Source: Mustelus asterias (taxonomy: Eukaryota). Taken from it: a stretch of DNA of 64,000 nucleotides. Numbering within the stretch: position 1 is the stretch's first letter; every line of letters starts with the position of its first letter. The DNA is taken from the NCBI RefSeq assembly GCF_964213995.1, contig NC_135808.1, positions 3,534,001 through 3,598,000 on the forward strand, written 5' to 3'. The translations under genes were made by a program, and so were the position numbers. The notes under the pieces are model-generated. The model was not told where the DNA came from and made no database searches. It worked only from the letters and a program-made list of their open reading frames with translations. Of this stretch, positions 1-64,000 are shown in pieces.

Positions 1-243
1 AGAAAAACAAATCTCAGTAAGATGTCAGATAGAAATGGGTAAGTGGTTTTGGTGAGATTTTTTTCTGTAAGCTCTAAGCTGGGTATTTAAGAATTTTAAT
101 GGGTGACCCAAACAGGAAGTGAATTAATAAGAGTGTAATCACAGAGCAAATCTAGAGGCATTAATTTACTGGGACAGAAGTTTAAACTGATACTCAGGAA
201 ATATAAGTATTGTATTAAATTCATAGCTTAAACACGTAATATA

Positions 244-847
244 AGAGCAGGTCAGAGGCTAGGAATACTGCGGCTAGTAACTCACCTCCTGACTCCCCAA
301 AGCCTGTCCACCATCTACAAGGCACAAGTCAGGAGTGTGATGGAATACTCCCCATTTGCCTAGATGGGTGCAGCTCCAACAACACTCAAGAAGCTCGACA
401 CCATCCAGGACAAAGCAGCCCCGCTTGATTGGTACCCCATCCACAAACATTCTCTCCCTCCACCACCGACGCTCGGTAGGAGCAGTGTGTACTATCTACA
501 TAATGCATGGTAGCAGTTCACTGAAGATCTTTAGACAGCACCTTCCAAACCCACGATCACTTCCATCTAGAAGGACAAGGACAGCAGATACATGGGAACA
601 CTACCACCAGCAAGTTCCCCTCCAAGCCACTCCCTATCCTGACTTGGAAATATATCACTGCTCCTTCACAGTCGCTGGGTAAAATCCTGGAATTCTCTCC
701 CTAATGGCATTGTGGGTCAACCCACGACACATGAACTGCAGAGTTTCAAGAAGATAGTTCACCATCACCTTCTCAAGGGCAACCAGGGATGGGCAATAAA
801 TGCTCACAAGCCAGCGACACCCATGTCCCACGAATGAATAAAAAAAC
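244..847 (+). mobile_element. CR1/L2-group LINE (family A) 3' end
   Basis: Encodes TIYKAQVRSVMEYSP..LKKLDTIQDKAA; ends in gaatgaataaaaaaa. Confidence 0.8.
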
Positions 848-964
848 ACAATCATTGAGTGATATTATAAAACTTGAAATCTAACTAATTAAACCTAATA
901 TAATAAAGATGGCAGGACACATCATCGGTTGCAGCTGTATCATGTTGGCGCTGGTGGACATCTA

Positions 965-3120
965 TTTTTAGTTTATTCTTTCATGCAGTATGGGCCTTGC
1001 TGGCTCGGTTAGTATTTATTGTCCATTGCTAATTGCCCTTGAGAAGATGGTGGTGAGCTGCCTTCTTGAATCGCTGCAGTCCCTGTGGCCTAGGTACACC
1101 CACAGTGCTGTTAGGAAGGGAGTTTTATGATGTTGGCACAGTGTCAGTGAAGGAATAGTGATATAGTTACAAGTCAAGGTGGTGAGTGGCTTGCAGGTGG
1201 TGGTGCTTCCATGTGTCTGCTGCCCTTGTGCACTGAGGTGGTAGAATTCACAGATTTTGGTGGCACTGTTGAAGGAACCTTGATGAGTTGCAGTGCATCT
1301 TGTATATGGTACACACAGCTGTCACTATGCATCAGTGGTGGAGTGAATGCCTAAGTCAAGGGGTGGGATGCCAATCGTGCAGACTCTTTTTTCTTAGATG
1401 GTACTGAGATTCTTGAGTGTTATTGGAGCTGCACTAATTCAGGCAAGTGAAGGGTATTCCATCATGCTCCTGACTTGTGCCTTGTAGATGGTGAACAAGC
1501 TTTGGGGAGTCAGGAGGTGAGTTACACACTGCAGAATTTCTAACCTCTGATCTGCTCTTGGAGCACAGTAGCTATATGGCTAATCCAGTTCAGTTTCTGG
1601 TAAATGGTAACCCCCAGGATGTTGATAGTGGGAAATTCAGTGATAGTAATTCCATTGAATGTCAAGGGGCGGTGGTTAGATTCTCTCCCTGTTGGAGGTG
1701 GTTATTGCCTGGCATTTGTGTGGTACTAGATATTGTCCATGTCTTGCTGCATTTGGACCAGGATTGGTACACTTAATATGATATAATAATAATATAACTG
1801 CTTCAGTATCTGAGGAATCATAACTGGTGCTGAGCATTGTGCAATCACCAATGAACATCCCCACTTCTGACCTTATGATTGAGGGAAGGTCATTGATAAA
1901 GGCGCTGAAAATGGCTAAGCTTAGTTCTGGAACATGTCTCAGGTATGTTCTCAGGGCCAATAGCCTTTCAACTATATCTTGATATCAATTTGACTGAAGA
2001 CTGGCATCTGTAATGCTAGGGACCTTCAGAGGAGGCCGACATGAATCTCCACTCAGCATTTCTGGCTGAAGATATTTCCAACCTTATTTTTTGCACTGAT
2101 GTGCTAGGCATCACTGACTGTGCCAACATTCATTGCCCATCCCTACTTGCCCTTGAACTGCCCTTGAACTGAGTGGCTTGCTCAACCATTTCAGTGGGCA
2201 AGGGTTTACTACATTACTGTGGATCTGGAGTCACATGTAAACTAGACTGGGTAAGGATGGCAGATTTCCTTCCCTAAAGGACATTAGTGAACTTAAATCT
2301 GATTTGTTCGTTGTGTGATCACTTAGCTCTGTCTATCACATGCTGCCTTCACTGTTTGACATGCAGGTAGTCCTGTGTTGTAGCATCACCAGGTTGACAC
2401 CTCATTTTTAGGTGTGCCAGTTGCTGCTCCCAGCATGCCTTTCTGCATCGAACCAGGGTTAATCCCCTGGCATTATGGTAATGGTAGGGTGGGGGATATA
2501 CCAGACCATGAGGTTACAGATTGTGGTTGAGCGCAATTCTGCTGCTGTCAATGGCCCTTTGCACCTCAGGGATGTCCAGTTTTGAGTTGCTCGGTCTGTT
2601 GCTAGCATTGCGTAGTGCCACACAGCACAAGATGGAGGGCATCTTCAGTCTGAAGCTGGGACTTTGTCTCCACAAGGACCCTTGTGTCAACACTACCACT
2701 ACTGTTATGGAGAAAGGCATCTGTGACAGCAAGGTTGGTGAAGATGAGGTCAAGTATATTTTTCCCTCCTGTTGATTCCCTCACCACCCAGTCAAGTCGC
2801 AATGTTTTCTGAGCAACAGCCAGCAATGCAGCTACTGAGCTACTCTTGGCTCGCACCCAGTGTACATTCTGTGCCCTTGCCCTCTCAGTGCTTCCCCCAA
2901 GTGGTGTTCAATATGGAGGAGTACTGAGTTATAAGCTGAGCGGGGGTGGTATGTGGTAATCAGTAGGAGGTTTCCTTGTCCACATTTGAAATGGTGCCAT
3001 GAGACTTCATGGGATCCAGAGTCAATGCTGAGGACTCACAGGTCAACTCCCCCCTGATTGTATACCACTGTGTCGCCACATCTGCTGGGTCTGTCCTGCT
3101 TGTGGGACAGGACATATTTA
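965..3120 (-). mobile_element. Degraded family A LINE on the reverse strand, with a related SINE-like tail at about 2120-2295
   Basis: Reverse homology to 244-847; FINDLPSIIRSEVGMF and GKNILDLIFTNL fragments. Confidence 0.75.
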
Positions 3121-3149
3121 TGCTCCTCATAATTTTGCCTACCTCTATC

Positions 3150-3850
3150 AAATACCTCTACAAAGCGTTATGAATGAAGCCCAGTCCATCACGCAAACTA
3201 GCCTCCCATCCATTGACTCTGTCTACACTTCCCACTGCCTCAGAAAGGGAGCGACCATAATCTACGAGTCCACTCCCGGACATACTCTCTTCCACCTTCT
3301 TCCATTGGGAAAAAGATACAAAAGTCTGAGGTCATGGACCTACTTTCATAGAGTACATCGGAGAGGAAAGGAGAGCGTGCACAATATGGTGTTACAGTCA
3401 TAACTAGGGTGTAGAGAACGATCAGCTTAATAAAAGGTAGGTCCATTCAAAAGTCTGATGGCAGCAGGGAAGAAGCTGTTGTTGAGTCGGGTGGTACGTG
3501 ACCTCGATCTTTTGTATCTTTTTCCTGACAGAAGAATGTGGAAGAGAGAATGTATGGGGTGGATGGAGTCTTTGATTATGGTGGCTGCTTTGCCCAGGCA
3601 GCGGGAAGTGCAGACGGAGTCAATGGATGGGAAGCTGGTTTGTGTGATGGGACTGGGCTTTGTTCACGATCATTTGCAGTTTATTGCGATGTTGGTAAGA
3701 GCAGGAGCCATACCAAACTGTGATACAGCCAGAAAGGATGCTTTCTGTGGTACATCTGTCAAAATTGGCTAAAATTGAAGCAGAAATGCTGAATTTCCTT
3801 GGCCTCCCGAGAGAGTAAAGGCATTGATGAGCTTTCTTAACTATAGTGTA
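3150..3850. mobile_element. Rex1/Babar-like LINE 3' fragments in inverted arrangement (+3150-3340 / -3345-3850)
   Basis: AQSITQTSLPSIDSVYTSHC..FHLLPxGKRYKSLRS on +; same family on -, matching 18180-18700 and 25421-26790. Confidence 0.75.
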
Positions 3851-4029
3851 GGTGTGGAGATTTAATATTGGGAAAGAGGATTATATTTTAAAAGTTTCAA
3901 ATGATGCACTGTATTTTCATTGGGCGATGATGCTCATGAAGGAAAGACCGGTTACTCTTTTTAAAAAAAATAGCCATCTTGTTTCAGGAATGCAAAATCC
4001 CCAGAGCTGCTGTTCGGGATCCTCCAGTC

Positions 4030-4870
4030 CCGATCACACATTTCCCGCCTCCCCCCCGCGCTGTGGCAGTTTGTGTTTGAAACTCAGCCCCTTCCCCGGT
4101 CAGGCGCACGCGCTGCAAACCCCAATCAGCCTCGCGCTTCCTCCCGCTCGCTGCTCCTCCGCAGCCTCGCGCTCCGTCCCGCTCGCTGCTCCTCCGCAGC
4201 CTCGCGCTCCGTCCCGCTCGCTGCTCCTCCGCAGCCTCGCGCTCCCTCCCGCTCGCTGCTCCTCCGAAGCCTCGCGCTCCCTGCCGCTCGCTGCTCCTCC
4301 GCAGCCTCGCGCTCCCTCCCGCTCGCTGCTCCTCCGCAGCCTCGCGCTCCCTCCCGCTCGCTGCTCCTCCGCAGCCTCGCGCTCCCTCCCGCTCAACACC
4401 CCCGCAGCGCCGCGCGCTCCCTCCCGCTCAACACTCCCGCAGCGCCGCGCGCTCTCTCTCTCTCTCGCGCGCCAATCCACCAATCACAATCTAACTTCCC
4501 CCCCCCCCCCCCACCCGTCTTTTCCCGCTCGCCCACCCTCCAATCAGAGCGGGGCTTTTCCCGCCCCGCGCTCGCGCTGTGACCGTTGAGGTTTGAATCT
4601 TCAACTGCCGCCCGCTCTTTAGTCTGCGCCGAGCCCTGGTCCAGAGCGGCTGTGTTCACTCTGCCGCTTTCAAAAACAAATTTAAATTCAGGGAAAACCT
4701 GTTCGCATTTGACAGAATGAAGAATATCGATTGTCGCAGCCGCAGTGAGATGAGTCGGTTGTCTGACTGAATATGAGGACCTGAGTGAAGAATGTGAGAA
4801 GAAAAAGAGACCGAATGGTCATTGAAAACAGCGGAACACGACGCCGGCAATGCAATTGCGTTGTCACCAA
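4030..4870. promoter_or_regulatory. CpG-island-like promoter region with CCAAT and GC boxes
   Basis: High CpG density compared with the flanks; CCAAT at about 4122, 4472, 4480 and 4540; cccgcccc at about 4560; no linked coding exon identified. Confidence 0.6.
4130..4450. repeat. 35-bp CpG-rich minisatellite (about 7 full units plus 2 variants)
   Basis: Unit cctcgcgctccctcccgctcgctgctcctccgcag starting at 4130, 4165, 4200 ... 4375. Confidence 0.95.
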
Positions 4871-6129
4871 ACACACAGGCAATATTCTTTAATTTATAGA
4901 TTCATTTGTTTATAATGTTTTAAGTTTCTTGTTTCTCTTTCAGGGCGCATTTTCATGTCATTCTGGGGAAACCCAGGGTCACAATTTCTCTCGAAGAGAC
5001 ATCCAGAGCGGACTTTTATGACCTCATTGCACCCGTTTTGCGGCAGGAAAATGTCGTAAAATCAGGCAAGATGCGACAAGCGGGAATGGTGTCCATGTTC
5101 CCGCCAATCCCATTTTACACCGGAAAAAAAATCAACGCGATTGTGACCCCGCCCAAAGTGGGCAAAATGTATATTTGCATCTTTTGCATTAATCACAATG
5201 TAATTAGCGAGTTTCACTCCCAATCGTCCCAGCTCACCTGCCTTATCCACCTCTTCACTGCAGCTGGAATCAGTGAGGAAAGCAACTCAAGTATAAGTCG
5301 CATTCAGAGAGCAGAGAGGGTGAGCAAGGAGGTAGGTCTCTGCTTTCAAACGGCTCTGTGCTGCTCAGGGGTGTTATCTCAGGGCAGCCATATTGTGTTT
5401 TGGGTCAGGGGATGGGGGGGCTGTGAGTATGGGGGTAGTGGGGGGCTGTCAGGTCTGAGCGCTGGCCTCGGGTCTTAGCGCTGACTCAGGGTCCTAGTGC
5501 TGGCAGCAGGTCGCACTTTTGCAGGTGGGGGATGTACTTCAAACAATCTGAAGTGGCAGTGCTGCTGCCTCAGGACCTGTCAAGCAGCACTGGGGCAGTT
5601 AGTGAATGGGTTCTGGGTGTGTGTTTTTTTGTAAATGGGGGTGCTGTGTATCCATTCTGGGGGGCTGTGGGGGGGAAGAATGGGGAATGTGTATAGCTGG
5701 GGGTCTGGGAGTGGATGTGGGAAGTGTGTGTTGCTGGGGGTCTGTCAAGGAAGGTGTGGGAAGTGTGTGTTGCTGGGAGTCTGGGGCGGGGCTGTGGGGA
5801 GTCTGTGTTGCTTGGCTGGGGGTGAGCTGAGTTCTTTAACCTCTCCATCTGTCTCTCCTTCCCCAAATCGCCCTGAGGGGGTGCAGGAGAAAGAGGGAGC
5901 GGAGACCCCGGCTGTTCCGCACGTGAGTGTCCTTTGAGCAGTGGTCGGACTTCGTGTGCCACTGACGGTTCCGAAAAGTGACAGTGCGACACCTGTGCCA
6001 TTGGTTGCAGGACCTGTCACCTTGGAGCACGGCACCCATTTCCAGTGGTTGTGAAAGTGATAGCCGTCTTAAACCTTTACGACCGGGTTCTTCCAGACCA
6101 TCAGTGGAGACCTGTGTGGCATTTCCCAA

Positions 6130-6483
6130 TCATCATAGAAATCATCATAGAAACCCTACAGTGCAGAAGGAGGCCATTCGGCCCATCGAGTCTGCACCGA
6201 CCACAATCCCACCCAGGCCCTACCCCCACATATTTTACCCGCTAATCCCTCTAACCTACACATCCCAGGACTCTAAGGGGCAATTTTTTTTTTTAACCTG
6301 GCCAATCAACCTAACCCGCACATCTTTGGACTGTGGGAGGAAACCAGAGCACCCGGAGGAAACCCACGTGTGCACGAGGAGAATGTGCAAACTCCACACA
6401 GACAGTGACCCGAGCCGGGAATCGAACCCGGGACCCTGGAGCTGTGAAGCAGCAGTGCTAACCACTGTGCTACCGTGCCGCCC
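6130..6483 (-). mobile_element. tRNA-derived V-SINE (HE1-like) inserted in the Harbinger transposase
   Basis: Reverse strand gggcggcacggtagcacagtggttagcac...gggttcgattccc (A/B boxes), V-domain gtgtggagtttgcacattctcc, CR1-like tail with (ttctatga) repeats. Confidence 0.88.
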
Positions 6484-6489
6484 TATAAG

Positions 6490-7200
6490 TGTGTGAAGGA
6501 GGTCACGGATGCCCTGTATGCCTGGGCTAGCAGGATTCTCAACCATCGCGGTGATGCCAAATGTGCAGGGGGCTATAAACTACACCCATGTCACCCTCAA
6601 GGCCTTAATCCAGGAAGATTCATGAACAGAAAGGGGTTCCATTCCACAAATGTGCAATTGGTGTGTGACCATCAGCTGAACATCATGCACATCTGCCCCA
6701 GACACCCCGGCAGCGTGCATGACAGTTTAATCGTAGTTCTGATATCCCAGAGGTCTTTGAGGAGGAGCCCATGGTCCAAGGATGGCTCATGGGGACATGG
6801 GATACCTGCTTCAGACTTGGCGATGACGCCTGTGCAGAGGCCTGAGACTGAGGTGGAGACCCCCGATATAATGAGGCCCAAGTTGCCACCTGGTCAATAA
6901 TGGAATGATGCATAAGGCTCCTCAAAATGCGGTTTAGGCACCTGGACCACTCTGGTGGGCCCTCCAGTATAGCCCCCTGATATCCCACATTGTGGTGGTG
7001 TGCTGTGCCCTATACAACCTGGCGCAGCAGCGACCAGACGTTTTGGAGGAGGAGGACTTGGAAGTTGACCAGCCGGGCATCGCTGGGGAGGAGGCTGTCC
7101 AGCAGGAGGAGGAGGACGACAGTGGGCAACATCACCCAGGCACCGGAGGGCTGGCGGCAGCAAGGATCAGGCATGCGAGGGAGGCCCTGATCACTGCGCT
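6490..7200 (+). pseudogene. Harbinger transposase (DDE_Tnp_4), frameshifted
   Basis: Motifs listed above are spread over several reading frames. Confidence 0.85.
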
Positions 7201-9550
7201 CTGGTCACTCGAGGCCTGTGTTGCCACATCTGGGTTCCATTCAAACCCTGGACTCCCAACAATCTCCTACAACATTGTAACACCAGAGTGGTGGGCCTGT
7301 GTAGGCAAGTTTCTGTGGCAGGCAGGAGGGTGATGACGACTCGCCATTGTGACGATGCCCTGGTGCAAACTAGTCTGACTCCAACATGAGCTCCGCATGC
7401 ATGTTGGCATCGCGACCACGTCTGGGTGGTGGGTAAGGAAGCAATAAACCCTCATGCAGGGCTCTGGGTGGGGTGGGGGAGGGGAGGTAATCTCTCGTGA
7501 GTTCTGGGGATGCCATGACAGATGCTGTAAGTCGCTGCCAATGCATGCCACCTACTGTAGCCAGTGAATTATTTGAATGCCTTCATTTTCTTCGTGGCAG
7601 TGCATTGAGGGGCCTCCCCCACTGACATCAATGTCAGGCGACTGTTGGGGTAAGTACATTCCTGTTAGAGGCTGATCAGAGACAAATTACTCAAGTGTGG
7701 GGTGAAATAACATTTATTTGCACCAATAAAAGTGTTTTCAAGATAAATGATAACATAAAAACATGAACATGAGGCTTTAAAGTGCCTAAATATTCTATTT
7801 ACCAAGTGTTGCCCTTCATCCATGCTATCTTAGTGACTCTACAACTTCTTAACTTAATGTGGCCTACTACGCCTCAGTGTCTCCCCAGGTTATTCAGAGG
7901 TGGCCAGCTCTCTACCGCGCCTCCCATTGCCTTTGATGCCCTTGGCGATTGTCTTCTGAAGGGCCTGGATCTTGAGGGCCCTGGCCGGCTTCCAGGTTGT
8001 GGAGATGCCAGCATTGGACTGGGATGGGCACAGTAAGTAGTCTCACAACACCAGGTGCCAGGGATGTATCTTTATCCTGTTGCCCCTGAGATGCCCCGGT
8101 GTGAGGAAAGGGGGAGTCACAAGGTATAGCCACAGCTGCAGTCTCCTGGGTGGAAGGCCCTGGCATGGCTCGAGCTCTTCCTCCTCCCTTGGGGTCCTGT
8201 GGGCCCCTGGGTCAGTCCATGGGACGGCAGTGCTTCTGCAGTGAGCTCCAGAAGCTCTAGCATCACCTGGCCCTGCCGGTCCTGGAGGACCACCTGCGTT
8301 CTTGCCATGGTGGCCAAGCCCTCTGCGATGGTCCTCTGAGTCGGGGGCCACCTGTTAATCGCAGCAGCAAGTGCTCTCTGAGACTGGGCCATGCTCTGCA
8401 GTCCCTCAGTCATGACCCTCTGTGACTGGGCCATGTTCTCAAAGGCTGTTGCCATAGCCTGCTGTGTCTCAGCGCTTTCCCGCTAGGTCTCTGCAAGTTC
8501 TGCAGCCTCTCAGCCATGACCCTCGGTGATTGGGCCACGTCCTCAAAGACTGCAGCCATAGTCCGCTGTATCTCAGCACTGTCCTACTGGGTCTCTTGAA
8601 AGCTCTCCAGCCTCTCAACCATGGGCTGCAGAATCTCGACAAGCCTGTTGAAGCCCTCAGCTGTAGCCTGCTGTGCCTCAGCCGTGGCCTGCTGTGCCTC
8701 GGCCATTGCTTGGACCCTGCCACTCATGGTGAGGATTTCCTGCTCCAGGAAGATAGGCAGTCAGTGCAGGATGAAATGGCCTCCAGAAAGGCAGTGCCCA
8801 GATTTTCTGAATTTGATCTCCAGGTTGCTGGAGGCATTGGAGGCAAGGCGGGACACCCTCTTCCCCCCAGCAGTATGCTGTCCCAGGGGAAGCGATGGAA
8901 ATGCAGCCTGGGAGGCGGTGGCTGCAAGAGGGTGTCCCACTTTACCTCCACTGTCTCCAACAACCTGGCCAGATCAGATTCAGAAAATCTGGTGCTGTCT
9001 TCCGGGAGGCCATTTCTTCCTGCACTGCCTGCCTGTCTGTCCATCCTTCAGGTTAATATGGAGCTAACCCTTGTTAGGGCAGATCAGCATGGTGAGGATC
9101 TCCTGGCCCCATCGCAGATGCCACCCATGCAGTGTTGGCCTGGGAACCACGCAAGACAGGCAATATCTGGTCCGACTGAAAGCTTTGGGACTCCTCTCAA
9201 CAGCCTCGTAGTCAGCCCAGTGTTGTTGTCAGTCCCTTCTGTGTCTGTGTTGCTGCATCCCCAGCAGCTGAGGGAGAAGCTAAACTTAGAGGCCCAGCAT
9301 GTAGCCTGGGGACAGCTGAGTCCTCCACTTGCAGGCCCCTGCGTGCCAGAGCCTCAGACATTCCCTCCTCCACCTGATGTACATTGGAAGATGTGTCACG
9401 TGCACCAGAGAGTGACCCAGATGCCTCGCCACTAACTTGAACCACTGATGTGAGAGTCTCTGGGAAGGTGAATTGTGAGGTGGAAGCTGATGCAAAACTG
9501 GTGCCAGCCTCGGAGGTCCCTTCATCGGCTTCCTCCAAGGAGTCTTCCAA

Positions 9551-11188
9551 AGTAACAGGGTAGTTGTACTGGGGGACTTTAACTTTACAAATATTGACTG
9601 GAAAAGCTATAGTTCGAGTACTTTAGAGGGGACGGTTTTTGTCCAGTGTGTGCAGGAAGGCTTCCTGACGCAGTATGTAGATAGACCAACAAGAGGCGAG
9701 GCCACATTGGATTTGGTACTGGGGAATGAACCAGGCCAGGTGTTAGATTTGGAGGTAGGTGAGCACTTTGGTGACAGTGACCACAATTCAATTACGTTTA
9801 CTTTAGCAGTGGAAAAGGATAGGTATACACCAAAGGGCAAGAGTTATAGCTGGGGGAAAGGAAATTATGATGCGATTAGGCGAGATTTAGCTGGCATAGG
9901 TTGGGGAAGGAAACTCCAGGGGATGGGCACAATTGTAATGTGGAACTTGTTCAAGGAACAGCTACTACGCGTCCTTGATAAATATGTACCTGTCAGGCAG
10001 GGAGGAAGCAGACGTGTGAGGGAACCGTGGTTTACTAAGGAGGTTGAATCTCTTGTGAAGAGGAAGAAGGAGACTTATGTTAAGATGAGATGTGAAGGCT
10101 CAGTTAGGGTGCTTCAGAGTTACAAGTTAGCCAGGAAGGACCTAAAGAAAGAGTTAAGAGGAGCCAGGAGGGGACATGAGAAATCTTTGGCAGATAGGAT
10201 CAAGGAAAACCCTAAAGCTTTCTATAGGTATGTCAGGGGTAAAAGAATGACTAGGGTAAGCTTAGGGCCAGTCAAGGACAGGAGTGGGAAGTTGTGCGTG
10301 GAGTCTGAAGAGGTAGGAGAGGGACTAAATGAATATTTTTCGTCGGTATTCACACTGCAGAGGGACGGTGTTGTTGAGGGGAGTACTGAGATGCAGGCTG
10401 TTGGACTGGATGGGATTGATGTTCATAAGGAGGAGGTGTTAGCAATTCTGGAAAGGGTAAAAATAGATAAGTCCCCTGGGCCGGATGGGATTTATCCTAG
10501 GATTCTCTGGGAGGCTAGAGAGGAGATTGCAGAGCCTTTGGCTTTGATCTTTGTGTCGTCATTGTCTACAGGAACAGTGCCAGAAGACTGGAGGATAGCA
10601 AATGTTGTCCCCTTGTTCAAGAAGGGGAGTAGGGACAACCCTGGTAATTATAGACCGGTGAGCCTTACTTCTGTCGTGGGCAAAGTATTGGAAAGCATTA
10701 TAAGAGATAGGATTTATAATCACCTAGAAAGGAATACTTTGATTAGGAATAGTCAGCACGGTTTTGTGAAGGGTAGGTCGTGCCTCACAAACCTTATTGA
10801 GTTCTTTGAGAAGGTGACCAAAGAGGTGGATGAGGGTAAAGCGGTTGATGTGGTGTATATGGATTTCAGCAAAGCATTTGATAAGGTTCCCCATGGGAAG
10901 CTTTTGCAGAAAATACGGACACATGGGATTGAGGGTGATTTAGTGGTTTGGATCAGGAATTGGCGAGCTGTAAGAAAACAAAGGGTGGTGGTTGATGGGA
11001 AATATTCATCCTGGAGTTCAGTTACTAGTGGTGTACGGCAAGGATCTGTTTTGGGGCCACTGCTGTTTGTCATTTTTATTAATGACTTGGATGAGGGCGT
11101 GGAAAGATGGATTAGTAGATTTGCGGATGACACTAAAGTCGGTGGAGTTGTAGACAGTGCGGAGGGAAGTGGCAGGTTACAGAGGGAG
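9551..11188 (+). mobile_element. CR1 LINE ORF2 fragment (EN end and RT)
   Basis: 527-aa ORF with [31 protein letters not shown]; near-identical to 36470-38105. Confidence 0.95.
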
Positions 11189-11236
11189 TCTCACAACACC
11201 AGGTTAAAGTCCAACAGGTTTATTTGGTTGTAAATA

Positions 11237-11275
11237 CCATAAGCTTTCGGAGCGTGCTGCTCCTTCGTCAGATGG
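11237..11275 (-). ncRNA. Minimal type I hammerhead motif on the - strand (also - 34225-34261, 49404-49440, 59169-59205, 59541-59575)
   Basis: Reverse complement of the same core: CTGANGA..GAAAGCTT. Confidence 0.72.
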
Positions 11276-13751
11276 AGTGGTTATCTGTTCTCCAACAGTG
11301 CACAGACACAGAAATCAAGTTACAGAATACTAATTAGAATGCAAATCTCTACAGCCAGCCAGGTCTTAAAAGGTACAGATAATGTGGTTGGAGGGAACAT
11401 TAAACACAGGTTAAAGAGATGTGTATTGTCTCCAGACAGAACAGCTGGTGAGATTATGCAAGACCAGGGGCAAGCTGTGGGGGTTACTGATAATGTGACA
11501 TAAATCCAACATCCCAGTTTAGGCCATCCTCATGTGTGCGGAACTTAGCTATCAGTTTCTGCTCAGCGACTCTGCGCTGTCGTGTGTCGTGAAGGCCGCC
11601 TTGGAGAACGCTTACCTGAAGATCCAAGGCTGAATGCCCGTGACTGCTGAAGTGCAAGACAGCACCGAACATCACCCAAGCACAACGCAACGCCATCCAC
11701 GCTCTCAAGACCAACCGCAACATTGTCATCAAACCAGCAGACAAAGGAGGGGCCATCGTCATACTGAACAGAACGGATTACTGCAAAGAAGTGTACCGAC
11801 AACTGAACAACGAGGAACACTACAGACAGTTACCCACAGATCCAACCAAAGATCACACCCGTCAACTCAACACTCTGATCAAAACCTTTGATCCGGACCT
11901 TCAGAGCACCCTCCGTGCTCTCATCCCACGTACTCCACGCGTTGGAGATCTCTACTGCCTCCCAAAAATACACAAGGCGAACACACCCGGCCGTCCCATC
12001 GTTTCAGGAAATGGAACCCTGTGCGAGAACCTGTCCAGCTATGTCGAGGGCATCTTGAAACCCATTGTACAAAGAACCCCCAGCTTTTGTCGCGACACTA
12101 CGGACTTCCTACAGAAACTCAACACACATGGAGCAGTTGAACCAGGAGCACTCCTCGTCACAATGGATGTCTCGGCACTCTACACCAGCATCCCCCACGA
12201 TGATGGCATTGCTGCAACGGCCTCAGTACTCAATGCCGTCAACTGCCAGTTTCCAGATGCAATTTTACAACTCATCCGCTTCATCCTGGACCACAATATC
12301 TCCACCTTCAACAACCAGTTCTTCATCCAGACACACGGAACAGCCATGGGGACAAAATTCGCACCTCAATATGCCAACATCTTCATGCACAGGTTCGAAC
12401 AAGACTTCTTCACCGCACAGGACCTTCAACCGATGTTTTATACACTAGATACATTGATGACATTTTCTTCCTTTGGAGTCATGGTGAGCAATCACTGAAA
12501 CAACTATATGATGACATCAACAAGTTCCATCCCACCATCAGACTCACCATGGACTACTCTCCGGAATCGGTTGCATTCTTGGACACACGCATCCCCATTA
12601 AGGACGGTCGCCTCAAGACCTCACTATACCGCAAGCCCACGGATAACCTCTTGATGCTCCACTTCTCCAGCTTCCACCCTAAACACGTAAAAGAAGCCAT
12701 CCCCTACAGACAAGCCCTCCGAATACACAGGAACTGCTCAGATGAGGAGGATCGCAACAGACACCTCCAGACGCTGAAAGATGCCCTCATAAGAACAGGA
12801 TATGGCGCTCGACTCATCGATCAACAGTTCCGACGCGCCACAGCGAAAAACCGCACCGACCTCCTCAGAAGACAAACACGGGACACGGTGGACAGAGTAC
12901 CCTTCATCGTCCAGTACTTCCCTGGAGTGGAGAAGCTATGGCATCTCCTCCGGAGCCTTCAACATGTCATTGATGAAGACGAACATCTCGCCAAGGCCAT
13001 CCCCACACCCCCACTTCTTGCCTTCAAACAACCACACAACCTCAAACAGACCATTGTCCGCAGCAAACTACCCAGCCTTCAGGAGAACAGTGACCATGAC
13101 ACCACACAACCCTGCCACAGCAACCTCTGCAAGACGTGCCGGATCATCGACACGGATGCCATCATCTCACGTGAGAACACCATCTACCAGGTACACGGTA
13201 CATACTCTTGCAACTCGGCCAACGTTGTCTACCTGATACGCTGCAGGAAAGGATGTCCCGAGGCATGGTACATTGGGGAAACCATGCAGACACTACGACA
13301 ACGGATGAATGAACACCGCTCGACAATCACCAGGCAAGACTGTTCTCTTCCTGTGGGGGAGCACTTCAGCAGTCACGGGCATTCAGCCTTGGATCTTCAG
13401 GTAAGCGTTCTCCAAGGCGGCCTTCACAACACACGTCAGCGCAGAGTCGCTGAGCAGAAACTGATAGCCAAGTTCCGCACACATGAGGATGGCCTAAACT
13501 GGGATGTTGGATTTATGTCACATTATCAGTAACCCCCACAGCTCGCCACAGCTTTCCCCCTGATCTTGCATAATATCACTAGCTGTTCTGTCTGGAGACA
13601 ATACACATCTCTTTAACCTGTGTTTAATGTTCCCTCCACCCACATTATCTGTACCTTTTAAGACCTGGCTGGCTGTAGAGATTTGCATTCTAATTAGTAT
13701 TCTGTAACTTGATTTCTGTGTCTGTGTACTGTTGGAGAACAGATAACTACT

Positions 13752-13788
13752 CCATCTGACGAAGGGGCATCGCTCCGAAAGCTTATGG
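13752..13788 (+). ncRNA. Minimal type I hammerhead ribozyme motif (representative; also + 28577-28613, 30753-30787, 34277-34313, 51615-51651, 59279-59315)
   Basis: ccat-CTGACGA-a-[ggggc/gctcc stem II]-GAAA-gc-TT-atgg; stem I ccat/atgg. Confidence 0.75.
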
Positions 13789-13842
13789 TATTTGCTACCA
13801 AATAAACCTGTTGGACTTTAACCTGGTGTTGTGAGACTTCTT

Positions 13843-13938
13843 ATTGTATTGTTAAGCAGTATGCTCCATTCTTATTGCTAATAAAAGCCTTTATTTCCCG
13901 AGTACGATCCAGCCTCCTGAGTGAATTAATCGCGCATC
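13843..13938 (+). mobile_element. 3' half of a 305-bp solo-LTR family member
   Basis: aataaaagcc...aatcgcgcatca, matching the ends of 43575-43879 and 47150-48125. Confidence 0.8.
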
Positions 13939-13939
13939 A

Positions 13940-15097
13940 CACATATGGTTTCCTTTGCCCTCAACCAAGGTTCCCCTCCCTCCCCCTTTCAGTCACTCTG
14001 CAACAGCCTGATCCACTCCTTAATCAACCCCAACATTCCTCCTCCTGACGATATCACCTTTCCCAGCAAGCACAAGAGATGCAACACCTGCCTTTTTACC
14101 TAATCTCTCTTCACTGCTGAAGGCCTCAGACACTCCTTCGAGAGTACAGGAATGAGATAGAGAATCCGGTGAACTGGTGCGGCAACAATAATCTCTCATC
14201 AATGTCAACAAAACGAAGGAGATTGTCATCGACTTCAGGAAGCGTAAAGGAGAACGTGCCCCTGTCTACACATCAACGGGGATGACATGGAAAGGGTTGA
14301 GAGCTTCAAGTTTTTCGGTGTCCAGATCACCAACAACCTGTCCTGGTCCCCCCATGCCGACTGGGGTCTGGAACAAGCTGCCAGAGGTAGTAGTAGAAGC
14401 GGGTACAATTTTCTCTTTTAAAAAATATTTGGACAGTTACATGGGTAAGATGGCTGTAGAGGGAGATGAGCCAAACGCGGGCAATTGGGGCTAGCTTAGT
14501 GTTAACCCCTATGACTTTCTGACTCTAAGTAATAAGAGTAATACTGGAGCCTGCAAAGAAAAGGGAAGAAAATGGGTACAGAGCTTATGGCCTGAGATTG
14601 AGTCCAGAAGACTGTAACGTGCATATTGCCAGACGAAGTTCTGTTCTTCAAGATTACAATCAGCTTCATTGGAGCACGACAGGAGATCGAGGACAGAAGG
14701 GTCAGTGTGGGAACAAGCTGGAGTATTACAATGTCAGGCAACCGGAATGAACTAAACGGAGGTCTTCTGTAAATCAGCTATTCAGTCTGCATTTGAGCTC
14801 TGCAACATAGAGCAGGATGTCTTATAAGCAAGGAATACAGTGCACTAAATTGAAAGAAGTACAAGGAAATCATTGTTCCATCTGATTTGGTTCATTATTG
14901 TCACATGTATTAGTATACAGTGAAAAGTATTGTTCCTTGCGCGCCTTACAGACAAAGCATACCGTTCATAGAAAAGGAAAGGAGAAAGTGCAGAATGTAG
15001 TGTTACAGTCATAGCTAGGGTGTAGAGAAAGGTCAATTTAAAGCAAGGTAGGTCCATTCAAAAGTCTGATGGCAGCAGATAAGAAGCTGTTCTTGAG
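13940..15097. mobile_element. Mosaic of short Penelope, Rex1-like and CR1 fragments
   Basis: Short segments matching families elsewhere in the window, e.g. 14160-14360 Rex1-like, 14362-14525 CR1 tail, 14880-15097 Rex1-like tail. Confidence 0.6.
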
Positions 15098-15348
15098 TCA
15101 GTTATGAGTCTGGGATAGTTTCAATTTACAACGCGGGCACCAAGTCCCATCTCCACACCTTCACTGGGAATAAATTCACTCAGAAACTTTATCCTTTCTT
15201 CTGGACTTCGAATGTAAACCAGTGGCTGAGAATCTGCTCCGATTCTGATCCAGATCCGGATAAGAGGCGGGGTTCTCGCGGTGGTCACATCATCACTGAC
15301 GTCACAATGACTTGACCTGTGATTAGTGTCAGGGGCAGAGGTCAGGGG
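15098..15348 (+). pseudogene. Duplicated 3' fragment of the B30.2 exon plus 3' flank
   Basis: Closely similar to 25178-25421; reads SYESGIVSIYNAGTKSHLHTFTGNKFTQKLYPFFWT...WLRIC. Confidence 0.85.
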
Positions 15349-15436
15349 TTTTTGGTTTGATTTGATTTATTATTGTCACATGTACATACAGTGAAAAGTA
15401 TTGTTTTTTGCGCGCTGTACAGACAAAGCATACCGT

Positions 15437-16912
15437 TATCTGGCGATGATCTTTGCATCGTCGATGGAGACGGGAGAAGTGCCGGAGAATTGGAGGATTG
15501 CGGATGTGGTTCCTATTTTCAAGAAGGGGAATAGGGATAGCCCAGGAAATTACCGACTGGTGAGTCTAACCTCAGTGGTTGGTAAGCTGATGGAGAAGAT
15601 CCTGAGGGACAAGACTTATGAGCATTTAGAGAAGTTTAGTATGCTCAAGAATACTCAGCATGGCTTTGTCAAAGGCAGATCATGCCTTACAAGCCTGGTG
15701 GAGTTCTTCGAAAATGTGACTAAACACATTGACGAAGGGAAAGCGGTAGATGTGGTTTATATGAATTTTAGCAAGGCGTTCGATAAGGTCCCCCATGCAA
15801 GGCTTCTAGAAAAAGTGAGAGGGCATGGGATCCAAGGGGCTGCTGCCCTGTGGATCCAGAACTGGCTTGCCCAAAGGAGGCAGAGAGTGGGTTTCGATGG
15901 GTCTTTTTCTAAATGGAGGTCGGTCACCAGAGGTGTGCCCCAGAGATCTGTTCTGGGACCCTTGCTGTTTGTCATTTTCATAAATGACCTGGATGAGGAA
16001 GTGGAGGGATGGGTTGGTAAGTTTGCCGACAACACGAAGGTTGGTGGGGTTGTGGATAGTCTGGAGGGATGTCAGAAGTTACAGAGGGACATAGATAGGA
16101 TGCAAGACTGGGCGGAGAAGTGGCAGATGGACTTCAACCCAGATAAATGCATAGTGGTCCATTTTGGCAGGTCAAATGGGATGAAGGAGTACAATATTAA
16201 GGGAAAGACTCTTCGTACTGTAGAGGATCAGAAGGACCTTGGGGTCTGGGTCCATAGGACTCTAAAATAAGCCCCGGAGGTGGTTAAGAAGGCGTATGGT
16301 GTGCTGGCCTTTATCAATCGAGGGATTGAGTTTCGGAGTCCGGGGATAATGATGCAGCTATATAAGACCCTTGTCAGACCCCACTTGGAGTACTGTGCTC
16401 AGTTCTGGTCGCCTCATTACAGAAAGGATGTGGAAAAGTTTGAAAGGGTGCAGAGGAGATTTACAAGGATGTTGCCTGGATTGAGTGGCATGCCTTATGA
16501 GGATAGGCTGAGGGAGCTTGGTCTTTTCTCCTTGGAGAGACGTAGGATGAGAGGAGACCTAATAGAGGTATATAAGATGTTGAGAGGCATAGATCGGGTG
16601 GACTCTCAGAGGCTTTTTCCCAGGATGGAAATGACTGCTATGAGAGGACACAGGTTTAAGGTGCTGGGGGGTAGCTACAGGGGAAATGTTGGGGGGAAGT
16701 TTTTCACACAGAGGGTGATGGGCGAGTGGAATCGGCTGCCGTCAGTGGTGGTGGAGGCAAACTCAAAAGGGTCTTTTAAGAGACTCCTGGATGAGTACAT
16801 GGGACTTAATAGGATGGAGTGTTATAGGTAGGACTAGAAGGCAGGGATATGTTCGGCACAACTTGTGGGGCCGAAGGGCCTGTTTTGTGCTGTAGTTTTT
16901 CTATGTTTCTAT
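15437..16912 (+). mobile_element. CR1 LINE, 5'-truncated
   Basis: RT ORFs 15401-16270 and 16280-16831; (ttctatgt) tail. Confidence 0.93.
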
Positions 16913-16946
16913 GAAACGAGCGAGTGCAGAATGGAGTGTTACAGTC

Positions 16947-18175
16947 ATAAGAACTAGGAGCAGGAGGAGGCCATCTGGCCCCTCGAGTCTGCTTCGCCAT
17001 TCAATAAGATCATGGCTGATCTTTTCATGGACTCAGCTCCACTTACCCGCCCACTCACCATAACCTTTAATTCCTTTACTGTTCAAAAATGTATCTATCT
17101 TTGCCTTAACAACATTCAATGAGGTAGCCTCAACTGCTTCACTGGGCAGGGAATTCCAGAGATTCACAACCCTTTGTGTGAAGAAGTTCCTCCTCAACTC
17201 AGTCCTAAATCTACTTCCCCTTATTTTGAGGCTATGCCCCCTAGTTCTAGTTTCACCCGCCAGTGGAAACAACATCCCTGCTTCTATCTTATCTAATCCC
17301 TTCATAATCTTATATGTTTCTAGAAGATCTCCCCTCATTCTTCCTCATAATTTAAATGTGGATTACAGGGTCAAAGGTAGGGTTCTGAAGACTGTGGAGG
17401 AACAGGGAGATCTTGGGGTCCATATCCACAGATCTCTAAAGGTTGCCACTCAAGTGGATAGAGCTGTGAAGAAGGCCTATAGTGTGTTAGCTTTTATTAA
17501 CAGGGGGTTGGAGTTTAAGAGCCGTGGGGTTATGCTGCAACTGTACAGGACCTTGGTGAGACCACATTTGGAATATTGTGTGCAGTTCTGGTCACCTCAC
17601 TATAAGCAGGATGTGGAAGCACTGGAAAGAGTGCAGAGGAGATTTACCAGGATACTGCCTGGTTTGGGGGGTAGGTCTTATGAGGAAAGGTTGAGGGAGC
17701 GAGGGCTGTTCTCTCTGGAGCGGAGGAGGCTGAGGGGAGACAATAGAGGTTTATAAAATGATGAAGGGGATAGATAGAGTGAACGTTCAAAGACTATTTC
17801 CTCGGGTGGATGGAGCTATTACAAGGGGGCATAACTATAGGGTTCGTGGTGGGAGATATAGGAAGGATATCAGAGGTAGGTTCTTTACGCAGAGAGTGAT
17901 TGGGGTGTGGAATGGACTGCCCGCAGTGATAGTGGAGTCAGACACTTTAGGAACATTTAAGCGGTTATTGGATAGGCACATGGAGCACACCAGGATGATA
18001 GGGAGTGGGATAGCTTGATCTTGGTTTCAGATAAAGCTCGGCACAACATCGTGGGCCGAAGGGCCTGTTCTGTGCTGTACTGTTCTATGTTCTATTCTTC
18101 TGAATTCCAATGAATATAGCCCCAGTCTATTCAGTCCCTCCTCATAAGCCAACCTTCTCAACTCTGGAATGAACC
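16947..18175 (-). mobile_element. CR1 3' end (-) containing a nested + strand CR1 (17344-18093, TSD attcttc)
   Basis: ETYKIMKGLDK..RNFFTQRVVNLWN on -; attcttc at 17337-17343 and 18094-18100. Confidence 0.88.
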
Positions 18176-18984
18176 GTAACTAGAGTGTAGAGAAAGATCA
18201 ACTTAATGCAAGGTAAGTCTATTCAAAAGTCTGACAGCAGCAGGGAAGAAGCTGTTCTTGAGTTGGTTGGTACGTGACCTCAGACTTTGTGTCTTTTTCC
18301 CGATGGGAGAAGGTGGAAGAGAGAATGTCCGGGGTGCGTGCGGTCCTTAATTATGCTGTCTGTTTTGCCGAGACAGCGGGAAGCGTAGACAGAGTCAATG
18401 GATGGGAGGCTGGTTTGCATAATGGATTGGGCTACATTCACAACCTTTTGTAGTTCCTTGCGTTCTTGGGCAGAGCAGGAGCCATACCAAGCTGTGATAC
18501 ACCCAGAAAGAATGCTTTCTATGGTGCATCTGTAAAAGCTGTTGAGAGTCGAAGCTGATATGCCAAATTTCCTTAGTCTTCTGGGAAAGTAGAGGCATTG
18601 GTGGGGTTTTGTAACTATAGTGTCGGCATGGGGGGACCGGGACAGGTTATTGGTGATCTGGACCCCTAAAAACTTGAAGCTCTCGACCATTTCTACTTCA
18701 TTGTATGAAGGCATTCAATATTTATGTGTACATTGACATTTGTGAAGCCACTGTATGTATTGAAGTGCATTTTGATTGCACAATGCATCTGGAATGACAG
18801 CATTTTATGCATCCAGGTTTCTGAACATGATGAGCTCAAGAAGTTGTTGCTCTTGGTTTCTGGAGATTAGTTGAGTGTGAGAGAGTGGCAGAAGGTCTTG
18901 TGTTACCAGTTCATGTTAGTTGGGGGTCATTGCCCTTTGTGGTAAAAGGGTGCTTGGAGGAATAGTAAACACACAAAAACACAA

Positions 18985-20990
18985 CACAAGAAATAGAAGC
19001 ATGAGTAGGCCACCATGCCTTCAAGCCTGCCAAGCCATTCAATACAATCATGGCTGATCTATACTAGCTTCAACTCCTTTTCTGTGCCACTTCTCCATAG
19101 TCCTCTGCTCCTCGATCTATCAAATATATATCCACTTCCAATTTAAATACTTCTAATGATCCAGCCTCCACCACTGTTTGGGGCAGAGAATTCCAGAGAT
19201 TTACCCCCCTCTGCGGGAAGAAATTTCTACGCACCTCACTTTTAAATGACCGGTCCTTTATTTTATAGCTATGTCCCCTTGTTCAAGACTCTCCCACTAC
19301 TGAAAACATCTCACCTGTTCAACCCCTTCAGGATCTTACCCCAAGGAATACAAATCCAGACTATTTAGTCTCTTGATAGGACAACCCTGTCACCCCAGGA
19401 ATTAGCTTGGTAAATCTCCTTTGGACTGCCTCCAATGTTACTATATCCTTTTTTAGGTAAGGGAACCAAAACTATACATAGTATTCCAGGTGTGGCCTCA
19501 CCAACACCTTGTACAATTGCAACAAAACCTTCCTATTTTTAAGCTTCAACCATTTTGCAATAAAGGCCAAAATGCCATTGCCTTCTTAACTACTTGTTGA
19601 ACCTCCCTGCTATCTTTTTGTGATTCACGCACTAAAACACCTAGATCCCTCTGTACTTCACTCACCTGCTGTCTCTCTCCATTTAGATAATTACCTTTTG
19701 ATTCCTCCTACCAAAGTGCATGACTTCGCACTTCCCCACATTAAACTCCAGTTGCCAGGTTTTCGCCCAGTCACTCAATCTATATATATATTTATATATA
19801 TATCCTGTTGCAGAATCACAACATCCTCATCACGACATGCCCTTCAACTTATCTTCGTATCATTGGGAAATTTGGAAACCTTACATTCTTTTTCTTCCTC
19901 CAGGTCATTAATGTGAATAGTAATCAACTGCTGGTTAAGAACTAATCCTTGCGGTACTCCACTCGTTACATCTTTCCATTCGGAAAAGGACTCATTGATT
20001 CCAACTCTGCTTTTTATTTGGCAGCCAGTTTTCAATCCATGCTTACACACTTCCTCCAATTCCATGGGCTTTAAATTCATGCACCAGCCTCTTATGTGGC
20101 ACCTTGACAAATGCATTTTGGAAATCTAAAGACATTACATCTACAGGTTTCCCTCCATCTACTTCTCTGTTACATCCTCAAAGAATTCTTGCACATTTGT
20201 CAAACATGATTTACATTTCACAAAACCATGTTGACTAGGTTTGATTATATTAAGCTTTCCTAAATTATTAGCTATTTCCGATTTGATTATTGACTCCAGC
20301 ATCTTCCCAATAAAGATGTTAAATTAACTACCCTACAGTTCCCTGGTTTCTGCCTTTCTCCCTTTTTGAAGAAGGGAGTCATATTTATTGTTTTCCAATC
20401 CTCTGGTATTCTCCCGCAATCCAGAGAGTTACGAAAACTTTCAACTAGTGGGTTCACTGTCTCTGCAGCCACTTCCATTAAAACCGTAGCATGCAGTTCA
20501 TCGGGTCCTGGCGACTTGTCTGCCTTTAACTCGTTGGGTTTTTCTAATACTCTATCCCTTGCAATTAAGATTTTTGTAAGTTCTACAATGTTATTTGAAA
20601 TCAGCTCATCTGATAACTTGAGGATATTTGCAATGTCTCCCACGGTGAAGACTGATGCAAAATATTTATTTAGCATATTCACCATTTCTTTGTTTGCTAT
20701 TATCAATTCACCCATCTTATTCAGTAGAAGCACCATATGTATCTGAGTCACCCGCTTCCTATTTATATATCCATAGAAACTCTTACTGTTTGTTTTTATG
20801 CTGCATGCAAGTTTTCTCTCAAAATTAATTTTGTCCCTTCTCATAAAAACTTTCCAGTCCTCTGGTCTACCACAATCCTTTGCCACTTGTATATCCTGCT
20901 TTTTAATTTTACATCCCTGACCTCCTTTGTTAACCATGGATTTTGCCTTTTTCTTGTGGAATCCCTCGTTTTGGTTGGGATAAACTTCTG
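18985..20990 (-). mobile_element. Older CR1 LINE ORF2 remnant
   Basis: KSPGPDELH..PEDWK; VTSGVPQG fragments with stops. Confidence 0.85.
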
Positions 20991-20991
20991 G

Positions 20992-21428
20992 AATCATAGA
21001 ATTCCTACAGTGCAGAAGGAGGCCATTCGACCCATGGAGTCTGCACCAACTCTCCGAAGAGCTTCTTACCCAGGCTCACTTCCCCACCCTATCCCCGCTA
21101 TCCCGTGCATTTACCATTGCTAATCCACCTAACCTACTTACATTTGGACACTAAGAGGCAATTTGCCACGGTCAGTCGACCTAACCTACACATCTTTGGA
21201 ATGTTACCCCGTGCATTTACCATAGCTAATCCACCTAACCTACTTACATTTGGAAACTAAGGGGCAATTTACCATGGTCAGTCCACCTAACCTACACATC
21301 TTTGGAATGTGGGATGAAACCAGAGCACCCGGAGGAAACTTACGCAGACACGGAGAGACTGTGCAAACTCCACAGAGGCCCAAGCTCGAATCAAACCCGG
21401 GTCCCTGGCACTGTGAGGCAGCAGTGCA
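20992..21428 (-). mobile_element. Older HE1-like V-SINE with an internal duplication of about 105 bp
   Basis: Homologous to 6130-6483; segment about 21101-21205 is repeated at about 21209-21310. Confidence 0.8.
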
Positions 21429-22099
21429 CAATTAAAACCACAGTGGAGTTGAGTGCAAAATAGGATCTGAGGTTCTCATCATCAGAATATTTTTGTGGGA
21501 TCTTTTACATCCACTGGAGAGGACAGATTGGCATTGGTTTAACATCCAATCTGGAATCATTATTCCACCCGATCCCATGAGTTTCCTGTTTGGAAAGTGA
21601 GATTAAAACCCCTCTAGTTATATTTTCAGAATATCAGTGTATGTGGGAAGAAATTATGTGCTAGATTATCATCTCACTACTGGGCTGTGAGCTGACAAAG
21701 TTGACTTAAATCCTGCCGATTTAATTCCAATGATTTCTTATTTCCATCCCACCCTCTGGTTACAGTCTCCTCCAGAGAGCCCCAAGGCTCCATATTTGAC
21801 GCTCTCTAATTCCACATTTACATGGAGCCCATGGGTGTCATCAGCTGAAAGGACAAGGCCAGCTTGTGTGGGTGATGGTCAGACTTGCCTTTTCAGCCTC
21901 TCCAGCATACAGGTGACTTTCTCTAGCTGAATATCAGCAACACTGAGGCCACATTGTTCCCCCCTCCTCCCCCCACCAACTAAGCCCACACACTCAATCC
22001 CAAAACTCTCACTCACACATCCCAAAACTCACACACATCTCCCCTGCTCATGGAGCCATTCTCTCACACACTCACTAACTCCCATAAACACTAAATGAT

Positions 22100-24780
22100 T
22101 CACGCACCCTCCCTCCCTCATCCTCCCCATCTGCATCCCACCACCACCCCCCCCCGCCCTCCTTCTCCCCACCCATCTCCCCTCTTCAAACTGCCTCCCC
22201 TACGCTCCCTGCCTCTCTTCCACTCCCTCCCATCTCTGACTCTTCCTCCCTCACTTTCTCCCTTCCTCCCTCCCCCATCCTTCCTCACTCTGTCCCCTCC
22301 TGTTCTCTCTCCAACCCTTACTCGCTTTCTCTATCTCTCCGCCTCCCTTCCTCTCTCCGCCTCCATCCTCCTCCTTCCCTCTCTCCCATCTCACTCCTGA
22401 TCCTCTCTCTCTCCCCCTCCCTTCCTGCCTCTCCCTCTCCTCTCTCCCCTCCTGCGCTCTGCCTCCCCCTCACATCCCAACTCCCTCTTGCTCAGTCCTC
22501 TGTCCCCTCTCCCTCCCTCATCTTCTCTCACCCCTCCACCCTCGCCCCCTCTTTCACCCTCCCTTCTCTCTCCCACCCTCTCGCGCCCCTCTCTATCTGC
22601 ATCCCTCACCCTCACTTGCTCCCCCTCTCTCCCTCACTTCCCTCCTCTCCTCCTCCTCTTTCTCCCATCGCCTCGCCCCTCACTTCCGCTTTCATCCGCT
22701 CCCCTCCTTCCTACCTCTTCCCCCTGCTCCAACCCGTGACCTACCTCCCTGCCTCCCTTCTCTCAACCTCTCCCTCTGTCCTTCTCTCCGTCCCCCTCCA
22801 TCCTTCCTTTCCTTCTGTCTTGCTACCTCTTCCCGCCTGCACTCTCCCCCTCCCTCACCCTCGCTCGCCCATTATCCCTAACCCTCCCTCCCCCCCACCT
22901 CTGCCTCCCTAACCACTCCCTCTCTTCTCCCTCCCGTCTCTCCCCTTCCCTCTCTCTTGCTCCCACACCCTCCCTCCTCTCCTCCACTCCCTATCTCCCT
23001 CTCTCTCCCGTTCCATCCCCTACACTCCGTTGCTCCATAACTTTCTCCTCCCTCCCTCTCCCCCTCTTTCCTCCCCCTCCCTCTCTACCACCATCCTCCC
23101 TCTTTCCCTCGCTCCCTCTCTCTACCCCCTCCCTCTCTCTCTCTCCCTCCCTGCTCCCTCCTACTCCCCTCCTCACCTCCACTCCACTCCCCTCCTTTCT
23201 TCTCCTCCCTCCCTCTCTCATCCTCTCTCTCTCCCCGTCCATCTCTCACTCCATCCCTCCCACCTTCTCCCTCATTCTCCCCTCCCTCTCTGCCCCCCCT
23301 CTCCCTGCCTCCCTTACCATCCGTCACCCTCACTCCCTCTCGGCATCTTCCTCCCCCTCTCTACCTCCGCCTCCTTCATTCCCTCCCTCTCTCTCACTCA
23401 CTCCCTCTCTCTCACTCACTTCCCACTTTCTCCCACCCTCTCTCTTGCTGCCCTCTCTCTCATTCCCTCCCTCACCCTCACTCATTCCCTCTCCCTCCCT
23501 CCCTCCCCTGCTTCTGTCTCTCTATCCTCCCCTTCCTTCTCTCCCCCCCCCTCTCCCCCTCCCTCCTTCTATTACCCCTGCTCCAACCTTCCTTCTCTTT
23601 CCCCGTCTCTGCTCCCTCTCTTTCCCACCCTCTATCCCTCCTTCCCATAATCCCTTATCCTCTCTCCCCCTCCCACCCTCTATCTCCTCTTCCGTCTCTC
23701 ACTCCCTCCACTCTCTCCCTTTCTTCCTCCCCTTCTTCCCTCTCTCCCTCACCCTCTCCTATCTCCCTCACTCGCCATCTCCCATCATCCTTCACCCTCC
23801 TAGGCCCCTCTCCCTTCCTCCCCTCTTGCCCCACCTTCTCTGTCCCCACTCTATCCCACCCTCTCTCTTGCCCTCTCTATCTGACTCCTGCCCTCTCTCT
23901 CACTCACTCTCTTCCCCTCACTCTCCATCTCCATGACATCTCCTTCAATCCCCCTCCCTCCTTTCTCCACCCTCCCCTGCTCCAACCTACCCCTCACTCC
24001 CTCCTCCATCCTGCTCACAACCTCCCTCCCTCTTGCCTCCATCCCTCACTCCGTCCCTCCATACAGCTGTTGCCCTCCTCCCTCTCTGCCTTCCCCCCCC
24101 TCCCCCCGTCTGCCTCTCCCCCTCCCTCCCTCCCCATCTCCCTTTCCCATCCCTTCCCCCTCCCTCCCCTCCCTCCTATCTCTCCCTCTGCCCCCTTCTC
24201 CTCCCCTCTCTCGCTCCCCCTCCCTCCCCCACTTCCCCGCCCCCACTGATCTTCTTCCCACGTCTCCTGCTCTCTCTCCCCAACTCCCTCTCCCTCCTCC
24301 GTCTACCTACCCCTCATCTCCCTCCCCCCATCTCCCCCTCCCTTCCGCCATTCACCCCTCCCTTCCATCTTTCCCCTCCCTCCCCCTTTCCCCCCCCCCG
24401 TCCCTTCCGCCATTCACCCCTCCCTTCTATCTTTCCCCTCCCTCCCCCTTTCCCCCCCCCTCCTCCCTCTCTCCACCCTCCCTTCCCTCTCCTTCCCCCT
24501 CCTTCTCTTCCCTCCCTCCCGGGCCTCTTTCCACCCCCGGCCCGCTCCACTCCCCTCCCCTCCCCCATCCCCTCTTCTCCACCCACCCACTAGCCCTCTC
24601 CTCTTCTCCCCTCCCCCACCCCGGCCCGACCCTCTTTTCTCTCCCCCTCCCCCCACTTCCCAGCCCTCTTTCCCCCCTCCGTCCTCTCTTTCCCTCCCTC
24701 CTCCCGGCCCTCTCATTCCCTCTCCTCCCGGCCCTGTCCTCTTCCGCCCTCCCACCCCTTCACTGCCTCCCAGTGAATCT
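22100..24780. repeat. About 2.7 kb low-complexity C/T-rich polypyrimidine tract
   Basis: Almost purine-free + strand; the P/S/L-rich ORFs here are artefacts. Confidence 0.95.
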
Positions 24781-24809
24781 CTTTAATTCTCTGCTTCTAA
24801 TTCTCCCAG

Positions 24810-25340
24810 TCTCTGTGACCCTGGATGTGGAAACAGCAACTCCCTGCCTCGAGGTGTCAGAGGATCTGAAGAATTACACACTGGCCATGACTAAGAGGAG
24901 TCTCCCTGACACCTGGAAGAGGTTTACACACTGGCCCTGTGCGCTGGGATCAGAGGGATTCACATCGGAGAGACATTACTGGGAGGTGGAGGTGATGGTG
25001 AATTGGTGGTGGAGACTGGGAGTCGCCGCACTGTCTGTGGAAAGGAAGGACTAGGTCAGTCTGAGCCCAGAGACTGGATTCCGAACCATTGGGCAGATTA
25101 GAGATCAGTTTCATATTAACTTCTCTCCTCCATCCTCTCTCCCTGTCTGTCAGATCCTCAGGAAGGTGGGAGTTTATCTCAGTTGTGAGTCTGGGACAGT
25201 TTAATTTTACAACGCAGACACCAAGTCCCATCTCCACACCCTCAGTGGGAATAAATTCACCCAGAAACTTTATTCTTTCTTCTGAACTTGGAATGTAAAC
25301 CAGTGGCTGAAAATCTGCTCCGGTTCTGATCCGGATAAGA
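24810..25340 (+). pseudogene. B30.2/PRY-SPRY terminal exon (TRIM/BTN type), disrupted
   Basis: ctcccag| acceptor then VSVTLDVETATPCLEVSEDLK...LPDTWKRFTHWPCALGSEGFTSERHYWEVEV...WRLGVA; in-frame TAG at 25052 and downstream frameshifts. Confidence 0.88.
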
Positions 25341-25420
25341 GGCGGGGCCTCGCGGTGGTCACATCATCACTGACATCACAATGACTTGACCCGTGATTAG
25401 CGTCAGGGGCAGAGGTCAGG

Positions 25421-26790
25421 GGTTTTTGATTTGATTTATTGTCACATGTATTAGTATACAGTGAAAAGTATTGTTTCTTGCACGGTATACAGACAAAACA
25501 TACCATTCATAGAGAAGGAAACGAGAGAATGCAGAATATAGTGTTACAGTCATAGCTAGGGTGTAGGAAAGTTCAACTTAATGCAAGTTAAGTCCATTTA
25601 AAAGTCTGACAGCAGCAGCGAAGACGCCATTCTTGAGTCAGTTGGTACGTGACCTCAGACTTTTGTATCTTTTTCTCAAAGGAAGAAGGTGGAAGAGAGA
25701 ATGTCCGGGCTGCGTAGAGTCCTTAATTATGCTGGCTGCTTTGCCGAGGCAGCGGGAAGTGTCAACAAAGTCAATGGATCGGAGGCTAGTTTGTGTGGTG
25801 GATTGGGCTACATTCACGACCTTTTGTAGTTCCTTGAGGTCTTGGGCAGAGCAGGAGCCATACCAAGCTGTGATACAACCAGAAGGAATGCTTTCTATGG
25901 TCCATCTGTAAAAGTGGGTGAGAGTCGTAGCTGACATGCCAAATTTCCTTAGTCTTCTGAGAAAGTAGAGGCATTGGTGGACTTTCTTAACTATAGTGTC
26001 GGCATGGGAGGACCAGGACAGGTTGTTGGTGATCTGGATGCCTAAAAACTTGAAGCTCTCGACCCTTTCTACTTCATCCCCATTGATGTAGACGATGACA
26101 AAATCTCCTTTGTTTTGTTGACATTGAGGGAGAGATTATTGTTGCCGGCCAAGTCCACCCGATTCTCTATCTCATTCCTGTACTCTGTCTTGTCATTGTT
26201 CGAGATCCGACCCACTACAGTGGTGTCGTCAGCAAACTTGAAAATACAATTGGAGGGGAATTTTGCTGCACAGTCATAGGTGTACAAGGAGTATAGTAGG
26301 GGGCTGAGAACACAGCCTTGTGGGGCACCGGTGTTGAGAATTATCGTGGAGGTGTTGTTGCCTATCCTTACTGATTGTGGTCTGTGAGTTAGGAAGTCCA
26401 GGATCTAGTTGCAGAGTGAGGTGCCGAGGCCCAGGCCTCAGAGTTTGGAGATGAGTTTTATGGGAATAATAGTGTTGAAGGCTGAGATGTAGTCAATAAA
26501 TAGGAGTCTGACATAGGTGTCCTTGTTATCTAGGTGTTCCAGGGTTGCGTACAGGGCCAGGGAGATGGCATCTGCTGTGGACCTGTTACAGCGAAAGGCA
26601 AACTGCAGTGGATCCAGGTAGTACGGGAGGCTAGAATTGATTCGTGCCATGACTAGCCTTTCGAAGTACTTCATATTGATGGATGCCAGAGCCACCGGCC
26701 GATAGTCATTCAGGCACGTTGCTTGGTTTTTTCTTAGGTACCGGGATGATGGTCGTCTTCTTGAAACAGGGACCTCAGATTGTTGTAAAG
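25421..26790 (-). mobile_element. Rex1/Babar-like LINE, 5'-truncated
   Basis: [30 protein letters not shown]; FKFADDTT; (atcaa)n tail adjoining the B30.2 flank. Confidence 0.88.
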
Positions 26791-26974
26791 AGTGTTATAA
26801 AGTTGGTGGTCAGAAACCACCATTGACAACAGGTTGTTATTAAATGTGTATTTAATTTCCAAATTGTAAAATCCCAATCAGACTGGAAATAAAAACAATA
26901 CAAATAGAAATGTCAGAGGATTCAAATATAAAGTAAATTGAATATCTTGTGTCTCTCCTTCCTTCATTTTAGAA

Positions 26975-28118
26975 AAAAGAGGCATACATGAGGTCCAGGC
27001 AGCTAAAAACAGATGGAGCACTGGAGGAATATAGAGAAAGTAGAAAAGAACTCAAACAGGGAATTAGAAGGGCAAAAAGGGGTCACAAAATGTCCTTGGC
27101 AGACAGGATTAAGGAGAATCTTAAGGCATTTTATACATACATTCGGAACAAGAAGGTTATTAGGGAAAGAATCGGACCTCTCAGGGACAAAGGAGGGGAA
27201 TTATGCTTCGAACCAAAGGAAGTAGGTGAGATCCTAAATGAATACTTTGCATCAGTATTCACAAAGGAGAGGGACATATTGACTAGTAGTGTCTCAGAGA
27301 GATGTGTTGACCCATGAGAAAAAAATCTCAATTGCAAGGGAGGAAGTGTTAGGTTTTTTAGGAAACATTAAGACAGACAAATCCCCAGGGCCTGATGGCA
27401 TCTATCCTAGGCTCCTCAGGGAGGCAAGAGATGAAATTGCTGGGCCTTTAACAGAAATCTTTGTCTCTTCAGTGGACACAGGTGAGGTCCCAGAGGATTG
27501 GAGGATAGCAAATGTGGTCCCGTTATTTAAGAAGGGTAGCAAGGATAACCTGGGTAATTATAGGCTGGTGAGCTTGACGTCCGTGGTAGGGAAATTGTTG
27601 GAGAAGCTTCTTGGAGATAGGATATATGCGCATTTAGAACTGAATAATCTCATTAGCGATAGTCAGCATAGCTTTGCATGAGGGAGGTCATGCCTCACAA
27701 ATTTGGTTGAGTTTTTTGAGGAGGTGACAAAAATGATTGACGAGGGAAGGGCCATGGATGTCGTCTATATGGATTTTAGTAAAACATTTGACAAGGTCCC
27801 TCATGGCAGGCTGGTGCAAAAGGTTAATTCTCATGGGATAAAAGGTGAGCTAGCTAGATGGGTGGAGAACTAGCTTAGCCATAGAAGACAGAGGGTAGCA
27901 GTGGAGGGGTCTTTTTCCGGTTGGAGGTCTGTGACTAGTGGAGTTCCGCAGGTCTCTGTACTGGGACCTCTGCTGTTTGTGATATATATAAATGATTTGG
28001 AGGAAAATGTAGCTGGTGTGATCAGTAAGTTTGCGGATGACACGAAGATTGCTGGAGTTGCGGATAGTGATGAACATTGTCAGAGAATACAGCAGGATAT
28101 AGATAGGCTGGAACATGA
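26975..28118 (+). mobile_element. CR1 ORF2 fragment
   Basis: [27 protein letters not shown]. Confidence 0.9.
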
Positions 28119-28675
28119 AGCATGCAGACACTACGACAACGGATGAATGAACACCGCTCGACAATCACCAGGCAAAACTGTTCTCTTCCTGTGGGGGAGC
28201 ACTTCAGCAGTCACGGGCATTCAGCCTTGGATCTTCAGGTAAGTGTTCTCCAAGGTGGCCTTCACGACACACGACAGCACAGAGTCGCTGAGCAGAAACT
28301 GATAACCAAGTTCCGCACACATGAGGACGGCCTAAACCGGGATGTTGGATTTATGTCACATTATCAGTAACCCCCACAGCTTGCCTCCTGGGCTTGCAGA
28401 ATCTCACTAGCTGTTCTGTCTGGAGACAATACACATCTCTTTAACCTGTGTTTAATGTTTCCTCCACCCACATTGTCTGTACCTTTAAGACCTTGCTGGC
28501 TGTAGGATTTGCATTCTAATCAGTATTCTGCAACTTGATTTTGTCTGTTTGCATTGTTTGAGAGCACATTTCCACTCCATCTGACGAAGGAGCAGTGCTC
28601 CGAAAGCTTATGGTATTTGCTACCAAATAAACCTGTTGGACTTTAACCTGGTGTTATGAGACTTCTTACTGTGTT
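28119..28675 (+). mobile_element. Penelope-like 3' end (GIY-YIG C-terminus and hammerhead-bearing terminus)
   Basis: MQTLRQRMNEHRS..GLNRDVGF; terminus shared with 13530-13843. Confidence 0.9.
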
Positions 28676-28924
28676 GAACTTGTTATCAGATAAGGTAGCT
28701 ACAGGAACTCTTGGTGACAGAAAGTCTGGCCCGATCTGGGCTTCGAACAATAGACCGATGCATTTCAATGAGGTGCCATGATCTCCTGCTAAGTCTCAAG
28801 TAGAGTGTAACGACCTTTGATGGGTCAGGCCCAGACATTTGTGTATTGTACAATTGGCCTGCCTGAGGTTTGACTGTTTGATTTCAATATGCCCAATTCT
28901 TTAATTTAGGATACAAACTCTTAA

Positions 28925-30590
28925 GGTGACACAGGAAATCTAGCCCCAGGAGTACGGCAGCGCAGAGTTGTGGCAGCACGAGGAGCTTGAAATTTTTGTA
29001 CACTGTGCCCCGTGGACATCCACCGAGTGGGACTTTGAAGCCATGGAGATCATTTGCTTTACTGGCAGTACTGAAAGGGCGTAGCGACTCACTGTGTTCG
29101 GGTGAATAAAGCTTTCCATACTCCCACAGTCAAATAAACAGTTTGTAGTGCGACCGTTTATCTCGATGTCCATCATGGACCTGGCGAGTTGGTGAGGCCT
29201 GGATTGGTCCAGCATAACCGAGGCCGCCGTTGGATTTTGCGATGCGGCTGAGGGCGTCCAAGATGGCGGCCCGCACGGTTCACACGCGGTTGATGGTGTC
29301 CAAGATGGCGGCACGCATGCGGCTCAGGGCGTCCAAGATGGCAGCCCCCGCGGGTTGCATGCGGCGCTTCTGGGCTTGGAGGTCGATTTCGCCCTGCATA
29401 CCTTCACGTAATGGCCCTTCTTTCCACACCCGGAGCAGATCGCATCCTTCACCAGGTAGCGTTGTCGGGGGTGGTTCCCCAGGCCGCAGAAGTAGCACTC
29501 CGGGCCTCCGGAGTCTGCCGCTGCGGTCGGGTCATTGGTGGGACGTGGCATTGCGTAGGCCTGCGGCCCTCCCGAGTACAGAGGTGGCGGCGACCGCGGT
29601 GTCCACGATGTGCCCCCATGGTCGGGGGTGTAGGCTGAGATTACGGAAGGCCACCTGTAACGAGTCGGCAAGCGCCACAGTCTTTTGTAGGTCCAGCCCA
29701 CCCAGTTCCAGCAGTCGTTGTCGGATATAGTTTGACCTGATACCCGTGACATAGGCATCTCTGATTAAGTCCTCAGTGTTTTGGGCGGCTGTTACGGCCT
29801 TGCAGTTGCAGGCCCTGCCAAGTTCTCGCAACGCACGCAGGAATTGATCGCCCGATTCTCCTGGCTGTTGTCTGCGAGTAGCCAGAAGATATCTGGCGTA
29901 GATTTCATTAGACTGTTTGTTGTACTGGCCTTTTAAAAGTTCGATCGCATTCTTGTAAGTTTCATCGTCCCTAATCATCGAGAATACTTAATTGCTTACC
30001 CGGGCATGGAGCACGTGTAGCTTGTCGGTTTCGGTCCGGACAATAGAGGCGGAGGCGGTGAGGAAAGTTTTGAAACATCGCAGCCAGTGATCAAAGCTGT
30101 TCGAGGCTCCTACGGCTTGAGGATCCAATTCGAGTCTATCGGGTTTTAGTATCTGCTCCATCCCAAAACCTTTTTGCTAATAACATTGATACACTATCAA
30201 TCAAGCAAAGACTAGTTTGTATGCAAGAACAAATAGGCTTTTATTAGCAAAAGACTTGGAGCACACCCATGCCAATGAACTGGTCCCGAGACTGAGGCAG
30301 GGGGTGGGGAGCAGTCACCTTTATACCTGGACCAGGGGGGGGAGGAGTCCCAGGCAGGGCCAGCAGGGGCATGTCCAGGCATGTCACACATACACAGGCA
30401 ATAAGCTAACAGTGGTTTACCACATTCACCCCCTGCTTTTAAAAAAAGAGTCCGGCGGGGGTGAGGTGGGTGGAACGATATTTACAGAATTACAAATTTA
30501 GATTCCCTGGGGGCTTGATCTGCCGCTGCGACCGCCGTAGTGCTGGTTGTGGAGTCGGTTCTGGTGGCCGCGGTGTTGGTTCAGGCGCCA
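28925..30590 (-). mobile_element. Gypsy (Mag-like) LTR retrotransposon remnant: integrase end and PPT, LTR (30187-30424), gag-protease
   Basis: LRRSQRQIKPP end, purine tract aaaagcagggggtgaa, LTR tgtggtaaacc..gtgtatca, gag from ATG 30161 (MEQILKPDRLELDPQ; in-frame stop), tandem zinc knuckles (CSGCGKKGHYVKVC), protease LFDCGS. Confidence 0.88.
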
Positions 30591-30591
30591 G

Positions 30592-30846
30592 AGCTCAGCA
30601 GAAACTGATCAGCAGAAACTGAGCCTATGCTTAACCTTCTCTCCACTCACATTGTCAGTATCTTTAAGACTTGATTACCTGTAAAGACTCGCATTCCAAC
30701 CACTATCTTGTAAATTGAATTTGTGTCTTTATGTGCCCTGTCTGTGAACACTCACCTGATGAAGGGGCAGTGCTCCGAAAGCTTGTGGCTTGTGCTACCA
30801 AATAAACCTGTTGGACTTGAACCTGGTGTTGTGAGACTGCTTACTG
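30592..30846 (+). mobile_element. Penelope-like terminal fragment
   Basis: ctcagcagaaactgat and the terminus cacctgatgaagg..gaaagcttgtgg..ctactgt-like end. Confidence 0.8.
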
Positions 30847-30984
30847 TTCTATGGCCAAGCCAGCTCTGAATCCATCCAGCTACTTCACCCCTGATCCCAT
30901 GTGATTTCATCTTTTGCACCAGCCTGTCATGAGGGACCTTGTCAAATGCTTTACTAAAGCCCATATAGACAACATCCACAACCC

Positions 30985-31532
30985 TGCACACAGTCAGCGC
31001 AGGAAACCCCTGCGCACAGTCAGCGCAGGAAACCCCTGCGCACAGTCAGCACTGGAAACCCCTGCGCACAGTCAGCACTGGAAACCCCTGCGCACAGTCA
31101 GCACTGGAAACCCCTGCGCACAGTCAGCACTGGAAACCCCTGCGCACAGTCAGCACTGGAAACCCCTGCGCACAGTCAGCACTGGAAACCCCTGCGCACA
31201 GTCAGCACTGGAAACCCCTGCGCACAGTCAGCACTGGAAACCCCTGCGCACAGTCAGCACTGGAAACCCCTGCGCACAGTCAGCACTGGAAACCCCTGCG
31301 CACAGTCAGCACTGGAAACCCCTGCGCACAGGAAACCCCTCCGCACAGTCAGCACTGGAAACCTCCGCACAGTCAGCACTGGAAACCCCTCCGCACAGTC
31401 AGCACTGGAAACCCCTCCGCACAGGAAACCCCTCCGCACAGTCAGCACAGGAAACCCCTCCTCACAGTCAGCACTGGAAACCCCTCCACACAGTCAGCAC
31501 TGGAAACCCCTCCACACAGTCAGTACAGGAAA
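30985..31532. repeat. 26-bp minisatellite (about 20 units)
   Basis: Unit cacagtcagcactggaaacccctgcg; explains the periodic 234-aa ORF. Confidence 0.95.
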
Positions 31533-31759
31533 CCAAAACAAAAAAGTTTGCGTTGGAGCTTTGCAACAGTTTAAGGAAGGAGTTGTCGACAAGAGAGCAG
31601 GATAGTGTGTTGAAATGATAAGCGACAGGAAGGTCTGGCTCCTGCTTATGGACAGACCAGAGGTGTTCTGCAAAGCGGTCACCCAGTCTGCATATCCTTT
31701 CACCCACCTCCAGCCTTCTCCCTGGGACATCTGCCACATGGCTCAGGTTGTCCTGACCT

Positions 31760-33840
31760 ACACCATAGGGATGTGGTGTAATGATATTGTCACTGGACTA
31801 GTAATCTGGAGACCAAAGGGCCCGGGCTAAAATCCCACCACAGCAGCTGGTGGAATTTGAATTCAATAAAGAAGTCTGGAATTAAAGGTTTAATGATGAC
31901 CATTGTCGATTGTCATAAAAACCCACTAGTTCACGAATGTCCTTTAGGGGAGGAAATCTGCCCTCCTCACCCGGTCTGGCCTACAGGTGACTCCATCTCC
32001 ACAGTCATGTAGTTGATTCTTTAAAATGCCCTCTGAAATGTCTGAGCAAGCCACTCAGTTCAAGGGCAATTACGGATTGCCATGAATGTTGGCCCAGCCA
32101 GCAATGCCCAGCACATCAGTGCAAAAGATGAGGTTGGAAACATCTTCAGCCAGAAATGCTGAGTGGATGATCCATCTCGGCCTCCTCTGAACATCCTCAG
32201 CATCACAGATGCCAGTTTTCAGTCAAATTGATATCAAGAAATGGCTGAAGGCACTGAGTACTACAAAGACTAGTGGTCCTGAGAACATACCTAAGACATG
32301 TGCTCCAGAACTAAACTTATCCATCTTCAGCTCCTTTATCAATGACCTTCCCTCCGTCATAAGGTCAGAAGTGGAGATGTTCACTGGTGGTTGCACAATG
32401 CTCAGCACCATTCGTGACTCCTCAGATATTGAAACAATCCAGGTCCAAATTCAGTAAGCCCTGGACAATGTCTAGAAGAATGCCGGGCAATAACCATCTC
32501 CAACAAGAGAGGATCTAACCATTGTCCTTTGACATTCAATGGAATTATTATCACTGAACTCCCACATTATCAACATCCTAGGGGTTACCATTAACCAGAA
32601 ACTGAACTGAAATAGCCACAAAAATACTGTGACTACAAGAGCAGATCAGAGGCAAGACATTCTGCAGTGATTAACTCACCTCCTGACTCCCCAAAGCCTG
32701 TCCACCATCTACAAGACACAAGTCAGGAGTGTGAAGGAATACTCCCCACTTGCCGAGATGAGTGCAGCTCCAACAACACTCAAGAATCTCAGCACCAGTC
32801 ACAGGTGGACAGAGTGGTGAAGAAGGCATTCGACATGCTTGGTTTCATCGGTCAGAACATTGAATACAGGAGTTGGAATGTCTTGTTGAAGTTGTACAAG
32901 ACATTGGTAAGGCCACACTTGGAATACTGTGTACAGTTCTGGTCACATTATTATAGAAAGGATATTATTAAACTAGAAAGAGTGCAGAAAAGATTTACTA
33001 GGATGCCACCGAGACTTGATGGATTGAGTTATAAAGGAGAAGCTGGCTAGACGGGGACTTTTTTCTCTGGAGCGTAGGAGGCTGAGGGGTGATCTTATAG
33101 AGGTCTATAAAATAATGAGGGGCACAGATCAGCTAGATGGTCAATATCTTTTCCCAAAGGTAGGGGAGTCTAAAACTAGAGGGCATAGGTTTACGGTGAG
33201 AGGGGAGAGATACAAAAGTGTTCAGAGGGGCAATTCTTTCACACAGAGGGTAGTGAGTGTCTGGAATAAGCTGCCAGAGATAATAATCGAGGCGGGTACA
33301 ATTTTGTCTTTTAAAAAGCATTTGGATAGTTACATGGGTACGATGGGTAAAGAGGGATATGGGCCAAATGCGGGCAATTGGGATTAGCTTAGGGCTTTTT
33401 TTAAAAAAGGGCAGCATGGACAAGTTGGGCCGAAGGGCCTGATCCATGCTGCAAACCTCTATGACTCTATGACCATCCAGAACAAACAGTCTGTTGGATT
33501 AGCACCCCATCCCGTGACTTAGGCATTCACTCCACCACTGATGCATAGTGACAGCCGTGTGTACCATATACAAGATGTACTCGAGCAACTCACCAAGATT
33601 CCTTCAATAGTGCAACCAAAATCTGTGACTTCTACCACCTCAGTGGACAAGGCAGCAGACACATGGGAATACCACCACCTCCAAACTACTCACCATCCTG
33701 ACTTGTAACTGTATCGCTATTCCTTCACTGACACTGTGTCAACATTGTAAAACTCCCTTCCTAACAGCACTGTGGGTGTACTTAGACCACAGGGACTGCA
33801 GCGATTCAAGAAGGCAGCTCACCACCATCTTCTCAAGGGC
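31760..33840 (+). mobile_element. SINE-like element sharing the family A tail (31760-32105) and family A LINE fragments, interrupted by a CR1 3' end (32795-33472)
   Basis: Homology to 244-847 and 2120-2295; CR1 tail ctctatgactctatga at about 33460. Confidence 0.7.
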
Positions 33841-34168
33841 AATCAGTAAGTTTTCAGTTGACACCAAGATTGGTGGCATAATGGACAGTGAAGAAGGTTA
33901 TCCAGGATTGCAATGGGATCTTGATCAATTGGGCCAGTGGGCTGACGAATGGCAGATGGAGTTTAATTTGGATAAATGTGAGGTGATGCATTTTGGTAAA
34001 TCAAACCAGGGCAGAACTTACTCAGCTAATGGCAGGTCATTGGGGAGAGTTATAGAACAAAGAGATCTCGGGGTACAGGTTCATAGCTCCTTGAAAGTGG
34101 AGTCACAGGTGGACAGAGCAGTGAAGAAGACATTCGGCATGCTTGGTTTCATTGGTCAGAACATTGAA

Positions 34169-34409
34169 AGAAGTTTAACAACAGCAGGTTAAAGTCCAAC
34201 AGGTTTATTTGGTAGCAAAAGCCACACAAGCTTTCGGAGCTCTAAGCCCCTTCTTCAGGTGAAACTAAAGGTGACTCACCTGAAGAAGGGGCTTAGAGCT
34301 CCGAAAGCTTGTGTGGCTTTTGCTACCAAATAAACCTGTTGGACTTTAACCTGGTGTTGTTAAACTTCTTACTGTGTTTACCCCAGTCCAACGCCGGCAT
34401 CTCCACATC
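34169..34409. mobile_element. Fold-back mini Penelope-terminus insertion with a hammerhead motif on each strand
   Basis: Arms about 34168-34262 and 34276-34370; TSD tcagaacattgaa (34156-34168 / 34408-34420). Confidence 0.9.
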
Positions 34410-34514
34410 AGAACATTGAATACAGGAGTTGGGACGTCTTGTTGAAGTTGTACAAGACATTGGTAAGGCCACACTTGGAATACTATGTACAGTTCTGGTC
34501 ACCCTATTATAGAA

Positions 34515-37500
34515 CATAGAGCATAGAAAAAATACAGCACAAACATGCCCTTCGGCCCACAAGTTGCACCGGTCATGTCCCTACCTACCTAGGCTTATAT
34601 ATAGGCTTACCTATAACCCTCAATCCTATTAAGTTCCACGTACTCATCCAGAAGTCTCTTAAAAGACCCTATCGAGTTTGCCTCCACCACCACTGACGGC
34701 AGCTGATTCCACTCACCCACCACCCTCTGAGTGAAAAACTTACCCCTGACATCTCCTCTGTACCTGTGTCCTCTTGTAGCAGCCATTTCAGCCCTGGGAA
34801 AAAGCCTCCGAGAATCCACCCGATCTATACCTCTCAACATCTTGTACACCTCTGTCAAGTCACCTCTCATCCTTCGTCTCTCCAAGGAGAAAAGACCGAG
34901 CTCCCTCAACCTATCCTCATAAGGCATGCCAACCAATCCAGGCAACATCCTTGTAAATCTTCTCTACACCCTTTCAATAATTTCCACATCCATCCTGTAA
35001 TGAGGCGACCAGAACTGAGCACAGTACTCCAAGTGGGGTCTGACGAGGGTCCTATAAAGCTGTATCATTATCTCCTGACTCCGAAACTCAATCCCTCGAT
35101 TGATGAAGGCCAGCACACCATACGCCTTCTTAACCACCTCCTCCACCTGCGAGGCCGATTTAAGAGTCCTATGGACCTGGACCTCAAGGTCCTTCTGATC
35201 CTCTACACTGCTAAGAGTCTTACCCTTGATATTATACTCCTTCATCCCATTTGACCTAACAAAATGAACCACTACACATTTATCCGGGTTGAAGTCCATC
35301 TGCCACTTCTCCACCCAGTCTTGTATCCTATCCAACTTTTGGATGCTGTTGCGGGGCGGGGAGGGGGGGGACTTAGCAGGGGTAAGCCATAGTGTACAGG
35401 TCACTGGCTCAGAGTCTGTCTTTGTGGCTCAGAAGGGAAGGGGGGGAGAGGAGTAGAGGATTAGTCATTGGAGACTCCATAGTTAAAGGGATGGATAGGA
35501 GATTCTGCAGGAACGAGAGAGACTCGCGGTTGGTGTGTTGCCTCCCAGAAGCCAGAGTCCACGATGTCTCGGATTGTGTTTTCGAAATCCTTAAGGGGGT
35601 GGGGGACCAGCCCCAAGTTGTGGTTCACATAGGCACTCAAGACATAGGTAGGAAAAGGGATGGGGATGTAAGGCAGAAATTCAGGGAGTTAGGGTGGAAG
35701 CTTAGGGCTAGAACAAACAAAGTTGTTATCTCTGGTTTGTTACCCGTGCCATGTGATAGTGAGGAGAGGAATACGGAGAGAGAGCAATTGAACACGTGGC
35801 TACAGGGATGGTGCAGGTGGGAGGGTTTCAGATACCTGGACAATTGGGGCTCTTTCTGGGGTAGGTGGGACCTCTGCAAACAGGATGGACTGCACCTGAA
35901 CCAGAGGGGTACCAATATCTTGGCGGGGAAATTTGCTAATGCTCTTCAGGAGGGTTTAAACTAATTCAGCAGGGGGGTGGGTACCTGAATTGTAGCTTCG
36001 GTGTACAGGAGGTTGAGAGTAGTGAGGTCATGGATGAGGTTTCAGGGTCACAGGAGTGTACTGACAGGCAGGAAGGTGGTTTGAAGTGTGTCTACTTCAA
36101 CGCCAGGAGCATCCGGAATAAGGTGGGTGAACTTGCAGCATGGGTTGGTACCTGGGATTTCGATGTTGTGGCCATCTTGGAGACATGGATAGAGCAGGGA
36201 CAGGAATGGTTGTTGCAGGTTCCAGGGTTTAGATGTTTCAGTGAGTACAGGGAAGGTGGCAAAAGAGGGGGAGGTGTGGCATTGTTAGTCAAGGACAGTA
36301 TTACAGTGGCAGAAAGGACATTTGATGAGGACTCGTCTACTGAGGTAGCTTGGACTGAGGTTAGAAACAGGAAAGGAGAGGTCACCCTGTTGGGAGTTTT
36401 TTTATAGACCTCCGAAAAGTTCCAGAGATGTAGAGGAAAAGATTGCAAAGATGATTCTGGATAGGAGCGAAAGTAACAGGGTAGTTGTTCTGGGGGACTT
36501 TAACTTTACAAATATTGACTGGAAAAGCTATCGTCGAGTACTTTGGAGGGGTCAGTTTTTGTCCAATGTGTGCAGGAAGGCTTCCTGACACAGTGCGTAG
36601 ATAGACCAACAAGAGACAAGGCCACCTTGGATTTGGCACTGGGTAATGAACCAGGCCAGGTGTTAGATTTGGAGGTAAGTGAGCACTTTGGTGACAGTGA
36701 CCACAATTTGATTACATTTACCTTAGCAATGGAAAGAGATAGGTATATACCAAAGGGCAAGAGTTATAGCTGTGGGAAAGGAAATGATGATGTGATTAGG
36801 CAATATTTAGCTGGCATAGGTTGGGGAAGGAAACTTCAGGGGATGGGCACAATTGTAATGTGGAACTTGTTCAAGGAACAGCTACTACGCGTCCTTGATA
36901 AATATGTACCTGTCAGGCAGGGAGGAAGCAGACGTGTGAGGAAACCGTGGTTTACTAAGGAGGTTGAATCTCTTGTGAAGAGGAAGAAGGAGACTTATGT
37001 TAAGATGAGACGTGAAGGCTCAGTTAGGGCACTTGAGAGTTACAAGTTAGCCAGGAAGGACCTAAAGAAAGAGTTAAGAGGAGCCAGGAGGGGACATGAG
37101 AAGTCTTTGGCAGGTAGGATCAAGGAAAACCCTAAAGCTTTCTATAGGTATGTCAGGAGTAAAAGAATGACTAGGGTAAGATTAGGGCCAGTCAAGGACA
37201 GGAGTGGGAAGTTGTGCGTGGAGTCTGAAGAGATAGGAGAGGCACTAAATGAATATTTTTCGTCGGTATTCACACAGAAGAGGGACAGTGTTGTCGAGGC
37301 GAATACTGAGATACAGGCTGTTGGACTGGACGGGATTGAGGTTCATAAGGAGGAGGTGTTAGCAATTCTGGAAAGGGTAAAAATAGATAAGTCCCCTGGG
37401 CCGGATGGGATTTATCCCAGGATTCTCTGGGAGGCTAGAGAGGAGATTGCAGAGCCTTTGGCTTTGATCTTTGTGTCGTCATTGTCTACAGGAACAGTGC

Positions 37501-39175
37501 CAGAAGACTGGAGGATAGCAAATGTTGTCCCCTTGTTCAAGAAGGGGAATAGGGACAACCCTGGTAATTATAGACTGGTGAGCCTTACTTCTGTTGTGGG
37601 CAAAGTTTTGGAAAGGATTATAAGAGATAGGATTTATAATCACCTAGAAAGGAATAATTTGATTAGGGATAGTCAACACGGTTTTGTGAAGGGTAGGTCG
37701 TGCCTCACAAACCTTAGAGTTCTTTGAGAAGGTGACCAAAGAGGTGGATGATGGTAAAACGGTTGATGTTGTGTATATGGATTTCAGCAAAGCGTTTGAT
37801 AAGGTTCCCCATGGTAAGCTTTTGCAGAAAATATGGACACATGGGATTGAGTGCGATTTAGTGGTTTGGATCAGGAATTGGCTAGCTGTAAGAAAACAGA
37901 GGGTGCTGGTTGATGGGAAATATTCATCCTGGAGTTCAGTTACTAGTGGTGTACTGCGGGGATCTGTTTTGGGGCCACTGCTGTTTGTCATTTTTATTAA
38001 TGACCTGGATGAGGGCGTAGAAGGATGTATTAGTAAATTTGCAGATGGCACTAAAGTTGGTGGAGTTGTAGACAGTGCGGAGGGGAGTGGCAGGTTACAG
38101 AGGGACATAGATAAGCTGCAGAGCTGGGCTGAGAGGTGGCAAATGGAGTTTAATGCGGAAAAGTGTGAAGTGATTCACTTTGGAAGGAGTAACAGGAATA
38201 CAGAGTACTGGGCTAATGGTAAGGTACTTGGTAGTGTGGATGAACAGAGGGATCTGGGTGTCCATGTGCATAGATCCCTGAAAGTTGGCACCCAGGTTGA
38301 TAGGGTTGTTATGGTGTGTCAGCTTTTATTCATAGAGGGATTGAGTTTCAGAGCCAGGAGGTCATGCTGCAAAACTCTGATGCGGCCGCATTTGGAGTAT
38401 TGCGTACAGTTCTGGTCGCCGCATTATAGGAAAGATGTGGAAGTGTTGGAAAGGGTGCAAAGGAGATTTACCAGGATGTTGCCTGGTATGGTGGGAAGAT
38501 TGTATGAGGAAAGGCTGAGGGACTTGAGGTTGTTTTCGTTAGAGAGAAGAAGGTTAAGAGGTGACTTAATAGAGGCATACAAGATGATCAGAGGATTAGA
38601 TAGGGTGGATAGTGAGAGCCTTTTTCCTCGGATGGTGATGGCTAACACAAGGGGACATAGCTTTAAATTGAGGGGTGAGAGATATAGGACAGATGTTAGA
38701 GGTGGGTTCTTTACTCAGTGTAGTAAGGGTGGGGAATGCCCTGCCTGCAGCAGTAGTGGACTCGTCAACATTAAGAGCATTCAAATGGTTTTGGATAAAC
38801 ATATGGATGATAATGGAATAGTGTAGATTAGAGGGGCTTTTGATTGGTTTCACTGGTCGGTGCAACATCGAGGGCCGAAGGGCCTGTACTGCGCTGTAAT
38901 GTTCTATGTCACGCTGCAGCTTCTGACATCTCTCCAAACTATCCACAACACCACCAACCTTCGTGTCGTCAGCAAACTTACCAACCCATCCTTCCACTTC
39001 CTCATCCAGGTCATTTATGAAAATGACAAACAGCAAGGGTCCCAAAACAGATCCCTGGGACACTTCACTGGTGACTGACCTCCATTCAGAAAAAGATCCA
39101 TCTACAACCACTCTCTGCCTTCTGCAGGCAAGCCAGTTCTGGATCCACAAGGCAACAGCCCTTTGGATCCCATGC
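34515..39175 (-). mobile_element. CR1 (-) split into 34515-35332 and 38904-39175 by the + strand CR1
   Basis: The halves rejoin in the CQKLQRDI|DRIQDWVEKW region. Confidence 0.82.
35336..38907 (+). mobile_element. Long CR1 LINE: ORF1 SGNH-esterase domain (35392-35964) and frameshifted ORF2 EN-RT (36030-38826)
   Basis: GDSIVKG..HIGTQD..DGLHLN (esterase); YFNARSIRNK (APE endonuclease); RT motifs; tail gttctatgt. Confidence 0.95.
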
Positions 39176-40395
39176 CTCTCCGACCTCCTCAGAAGACAAA
39201 CATGGGACACAGTGGACAGAGTACCCTTCATCGTCCAGTACTTGTTAAAGAAGCCATCCCCTATGGACAAGCCCTCCGTATACACAGGATCTGCTCAGAT
39301 GAGAAGGATCGCAACAGACACCTCCAGACGCTGAAAGATGCCCTCATAAGAACAGGATATGGCGCTCAACTCATCGATCGATAGTTCCGATGCGCCACAG
39401 CGAAAAACCGCACCGACCTCCTCAGAAGACAAACACAGGAGATGGCGGACAGAGTACCCTTCGTTGTCCAGTAATTCCCTGGAGCGGAGAAGCTACGGCA
39501 TCTCCTCCGGAGCCTTCAACATGTCATTGATGAAGACGAGCATCTCGCCAAGACCATTCCCACAACCCCACTTCTTGCCTTCGAACAGCCGCACAACCTC
39601 AAACAGACCATTGTCTGCAGCAAACTACCCAGCCTGCAGGAGAACAGTGACTACGACACTATACAACACTGCCACAGCAACCTCTGCAAGACGTGCCGGA
39701 TCATCGACACAGATGCCATCATCTCACGTGAGAACACCATCTACCAGGTACACAGTGCCTACTCTTGCAACTCGGCCCATGTTGTCTACCTGATACGCTG
39801 CAGGAAAGGATGTCCCAAGGCATGGTACATTGGGGAAACCATGCAGATGCTACGACAACGGATGAATGAACACCACTCGACAATCACCAGGCAAGACTGT
39901 TCTCTTCCTGTGGGGGGGAGCACTTCAGCGGTCACGGGCATTCAGCCTCTGATCTTCAGGTAAGCGTTCTCCAAGGCAGCCCTCACGGCACACGACAGCG
40001 CAGAGTCGCTGAGCAGAAACTGATAGCCAAGTTCCGCACACATGAGGACGGCCTAAACCGGGATGTTGGGTTTATGTCACACTATCAGTAACCCCCACAG
40101 CTTGCCTCCTGGACTTGCAGAATCTCACTGGCTGTCCTGTCTGGAGACAATACACATCTCTTTAACCTGTGCTTAATGCTCCCTCCACTCAGATTGTCTG
40201 TATCTTTAAGACCTGGTTGGTTGTAGAGATTCGCATTCTAATCAGTATTCTGTAACTTGATTTTGTGTCTTTGTGCACTGTTTGAGAGCACATTTCCACT
40301 CCATCTGACAAAGGAGCAGCGCTCCGAAAGCTTATGATATTTGCTACCAAATAAACCTGTTGGACTTTGACCTGGTGTTGTTAAAACTCTTACTG
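39176..40395 (+). mobile_element. Penelope-like 3' part (rearranged, with stops)
   Basis: EAIPYGQALRIHRICSDE; GIY-YIG region; terminus with a mutated hammerhead core (ctgacaa). Confidence 0.9.
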
Positions 40396-40397
40396 TG

Positions 40398-42110
40398 ATT
40401 ACTACATCTCTCCAGGATCTGTTTCCCTATCTGCTCCTCAACATCCCTGTTACTATTGGGCGGCCTGTAGAAAACACCCAGCAAAGTTATCAACCCCTTC
40501 CCGCTCCGAACTTCCACCCACAGAGACTCCGTAGATAATCCCTCCACGGCTTCCACCTGCTCTACAGCTGTGACACTATCACTGATCAGCAGTGCTACTC
40601 CCCCCCACCCCTCTTTTGCCTCCCTCTCTGTCCTTTCTGAAACATCTGAAACCCGGCACCTTAAGTATTCCGCCTTGTCCCTGTCCCCAAGTCTCCATAA
40701 TGGCCACCACATCACACTTCCAAGCATCGATCCACACTCTAAGCTCATCCACTTTATTCACTACACTCCTGGCGTTAAAATAGACACATCTCAAACCTTT
40801 GGTCTGAGCTCTCCCCTTCTCCATCACCCGTCTATTCTCCCTCTTACACTGTCTACAATCCTTCTCTATTTGCAGGCTAACCTCCTCACTCTCAGTCCTC
40901 TCATCTCGATTCCCTCCCCCCAACATTTCTAGTTTAAAGTCTCCCCAGTGGCCTTAGCCAACCTTCCTGCCAGGATATTGGTCCCCCTGGGATTCAAGTG
41001 CCACCCGTCTTTTTTGTACAGGTCACACCTGCCCCGAAAGAGGTCCCAATGATCCAGGAACCTGAATCCCTGGCCCCCGCTCCAGTCCCTCAGCCACGCA
41101 TTCATCCTCCACCTCACTCCATTCCTGCTCTCACTTTCCCGTGGTACAGGCAGCAATCCTGAGATTACTACCTTTGCGTTCCTCCTTCCCAACTGTCTAC
41201 CTAACTCCCTATATTCTCTTTTCATGACCCCTTTCCTCTTCCTACCTATGTCAGCGGTACCAATGTGTACCACGACCTCTGGCTCCTCTCTCTCCCACCT
41301 CAGGATATCTGGGACACGATCAGAGACATCCCGGATCCCGGCACCAGGCAGGCAGATCACCATCTGAGACTCCCGTCTGCCTCCGCAAAAACGCCTGTCC
41401 GATCCCCTTACTGTTGAGTCCCCGATTAATACTGCCTTCCTCCCCCTTTCCTTAGCCCTCTGAGTTACAGGGCCGGACTCTGCTCCAGAGACACGGCCAC
41501 TGCTGCTTCCCCCAGGTGGGCTGTCCCCCCCAGCAGTACTCAGACAGGAGTACTTATTGTGAAGGGGCACATCCACTGGGGTGCTCTTTATCACCCGAGA
41601 TTTCCCCTTCCTGGATGTTACCCACTTGTCTGCCTCCCGTGCTTCTCGGCCTTTTGGCTAAGATCAAGTGTAGTTATGCGGATGCTGCACTTGGTTGAGG
41701 TCATTAGGTTACATTGAAGCTTCATATGTTTCATATGAAGCAATTTTTAAAAGCGGAATCTCGGCCTTTTGGCTAAGATGCAAATGAGCTCAAGTCTTGG
41801 AGGAGGAATTGCTTTCCCTCCTCCAATCAGCTTGGCTCATGTAGATCAGGCCCAGGACAGGGCAAATGGTCGCTTGCCCTGTCTTGCCAGCCTGGATCGG
41901 AAATGTCTCAACTTGTTGAGACTCTGAATTGGACTTGATTTGATTGAATTGGAAAAGTATTTTAAAAAAACTTGTCTGCCTCCCGTGGCCCTGGTGTGAC
42001 CACCTGCTGATAGCTCCTGTCTATCACCTCCTCATTTTCCCTAACCAGACGAAGATCCTCGAGCTGCAGTTCCAGTTCTCTAACATGGTCCCTTAGGAAC
42101 CGCAGCTCGA
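40398..42110 (-). mobile_element. CR1 5' part (ORF1 esterase and ORF2 start)
   Basis: GDSTVRG..HIGTAD..DGWHLN; YFNARSVVNK. Confidence 0.92.
41641..41970 (+). mobile_element. U2 snRNA-headed SINE-like element (copy 1)
   Basis: U2 nt 4-37 (gcttctcggccttttggctaagatcaagtgtagt), second U2 segment at 41759-41779, hairpin-rich body, A-tail, TSD cttgtctgcctcccgtg (41625-41641 / 41971-41987); inserted in CR1 ORF1. Confidence 0.88.
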
Positions 42111-43574
42111 CAGATATGGATTAAAGAAAGGATATTATTAAACTGGAAAGAGTGCAGAAAAGATTTACTAGGATGCTACCGGGACTTGATGGTTTGAGTT
42201 ATAAGGAGGGGCTGGATTGACTGGGACATTTTTCTCTGGACCATAGGAAGCTTAGGGGTGATCTTATAGAGGTCTATAAAATAATGAGGAGCATAGCCAA
42301 CTCGATAGTCAATATCTTTTCCCAAAGATAGGGGAGTCTAAAACTAGAGGGCATAGGTTTAAAGTGAGAGGGGAGAGATACAAAAGGGTCCAGAGAGGCA
42401 ATTTTTTCACAGAAGGTGGTGAGTGTCTGGAACAAGCTGCCAGAGGCAGTAGTAGAGGCAGGTACAATTTTGTCTTTTAAAAAACGTTTAGACAGTTACA
42501 TGAGAAAAATGGGTATAGAGGGATATGGGCCCGACATGGGCAACTGGGACTAGCTTAGTGGTTAAAAAAAGAGGTGGCATGGACAAGTTGGACCGAAGGG
42601 CCAGTTTCCATGTTGTAAACCTCTATCACTCTAATTAGTGATGAGCAAGAAATACTGGTCTAGCCAACGAGGACCATACTCCATCAAAGAAGAAACAAAA
42701 AATAGGTGTCCATCAATACCCATATGCTACAGCTGCAACACATCATCTGTCCTGCCATCTATGTTGTGTTATATTTACGTAGTTAGATTTCAAATTTAAT
42801 ATCACTCAATGATTGAGTGTGGTTAGACACAAGTTTCAAGGAGGTGGTCACACCTCCAGACAGGTAGATGGGTGACCGCCAGGAGAGGTAGGCAGATAAT
42901 GCAGGAGTCTCCTGTGGCTATCCCCCTCTCAAACAGGTATACCCTTTTGGATACTGTTGGGGGGACCTGTACAAGAAGGACGGGTTACACCTGAACTGGA
43001 GGGGCACCAATATCCTGGGTGGGAGTGCTGTTCGGGAGGGTTTAAACTAGTTTGATGGGGGGTGGGCACCGGAACAGCAGGCCAGTTGTTGTAGGGACTG
43101 GAGAAGAAAGTGAGACTGAGATAAACATAGCGCAGAGCAAGGGCAGGCAGAGGGAAGCCACGGGGCTCAGCAGGACTGGAGTGCATTTGCTTCAATGCAA
43201 GAAGTAATACAGGTAAAACAGATTAACTGAGAGCCTGGATTACTGCATGGAATTATGATGTTATTGCAATTACGGAGGCATAGTTAAAGAAGGGACAGGA
43301 CTGGCAGCTGAACATTCTGGGATATCGCTGTTTTAGATGGGACAGAAAGGGAAACAAAAGGGGTGAGGGAGCACATCTCATCTGTGTTGAGGGAAGACAT
43401 ATTGGAGGGATCTTGTAGTGAGGCATTAGGGGTGGAGCTCAGGAATAGGAAGGGTGAGATCACAATGTTGGGACTGTATTATAGATCTCCCAACAGTCTG
43501 CAGGAGACAGAGGAGCAGTTGTGTATTCAGATACTGAAAAGGTGTGAAAAAAGCAGGGTAGATGTGGTGGGTAA

Positions 43575-43879
43575 TGTGGTGAACCATAGTTGGTTACCAC
43601 TATGAGTGCTGAGCCATGGATGGTCAGCACTATGGAGTTTGTAGAGATGTTACTGTAATTACTGTTGGGGTTAGGGTTGGGCTGTTCTACTTGTTGATAT
43701 TGTTCTGTGGTACACTCCAGTTGGCTCCGCCTACCGGGGAAGTATAAAGGTCACTGCACTGCCTGGAGACCCTTTAGTCTGGGATTGTATTGTATATAGT
43801 GTGCTCCATTCTTGTCAGTAATAAAAGCCTTCATTTCCCGGGAACAATCTAGTCTCCCGAGTGATTTAATCGCGCATCA
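43575..43879 (+). mobile_element. 305-bp solo LTR (Mag-like Gypsy family), 5-bp TSD ggtaa
   Basis: TG...CA ends, TATA-like gtataaa, aataaa; TSD 43570-43574 / 43880-43884. Confidence 0.92.
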
Positions 43880-44085
43880 GGTAACTTTAACTTCCCCCAT
43901 ATTGACTGGGAATCCCTTAGAGCCAGGGGCTCGGATGGAGAGCAATTAATTAAATGTGTCTGGGAGGACTTTTTGATACAGTATGTTGACAATCAACTAG
44001 GGAGGGGGCCATACTAGACTTAGCCTTAGGGAATGAGCTGGGCCAGGTGATCAATGGGGGAGCATTTTGGGCTTAGCAACTATAA

Positions 44086-45832
44086 GTTATGTGTGGAAGT
44101 TATGTGTGGAACCGGAGGAGATTGGTGAAGCATTGAACCAATATTTCTCTTCGGTGTTCACGCAAGGGGACATGAATATAGCTGAGGAGGACACTGGGTT
44201 GCAAGGGAGTAGAATAGACAGTATTACAGTTGATAAGGAGGATGTGCAGGATATTCTGGAGGGTCTGAAAATAGATAAATCCCCTGGTCCGGATGGGATT
44301 TATCCAAGGATTCTCTGGGAGGCAAGAGAAGTGATTGCAGAGCCTCTGGCTCTGATCTTCAGGTCGTCGTTGGCCTCTGGTATAGTACCAGAAGATTGGA
44401 GGTTAGCGAATGTTGTCCCATTGTTTAAGAAGGGGAACAGAGACTTCCCCGGGAATTATAGACCGGTGAGTCTCACTTCTGTTGTCGGCAAGATGTTGGA
44501 AAAAATTATAAGGGATAGGATTTATAGTTATTTGGAGAGTAATGAATTGATAGGTGATAGTCAGCATGGTTTTGTGGCAGGTAGGTCGTGCCTTACTAAC
44601 CTTATTGAGTTTTTTGAGAAAGTGACCAAGGAGGTGGATGGGGGCAAGGCAGTGGACGTGGTATATATGGATTTTAGTAAGGCGTTTGATAAGGTTCACC
44701 ATGGTAGGCTTCTGCAGAAAATGCAGATGTATGGGATTGGGGGTGATCTAGGAAATTGGATCAGGAATTGGCTAGCGGATAGGAAACAGAGGGTGGTGGT
44801 TGATAGTAAATATTCATCATGGAGTGCGGTTACAAGTGGTGTACCTCAGGGATCTGTTTTGGGGCCACTGCTGTTTGTAATATTTATTAATGATCTGGAT
44901 GAGGGTATAGTTGGGTGGATTAGCAAATTTGCTGATGACACCAAAGTCGGTGGTGTGGTAGACAGTGAGGAAGGGTGTCGTAGTTTGCAGGAAGACTTAG
45001 ACAGGTTGCAAAGTTGGGCCGAGAGGTGGCGGATGGAGTTTAATGCGGAGAAGTGTGAGGTAATTCACTTTGGTAGGAATAACAGATGTGTTGAGTATAG
45101 GGCTAACGGGAGGACTTTGAATAGTGTGGAGGAGCAGAGGGATCTAGGTGTATGTGTGCATAGATCCCTGAAAGTTGGGAATCAAGTAGATAAGGTTGTT
45201 AAGAAGGCATATGGTGTCTTGGCGTTTATTGGTAGGGGGATTGAATTTAGGAGTCGTAGCGTTATGTTGCAACTGTACACAACTCTGGTGCGGCCGCACT
45301 TGGAGTACTGTGTGCAGTTCTGGTCCCCACATTACAGGAAGGATGTGGAGGCTTTGGAGAGGGTGCAGAGGAGGTTTACCAGGATGTTGCCTGGTATGGA
45401 GGGGAGATCCTATGAGGAGAGGCTGAGGGATTTGGGATTGTTTTCGCTGGAAAGGCGGCGGCTAAGAGGGGATCTTATTGAAACATATAAGATGATTAGA
45501 GGTTTAGATAGGGTGGATAGTGATAGCCTTTTTCCTCTGATGGAGAAATCCAGCACGAGGGGGCATGGCTTTAAATTGAGGGGGGGTAGTTATAGAACCG
45601 ATGTCAGGGGTAGGTTCTTTACCCAGAGGGTGGTGAGGGATTGGAATGCCCTGCCAGCATCAGTAGTAAATGCGCCTAGTTTGGGGGCGTTTAAGAGATC
45701 CGTAGATAGGTTCATGGATGAAAAGAAATTGGTTTAGGTTGGAGGGTCACAGTTTTTTTTTAACTGGTCGGTGCAACATCGTGGGCCGAAGGGCCTGTTC
45801 TGCGCTGTAATGTTCTATGTTCTATGTTCTAT
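44086..45832 (+). mobile_element. Young 5'-truncated CR1 with an uninterrupted RT/C-terminal ORF of about 550 aa
   Basis: ORF 44067-45737 has intact QHGF, DFSKAFD, GVPQGSVLGP, FADD; (gttctat)3 tail. Confidence 0.95.
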
Positions 45833-46139
45833 AATTCATAAGATTTTGGGTATTCATGGGTAAGGACAAGAGTGGATCTAGGGTGAGGATGCTTAATTGG
45901 GAGAGGGCCAAATATATCCAAATTAGACAGGAACTGGGGAATGTGGATTGGGAGCGGCAATTTGAGGGCAAATCCATGTCTGACTTGGGAGGATTTTAAA
46001 GGCCAGTTGACCCAATCTACACTTTATTAATTAAATCCATGTTATGAGGTGACACCTGATGAATTCTCTGGGGATTATTATTAAATAGTGATTTCTGGGT
46101 GATTACAGACTGGTTCCAAACCAGGATCCATGATTTAAT

Positions 46140-46275
46140 TCAGTAACTGAGTGAAAATGAAAGTAAAAGTTTTCAAGGTGGGGCGAGCTGTTGTGAACAT
46201 TTTTACTCTTCACAGATCTGTTGGAAAACGGCGGAAAATCTCCGATCAGATCGCGGGAAAGTAAGAGGTGAGTCC
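46140..46275 (+). promoter_or_regulatory. Candidate promoter and non-coding 5' exon of the BTN-like gene (IRF-E/ISRE-like motif, GC box, donor sites)
   Basis: GAAAATGAAAGT at 46153-46164 (GAAANNGAAA), ggtggggcg near 46177, locally CpG-rich non-repeat sequence, donor-like gtaaga (46261) and gtgagt (46268). Confidence 0.45.
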
Positions 46276-47149
46276 CAGGTGTTTTTTTTATTTTGGGGAA
46301 AGTTTATTTGCTGTGGGATTGGGTGGTTTTCATTCAGACTGAAAGATCCTGATCAAACACAAGGAATTGAACTGGGAGCCGCTGGAGATTGTCCAGTGAG
46401 AAGTTGTAAAGTGTATAAAATGTTTCTAATCCCTTTCAGAGAGTCTGGAAGCGGCTCCTGTCAGTGTCAGGGGGACGGGAGGGAGAGGAGATTTAAAACA
46501 AAAATCAGAGTTAAACACAGCGACCAGAAAGAAAGACGGAAATGAAATGGAGGAAGAGTCTTGTGGCGGCCATTACACGAAACGTTACAAATTTATATTT
46601 AAAGTGAAATCATTTAACCCTGTAGATAACTGCGGCGCCTCCTTTCTGGAAACAAACATTTAATCCCAGAGTTTCTCTTGTGCTAAAAGCAGCCACGATT
46701 ACATTCTGTCCCATTCCTTCACCATTGACAGCGGTGACTTCAGCTGCCTGCACCCGAAACTCTGGAGTTCCCTCCCTGAAACTCTCCAATTCTCTCTTCC
46801 CCTTCGATATGCTTCTGAAAGCCCCTCACTTTGACTCAGCTTTTGCTCAGTTGTATCTGGTGTCTCTTGAAGCGACTTTTCATCTCAGCTTCTCTTAGAT
46901 ATACTTGTGCTGTTTATTTTTTTAAAAACGTATTTCCCTTTTGTGACAAAATGAATCCAACAATCTGTAAAGTCAGGAATGTGAGAATTCAACCAATCTG
47001 CAAAATTGAATGTTTTCTGAATTATTGAATAAGTTCATGTATTTGGCTATGGAATGGATAAATTTGTTTTACATTTTACCAAGTGACACAAAGCCTGTTT
47101 AACAATGATGAACTACACATCAAAGATCAGATTTTTAACAGTTAGGGTT

Positions 47150-48125
47150 TGTGGTGAACCATAGATGGTTACCACAATGGGTACTTGTACATATGTTACT
47201 CTTGTTACTGTTGGGGTTAGGGTTGGGGTGTGTAAGGAATAATCATTAAGACAACATATATTGGAAGGAATAATTATTAGGACAAGTAGGGGATAATAAT
47301 TGACACAGAAGAAATAATCACTACCTAAGAAGTTCTCATATATCATCACATATCTTATTAAGCACTTGTACCCTTTTAAGTGCACGAAACCTTACCAGGC
47401 CAGTACACATAGATACTCACATGAATGAACATGAAGGCTAAAAGAAGTCAAGCAAACACACAGAAGCTGACAGTAATTTCCTAAAACCTAAGAAACGCAC
47501 ATCTTTTAAAAAGTCTTGGCACAGTAGGATGCTCCACAATGGTTGAACAAACAACAACCTTGGCTGATTAGATAATAAACTTCAGATAGGAAGGCAAGAT
47601 GGAACCACAATGATATCATAGCACATTCATTAGTGACCAATCAGAGAAAAGGCAGATAACGTAGGTCTAGTAAACCATGGTGGCTAACGAAAAGTGGCCT
47701 TGGGGTCTGTAAGAAAAGCCTTGACTGTAAGATAAGAAAGATGAGGTATGAGGCTAAAATGTGTATAAAAATGCTGTAAGCGCGCTGGTTCTTTGGATTC
47801 ATCCGGAAATCCCGGCTTTGTTGACTTGTATGAGCTAATAAAGCCTTGCTGCCTGGAAGATCAAGACTCAGACTCTCTATTCAGATTGACGAACTCTTCT
47901 TGCCGTCCACGGGGAACCACGGCAGGTGTTCCACCTGTTATTATTGTTTATGTGGTACACTCCGTTCGGCTCCGCCTTCTTACTGGAGTAGAAAGGTCAC
48001 TGCTACTTCCTAGTAGCCCTTAGTCTGGGATAATATTGTTAAGTAGTGTGCTCCAATCTTGTTGTGAATAAAAGCCTTTATTCTCGGGTACGTCCTAGCC
48101 TCCCGTGTGAATCAATCGCGCATCA
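47150..48125 (+). mobile_element. Solo LTR of the 305-bp family (TSD gggtt) containing a nested second LTR
   Basis: tgtggtgaaccata..cgcgcatca; TSD 47145-47149 / 48126-48130. Confidence 0.9.
47231..47924 (+). mobile_element. 694-bp solo LTR (ERV- or Gypsy-like), 4-bp TSD ggtg
   Basis: TGTAAG...GGCA ends, tataaaa at about 47764, aataaa at about 47837; TSD 47227-47230 / 47925-47928. Confidence 0.82.
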
Positions 48126-48129
48126 GGGT

Positions 48130-48415
48130 TTTTTTTGTTTATATCCAATCAAAGTCTCAATAAGTGAGACATTACAGATCCAAGCTGACAAGACAGGTTG
48201 GCCGTTTCCTGTCTTGGGCTTGATCTGCATTATCCAAGCTGATAGGAGCAGGCATTGCACCTCCAAGGCATGATCTCATTTGAATCTTAGCCAAAAGGTC
48301 TAGATGCTGCTTTAAAAAATTGCTTCAAATAAAGCCTCAGTGTAACCTTATGACTTCAACCAAGTGCAGGATGCCAAAACTACACTTGATTTTAGCCAAA
48401 AGGCCAAGAAGCGAT
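48130..48415 (-). mobile_element. U2 snRNA-headed SINE-like element (copy 2, diverged)
   Basis: Reverse strand starts at U2 nt 1 (atcgcttcttggccttttggctaaaatcaagtgtagt), has the same body order and second U2 segment, and ends in an A-rich tail. Confidence 0.85.
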
Positions 48416-48591
48416 TGAATTTTACGGCACTAAAAGAGGCCCTTCAGCTCATTAGGTCTGTACCAACCATCAAGCACCTATCCTAATCCCAGTGTTTTCC
48501 AGCAGTTGGTCCATAGCCTTGTGTGTTGTGGTGTTTCAAGCATTCATCTAAAGCTAGAGCTATGTTGATTTTCTCTGTTTCTACATTTCAG

Positions 48592-48679
48592 AGATGGTTA
48601 TTCTGCTAAGATCTCTCAAAGATGGAAGGAATTGACCTCATTGTGCTTTTACTGTTTGTTGTGCCACTGTCCATAAATG
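48592..48679 (+). CDS. BTN-like signal-peptide exon (ATG at 48622)
   Basis: Acceptor catttcag| at 48591, hydrophobic leader, donor G|gtaagg at 48680. Confidence 0.88.
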
Positions 48680-51600
48680 GTAAGGAATATTAACATTTAT
48701 TTAAGTAATGATACAGTTCCACCTTCACAGCAAAATTGTATGTCTAATTAAGTTCTCTGCTGTTACAGAATTTAGTTGTTTGGTCAGTAGGCTTACTTTG
48801 GAAAAGCAGATAAGTCTCAGACTGCACATTGAAAAGGCAGTTCAGCAACAAGCTGCAACTTAAAATTCTTGTGCTTTAAATGTGTTATAATCACCCCTCA
48901 CTAACACCACCCATTTTACTTCTGTCACATCGCCTGACCTCCCCCGTCTCTGCAGTTGTTTCTGTACAGAATCTAAACCACCATTTGTCAAACAATGAAA
49001 CTTAGTTGTTGCTCCGACATTCCTCATTTCAACTCCGTGCCTATCGTTTTCTGGCAGACTGAGGAGTGGGGTGCTTTGACTCAAAGCTAACACTGGAATC
49101 AGACTTTCAAAAGGAGAGTCAGAAGAAAAAGCCAGACAGACAGCAAGGCCTGCTCTATAAGGGATGTTTCTGATTTATGTTAACACGGTGCAGTCATTTA
49201 TGTATTCAGTGATCATACAGACATAAGTTGCATCAAAGCAACTTAAGTGATTACTATTCTATTAGTTATTATTCTATATGTTTGCCTTACTCTGAGACAA
49301 AAGCAGATAAAATCACTCAACTCGTGTTGGCTTGGTTTGATGTGGTAAGAAGTTTAACAACACCAGGTTAAAGTCCAACAGGTTTATTTGGTAGCAAAAG
49401 CCACACAAGCTTTCGGAGCTCTAAGCCCCTTCTTCAGGTGAGTGGGAATTCTGTTCACAAACAGAGCTTATAAAGACACAGACTCAATTTACATGAATAA
49501 TGGTTGGAATGCGAATACTTACAACTAATCAAGTCTTTAAGAAACAAAACAATGTGAGTGGAGAGAGCATCAAGACAGGCTAAAAAGATGTGTATTGTCT
49601 CCAGACAAGACAGCCAGTGAAACTCTGCAGGTCCACGCAACTGTGGGAGTTACAAATAGTGTGACATGAACCCAATATCCCGGTTGAGGCCGTCCTCGTG
49701 TGTGGGGAACTTGGCTATCAGTTTCTGCTCAGCGACTCTGCGCTGTCATGTGTCGCAAAGGCCGCCTTGGAGAACGCTTACCCGAATATCAGAGGCCGAA
49801 TGCCCGTGACCACTGAAGTGCTCCCCAACAGGAAGAGAACAATCTTGCCTGGTGATTGTCGAGCGGTGTTCATTCATCCGTTGTCGCAGCGTCTGCATAG
49901 TTTCCCCAATGTACCATGCCTCGGGACATCCTTTCTTGCAGCGTATCAGGTAGACAACGTTGGCCGAATTGCAAGAGTATGTACCGTGTACCTGGTGGAT
50001 GGTGTTCTCACGTGAGATGATGGCATCTGTGTCGATGATCCGGCACGTCTTGCAGAGGTTGCTGTGGCAGGGTTGTGTGGTGTCATGGTCACTGTTCTCC
50101 TGAAGGCTGGGTAGTTTGCTGTGGACAATGGTCTGTTTGAGGTTGTGCGGTTGTTTGAAGGCAAGAAGTGGGGGTGTGGGGATGGCCTTGATGAGATGTT
50201 CGTCTTCATCAATGACATGTTGAAGGCTCCGGAGGAGATGCCGTAGCTTCTCCGCTCCGGGGAAGTACTGGACAACGAAGGGTACTCTGTCCACTGTGTC
50301 CCGTGTTTGTCTTCTGAGGAGGTCGGTGCGGTTTTTCGCTGTGGCGCGTTGGAACTGTTGATCAATGAGTCGAGCGCCATATCCTGTTCTTATGAGGGCA
50401 TCTTTCAGCGTCTGGAGGTGTCTGTTGCGATCCTCCTCATCCGAGCAGATCCTGTGTATACGGAGGGCTTGTCCATAGGGGATGGCTTCTTTAACGTGTT
50501 TAGGGTGGAAGCTGGAGAAGTGGAGCATCGTGAGGTTATCCGTGGGCTTGCGGTACAGTGAGGTGCTGAGGTGACCGTCCTTAATGGAGATGCGTGTGTC
50601 CAAGAATGCAACCGATTCCGGAGAGTAGTCTATGGTGAGCCTGATGGTGGGATGGAACTTGTTGATGTCATCATAGAGTTGTTTCAGTGATTGTTCACCA
50701 TGAGTCCAAAGGAAGAAAATGTCATCGATGTATCTAGTGTATAGCATCGGTTGAAGGTCCCGTGCGGTGAAGAAGTCTTGTTCGAACCTGTGCATGAAGA
50801 TGTTGGCATATTGAGGTGCGGATTTGGTCCCCATGGCTGTTCCGTGTGTCTGGATGAAGAACTGGTTGTTGAAGGTGAAGATATTGTGGTCCAGGATGAA
50901 GCGGATGAGATGTAAAATTGCATCTGGAAACTGGCAGTTGTTGGTGAACTGTTGGGAGAACAGTGACCATGACACCACACAACCCTGCCACAGCAACCTC
51001 TGCAAGACATGCCGGATCATCGACACAGATGCCATCATCTCACGTGAGAACACCATCCACCAGGTACACGGTACATACTCTTGCAATTCGGCCAATGTTG
51101 TCTACCTGATACGCTGCAAGAAAGGATGTCCCGAGGCATGGTACATTGGGGAAACTATGCAGACGCTGCGACAACGGATGAATGAACACCGCTCGACAAT
51201 CACCAGGCAAGACTGTTCTCTTCCTGTTGGGGAGCACTTCAGTGGTCACGGGCATTCGGCCTCTGATATTCGGGTAAGCGTTCTCCAAGGCGGCCTTCGC
51301 GACACATGACAGCGCAGAGTCACTGAGCAGAAACTGATAGCCAAGTTCCGCACACACGAGGATGGCCTCAACCGGGATATTGGGTTCATGTCACACTATT
51401 TGTAACTCCCACAGTTGCGTGGACCTGCAGAGTTTCACTGGCTGTCTTGTCTGGAGAGAATACACATCTTTTTAGCCTGTCTTGATGCTCTCTCCACTCA
51501 CATTGTTTTGTTTCTTAAAGACTTGATTAGTTGTAAGTATTCGCATTCCAACCATTATTCATGTAAATTGAGTCTGTGTCTTTATAAGCTCTGTTTGTGA

Positions 51601-54600
51601 ACAGAATTCCCACTCACCTGAAGAAGGGGCTTAGAGCTCCGAAAGCTTGTGTGGCTTTTGCTACCAAATAAACCTGTTGGACTTTAACCTGGTGTTGTTA
51701 AACTTCTTACTGTGTTTACCCCAGTCCAACGCCGGCATCTCCACATCTTGGTTTGATGTCACAGAGATGTAGACCCTAGTGCATGGAGTTGCAATGTCAT
51801 CTAAAATGAATAGGAATTTGCCGTACATGTTCACACATACATACCCTTCAGCATGGAAACATAGAAGATAGGAGCACGAGAAGGCCAGTTGAGCCTGCTC
51901 CAGCACTCATCACGATCATGGCTGATCGTCCAACTCAATTGCCTAATCCTGCTTTCTTCACATAACCTTTGATTCCATTTGCCCCAAGTGCTATATCCAG
52001 CTGCTTCTTGAATACATTCAATGTTTTTGTACCAACTACTTCTTATGGTATTGAATTCCACTGGTTCACCACTCTTTGGGTGAAGAAATGTCTCCTCATC
52101 TCAGTCCTAAATGGTCTACTCCAAATCCTCAGATTGTGACCCCTGGTTTTGGACTCCCCTACTGTCGGGAACATCCTTCCTGCATCTACCTTGTCTAGTC
52201 CTGTTAGAATTTTATAAGTCTCTATGAGATCCCCTCTCATTCGTCTGAACTCCAGCGAAAACAATCCTAACCTAGTCAATCTCTCCTCATACATCAGACC
52301 TGCCATTCCCAGAATCAGCCTGGTAAACCTTCGCCGCACTCCCTCGAGAGCAAGAACATCTTTCCTCCGAAAAAGAGACCAAAACAGCACACAATGTTCT
52401 AGGATTACTGTGTCACTCTTTATCCTATGTGGCACAGCATATTTTCCTTTAAGATGATTCTAAATAGTTTGAAGTCTATCAAATGGAGATGCTTGTACCA
52501 GGTATGGTAACGATTGACACAGTATAGAACCCAGTAATTGTGCTGAATGATAGGTGTGTGGGGAAGGAAAATTCCTATTCACTGGGTAAGGTTTATTAAG
52601 GACAGATTATATTCAGCAAGGCTGACTGACTTACTGTTTCACTGCAATTATATACAGAGGACATATTGAGCTAAATGAATGACTACAACTCAAATATAAT
52701 TTGATTTAATTGAACCTGATGATAGAATTGATGTTTTGTGGGATAAAACGGTTACCATGTTTAGCATAATTAATGTGTTCCTGAAAAACAACATGTTAAA
52801 TGAAAACCTGCTCATCAAAAATCATTTTCCCCACAAGAATACAGGTATTAAAGGGTGGGTTATATTCCTGACCTGAAAATTTTAAAGTAAGCACCGAGCT
52901 GGGTGACTCTGGGGGCTGAGGGGGGCTGACTCTGGGGGCGGATAAGAACCCTGCTGATGTTAAAAGCAAGGGTCTCCCAAAACCCAGAAGGGTAACTTGG
53001 AACGCCAGTTCTTATTGGTGTATATTTTCAATTTGTATACTGAGAGAAAAGATATGCAAAACCAGTGAGGAATAGTCTAATTGTTTTGTGATCAATTAAA
53101 AATAATATTCATTAACTGAACAGAAAACCACACTTAACTACACAAATGGCTATACACACAGTATTACATGAAGTTACACCTTGGTTCCCAATTACCTATG
53201 TTTCCTCAATTCTGAGGTGCTCCTTTGTTCCCAAGAAACATCCAATATTAAAAACTCAATGAGCCAAGTCCAGCAGATAATTACCATGCACAGGTTATTT
53301 CTTCACGTTTGGGAAAACCATCTTCAGTTTCAACGGGGCAAAATCTTCTCAGATCTAATTTGCGATCTTAACTGGCTGCCATTTTTGCAAAACTGTTTTT
53401 CAGGAGACTTACTGCAGTTGGGTATGGCTGTGATTGTAGCTGCAACTTTGTGCCTTTCTCCAGTTCTTGTGTTATGGATATATAATTCTTTCCCTTTGAT
53501 GTTGCCCACCCTAGTTTTCAGCAGATACATGTCAATTTTCTTATCTTTCCACTTTGAAGTTCTCTCTTCTATACTCCATTGTTTTCCTTGAGTCACATAG
53601 GTAAACACTCACTTCTCTCACTGGTATGCTACTTCACATATTAAAATCCCTTCAGACAGCTGTCCTATACAATTTCCTTTTTTTTATTTTATCCCAATTT
53701 CATTTTTTAAATCTTAACTTCCCCCAAGTTTTAAATGAAATGTCATAATTTGAAAGACAATTTCACAGCATTGTGTGCATTTGACAAGAGTGGCTGGGAA
53801 CAACTGTTCTCCCAGAAATCTTTTAAGGGCTGCAGCCATTTGAAGTAAGAGTGAATCTTTCCCCCCCCGGAATTGAACCCATTAGTACCAGAAGACTATC
53901 AACATGGGAAATATGGGCACAGTCCAGTCATTTAAATGCCAGTACAGATTCCAGAATTTCAGGTGTAAATCTCTAGTTTTCTTTTACAACTAAACTCTTC
54001 CATGGACTGCTGCTCTGATTTTCAAAACCGATCAAAGATTGCCCAGGCTTCATACGCTTCCAATAATTTGCCCTTTTTGTAAATCTAATCCAAACATTGT
54101 AACAGAAGATCCGATCCCTCTTCTTGATCCAGATCATCCTCTGAAAATACCTTACTCCATATTCTACTTTTGGTTGGGAATGATAATACTATTGCCATAC
54201 CTTGCTTCTTTCAGGGTTTGGAAATAACCCAGGGCCACATTTCAACTTCAGCTTTCCATCACTGATATGGTTCAGAGTCAGAAAAACTTGATGGATAGTC
54301 AAAACTTGCAATTTTGCACCATTCTGTAACTTAAATTGTCAGCAATAGTACACTTGTTTTCATCAGAGGATGGAGACAAAAGGCTTCACATACAGCAGTC
54401 AGTCACCAAGCTTAAGGCTCATCCTCTGTGACCATTGCTACTCACAATAATTGGTTGTGGTGTAAGAATCGCTCCAGACTGGTCTATGGGTTCAAGCTAT
54501 TTTATTGTAAACCTCTTTCTCAGAGCTGCTGGCCTGCAAGGAGCTCAACCCACAAAGCGGCGAGTACAGGATTGAACCCCAACCTTGGCATTATTAGCAC

Positions 54601-57600
54601 CACACTCTATCCACCTGATTCAACCAGTCAGCTTCAGTGTTGAAGCTGTTTCTATTTATAATACAATCAGTGTTTCTTTATTTCCAAGATAATACAATCA
54701 GTGTCACAGCTTGTACTGGCAATTCTCTTAACAAGGTAATTACCAAACTCTGATTAGTAGTGTATTGACATTTTCTTCCAATTGCTAGATAGAAAATTGA
54801 TTTAATTTTCTGTTCATATTAAGCAGCTTTATTTATCGTTGTTTGAGAAGGGATGGGAATGGCAATTTTTAAAAGTTTAATATTTAAGATATTGGAAGTT
54901 GAAGTAAATTAATTGGACCATAATTCCACAGGTAAATTCACAGTTAATGGGCCAAGTCATCCTGTTGTAGCCATTGTGGGCAAAGATGTTCTATTGGAAT
55001 GTTTGCTTAAGCCAGAAATATCCGTCATCGGCAACATGGTGGTGCGATGGTTTAAATCAGGCATTGGTTCAGCAGTACACGTGTACAGAAATGGCGAAGA
55101 TGACACTTCTGCTCAGGATCATGGTTACAGAGGAAGGACTGAACTGTTTAAAGATGAATTGACCAAAGGAAACATTTCTCTTCGAATAAAGAACACAAGG
55201 GTGCATGATGAAGGGAAATACATATGTTCAGTTGATGGTGAAACAGATTTTGAAGAAACTACAGTTGAGCTGAAAGTTGGAGGTAAGTGAACACACCTAC
55301 TTACAAACTAATACCATTGGGAAAATAACATGGCTTATTAAACTGTTTTGGGTCAACATTCAAGTGCTTTGTTTCGAAACAAAAATACTCTTGTTGAATC
55401 ACTCTGGGCTGAACGTATTTTCTTAATGAAATGTACCAGTGCACAAATATTTAGAAGAGGAAAGGAAGATTTTTGTTTCAACATCCCTTCCTCTTCTAAT
55501 ATTTGTGCACTGTACATTTCATTAAGAAAATATGTTCAGTCCAGATTGATTCAAAAGGACACAGGCTAAGGAATGTTGTAATGAAGCATCTTCAGATCAC
55601 CCAGGGAAATGAGGAAACAAACCTTGTGTTTAACTAATTCAAGTCAAATCAGTCTACAGACTGAGTCATCAAAATGCCCCTTTTGTCAAATTAGAGCTGT
55701 TTGACCCTAATTCTAAGGATTGGATTCAATATGTTAAGCGTTTACAATACTTTTTTTCGGGCAAACAAAATGAAGGGTGGAGAAGAGAAAGGTCATACTG
55801 TTTACAGTCTGCCGACCCCAAACCTGTAATTTAATCAGGAGCTTGGTTGGAAAGGCACCTGATCAGGCAACTGAATGAGTGGTGGTTTGACATGAGAATG
55901 ATTATTGCTGGGCTAAATATCCACAGCATCAGGCAATGCCACTGCACCTTTCAGATCCCTGCAGTCCTGAAGGAAGTGTTTAATGTTTCCCACACAGCTC
56001 AAAGAGATAAAATCAACTGGATCCTGCAATTAGTGTACTGTACCCACCTGATCACACATTTTTGTGTGGTTTCTTACTGCTTCGCTCCATTTTTAGAGAT
56101 ATCGGTCTTTCAGAAGGTATTGAAAAGTCATGTGTTATTTTGACTTCCCAGTGAAATGATACTTCACTCATTGAACCTGCATGCCCTGTATATTGGTATC
56201 GAGGCAGTGTACTTCTTTATTAGGTGTTCACCCATTTCACTATCATTGATGGTAGAAAATGTGTGCTCCTTTATATCATAAAAATTAGATTCAGCTCATG
56301 TGAATCTAATGGTTTTGACTGCACAAATCCTGGTCTTGATGAGCATGTATCATTATTGGAAAGATTGTGGGACCTGTGGATCAATCACCATCTTGACTCA
56401 TGCTCTTTCATGTAACTGGAGGCTGGACAAGTTGGAGCAATGAGTTTAGAATCAGTTGTTTTTACATTTTGAGTGTTTTCTTCCTGCATTCTACTTTCTG
56501 GGTGTACACTGTTGGGTCACAAAAATGGTCTCTGTAGTAATTCAGCCAGACGCCAGTTTCCCGTCACCACAGACCCTTTATTGTGTACCAAAGAGAAGGG
56601 CCACAGCTAGATTGTCTATACATCGGGACCTACAATGCCACTCTGAGCTGAGCAGCAGGTTTGTAAGCCTCTGCTGTCTGTGTCTCATTGGGGAATCTCC
56701 GCTAGTTCGGTAAGGAAGCTCGCACGCCACAAAGCCCACAAGGAAATCTATTGATGATCCTTCACGGCCATTACAGCAGTCTGATTATATCACTCAATAA
56801 TGATAAAATAATATTTTCCATCGTTCGAGATTGTTAACAAATGTTATTTTTAAATATAAAAATTAATCGTTGTAGGTTTGGGACATGAGCACTGGATCCA
56901 GATAGAGGGATATCATAAAAATGGAATTCAGCTCGTGTGTGAATCTAATGGATGGTTCCCTAAGCCGGAGCTAATGTGGACTGGTGGAGATGGACAGAAA
57001 CTCACAGCACAACCTCAACTAAGGTTCCAAGAGGACTCGGAAGGTCTTGTAACTGTCCAGAGCAATGTTGCTGTAACAAAAGATTCATCAACCAGATTCA
57101 GGTGCCTCATACAGAACAATCTGTTGAGAAAAGAACAAGAAGCAACTATCCAGATATCAGGTCTGTAAATTATAAAATACAGTCAATTAAAGGGAATAGT
57201 GATTGATTTACAAAAATGCCATAAATCAAACTGGGATTAAGATATTCTCCCGTTAAAGTTAATTTGAGAGCGTTAACCTTGATGATTAATTTCAGTATTT
57301 TTGTGTAAATGGGGTGATCCTTAAAAACCTGGATATTAGTTAAAAATGTGACTTCTTGACATAAACTATTCCAATTCTCAAGACTAGAATAATTTCCATA
57401 AAGAGGGTAGTGGACAGTTGTATTGAGAACCCCACGGATGTTAAAAGCGAGGGTATCACAAAACCCAGAAGGGTAACTTGGAACACCCGTTCTTAGTGGT
57501 GTATATTTTCAATTTGGTATAATGTGAGAAAGCCAGGGAAGAATAGTCTATTTGTTGAGTGATCAATTAAAAATTAAATTTATTAACTTAAAAGAAAAAC

Positions 57601-60600
57601 ACACAAGGAATATAACGCACTACAACAGTACACTCAAGTATACTGATGGCTACATACACACAGTATTACATGAAGTTACCCCTTTGTTCCCAACTATTTA
57701 CACTTTCTGAACTCTGAGACACCGTTTTTTTCCCCGAAAACTTCCAATATGATATAACTCTGAGATAAATCCAACAGATAATTACCACCCACAAGTTTGT
57801 CCACGTTTGTGAAAACCGTCTTCAGTCTCAGCAAAGTCTCTTCTCAGTCTCTTCTGTTTGAGTTTTGGGATTTTAACCAGCAATAACGTTTTGTGGGGGG
57901 GCTGTTTTCTGCAGCTGGGTCTGGCTGTGATGGTAGTTGCTTCTACTGTGTTTCTTTCTTCAGTTATTGTGCTATGGACATATCATTCTTTCTCTTTGAT
58001 GGTACCCATCCAGTGGACCTGGATTTTAGCATATAATGAAAATTCCCTTATCTCTCCACTTGGAAGTTACCTCTTCTATACCCCACAATTGAAGTAATGT
58101 TGTTTACTTTCTTGTGAATTTTTCTTGAGTAACTCTATCTTCTGGGGATTATAATTTTAATCAGCTGCTATATTTGGGTATTATGAGACCATAAGTCATT
58201 AGCAGCAGAAGTAGGCCATTTGGCCCATCGAGTCTGCTCTGCCATTCAAGGAGATCATGACTGATCTGATGTGATAATCCTCAACTCCACTTTATCACGT
58301 TATCTCCATAATCCTTGACTCCCTTACTGATTAAAAATTTGTCCATCTCAGCCTTGAACATACTGAATGACCCAGCCTCTGCAGCCCTCCACGGATTCAC
58401 TACCCTCTGAGAGAAGAAATTCCTCTGAATCTCTATCTTAAATGGGTGACCCCTTACTCTGAGATTATGCTCTTTGGTCCTGACTCTCCCACAAGGGGAA
58501 ACAGCTGTCTACCCTGACAAGCCCCCTGAGAATTCTATGCATCTCAAGAAGGTCACCTGATTTTGGTTCTTCAGTCCAGCAACAGATTAAATATTCATCA
58601 TGTTCCCTTATTCTTCTCAAAGGGGATGTTTAAATGCACTTAGGGAAGAACAGTATGGAGATAATGCAAAGGGAGATTGAAGAATTGTCCAATTTAAAAC
58701 AAAAACTACTCCCGATGCTATTTTCTCAGCCAGTTGAGGAGCAGCTGGTTAGACACATCAACATATTGCACAACACATGGTGTAAGAGGAAAGCTTTCAG
58801 ATATTTAGCACATTAGAATGAATTCAAAAACTCTGGTGGAAGCTGCACTGATATTCTGAGTTCACCTAAATCTAGCATAACACAGTGCTCAAAGGTTTAA
58901 GTTAAATAAAGGAGAGAGAGGGAAACCTTAGGGTACATTGTCTAAGATTATCAATACAATGAACTGTTAGGAATTTGGAAGTTAACAAGGTTAATAGTTT
59001 AATCCCCAGATCTCAGTAACATTCTAGCATTCCTTCCTGGAATGAGCAGGAACCGGCTGTTGGCCTGTGGAAAATGATGTGGAGATGCCGGCGTTGGACT
59101 GGGGTGAACACAGTAAGAAGTCTCACAACACCAGGTTAAAGTCCAACAGGTTTATTTGGTAGCAAATACCATAAGCTTTCGGAGCACTGCTCCTTCATCA
59201 GATGGAGTGGAAATCTGCTCTCAAACAGTGCAAACAGTGATTCTGTCTGTTTGCGCTGTTTGAGAGCAGATTTCCACTCCATCTGACGAAGGAGCAGTGC
59301 TCCGAAAGCTTATGGTATCTGCTACCAAATAAACCTGTTGGACTTTAACCTGGTGTTGTGAGACTTCTTACTGTGGAAAATGGCCAGTCAATTGCTGCCT
59401 ACCAACTTGTAGGTACATCTGGGGAATGGGTGGCACGTGGGGTATTCAGGGTAAGGGAGGCCAAAACTTTCCTTATGGGGCCTGAAGAGCACTGCAGCTT
59501 CTCCTGGACCAGGTTAAATTCCAACAGGTTTATTTGGTAGCACAAGCTTTCGGAGTGTCGCTCCTTCTTCAGGTGAGTGAGGAGTTGTGTTCACAAACAG
59601 GGCAAATATAGACACAAACTCAATTTACAAGATAATGGTTGGAATGCGAGTCTTTACAGGTAATCAAGTCTTAAAGGTACAGACAATATGAGTGGAGAGA
59701 GGGTTAAGCACAGGTTAAAGAGATGCGTATTGTCTCCAGACAGGACAGTTAGTGAGATTTTGCAAGCCCAGGCAAGTCGTGGGGGTTACAGATAGTGTGA
59801 CATGAACCCAAGATCCTGGTTGAGGCCGTCGTCGTGTGCGGAACTTGGTTATCAGTCTCTGCTCAGCGACTCTGCGCTGTCGTGTGTCGTGAAGGTCGCC
59901 TTGGAGAATGCTTACCCAAAGATTAGAGACCGAATGCCCGTGACTGCTGAAGTGTTCCCCAACAGGAAGAGAACACTCTTGCCTGGTGATTGTCGAGCGG
60001 TGTTCATTCGTCCGCTGTCGTAGTGTCTGCATGGTCTCCCCAATGTACCATGCCTCGGGACATCCCTTCCTCCAGTGTTGGCCGAGTCGCAAGGGTATGT
60101 ACCTTGTACCTGATGAATGATGTTTTCACGTGAGATGATGGCATCCGTGTGGATGATCCGGCACGTCTTGCAGAGGTTGCTGTGGCAGGGTTGTGTGGTG
60201 TCGTGGTCACTGTTCTCCTGAAGGCTGGGTAGTTTTCTGCGGTCAATGGTCTGTTTGAGGTTGTGCGGTTGTTTGAGGGCAAGAAGTGGGGATGTGGGAA
60301 TGGCCTTGGTGAGATGTTCGTCTTCATCGATGACATGTTGAGGGCTCTGCAAACGTGCCGGATCATCGACACGGATGCCATCATCTCACGTGAGAACACC
60401 ATCCACCAGGTACACGTTACATACTCTTGCGACTCGGCCAACGTTGTCTACTTGATACGCTGCAGGAAAGGATGTCCCGAGGCATGGTACATTGGGGAGA
60501 CCATGCAGACGCTACGACAACGGATGAATGAACACCGCTCGACAATCACCAGGCAGGAGTGTTCTCTTCCTGTTGGGGAACACTCACCTGAAGAAGGAGC

Positions 60601-61787
60601 GACACTCCAAAAGCTTGTGCTACCAAATAAACCTGTTGGACTTTAACCTGGTGTTGTAAGACTTCTTACTGTGCTTACCCCAGTCCAACACTGGCTTCTC
60701 CTGGCCTCAGAAAGATAAGTAAATACGTTACCTATCAGAATCTCTTCACATCCCTGTCCTTGATATTCTGACTTAATCCAGTTTGACTTTGTGAGTTAAA
60801 ATTACAGTGTGGGTTCAATAACACTATTCACTTATTTAAATAAGTCAATTTTGGGAGTGTGGATTATCTGTGCATTGAGAAGCCTGTGCAGAAGCCAGAT
60901 CAGTGGAATGTCCACTCGACTGATAGAAACTATAGCATAACTCAAACGTTTAACTTTGCTAAAATTAGGCACTCTATTACAATGATTGCTTTGAAATATG
61001 TTGAATGTAATATTATCTAATTCATTGATATTTGCTTTGCAGATGCATTCTTCCCAACTGTCTCAGGCTGGCTGGTGTTTTTATCTGTGATCCTCTGTCT
61101 TCTAATAATAAGTTTTACTGCTGGAATCGTTTGGATTGTGAAAAAATACAGATATATCAAAGGTACGATCTCAGTCTCAGTGACAATGCTGAATACAGAT
61201 CGGAATTTAACATTTGTAAACAGAACCAGTTTTTAATGTTAAATTCAGAAGACCAGTTTGTGTTCCTTCATATCTTTTAATAATTCAACCATTATAGTTT
61301 TGGTCTTGAGTGGAGGGGAAAGGGGCTACTTTAAGCCAATGACATACACAAGTGATCACGCTATTTTAATGCTTTTCTTAAACACAGTAAGAAGTTTAAC
61401 AACACCAGGTTAAAGTCCAACAGGTTTATTTGGTAGCAAAAGCCACGCTTTTGCTACCAAATAAACCTGTTGGACTTTAACCTGGTGTTGTTAAACTTCT
61501 TACTGTGTTTACCCCAGTCCAACGCCGGCATCTCCACATCATGACTACCTTTCTTAAACACCACATGTGCTGTAGCACAGTCTATTATTTAAACACTTAA
61601 GGTATTGAAGTGGACGAATGGTATTCTGGAGAAAATATTAATATAGGTTTTCCTCAAATAAATATTATTTATTCATGTTACTAAGCAAAAGCTTATCTGA
61701 TTAACTAACCATTGTTTGATATTAACGGCGACCTATATTTATCGTATCTTTCAGATCTTGAACATGACAAATCTATCAAACAATTCG
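48622..61787 (+). CDS. Butyrophilin-like (BTN/BTNL, B7-family Ig) gene, 5' part. Coding exons 48622-48679, 54932-55282, 56876-57160, 61043-61162, 61755-61787; continues past the window end
   Basis: All five exons have AG/GT boundaries and join in phase 1 into one open frame: MEGIDLIVLLLFVVPLSING | KFTVNGPSHPVVAIVGKDVLLEC...WFK...YRGRTELFKDELTKGNISLRIKNTRVHDEGKYIC (IgV) | LGHEHWIQIEGYHKNGIQLVCESNGWFPKPELMW...FRCLIQNNLL (IgC) | DAFFPTVSGWLVFLSVILCLLIISFTAGIVWIVKKYRYIK (TM) | DLEHDKSIKQF. Internal exon lengths 351, 285, 120 and 33 are multiples of 3. Confidence 0.93.
49345..51747. mobile_element. Penelope-like element with fold-back structure in the BTN intron
   Basis: RT C-terminus and GIY-YIG on - (49746-50940); inverted arms about 49346-50100 and 50956-51710; TSD cttggtttgatgt (49331-49343 / 51747-51759). 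Confidence 0.93.
51855..52400 (-). mobile_element. CR1 3' end
   Basis: YEERLTRLGLFSLEFRRMRGDLIETYKI. Confidence 0.88.
52958..53640. repeat. Unclassified interspersed repeat (possibly LTR-like), related to 57439-58130
   Basis: Both copies start tgttaaaagc(a/g)aggg..aaaacccagaagggtaacttggaac and stay colinear for about 650 bp. Confidence 0.7.
54932..55282 (+). CDS. BTN-like IgV exon
   Basis: ccacag| acceptor, |gtaagt donor; canonical C...W...DEGxYxC V-set motif. Confidence 0.95.
56876..57160 (+). CDS. BTN-like IgC (CD80-like C2-set) exon
   Basis: tgtag| acceptor, |gtctgt donor; LVCESNGWFPKPELMW motif typical of BTN IgC. Confidence 0.93.
57439..58130. repeat. Second copy of the unclassified repeat
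   Basis: See 52958-53640. Confidence 0.7.
58190..58560 (-). mobile_element. CR1 3' end
   Basis: Similar to the tails at 16947-17340 and 18985-19350. Confidence 0.75.
59076..59375. mobile_element. Fold-back mini Penelope-terminus insertion with a hammerhead motif on each strand
   Basis: Arms about 59109-59238 and 59248-59375; TSD ctgtggaaaatg (59065-59076 / 59371-59382). Confidence 0.9.
59508..60695. mobile_element. Penelope-like fold-back insertion with internal deletions
   Basis: GIY-YIG region on both strands; TSD gcttctcctgg (59497-59507 / 60694-60704). Confidence 0.88.
61043..61162 (+). CDS. BTN-like transmembrane exon
   Basis: ttgcag| acceptor, |gtacga donor; hydrophobic stretch followed by KKYR; not in the ORF track frame. 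Confidence 0.88.
61380..61549. mobile_element. Smallest fold-back Penelope-terminus insertion (about 65-bp arms, 3-nt loop, no hammerhead)
   Basis: ...ggtagcaaaagc-cac-gcttttgctacc...; TSD tttcttaaacac (61374-61385 / 61550-61561). Confidence 0.9.
61755..61787 (+). CDS. BTN-like short cytoplasmic exon (33 nt)
   Basis: ctttcag| acceptor, |gtaagg donor, phase 1-1, open frame DLEHDKSIKQF; short exons after the TM exon are typical of BTN genes. Confidence 0.8.
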
Positions 61788-62169
61788 GTAAGGTTTTAAC
61801 ATTGAAATATCTGCAATACAGCAAAAGATGTTGGGCTTGGGAATTTAGATGTAAAGAGGACACAGCTATACTATTAAATGATGGCTATTAAACTGACTCT
61901 GTAAATATTAGTTTGTACATAATTCATCAAATGATCAGTACCTTTGCATAACTTTCCAGTGTTTGATATAAATATATAACTACAAAAAAGCTTACAAATA
62001 AGTTTTAAACATAGAATAATAACTTCTATTAGCTAACATGTTTCAAAAAATATCTCTCATATTTGAATATTAGCACACACGGTTACAATTATGTACCTTG
62101 TTTCCACTTTCTACTGCTGTACCAGTGGCACAGTTCTAGTTCCCATGTAGCTAATACTTTTAACCATTT

Positions 62170-63850
62170 TACAGTATTTATTGTTGCGAAAAGCATGGAT
62201 GTTAGGGAACTTGGGGAAATAAATAGTGATGACTTGAGGAGTGTACATATTACAGAGGAGGAGGTGCTGGAAGTCTTAAAGTGTATCAAGGTAGATAAAT
62301 CCCCAAGACCTGATGAAGTGTATCCCAGGACACTGTGGGAGGCTAGGAAGGAAACTGTGGGTCCCCTAGCAGAGATAATTGAATCATCGATAGCCACAGG
62401 TGAGGTGCCTGAAGATTGGAGAGTGGCAAATGTTGTGCCTTTGTTTAAAAAGGGCTGCAGGGAAAAGCCTGGGAACAACAGGCCGGTGAGCCTCACATCT
62501 GTGGTGGGTAAGTTGTTGGAAGGTCTTTTGAGAGACAGGATCTACAGACATTTAGAGATGCGAGGACTGATTAGGGACAGTCAGCATGGCTTTGTGAGTG
62601 GAAAATCATGTCTCACAAATTTGATTGAGTTTTTTGAAAGGGTAACCAAGAAGGTAGATAAGGGCAGTGTAGTTGATGTTGTCTACATGGACTTTAGCAA
62701 GGCCTTTGACAAGGTACCGCATGATAGGTTGTTGCATAAAGTTAAATCTCATGAGATCCAGCGTGAGGTATCTAAATGGATACAAAATTGGCTTCGTGAC
62801 AGAAGCCAGAGGGTGGTTGTAGAGGGTTGTTTTTCAAACTGGAGGCCTGTGACCAGTGTGTGCCTCAGGGATCAGTGCTGAGTCCACTGTTATGTGTCAT
62901 TTTATATCAATGATTTGGATGAGAATATAGGAGGCATAGTTAGTAAGTTTGTCGATGACACCAAGATTCGTGGCACAGTGGACAGTGAAGAAAGTTATCT
63001 CGGATTGCAACGGGATCTTGATCAATTGGGCCAGTGGGCTGACGAATGGCAGATGGAGTTTAATTTAGATAAATGCGTGGTGATGCATTTTGGTAGATTG
63101 AACCAGGGCAGGACTTACTCAGTTAATGTTAGGGCGTTGGGGAGATCTAGGGGTACAGGTTCATAGCTCCTTGAAAGTGGAGTCACCGGTGGAGAGAGTG
63201 GTGAAGAAGGCATTCGGCATGCTTGGTTTCATTGGTCAGAACATTGACTACAGGAGTTGGGACGTCTTGTTGAAGTTGTGCAAGACATTGGTAAGACCAC
63301 CCTTGGAATACTGTGTACAGTTCTGGTGACATTATTATAGAAAGGATATTATTAAACTAGAAAGAGTGCAGAAAAGATTTACTAGAATGCTACCGGGACT
63401 TGATGGTTTGAGTTATAAAGAGAGGCTGGATAGACTGGGACTTTTTTCTCTGGAGCGTAGGAGGCTGAGGGGTGATCTTATAGAGGTCCATAAAATAATG
63501 AGGGGCATAGATCAGCTAGATAGTCAATATCTTTTCCCAAAGGTAGGGGAGTCTAAAACTAGAGGGCATAGGTTTAAGGTGAGAGGGGAGAGATACAAAA
63601 GTGTCCAGAGGGGCAATTTTTTCACAGAGGGTGGTGAGTGTCTCGAACAAACTGCCAGAGGTAAAAGTTGAGGTTGCTTCAATTTTGTCTTTTAAAAAGC
63701 ATTTAGACAGTTACATGGGTACGATGGGTATAGAGGGATATGGGCCAAATGCGGGCAATTGGGACTAGCTTCGGGGTTTCAAAAAAAAAGGGCAGCATGG
63801 ACAACTTGGGCCGAAGGGCCTGTTTCCATGCTGTAAACCTCTATGACTTT
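62170..63850 (+). mobile_element. CR1 (HER1-like), 5'-truncated and frameshifted
   Basis: RT motifs across ORFs 62063-63671; tail ctctatgact. Confidence 0.92.
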
Positions 63851-64000
63851 AATTTACATTGATATAATTTGTCCAGCACAATGATACATTACCAATCGCA
63901 TCCACTAAAAATTATATTGATTAGCAGTTCATGTAAAGGCAGCAGGGAGAAGAGAATGTTATGTATCAAGTCAAGTCAAGGATAAGGCTTGTCCACAGTG

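Follow-up and report, generated by a model that had tools for sequence, protein, structure and literature searches.

Within the 64,000-nt window analyzed here (Mustelus asterias, contig NC_135808.1, positions 3,534,001 to 3,598,000), a short element headed by a piece of U2 snRNA interrupts the open frame of a dead LINE, which we take to be a CR1/L2-type ORF1. This element, copy 1, occupies 41641-41969 on the plus strand, has an A-tract at its 3' end, and is flanked by an 18-nt direct repeat (Table 1). An earlier sequence-only reading of this DNA had started the element at 41664, which is too late, as it begins upstream, at U2 nt 4. Nucleotides 1-37 of the genome's U2 are identical to the head of the subfamily consensus, and U2 nt 38 is T instead of A in copy 1. 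A second, older copy lies on the opposite strand.

Table 1. Features of copy 1, its surroundings, and copy 2 (window positions)
Feature	Position	Strand	Remarks
Host sequence: open frame of dead LINE, interrupted by copy 1	40929..41623	-	
5' target site duplication (TSD), 18 nt	41624..41641	+	Last base common to head; same 18-mer at 41624 and 41970
U2 snRNA head, nt 4-37, including branch-pairing nt 33-37	41641..41674	+	Rfam U2 match of 48.4 bits, driven by head
Masking arm, pairs with U2 nt 25-36	41685..41697	+	Pairing probability ~1.0 over nt 29-36
Remnant of U4 5' stem-loop (kink-turn), eroded; modeled as paired with U2 nt 11-21	41699..41720	+	
Hairpin 2	41719..41741	+	9-nt insertion lengthens hairpin in young subfamilies
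Sm-site-like AATTTTT	41742..41748	+	Predicted unpaired; canonical 3' G missing; U4 its probable source
Second, internal copy of U2 nt 7-27, forming stem-loop I	41759..41779	+	97.1% of cells paired
Hairpin 4	41785..41839	+	Two compensatory pairs versus U1-headed family (columns 63/95, 64/94); hypervariable loop
Hairpin 5	41844..41898	+	AU to GC with GU intermediates (column 120/166); 3' arm from U2 nt 44-61
Hairpin 6, descendant of U2 stem IIb	41905..41922	+	CG to TA compensatory pair (column 182/194)
3' tail and A-tract	41923..41969	+	End resembles tail of U2-inserted LINE
3' target site duplication	41970..41987	+	Identical 18-mer
Copy 2, older U2-headed subfamily member	48129..48415	-	No TSD found

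The sequence-only reading had proposed a comparison with Rfam. U2 alone was matched in the window, with copy 2 scoring 42.9 bits, both matches being carried by the first 37 nt, against ~190 bits for true U2 genes of the same genome. The miRNA matches in this search were palindromes below the gathering score and were discarded, and no ribozyme family was matched. Nor did the window contain a match to the internal tRNA, 7SL, or 5S promoter of a classical Pol III SINE, and the element carries internal T4 and T5 runs. No snRNA promoter lies upstream of either window copy; one is present only at a few copies embedded in U2 genes.

Elsewhere in the window, reverse transcriptase (RT)-bearing elements with long inverted repeats, presumably Penelope-like, lie at 49345-51710 and 11644-13532. 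A short open frame at 24900-25054, which ends in what we take to be a PRY/SPRY-like stretch, follows a long pyrimidine-rich tract (22000-25000), and tandem repeats of 26-bp and 35-bp units occupy 30904-31597 and 4057-4499.

Predicted fold of the window copies

The minimum free energy (MFE) structure of 41638-41945 (-132.4 kcal/mol; z = -7.91, with none of 100 dinucleotide shuffles as good) contains all of the stems named in the sequence-only reading. The pairing of TCAAGTGTAG (41664-41673) with CTGCACTTGG (41685-41694) was found where it had been placed in copy 1, as were the arms at 41719-41728/41732-41741 and 41797-41806/41817-41826 and those at 41856-41865/41874-41883, nested within 41844-41851/41890-41898. 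The arms at 41905-41912/41915-41922 were also correctly located, with the amendment that this hairpin has 7 bp and a 4-nt loop. AATTTTT does follow a hairpin, without the 3' G that this genome's U4 has at its Sm site. The exchange of GC for AT at 41849/41892, offered as a compensatory change, is real: in an alignment of 57 of the 223 copies described below (alignment A1), this pair is AU in 31, GC in 19, GU in 7, and unpaired in none. The statement that copy 2 keeps the stems fails for hairpin 2, which is short and weakened, and for hairpin 4, which has a 6-nt deletion and a mismatch.

A dispersed family of short retroposons

A 20-nt body motif has at least 4,574 exact matches in the 3.68-Gb genome (control, 0), and the best 40 of 2,318 candidates are 98 to 100% identical to copy 1. 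From the loci examined we extracted 223 distinct copies of at least 120 nt, duplicates being removed by junction; 192 were U2 headed, and dropping 26 that were not near full length left 166. In a positional sample from contig C1, 8 of 100 copies had no scorable tail and were left out; exact TSDs of 8 to 23 nt flank 45 of the remaining 92, another U2 head directly follows the copy in 10 of 92, and flanks are varied. The start site falls within U2 nt 1-7 in 53 of 100 copies, and the 13 copies that start at nt 1 have upstream DNA unrelated to one another. Clustering of the 166 near-full-length copies gave 10 subfamilies of at least three members (96 copies), each only 1.3 to 3.9% diverged from its own consensus, yet with loops replaced. 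Judged from these sequence features, the dispersed, A-tailed, TSD-flanked family is a retroposon, a parasite resembling the SINEU elements of crocodilians.

Several loci show further arrangements. At L045 (100-2160), five U2-headed copies stand in tandem with the same target duplication between them, and a U1-headed copy lies just downstream. Extra U2 fragments 5' of the head at L277, L278, L098, L094, and L026, some with a few bases of U2 promoter, suggest template jumps. L043 (1821-1900) and the region downstream of the copy at L040 contain short elements of greater age that have just one body hairpin, in one case together with a U2-like head; these are possibly an ancestral form. Segment 41784-41965 matched 76, 0, 1226, and 213 records in the contigs of four runs, counts that speak to presence only and not to expression.

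A mosaic of snRNA parts

An older family, 9.6% diverged from its consensus, has the same body behind a head of U1 nt 1-95. Against the genome's own snRNAs, the U1-headed consensus aligns to U1 nt 1-95, U4 nt 17-47 (consensus 114-147), U2 nt 7-34, and U2 nt 44-112 (consensus 285-357), and each of the four alignments beats 200 of 200 shuffles. The last of these places the origin of hairpin 6 in U2 stem IIb. The old and mid consensuses align through the U4 remnant, and because of the U4 alignment we read the distal arm of the head hairpin as an eroded U4 stem-loop. We accordingly gave up the view that the entire 3' arm of this hairpin arose by inversion of the head, since its distal half comes from U4; the proximal 12 nt of the masking arm may derive from an inversion or from a piece of U1 loop II of the old family. 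In the old family, hairpins 4 and 5 duplicate one another, and hairpin 2 grew via a symmetric insertion. A resemblance of hairpin 4 to U2 stem IV, noticed by eye, gained no support from local alignments. Of 31 U1-headed copies (L190-L218), 15 retain an intact U4 kink-turn-like motif.

Like U2 snRNA (RF00004), then, the element has nt 1-37, an internal copy of nt 7-27, and a 3' part from nt 44-112. Unlike U2, apart from its far lower Rfam score, it has a remodeled stem IIa, and dispersed copies lack stems III and IV and the canonical Sm site, which occur only in the U2 remainder of U2-embedded copies; AATTTTT is followed by A or T. The likeness to U2 stops at nt 37/38, with the hexamer reading GTAGTT in 59 of 147 copies and GTAGTA in 56 of 147, and the intact GUAGUA followed by stem IIa that marks a U2 gene was not found.

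Insertions in U2 genes and a candidate partner LINE

At 10 sites, the tail of the element is joined directly to U2 nt 39 (control, 0). Four of these junctions have U2 upstream DNA and a head in front, one follows a LINE tail within the main U2 array, and three more U2-embedded copies were found besides this set. Some copies in U2 genes at nt 38/39 thus stand behind an intact U2 upstream region. The order promoter, head, body was seen in all six type-B matches, and at least ~90 nt of the type-A promoter in two of seven matches. Within the TSDs of two dispersed copies, L086 and L094, lies flanking DNA of U2 loci, suggesting that these copies arose from transcripts of such loci. None of the 11 promoter-adjacent copies carries the head loop typical of the subfamily to which copy 1 belongs, and the source of that subfamily was not found among them; mapping of ~170 kb of U2 regions revealed no tandem or homogenized array of the element. 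Taken together, the arrangement of these loci makes it probable that the element would be transcribed from U2 promoters.

The candidate partner is a young, mostly dispersed LINE with a zinc-knuckle ORF1, an APE-type endonuclease, and pieces of RT. It is inserted at U2 nt 38/39 with the same junction as the SINE and a 21-nt duplication, close to the U2 site of Keno, which we take to be at about nt 37/38. Of 16 LINE 3' ends, three continue into U2 nt 39, one lies immediately before a SINE head, and 12 lie elsewhere. Its nearest named matches are to L1 ORF2, and it combines an APE endonuclease and RT with insertion in U2 genes, as a Keno-type element does. The ties between the two elements are those that sequence can provide, namely, the shared U2 junction, stacking, and similar tails, and they make mobilization by this Keno-like LINE likely.

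Two features of the U2 loci were recorded alongside. In L081 (1510-7158; G000:C24:44.81-44.94 Mb), an 8,035-bp tandem unit made of a U2 gene and a broken U2-headed LINE is repeated at least 15 times at ~100% identity, and in this LINE, too, the 5' end folds back onto the U2 head. Another type of U2 gene, ~85 to 87% identical to the main type in the 3' part and with a short spacer, forms a cluster at G000:C21:28.05-28.08 Mb that is heavily invaded by the LINE and has one SINE insertion.

Probable constraint on the stems

All 11 consensuses fold to one layout (z from -5.0 to -11.3; 30 shuffles each), all 11 have an MFE more stable than that of the reverse strand, and the Sm-like GCAATTTTT is unchanged in every one. 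Since dead copies mutate neutrally while source lineages are filtered, the family offers a natural control that is absent from host RNAs. We compared stem variants over 75 shared pairs in 162 copies (four hyper-edited copies having been removed from the 166), calling variants common in at least 10 copies and rare in 5 or fewer. The pair was kept by 12 of 13 common variants, compared with 129 of 373 rare instances (p = 3e-5). These instance counts replace an earlier comparison of shared with singleton variant types (26/39 versus 18/123), an approach abandoned as being biased by recurrent transitions. Between consensuses, variation affects 19 of 90 stem columns and 40 of 85 other columns (p = 4e-4); among 14 variable pairs, 10 are paired throughout and 4 are broken in some lineage. 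A table of alleles (16 in 150 stem versus 58 in 99 loop columns) is indicative only, as it is inflated by loop misalignment.

Covariation was more modest. With the structure taken from copy 1, 94.5% of cells at the 44 named pairs of alignment A1 pair, and 47 cells carry double changes, compared with 16.5 after shuffling (0 of 500 shuffles reached this), although the shuffles ignore relatedness, so that shared descent is counted. At the level of pairs, the control was not significant (7 pairs with a double change versus 6.0 shuffled; 168/500), and only four pairs, spread over three helices, are truly compensatory and recurrent. RNAalifold, which the sequence-only reading had suggested, was run on the 57 raw copies; it returned -12.7 kcal/mol and 22 pairs, missed most stems, and paired hairpins 4 and 5 otherwise, a result we regard as uninformative because the copies are decayed and these hairpins duplicated. 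Pairing is preserved by 25 of 41 stem variants found within the youngest subfamily, a proportion exceeding the neutral control rate that may reflect shared sublineage changes.

An alternative in which the retroposon is the same but stems arise and persist by mutational bias would draw on fold-back template switching, quasi-palindrome correction, tandem duplication of hairpins, and ADAR-type A>G change that turns A-U into G-U. Signs of such routes exist. Inverted head fragments lie beside copies L003, L043, and L121, hairpins 4 and 5 are duplicated and hairpin 2 was extended symmetrically as described above, several stems were inherited from U2, A>G outnumbers every other change (214 of 776), and A/G opposite U accounts for 5 of the 12 common pair-keeping variants. 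However, the excess persists once A/G-opposite-U changes are removed, with the pair kept by 7 of 8 common variants versus 80 of 324 rare instances (24.7%; p = 4e-4), and by 6 of 7 common variants when the GU intermediate at 204/244 is removed as well. The four double changes fall in three different helices, and loops vary far more than stems, that of hairpin 4 having 50 haplotypes in 127 copies. Mutational bias is accordingly an improbable explanation of the stems.

The claim of the sequence-only reading that the source RNA is structurally constrained is thus supported by stem-variant counts, covariation cells, column variability, and pair retention. The structure is conserved at the level of source lineages, and constraint on the stems is likely, from few events. 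That selection acts on them has a high probability, and the constraint is best read as selection on the active retroposon RNA.

Probable editing at the RNA stage

Four of the 166 copies carry 12 to 27 sense-strand A>G changes (L168-160, L046+983, L121-1302, and L025-1845, with 27, 22, 14, and 12, respectively), and T>C clusters occur in none. Edited sites have a 5' U or A neighbor in 51 of 74 cases compared with 61 of 175, a preference that presumably fits ADAR. These copies are likely ADAR-edited RNA written back into DNA, and the clusters show a double-stranded RNA intermediate. As proof of the predicted fold they were rejected: editing does not confirm it because edited adenosines are no more often in predicted stems (37/74 versus 103/175). 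In all four copies, the clusters are concentrated in the 5' two thirds and nearly spare the 3' ~100 nt.

Predicted masking of the U2 head

The sequence-only reading had the fold mask the branch site. This holds for most of it, as the predicted helix covers U2 nt 25-36 and thus four of six branch-pairing bases. In both window copies, nt 29-36 are paired with a modeled probability of ~1.0, compared with the U2 gene itself, in which nt 34-38 are predicted to be open. Nearly all copies are predicted to keep the greater part of the branch-pairing segment hidden, with at least 10 of 11 pairs at nt 25-35 retained in 155 of 166; an A-C mismatch at U2 A35 characterizes one subfamily (16 copies). For the U1-headed consensus, pairing is likewise predicted at the 5' end, with which U1 recognizes splice donors. 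This is weaker evidence because masking is partial in seven single U1-headed copies (weak in three) and because the isolated U1 gene is itself predicted to be 0.4 to 0.9 paired at the 5' end. The LINE's own U2 head folds back as well, with its shortened branch-pairing bases staying in a loop.

Stems could instead be selected solely because they stabilize the RNA or let the LINE protein recognize it, with the hiding of the head a side effect. Compensatory stem-loops occur in ordinary SINE tails, as far as the available text of PMC4824008 describes them, all four double changes here lie in the body and none in the head helix, and the 3' ~100 nt is nearly free of A>G clusters. The U4 remnant was, moreover, already complementary to the U2 head (duplex, -32.2 kcal/mol). 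Against this explanation, two different heads are predicted to be paired over the segments that bind pre-mRNA, and nt 25-35 stay paired while the adjoining loop has 64 haplotypes in 128 copies. We consider a pure side effect quite improbable. The fold as modeled hides the intron-binding segment of U2, likely allowing production from U2 genes without jamming splicing; that masking protects against a dominant-negative U2 is a more tentative proposal.

Discussion

Our preferred reading, which we hold with some confidence as a whole, is that the element is a retroposon built from U2, U4, and, in the old branch, U1, transcribed from U2 promoters and mobilized by a Keno-like LINE, with a fold predicted to hide its intron-binding segment. 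From U2-embedded copies, Pol II would produce a capped RNA whose first nucleotide is U2 +1, and the LINE protein would prime on the encoded A-tract and insert copies mostly at dispersed sites. On the statistical evidence, a change that became common in the source lineages almost always preserved the stems, with turnover in the loops, and selection would act on the parasite in its RNA form. Pairing of the head likely keeps a broken U2-like RNA off branch points and U6, and the body hairpins likely give stability or binding to the LINE protein.

A bolder proposal, unlikely in our estimate, makes the parasite a mimic of snRNPs: a ~480-nt U2-SINE-U2 chimera would be capped, loaded with Sm proteins, and carried by an export and reimport cycle to the LINE protein and back into the nucleus, and the lineage would have evolved a muzzling helix twice, first for the U1 head and then for the U2 head, sparing splicing. 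That the source is, as the sequence-only reading proposed, a host-maintained structured noncoding RNA or a spliceosome-inert U2 variant or decoy, with the copies as its processed pseudogenes, would suit the strong fold, the invariant Sm-like site, the modules from three snRNAs, and the copies under U2 promoters, but it is highly improbable given thousands of dispersed, A-tailed, TSD-flanked copies, rapid turnover among many coexisting subfamilies with hypervariable loops, the swap of head from U1 to U2, the stacking of new copies on older ones at one target, promoter-adjacent copies that differ among themselves and are in some cases damaged, and the missing tandem array in the U2 regions mapped.

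Parasites with snRNA heads are known from crocodilians, where SINEU-1, -2, and -3 are short A-tailed retroposons with U1- or U2-derived heads that show repeated head addition, tandem insertions around one TSD, and internal oligo-T (Kojima 2015, PMC4494074). Their proposed partner is a Tx1-clade LINE related to Keno, their preferred target is Mariner-N4, none were found outside crocodilians, and their mode of transcription was left open (PMC4494074); a review, in its available part, lists them for crocodilians (PMC5381603). The shark element shares the structural features just named, and its heads (U1 nt 1-95 or U2 nt 1-37; 0/200 shuffles) introduce a short, noncoding, multicopy unit flanked by TSDs. 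By analogy it would work like SINEU, to which it is likened by general definition and not by body sequence. The shark copies differ in lying within U2 genes at the Keno site behind U2 promoters, in containing a U4 piece, and in having a head that is predicted to be masked; the main text of PMC4494074 contains no RNA-structure analysis. We found no description of the family in cartilaginous fish in the literature searched, and Repbase or Dfam, which lay outside this search, may hold it.

Keno (Tx1 clade) and Utopia are LINEs of U2 genes that have one U2 site in common, and Keno has an APE-like endonuclease, according to the accessible portion of PMC4640811. On that portion, the LINE described here resembles Keno in its APE-type endonuclease and its presence in U2, and the SINE uses the same junction. 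Keno and Utopia are autonomous whereas the SINE is not, and the shark LINE is mostly dispersed, with 12 of 16 junctions outside U2 or SINE heads. Alu folds on SRP9/14 and provides a precedent for selection on the fold of a SINE in its RNA form, as would be the case here. R2, which is cotranscribed with 28S rRNA (cited in PMC4494074), likewise borrows the promoter of its target gene; here the borrowed promoter would be a Pol II snRNA promoter and not Pol I or Pol III, and, in a further difference from R2 and Alu, no ribozyme family was matched.

How promoterless snRNA-headed SINEs are transcribed becomes a directly testable question with a family that is young, abundant, and present inside U2 genes. 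The structural result adds a second testable idea, that a parasite borrowing parts of spliceosomal RNAs must disarm them.

What the first reader, a model, noticed from the sequence alone, without database searches (positions are those of the whole stretch)
41641..41970. U2 snRNA-headed SINE family with a doubled U2 head (candidate new SINEU-type element outside crocodilians)
Seen: a 330-bp insert in CR1 ORF1 with a 16-17 bp TSD and an A-tail. It begins with U2 nt 4-37, has a second U2 segment (about nt 7-27) at 41759, and then a non-U2 body. An independent, diverged copy with the same layout lies on - at 48130-48415 and starts exactly at U2 nt 1. Two colinear copies argue for a family rather than a one-off truncated U2 pseudogene. 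Known: snRNA-headed SINEs (SINEU) were described in crocodilians; a long TSD plus A-tail is the L1/Tx1 signature; U2 has no internal promoter, so a source locus would need an external snRNA promoter. Inference: a separate origin in cartilaginous fish. I cannot confirm it is absent from repeat libraries.
Basis: partly seen in the sequence, partly recalled or inferred. Interest (0 to 1): 0.85.

Follow-up and report, generated by a model that had tools for sequence, protein, structure and literature searches.

The report
U2-headed short retroposon family in shark
Two independent copies of a short, non-coding, poly(A)-tailed mobile element that carries the first 37 bases of the U2 spliceosomal RNA at its front (and a second U2 piece inside) sit in this shark-like window, a kind of element so far published only for crocodilians.

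Summary
Copy A (41641-41970, +) is a 330-bp insert with an 18-nt flanking direct repeat (16 nt certain) and an A7 tail, inside the ORF1 region of a CR1 LINE. It starts at U2 position 4/5 and matches U2 through position 37 (Rfam U2, 48.4 bits, E 1.5e-6). A 21-nt exact second U2 piece (positions 7-27) lies at 41759-41779. Copy B (48415-48129, -) is colinear, starts at U2 position 1, is 83% identical (222 of 267 aligned bases) and has unrelated flanks. A looks young: perfect repeat, 6 CpG, fold z -6.6. B looks old: 1 CpG, no repeat found.

Best reading: a SINEU-like non-autonomous retroposon moved by a LINE through target-primed reverse transcription. The U2 piece is a leader, not a promoter. It ends within 1 nt of the published Keno/Utopia insertion site in U2 genes, which suggests passage through U2 genes. 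This is inferred, not shown.

The scan noted this family before on other DNA of this genome (63 unchecked first-reader notes). Eight paper searches found snRNA-headed SINEs only in crocodilians.

The parts
41624..41641 (.). Left copy of the target-site duplication of copy A (18 nt; outermost bases ambiguous, 16 nt certain)
   Evidence: Read directly; identical to 41970-41987.
41641..41674 (+). U2 head 1 of copy A: U2 snRNA positions 4(5)-37 (stem-loop I and most of the branch-point-pairing region)
   Evidence: Rfam RF00004 alignment: 34 of 34 bases agree with the consensus over model positions 4-37, with high posterior probability. The alignment then breaks.
41675..41758 (+). 84-nt spacer of unknown origin, with a 10-bp-stem hairpin (41719-41741) followed by a T5 run (41744-41748)
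   Evidence: The Rfam E-value search of 41679-41758 gave chance-level matches only (best E 0.12). Conserved in copy B except for a 9-nt deletion in the hairpin.
41759..41779 (+). Second U2 piece (U2 positions 7-27), an exact 21-nt repeat of part of head 1
   Evidence: 21/21 identity, E 3e-5. Copy B has the matching piece at about 48307-48284 (87.5% over 24 nt).
41780..41925 (+). Non-U2 body rich in hairpins (stems at 41799-41824, 41847-41894 and 41905-41922)
   Evidence: Fold of 41679-41963: -111.7 kcal/mol, z -6.58, 0 of 200 shuffles as stable. In the consensus fold with copy B, 52 pairs: 46 unchanged, 4 changed on one side, 2 compensatory. No Rfam family (best E 0.15, below every gathering score).
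41926..41970 (+). A/T-rich variable tail ending in A7 (41964-41970)
   Evidence: Copy B lacks about 25 nt of this tail and ends in A8, so the 3' end is not conserved.
41970..41987 (.). Right copy of the target-site duplication of copy A
   Evidence: 18 of 18 identical to the left copy.
48129..48415 (-). Copy B: old full-length copy. Head = U2 positions 1-37 (48415-48379, 2 differences from A's head), spacer, second U2 piece (about 48307-48284), body, A8 tail (48136-48129)
   Evidence: 83% identical to A, K2P 0.19. It has 1 CpG against 6 in A; 5 of A's 6 CpG sites are not CpG in B. Fold z only -2.27.
40347..41623 (-). Host of copy A: degenerate CR1 LINE (ORF1 region with esterase domain, then ORF2 N-terminus); it continues at 41988-42120 on the far side of the insert
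   Evidence: Pfam Lipase_GDSL_2 E 3.7e-12 on ORF 40929-41594. CR1 profile positions 4-140 map to 40347-40953. The frame runs through the empty-site junction.
47923..48125 (-). 5' terminus of an unrelated repeat abutting copy B's tail; it hides B's 3' flank
   Evidence: The same terminus (TGATGCGCGATT...) begins two other copies, near 43881 and 13939 (minus strand); those copies are 78% and 84% identical.

Best explanation
This is a family of short (about 290-330 bp), non-coding, poly(A)-tailed retroposons of the SINEU type in a cartilaginous-fish genome.

Layout: U2 snRNA positions 1-37, an 84-nt spacer, a second U2 piece (positions 7-27), a hairpin-rich body of about 150 nt, and a variable A-rich tail.

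Shown:
- Two copies inserted independently and at different times. Copy A was inserted by target-primed reverse transcription (long target-site duplication plus A-tail).
- The source RNA began at U2 position +1 (copy B).

Inferred:
- The element is moved in trans by an endonuclease-type LINE that primes on poly(A). A Tx1/Keno-lineage LINE is the most likely (about 0.55); L1 is the alternative.
- The U2 piece is a leader, not a promoter. U2 genes have no known internal promoter, and T4-T6 runs inside the element would stop RNA polymerase III.
- My preferred origin of the leader (about 0.45): a copy sitting in the Keno/Utopia target site of a U2 gene (U2 position 37/38) is transcribed from that gene's own upstream promoter. 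The transcript therefore starts at U2 +1 and carries exactly the U2 part upstream of the site. The inner, older U2 piece would mark an earlier round.
- Dispersed copies such as A and B would be promoter-less dead ends.
For: - Head identity and boundary: Rfam U2 hit, with the alignment ending at model position 37.
- Keno/Utopia site: the Utopia paper, section 6 (PMC4640811), says U2 sequence downstream of Utopia insertions starts at nt 39 and that Keno's 3' flank is identical. PMC6136364 (passages) paraphrases Kojima and Fujiwara 2004: Keno inserts 37 nt downstream of the U2 start.
- Retroposition signature: 18-nt direct repeat and A7 tail; the CR1 frame is continuous through the empty site.
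- Family rather than duplication: colinear copy B with unrelated flanks; 83% identity and CpG 6 against 1.
- Start at U2 +1 in copy B.
- Not a pol III unit: T runs of 4 or more at element positions 12, 104 and 127 in A, and 12, 34, 94 and 117 in B. Kojima uses the same argument for SINEU (PMC4494074, section 18).
- Precedent (PMC4494074, sections 9 and 18): recurrent 5' addition of U2 pieces, U2 heads on Tx1 LINEs of the clade that clusters with Keno, 16-bp TSDs, poly(A) tails.
- Target of copy A is not the L1 endonuclease type: the base before the duplication is C, not a T-run (read; the L1 consensus is recalled).
- Unchecked leads: 63 first-reader notes of U2-headed elements in this genome, and notes of a U2-headed Tx1 LINE.
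Against: - Only two copies were seen by me. Copy number, 5'-start distribution and target preference genome-wide are unknown.
- No Tx1 LINE is in the window. All LINE reverse transcriptases found are CR1 or L2-like, alongside Penelope-like elements. No sequence sharing the spacer, body or tail was found.
- Both copies lie outside U2 genes, so a strictly U2-specific endonuclease cannot have placed them.
- If the same LINE makes 16-18-nt duplications, a copy in a U2 gene should carry U2 up to about position 55, not 37.
- The head ends 1 nt short of the 38|39 site given in PMC4640811.
- Kojima's detailed SINEU-2 data favour template switching with variable junctions.
- The spacer between the two U2 pieces is not explained by simple repeated passage through U2 genes.
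Confidence: 0.7

Rival explanations
1. The element and its mobilisation are the same, but the U2 pieces were added by template switching. The LINE reverse transcriptase, on reaching the 5' end of the element's RNA, jumped onto mature U2 snRNA (or onto a U2-headed LINE RNA) and copied it to its 5' end. This happened twice in the family's history. Transcription of master copies then depends on whatever flanking promoter they landed near.
For: - This is Kojima's model for SINEU, backed by 26 SINEU-2 copies with variable U1 extensions and junction microhomology (PMC4494074, sections 9 and 18).
- It explains dispersed copies without any U2-gene specificity.
- A jump into a U2-headed LINE's 5' UTR would explain the spacer.
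- The single-stranded branch-point region around U2 positions 33-38 is a plausible landing site (recalled knowledge).
Against: - The head ends within 1 nt of the Keno/Utopia site. Under this model that is a coincidence.
- snRNA chimeras made by L1 usually carry the snRNA up to its 3' end (recalled).
- The model leaves the transcription of the family unexplained.
Confidence: 0.35
2. It is not a SINE in the strict sense. It is an internally deleted, non-autonomous derivative of a U2-headed Tx1 (Keno-like) LINE. Head 1 plus the spacer would be the LINE's 5' end, and the second U2 piece plus body plus tail its 3' UTR.
For: - Unchecked scan notes of a U2-headed Tx1 LINE, of an internally deleted U2-headed Tx1 element 22 kb beyond this window, and of a U2-containing poly(A) module at the 3' end of a Tx1 LINE.
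- Crocodilian Tx1-11_Crp has a U2 head nearly identical to SINEU-1 heads.
- Kojima discusses such non-autonomous LINEs (Bov-A and others; section 21).
Against: - I saw no LINE sequence, so the shared ends are untested.
- The element has no coding remnant: the longest stop-free stretch beside the head is 59 codons, and it has no protein match.
Confidence: 0.3
3. A classical pol III SINE. A cryptic internal promoter (an A-box-like motif in U2 stem-loop I and a B-box-like motif in the spacer) drives transcription, and an L1-type LINE mobilises it.
For: - By eye, the head and the spacer contain weak resemblances to box A and box B at tRNA-like spacing (recalled consensus, about 6-7 of 11 positions each; read).
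- A long TSD and an A-tail also fit L1.
Against: - A T5 (A) or T6 (B) run at about element position 100, plus T4 runs, would terminate pol III before the body and tail.
- The box matches are at chance level.
- Copy A's target does not look like an L1 endonuclease site.
Confidence: 0.07
4. Not a mobile family: either a local segmental duplication of one chimeric U2 retropseudogene, or a variant U2 gene.
For: Only two copies were seen, 6.5 kb apart. Rfam scores copy A just above the U2 gathering threshold.
Against: - The flanks are unrelated and the copies are in opposite orientation.
- Copy A has its own perfect TSD inside a CR1 frame.
- 17% divergence, while A's TSD is intact.
- Beyond position 37 the Rfam alignment has low posterior probability up to model position 129, and the body alone gives no U2 match.
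- No Sm site or 3' box was seen.
- 63 unchecked notes of like elements elsewhere in the genome.
Confidence: 0.02

Closest known systems
SINEU-1 of crocodilians (Kojima 2015, PMC4494074)
   Same: A short retroposon with a short U2-derived 5' head and further U-derived pieces stacked by recurrent 5' addition. The 3' half is non-U and of unknown origin. It has a poly(A) tail and internal oligo-T, no recognisable promoter, and TSDs of about 10-16 bp (sections 9 and 18).
   Different: The host is a shark-like genome. An 84-nt spacer separates the two U2 pieces. Homology of the body to SINEU-1 could not be tested, because there is no library and the figures and supplements are not held. No Mariner target was seen. 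Copy A looks recent, whereas SINEU-1 stopped moving more than 80 Ma ago.
SINEU-3 / SINEU-2 of crocodilians
   Same: A U2 5' piece of similar length (32 bp in SINEU-3), a poly(A) tail, and presumed mobilisation by Tx1.
   Different: SINEU-3 is an internally deleted U2 made of two U2 fragments. SINEU-2 is U1 plus U2. Here most of the element is not U2: the body alone has no U2 match.
Keno (Tx1-clade LINE specific for U2 snRNA genes; Kojima and Fujiwara 2004, as cited in PMC4640811 and PMC6136364)
   Same: The U2 piece carried here ends at position 37, within 1 nt of Keno's insertion site in U2 genes. Keno occurs in fishes and frogs.
   Different: Keno is autonomous (APE plus RT) and sits in U2 genes. 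The copies here are non-coding and lie in a CR1 and beside other repeats. No Keno or Tx1 sequence was seen in the window.
L1-made chimeric snRNA retropseudogenes (Buzdin 2002 and Garcia-Perez 2007, as cited in PMC4494074 section 18)
   Same: An snRNA 5' part fused to other sequence, with a TSD and a poly(A) tail.
   Different: Those are one-off events with differing junctions. Here two copies of different age share every internal junction.
Elements transcribed from a borrowed upstream promoter (R2 in 28S rDNA; the SVA-MAST2 subfamily; as discussed in PMC4494074 section 18)
   Same: The proposed dependence on the target gene's promoter, with a piece of the target carried as a 5' leader.
   Different: Here this is inferred only. 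No master copy or transcript was seen.

Membership tests
SINEU (Kojima 2015) | 5' region derived from a U1 or U2 snRNA gene | tested here: met
   Rfam RF00004 hit of 48.4 bits, E 1.5e-6, with model positions 4-37 identical to the consensus. Copy B starts at U2 position 1.
SINEU (Kojima 2015) | Short (<500 bp) non-coding retroposon with a 3' poly(A) tail | tested here: met
   330 bp and 287 bp; A7 and A8 tails. The longest stop-free stretch beside the head is 59 codons, with no protein match.
SINEU (Kojima 2015) | A retrotransposition unit: many copies sharing the same internal structure, not a sum of independent chimeras | tested here: inconclusive
   2 of 2 copies in the window share all junctions and have unrelated flanks. 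A genome-wide count was impossible. The 63 scan notes are unchecked.
SINEU (Kojima 2015) | Insertion by LINE machinery (target-site duplication or truncation) | tested here: met
   Copy A has an 18-nt direct repeat, 18 of 18 identical, and an empty-site frame that is continuous. No duplication was found for copy B.
SINEU (Kojima 2015) | No internal pol III promoter; oligo-T inside | tested here: met
   T4-T6 runs inside both copies. Box A/B likeness was judged by eye only.
SINEU (Kojima 2015) | Mobilised by Tx1-clade LINEs (shared target preference, shared U heads) | not testable with these tools
   No Tx1 in the window, and no access to the rest of the genome.
SINEU (Kojima 2015) | Sequence homology of the body to crocodilian SINEU-1/2/3 | not testable with these tools
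   No Repbase or Dfam on hand. Fig. 1B and the supplements of PMC4494074 are not held.
Non-autonomous Keno/Tx1 derivative | Inserted in U2 snRNA genes at position 37/38 | tested here: not met
   Copy A lies in a CR1 ORF1 region. Copy B lies between a LINE-like 3' end and another repeat. Neither 3' flank is U2.
Non-autonomous Keno/Tx1 derivative | 5' and 3' ends shared with an autonomous Tx1 LINE | not testable with these tools
   No Tx1 sequence was available to me. Scan notes s1-892310, s1-893722 and s1-893018 claim such LINEs but are unchecked.
U2 snRNA gene or plain U2 retropseudogene | U2 sequence and structure beyond the 5' end (stem-loops II-IV, Sm site) | tested here: not met
   After position 37 the Rfam alignment has deletions and low posterior probability up to about model position 129; the posterior is high again only over the terminal hairpin, model positions about 151-192. 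The body alone (41780-41970) gives no U2 match at E up to 10.
Classical pol III SINE (tRNA, 7SL or 5S head) | Head from a pol III gene with internal promoter | tested here: not met
   No tRNA found by ARAGORN beside the element. No tRNA, 5S or 7SL hit in Rfam.

The most novel reading that the evidence does not exclude
The U2 leaders are stamps of passage. The family would be a non-autonomous parasite of a U2-gene-targeting Tx1 (Keno-like) LINE whose master copies sit in the Keno site of U2 genes. They would borrow the U2 snRNA gene's upstream pol II promoter, so each round through a U2 gene adds a fresh U2 1-37 leader. That would give the first concrete answer to the open question of how snRNA-headed SINEs are transcribed. 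It would also show that this strategy arose in sharks as well as in crocodilians.
Probability: 0.3. Interest if true: 0.75.

Novelty: new member of a known kind. Interest (0 to 1): 0.5.

Why it matters
In the papers I could search, snRNA-headed SINEs are known only from crocodilians. Their author left open how they are transcribed, since U1 and U2 genes have no internal promoter.

A second lineage in cartilaginous fish matters for three reasons. It has at least one young-looking copy. Its head stops at the known insertion site of U2-targeting LINEs. And it makes the question testable: look for master copies in U2 gene arrays, map capped 5' ends, and pair the element with its Tx1 partner. It would also add a repeat class that shark genome annotations should mask and date.

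If the family is already in Repbase or Dfam, the finding is ordinary annotation.

Tried and rejected
Looking for more copies:
- Two pattern scans of metagenome contigs used conserved stretches of the spacer and the body. The first gave 0 hits. The second gave 4 hits, all chance: only the 21-23 nt of the pattern match, on contigs of 50-63% G+C.
- Two scans of viral contigs gave 0 hits.
- A protein search with the longest stop-free stretch of the body gave no candidate. I ran no further search on the other frame.

Looking for the partner LINE in the window:
- PDB comparison of two RT ORFs showed only moderate likeness to L1 ORF2p (E 1e-19 to 1e-24).
- All-against-all blastp and the best 120 of 7996 homologues say CR1.
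- A CR1 profile built from 8 of those 120 proteins was run against 824 six-frame pieces. It gave 54 domain rows. All are CR1 except one L2-like element at 25641-26794 on the minus strand.
- No Tx1 was found.

Origin of spacer and body: the Rfam E-value searches gave nothing credible.

TSD of copy B: not found within 18 kb.

Paralogous empty site for copy A at DNA level: none in the window. I used frame continuity instead.

tRNA neighbourhood hinted at by scan notes: there are no tRNA genes in the window.

Rejected readings: local duplication, a U2 variant gene, and a pol III SINE (see rivals). A weak likeness between copy A's target and the U2 target site (a shared 4-mer followed by pyrimidines, offset by 4-5 nt) was seen by eye. 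I do not count it as evidence.

Kojima and Fujiwara 2004 is not held, so Keno's own TSD and 5' junction are unknown to me. Figures and supplements of PMC4494074 and PMC4640811, which show the U2 head alignments and target sites, could not be seen. They may bear on the boundary argument and on homology with crocodilian SINEU.
Full report
OBSERVATION

Copy A (41641-41970, + strand):
- It is bracketed by an 18-nt direct repeat (41624-41641 = 41970-41987, 18 of 18 identical). The first base could belong to the A-tail and the last to the U2 head, so 16 nt are certain.
- It ends in A7.
- Rfam's U2 model (RF00004) matches 41638-41839 at 48.4 bits, just above the gathering score of 46, with E 1.5e-6. 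It was the only gathering-level hit in the 64-kb window.
- In that alignment, model positions 4-37 are matched base for base with high posterior probability, and then the alignment breaks.
- A 21-nt exact repeat of U2 positions 7-27 lies at 41759-41779 (E 3e-5).

Copy B (48415-48129, minus strand):
- It begins at U2 position 1 and follows the same order of parts.
- blastn gives 78% over 293 bp. On the alignment, 222 of 267 aligned bases are identical, with 20 transitions, 25 transversions, 23 gap columns and K2P 0.19.
- The flanks do not align and share nothing elsewhere.
- A profile of the two copies finds no third copy in the window.

ANATOMY

- Head 1: U2 positions 1-37 (copy A lacks the first 3-4).
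- Spacer: 84 nt, holding a 10-bp-stem hairpin and then a T5 (A) or T6 (B) run.
- A second U2 piece.
- Body: about 150 nt, made of hairpins.
- Tail: a poorly conserved A/T-rich stretch with a short A run.

Copy A beside the head folds far better than shuffles: -111.7 kcal/mol, z -6.58, 0 of 200 shuffles as stable. Copy B folds only a little better: z -2.27, 4 of 200. The consensus fold of the two has 52 pairs: 46 unchanged, 4 changed on one side and 2 compensatory. With two sequences this cannot prove a selected structure.

Neither the body nor the spacer matches any Rfam family. The body alone does not match U2, so only the 5' 37 nt and the inner 21 nt are clearly U2.

By eye, the inner piece may continue in degraded form to about U2 position 36. 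I give this little weight.

CONTEXT AND AGE

Copy A sits in the ORF1 region of a degenerate CR1 on the minus strand:
- The frame reads through the modelled empty site.
- An SGNH/GDSL esterase ORF follows (Pfam E 3.7e-12).
- The CR1 ORF2 N-terminus comes next.

Copy B's tail abuts the 5' terminus of another repeat whose terminus recurs twice in the window. That probably explains why no target-site duplication is found.

Copy A keeps 6 CpG and copy B keeps 1. Five of A's six CpG sites are not CpG in B. Together with A's intact duplication, this says A is young and B is old, so the family was active over a long time.

The window is packed with CR1 fragments: 54 profile rows from 824 six-frame pieces. 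It also holds Penelope-like ORFs and one L2-like RT. No Tx1 or L1-like RT was seen.

The CR1 RT's best named shark relatives are Chiloscyllium punctatum and Scyliorhinus torazame at 71% identity. This fits a cartilaginous fish, but no tool named the species (codes the organisms).

MECHANISM

Shown:
- Insertion of copy A by target-primed reverse transcription (long duplication, A-tail, clean empty site).
- Two independent insertions.
- A source RNA whose 5' end is U2 +1.

Inferred:
- The U2 piece is not a promoter. Kojima notes that no internal promoter is known for snRNA genes (PMC4494074, Introduction).
- The internal T-runs argue against pol III reading the whole element. This is the argument he uses for SINEU (section 18).

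The head stops at U2 position 37. The Utopia paper states that U2 sequence downstream of Utopia insertions starts at nt 39, and that Keno, the Tx1-clade U2-specific LINE of fishes and frogs, has the identical 3' flank (PMC4640811, section 6). PMC6136364 paraphrases Kojima and Fujiwara 2004 as Keno inserting 37 nt downstream of the U2 start.

So the head is, within 1 nt, the part of a U2 gene that lies upstream of a Keno-type insertion. My preferred reading (about 0.45) is that master copies sit in that site of U2 genes and are transcribed from the gene's own upstream promoter. The inner U2 piece would be the trace of an earlier round.

Points against this reading:
- Both copies here lie outside U2 genes.
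- A LINE that makes 16-18-nt duplications should leave U2 up to about position 55 upstream.
- The 84-nt spacer needs an extra event.
- Kojima's own data on SINEU-2 favour template switching.

Template switching onto U2 RNA (about 0.35) is therefore a serious rival.

The partner LINE is most likely of the Tx1 clade. The grounds are the precedent of SINEU and Tx1-Mar, U2 heads on crocodilian Tx1 LINEs, 16-bp duplications there, and a non-L1-like target here. I saw no such LINE myself.

COMPARISON WITH THE KNOWN

The element meets the structural definition of SINEU: an snRNA-derived head, short length, a poly(A) tail, a LINE-type insertion, internal oligo-T and stacked U pieces. I could not test:
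- homology with crocodilian SINEU bodies;
- Tx1 mobilisation;
- copy number.

It is not a Keno-type site-specific insertion at these two loci. It is not a plain U2 pseudogene, and it is not a pol III SINE (see the membership table).

NOVELTY

Eight searches found SINEU only in Kojima 2015 and in papers that cite it. [quoted passage not shown] No listed paper describes a U2-headed SINE in cartilaginous fish.

This does not cover Repbase Reports, Dfam or subscription journals.

The scan itself has flagged the family many times on other DNA of this genome. 63 first-reader notes hold the words U2, snRNA and head. They include dimeric-head copies of 331-353 letters, and 11 notes mention Tx1 LINEs, one of them U2-headed. 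All are unchecked AI notes. I use them as leads only.

LIMITS

There is therefore no copy-number, cross-species or RNA evidence.
- From then on I worked beside that stretch.
- The collections that can be scanned hold no copy.

VERDICT

This is a real SINEU-like retroposon family, and most likely a new member of a known kind. Interest is moderate. It would be higher if the link to U2 genes holds.

Noticed in passing
window 48125 (minus), 43881 (minus), 13939 (minus): Three copies of an unnamed repeat begin at the same terminus (TGATGCGCGATT...). The copies near 43881 and 13939 are 78% and 84% identical to the one that abuts copy B's tail. This could be an LTR or another element's 5' end.
   Followed up: partly
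window 12549-13532 (+) and 49746-51095 (-): Two ORFs 93% identical over 295 aa, with RVT_1 and weak GIY-YIG matches. They are Penelope-like retroelements.
   Followed up: partly
window 25641-26794 (-): A broken reverse transcriptase only distantly like the CR1 profile (E 1e-5 to 1e-13). Its motifs look L2-like to me (recalled), so it is a LINE clade distinct from the CR1 copies that fill the window.
   Followed up: partly
window 23933-25054 (+): An ORF with a PRY (SPRY-associated) domain, E 5.5e-16. It is probably an exon of a TRIM or butyrophilin-like gene; another scan note nearby says the same.
   Followed up: no
window 28943-29987 (-): Stop-free stretches with a zinc-knuckle-like motif and a protease-like segment, which suggests a gag-pol remnant of an LTR retroelement.
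   Followed up: no
proteins P0016 and P0028: CR1-type reverse transcriptases 68% and 75% identical to this window's CR1 are filed in NCBI under Carnobacterium maltaromaticum and Klebsiella pneumoniae, on 1.6-3 kb contigs. This is probably fish or shark DNA contaminating bacterial assemblies.
   Followed up: no
window 41799-41824: Rfam aligned this hairpin to U2 stem-loop IV with high posterior probability, and its loop shares a short motif with that loop. The body alone gave no U2 match, and copy B has a 6-nt deletion there. It is probably chance.
   Followed up: partly
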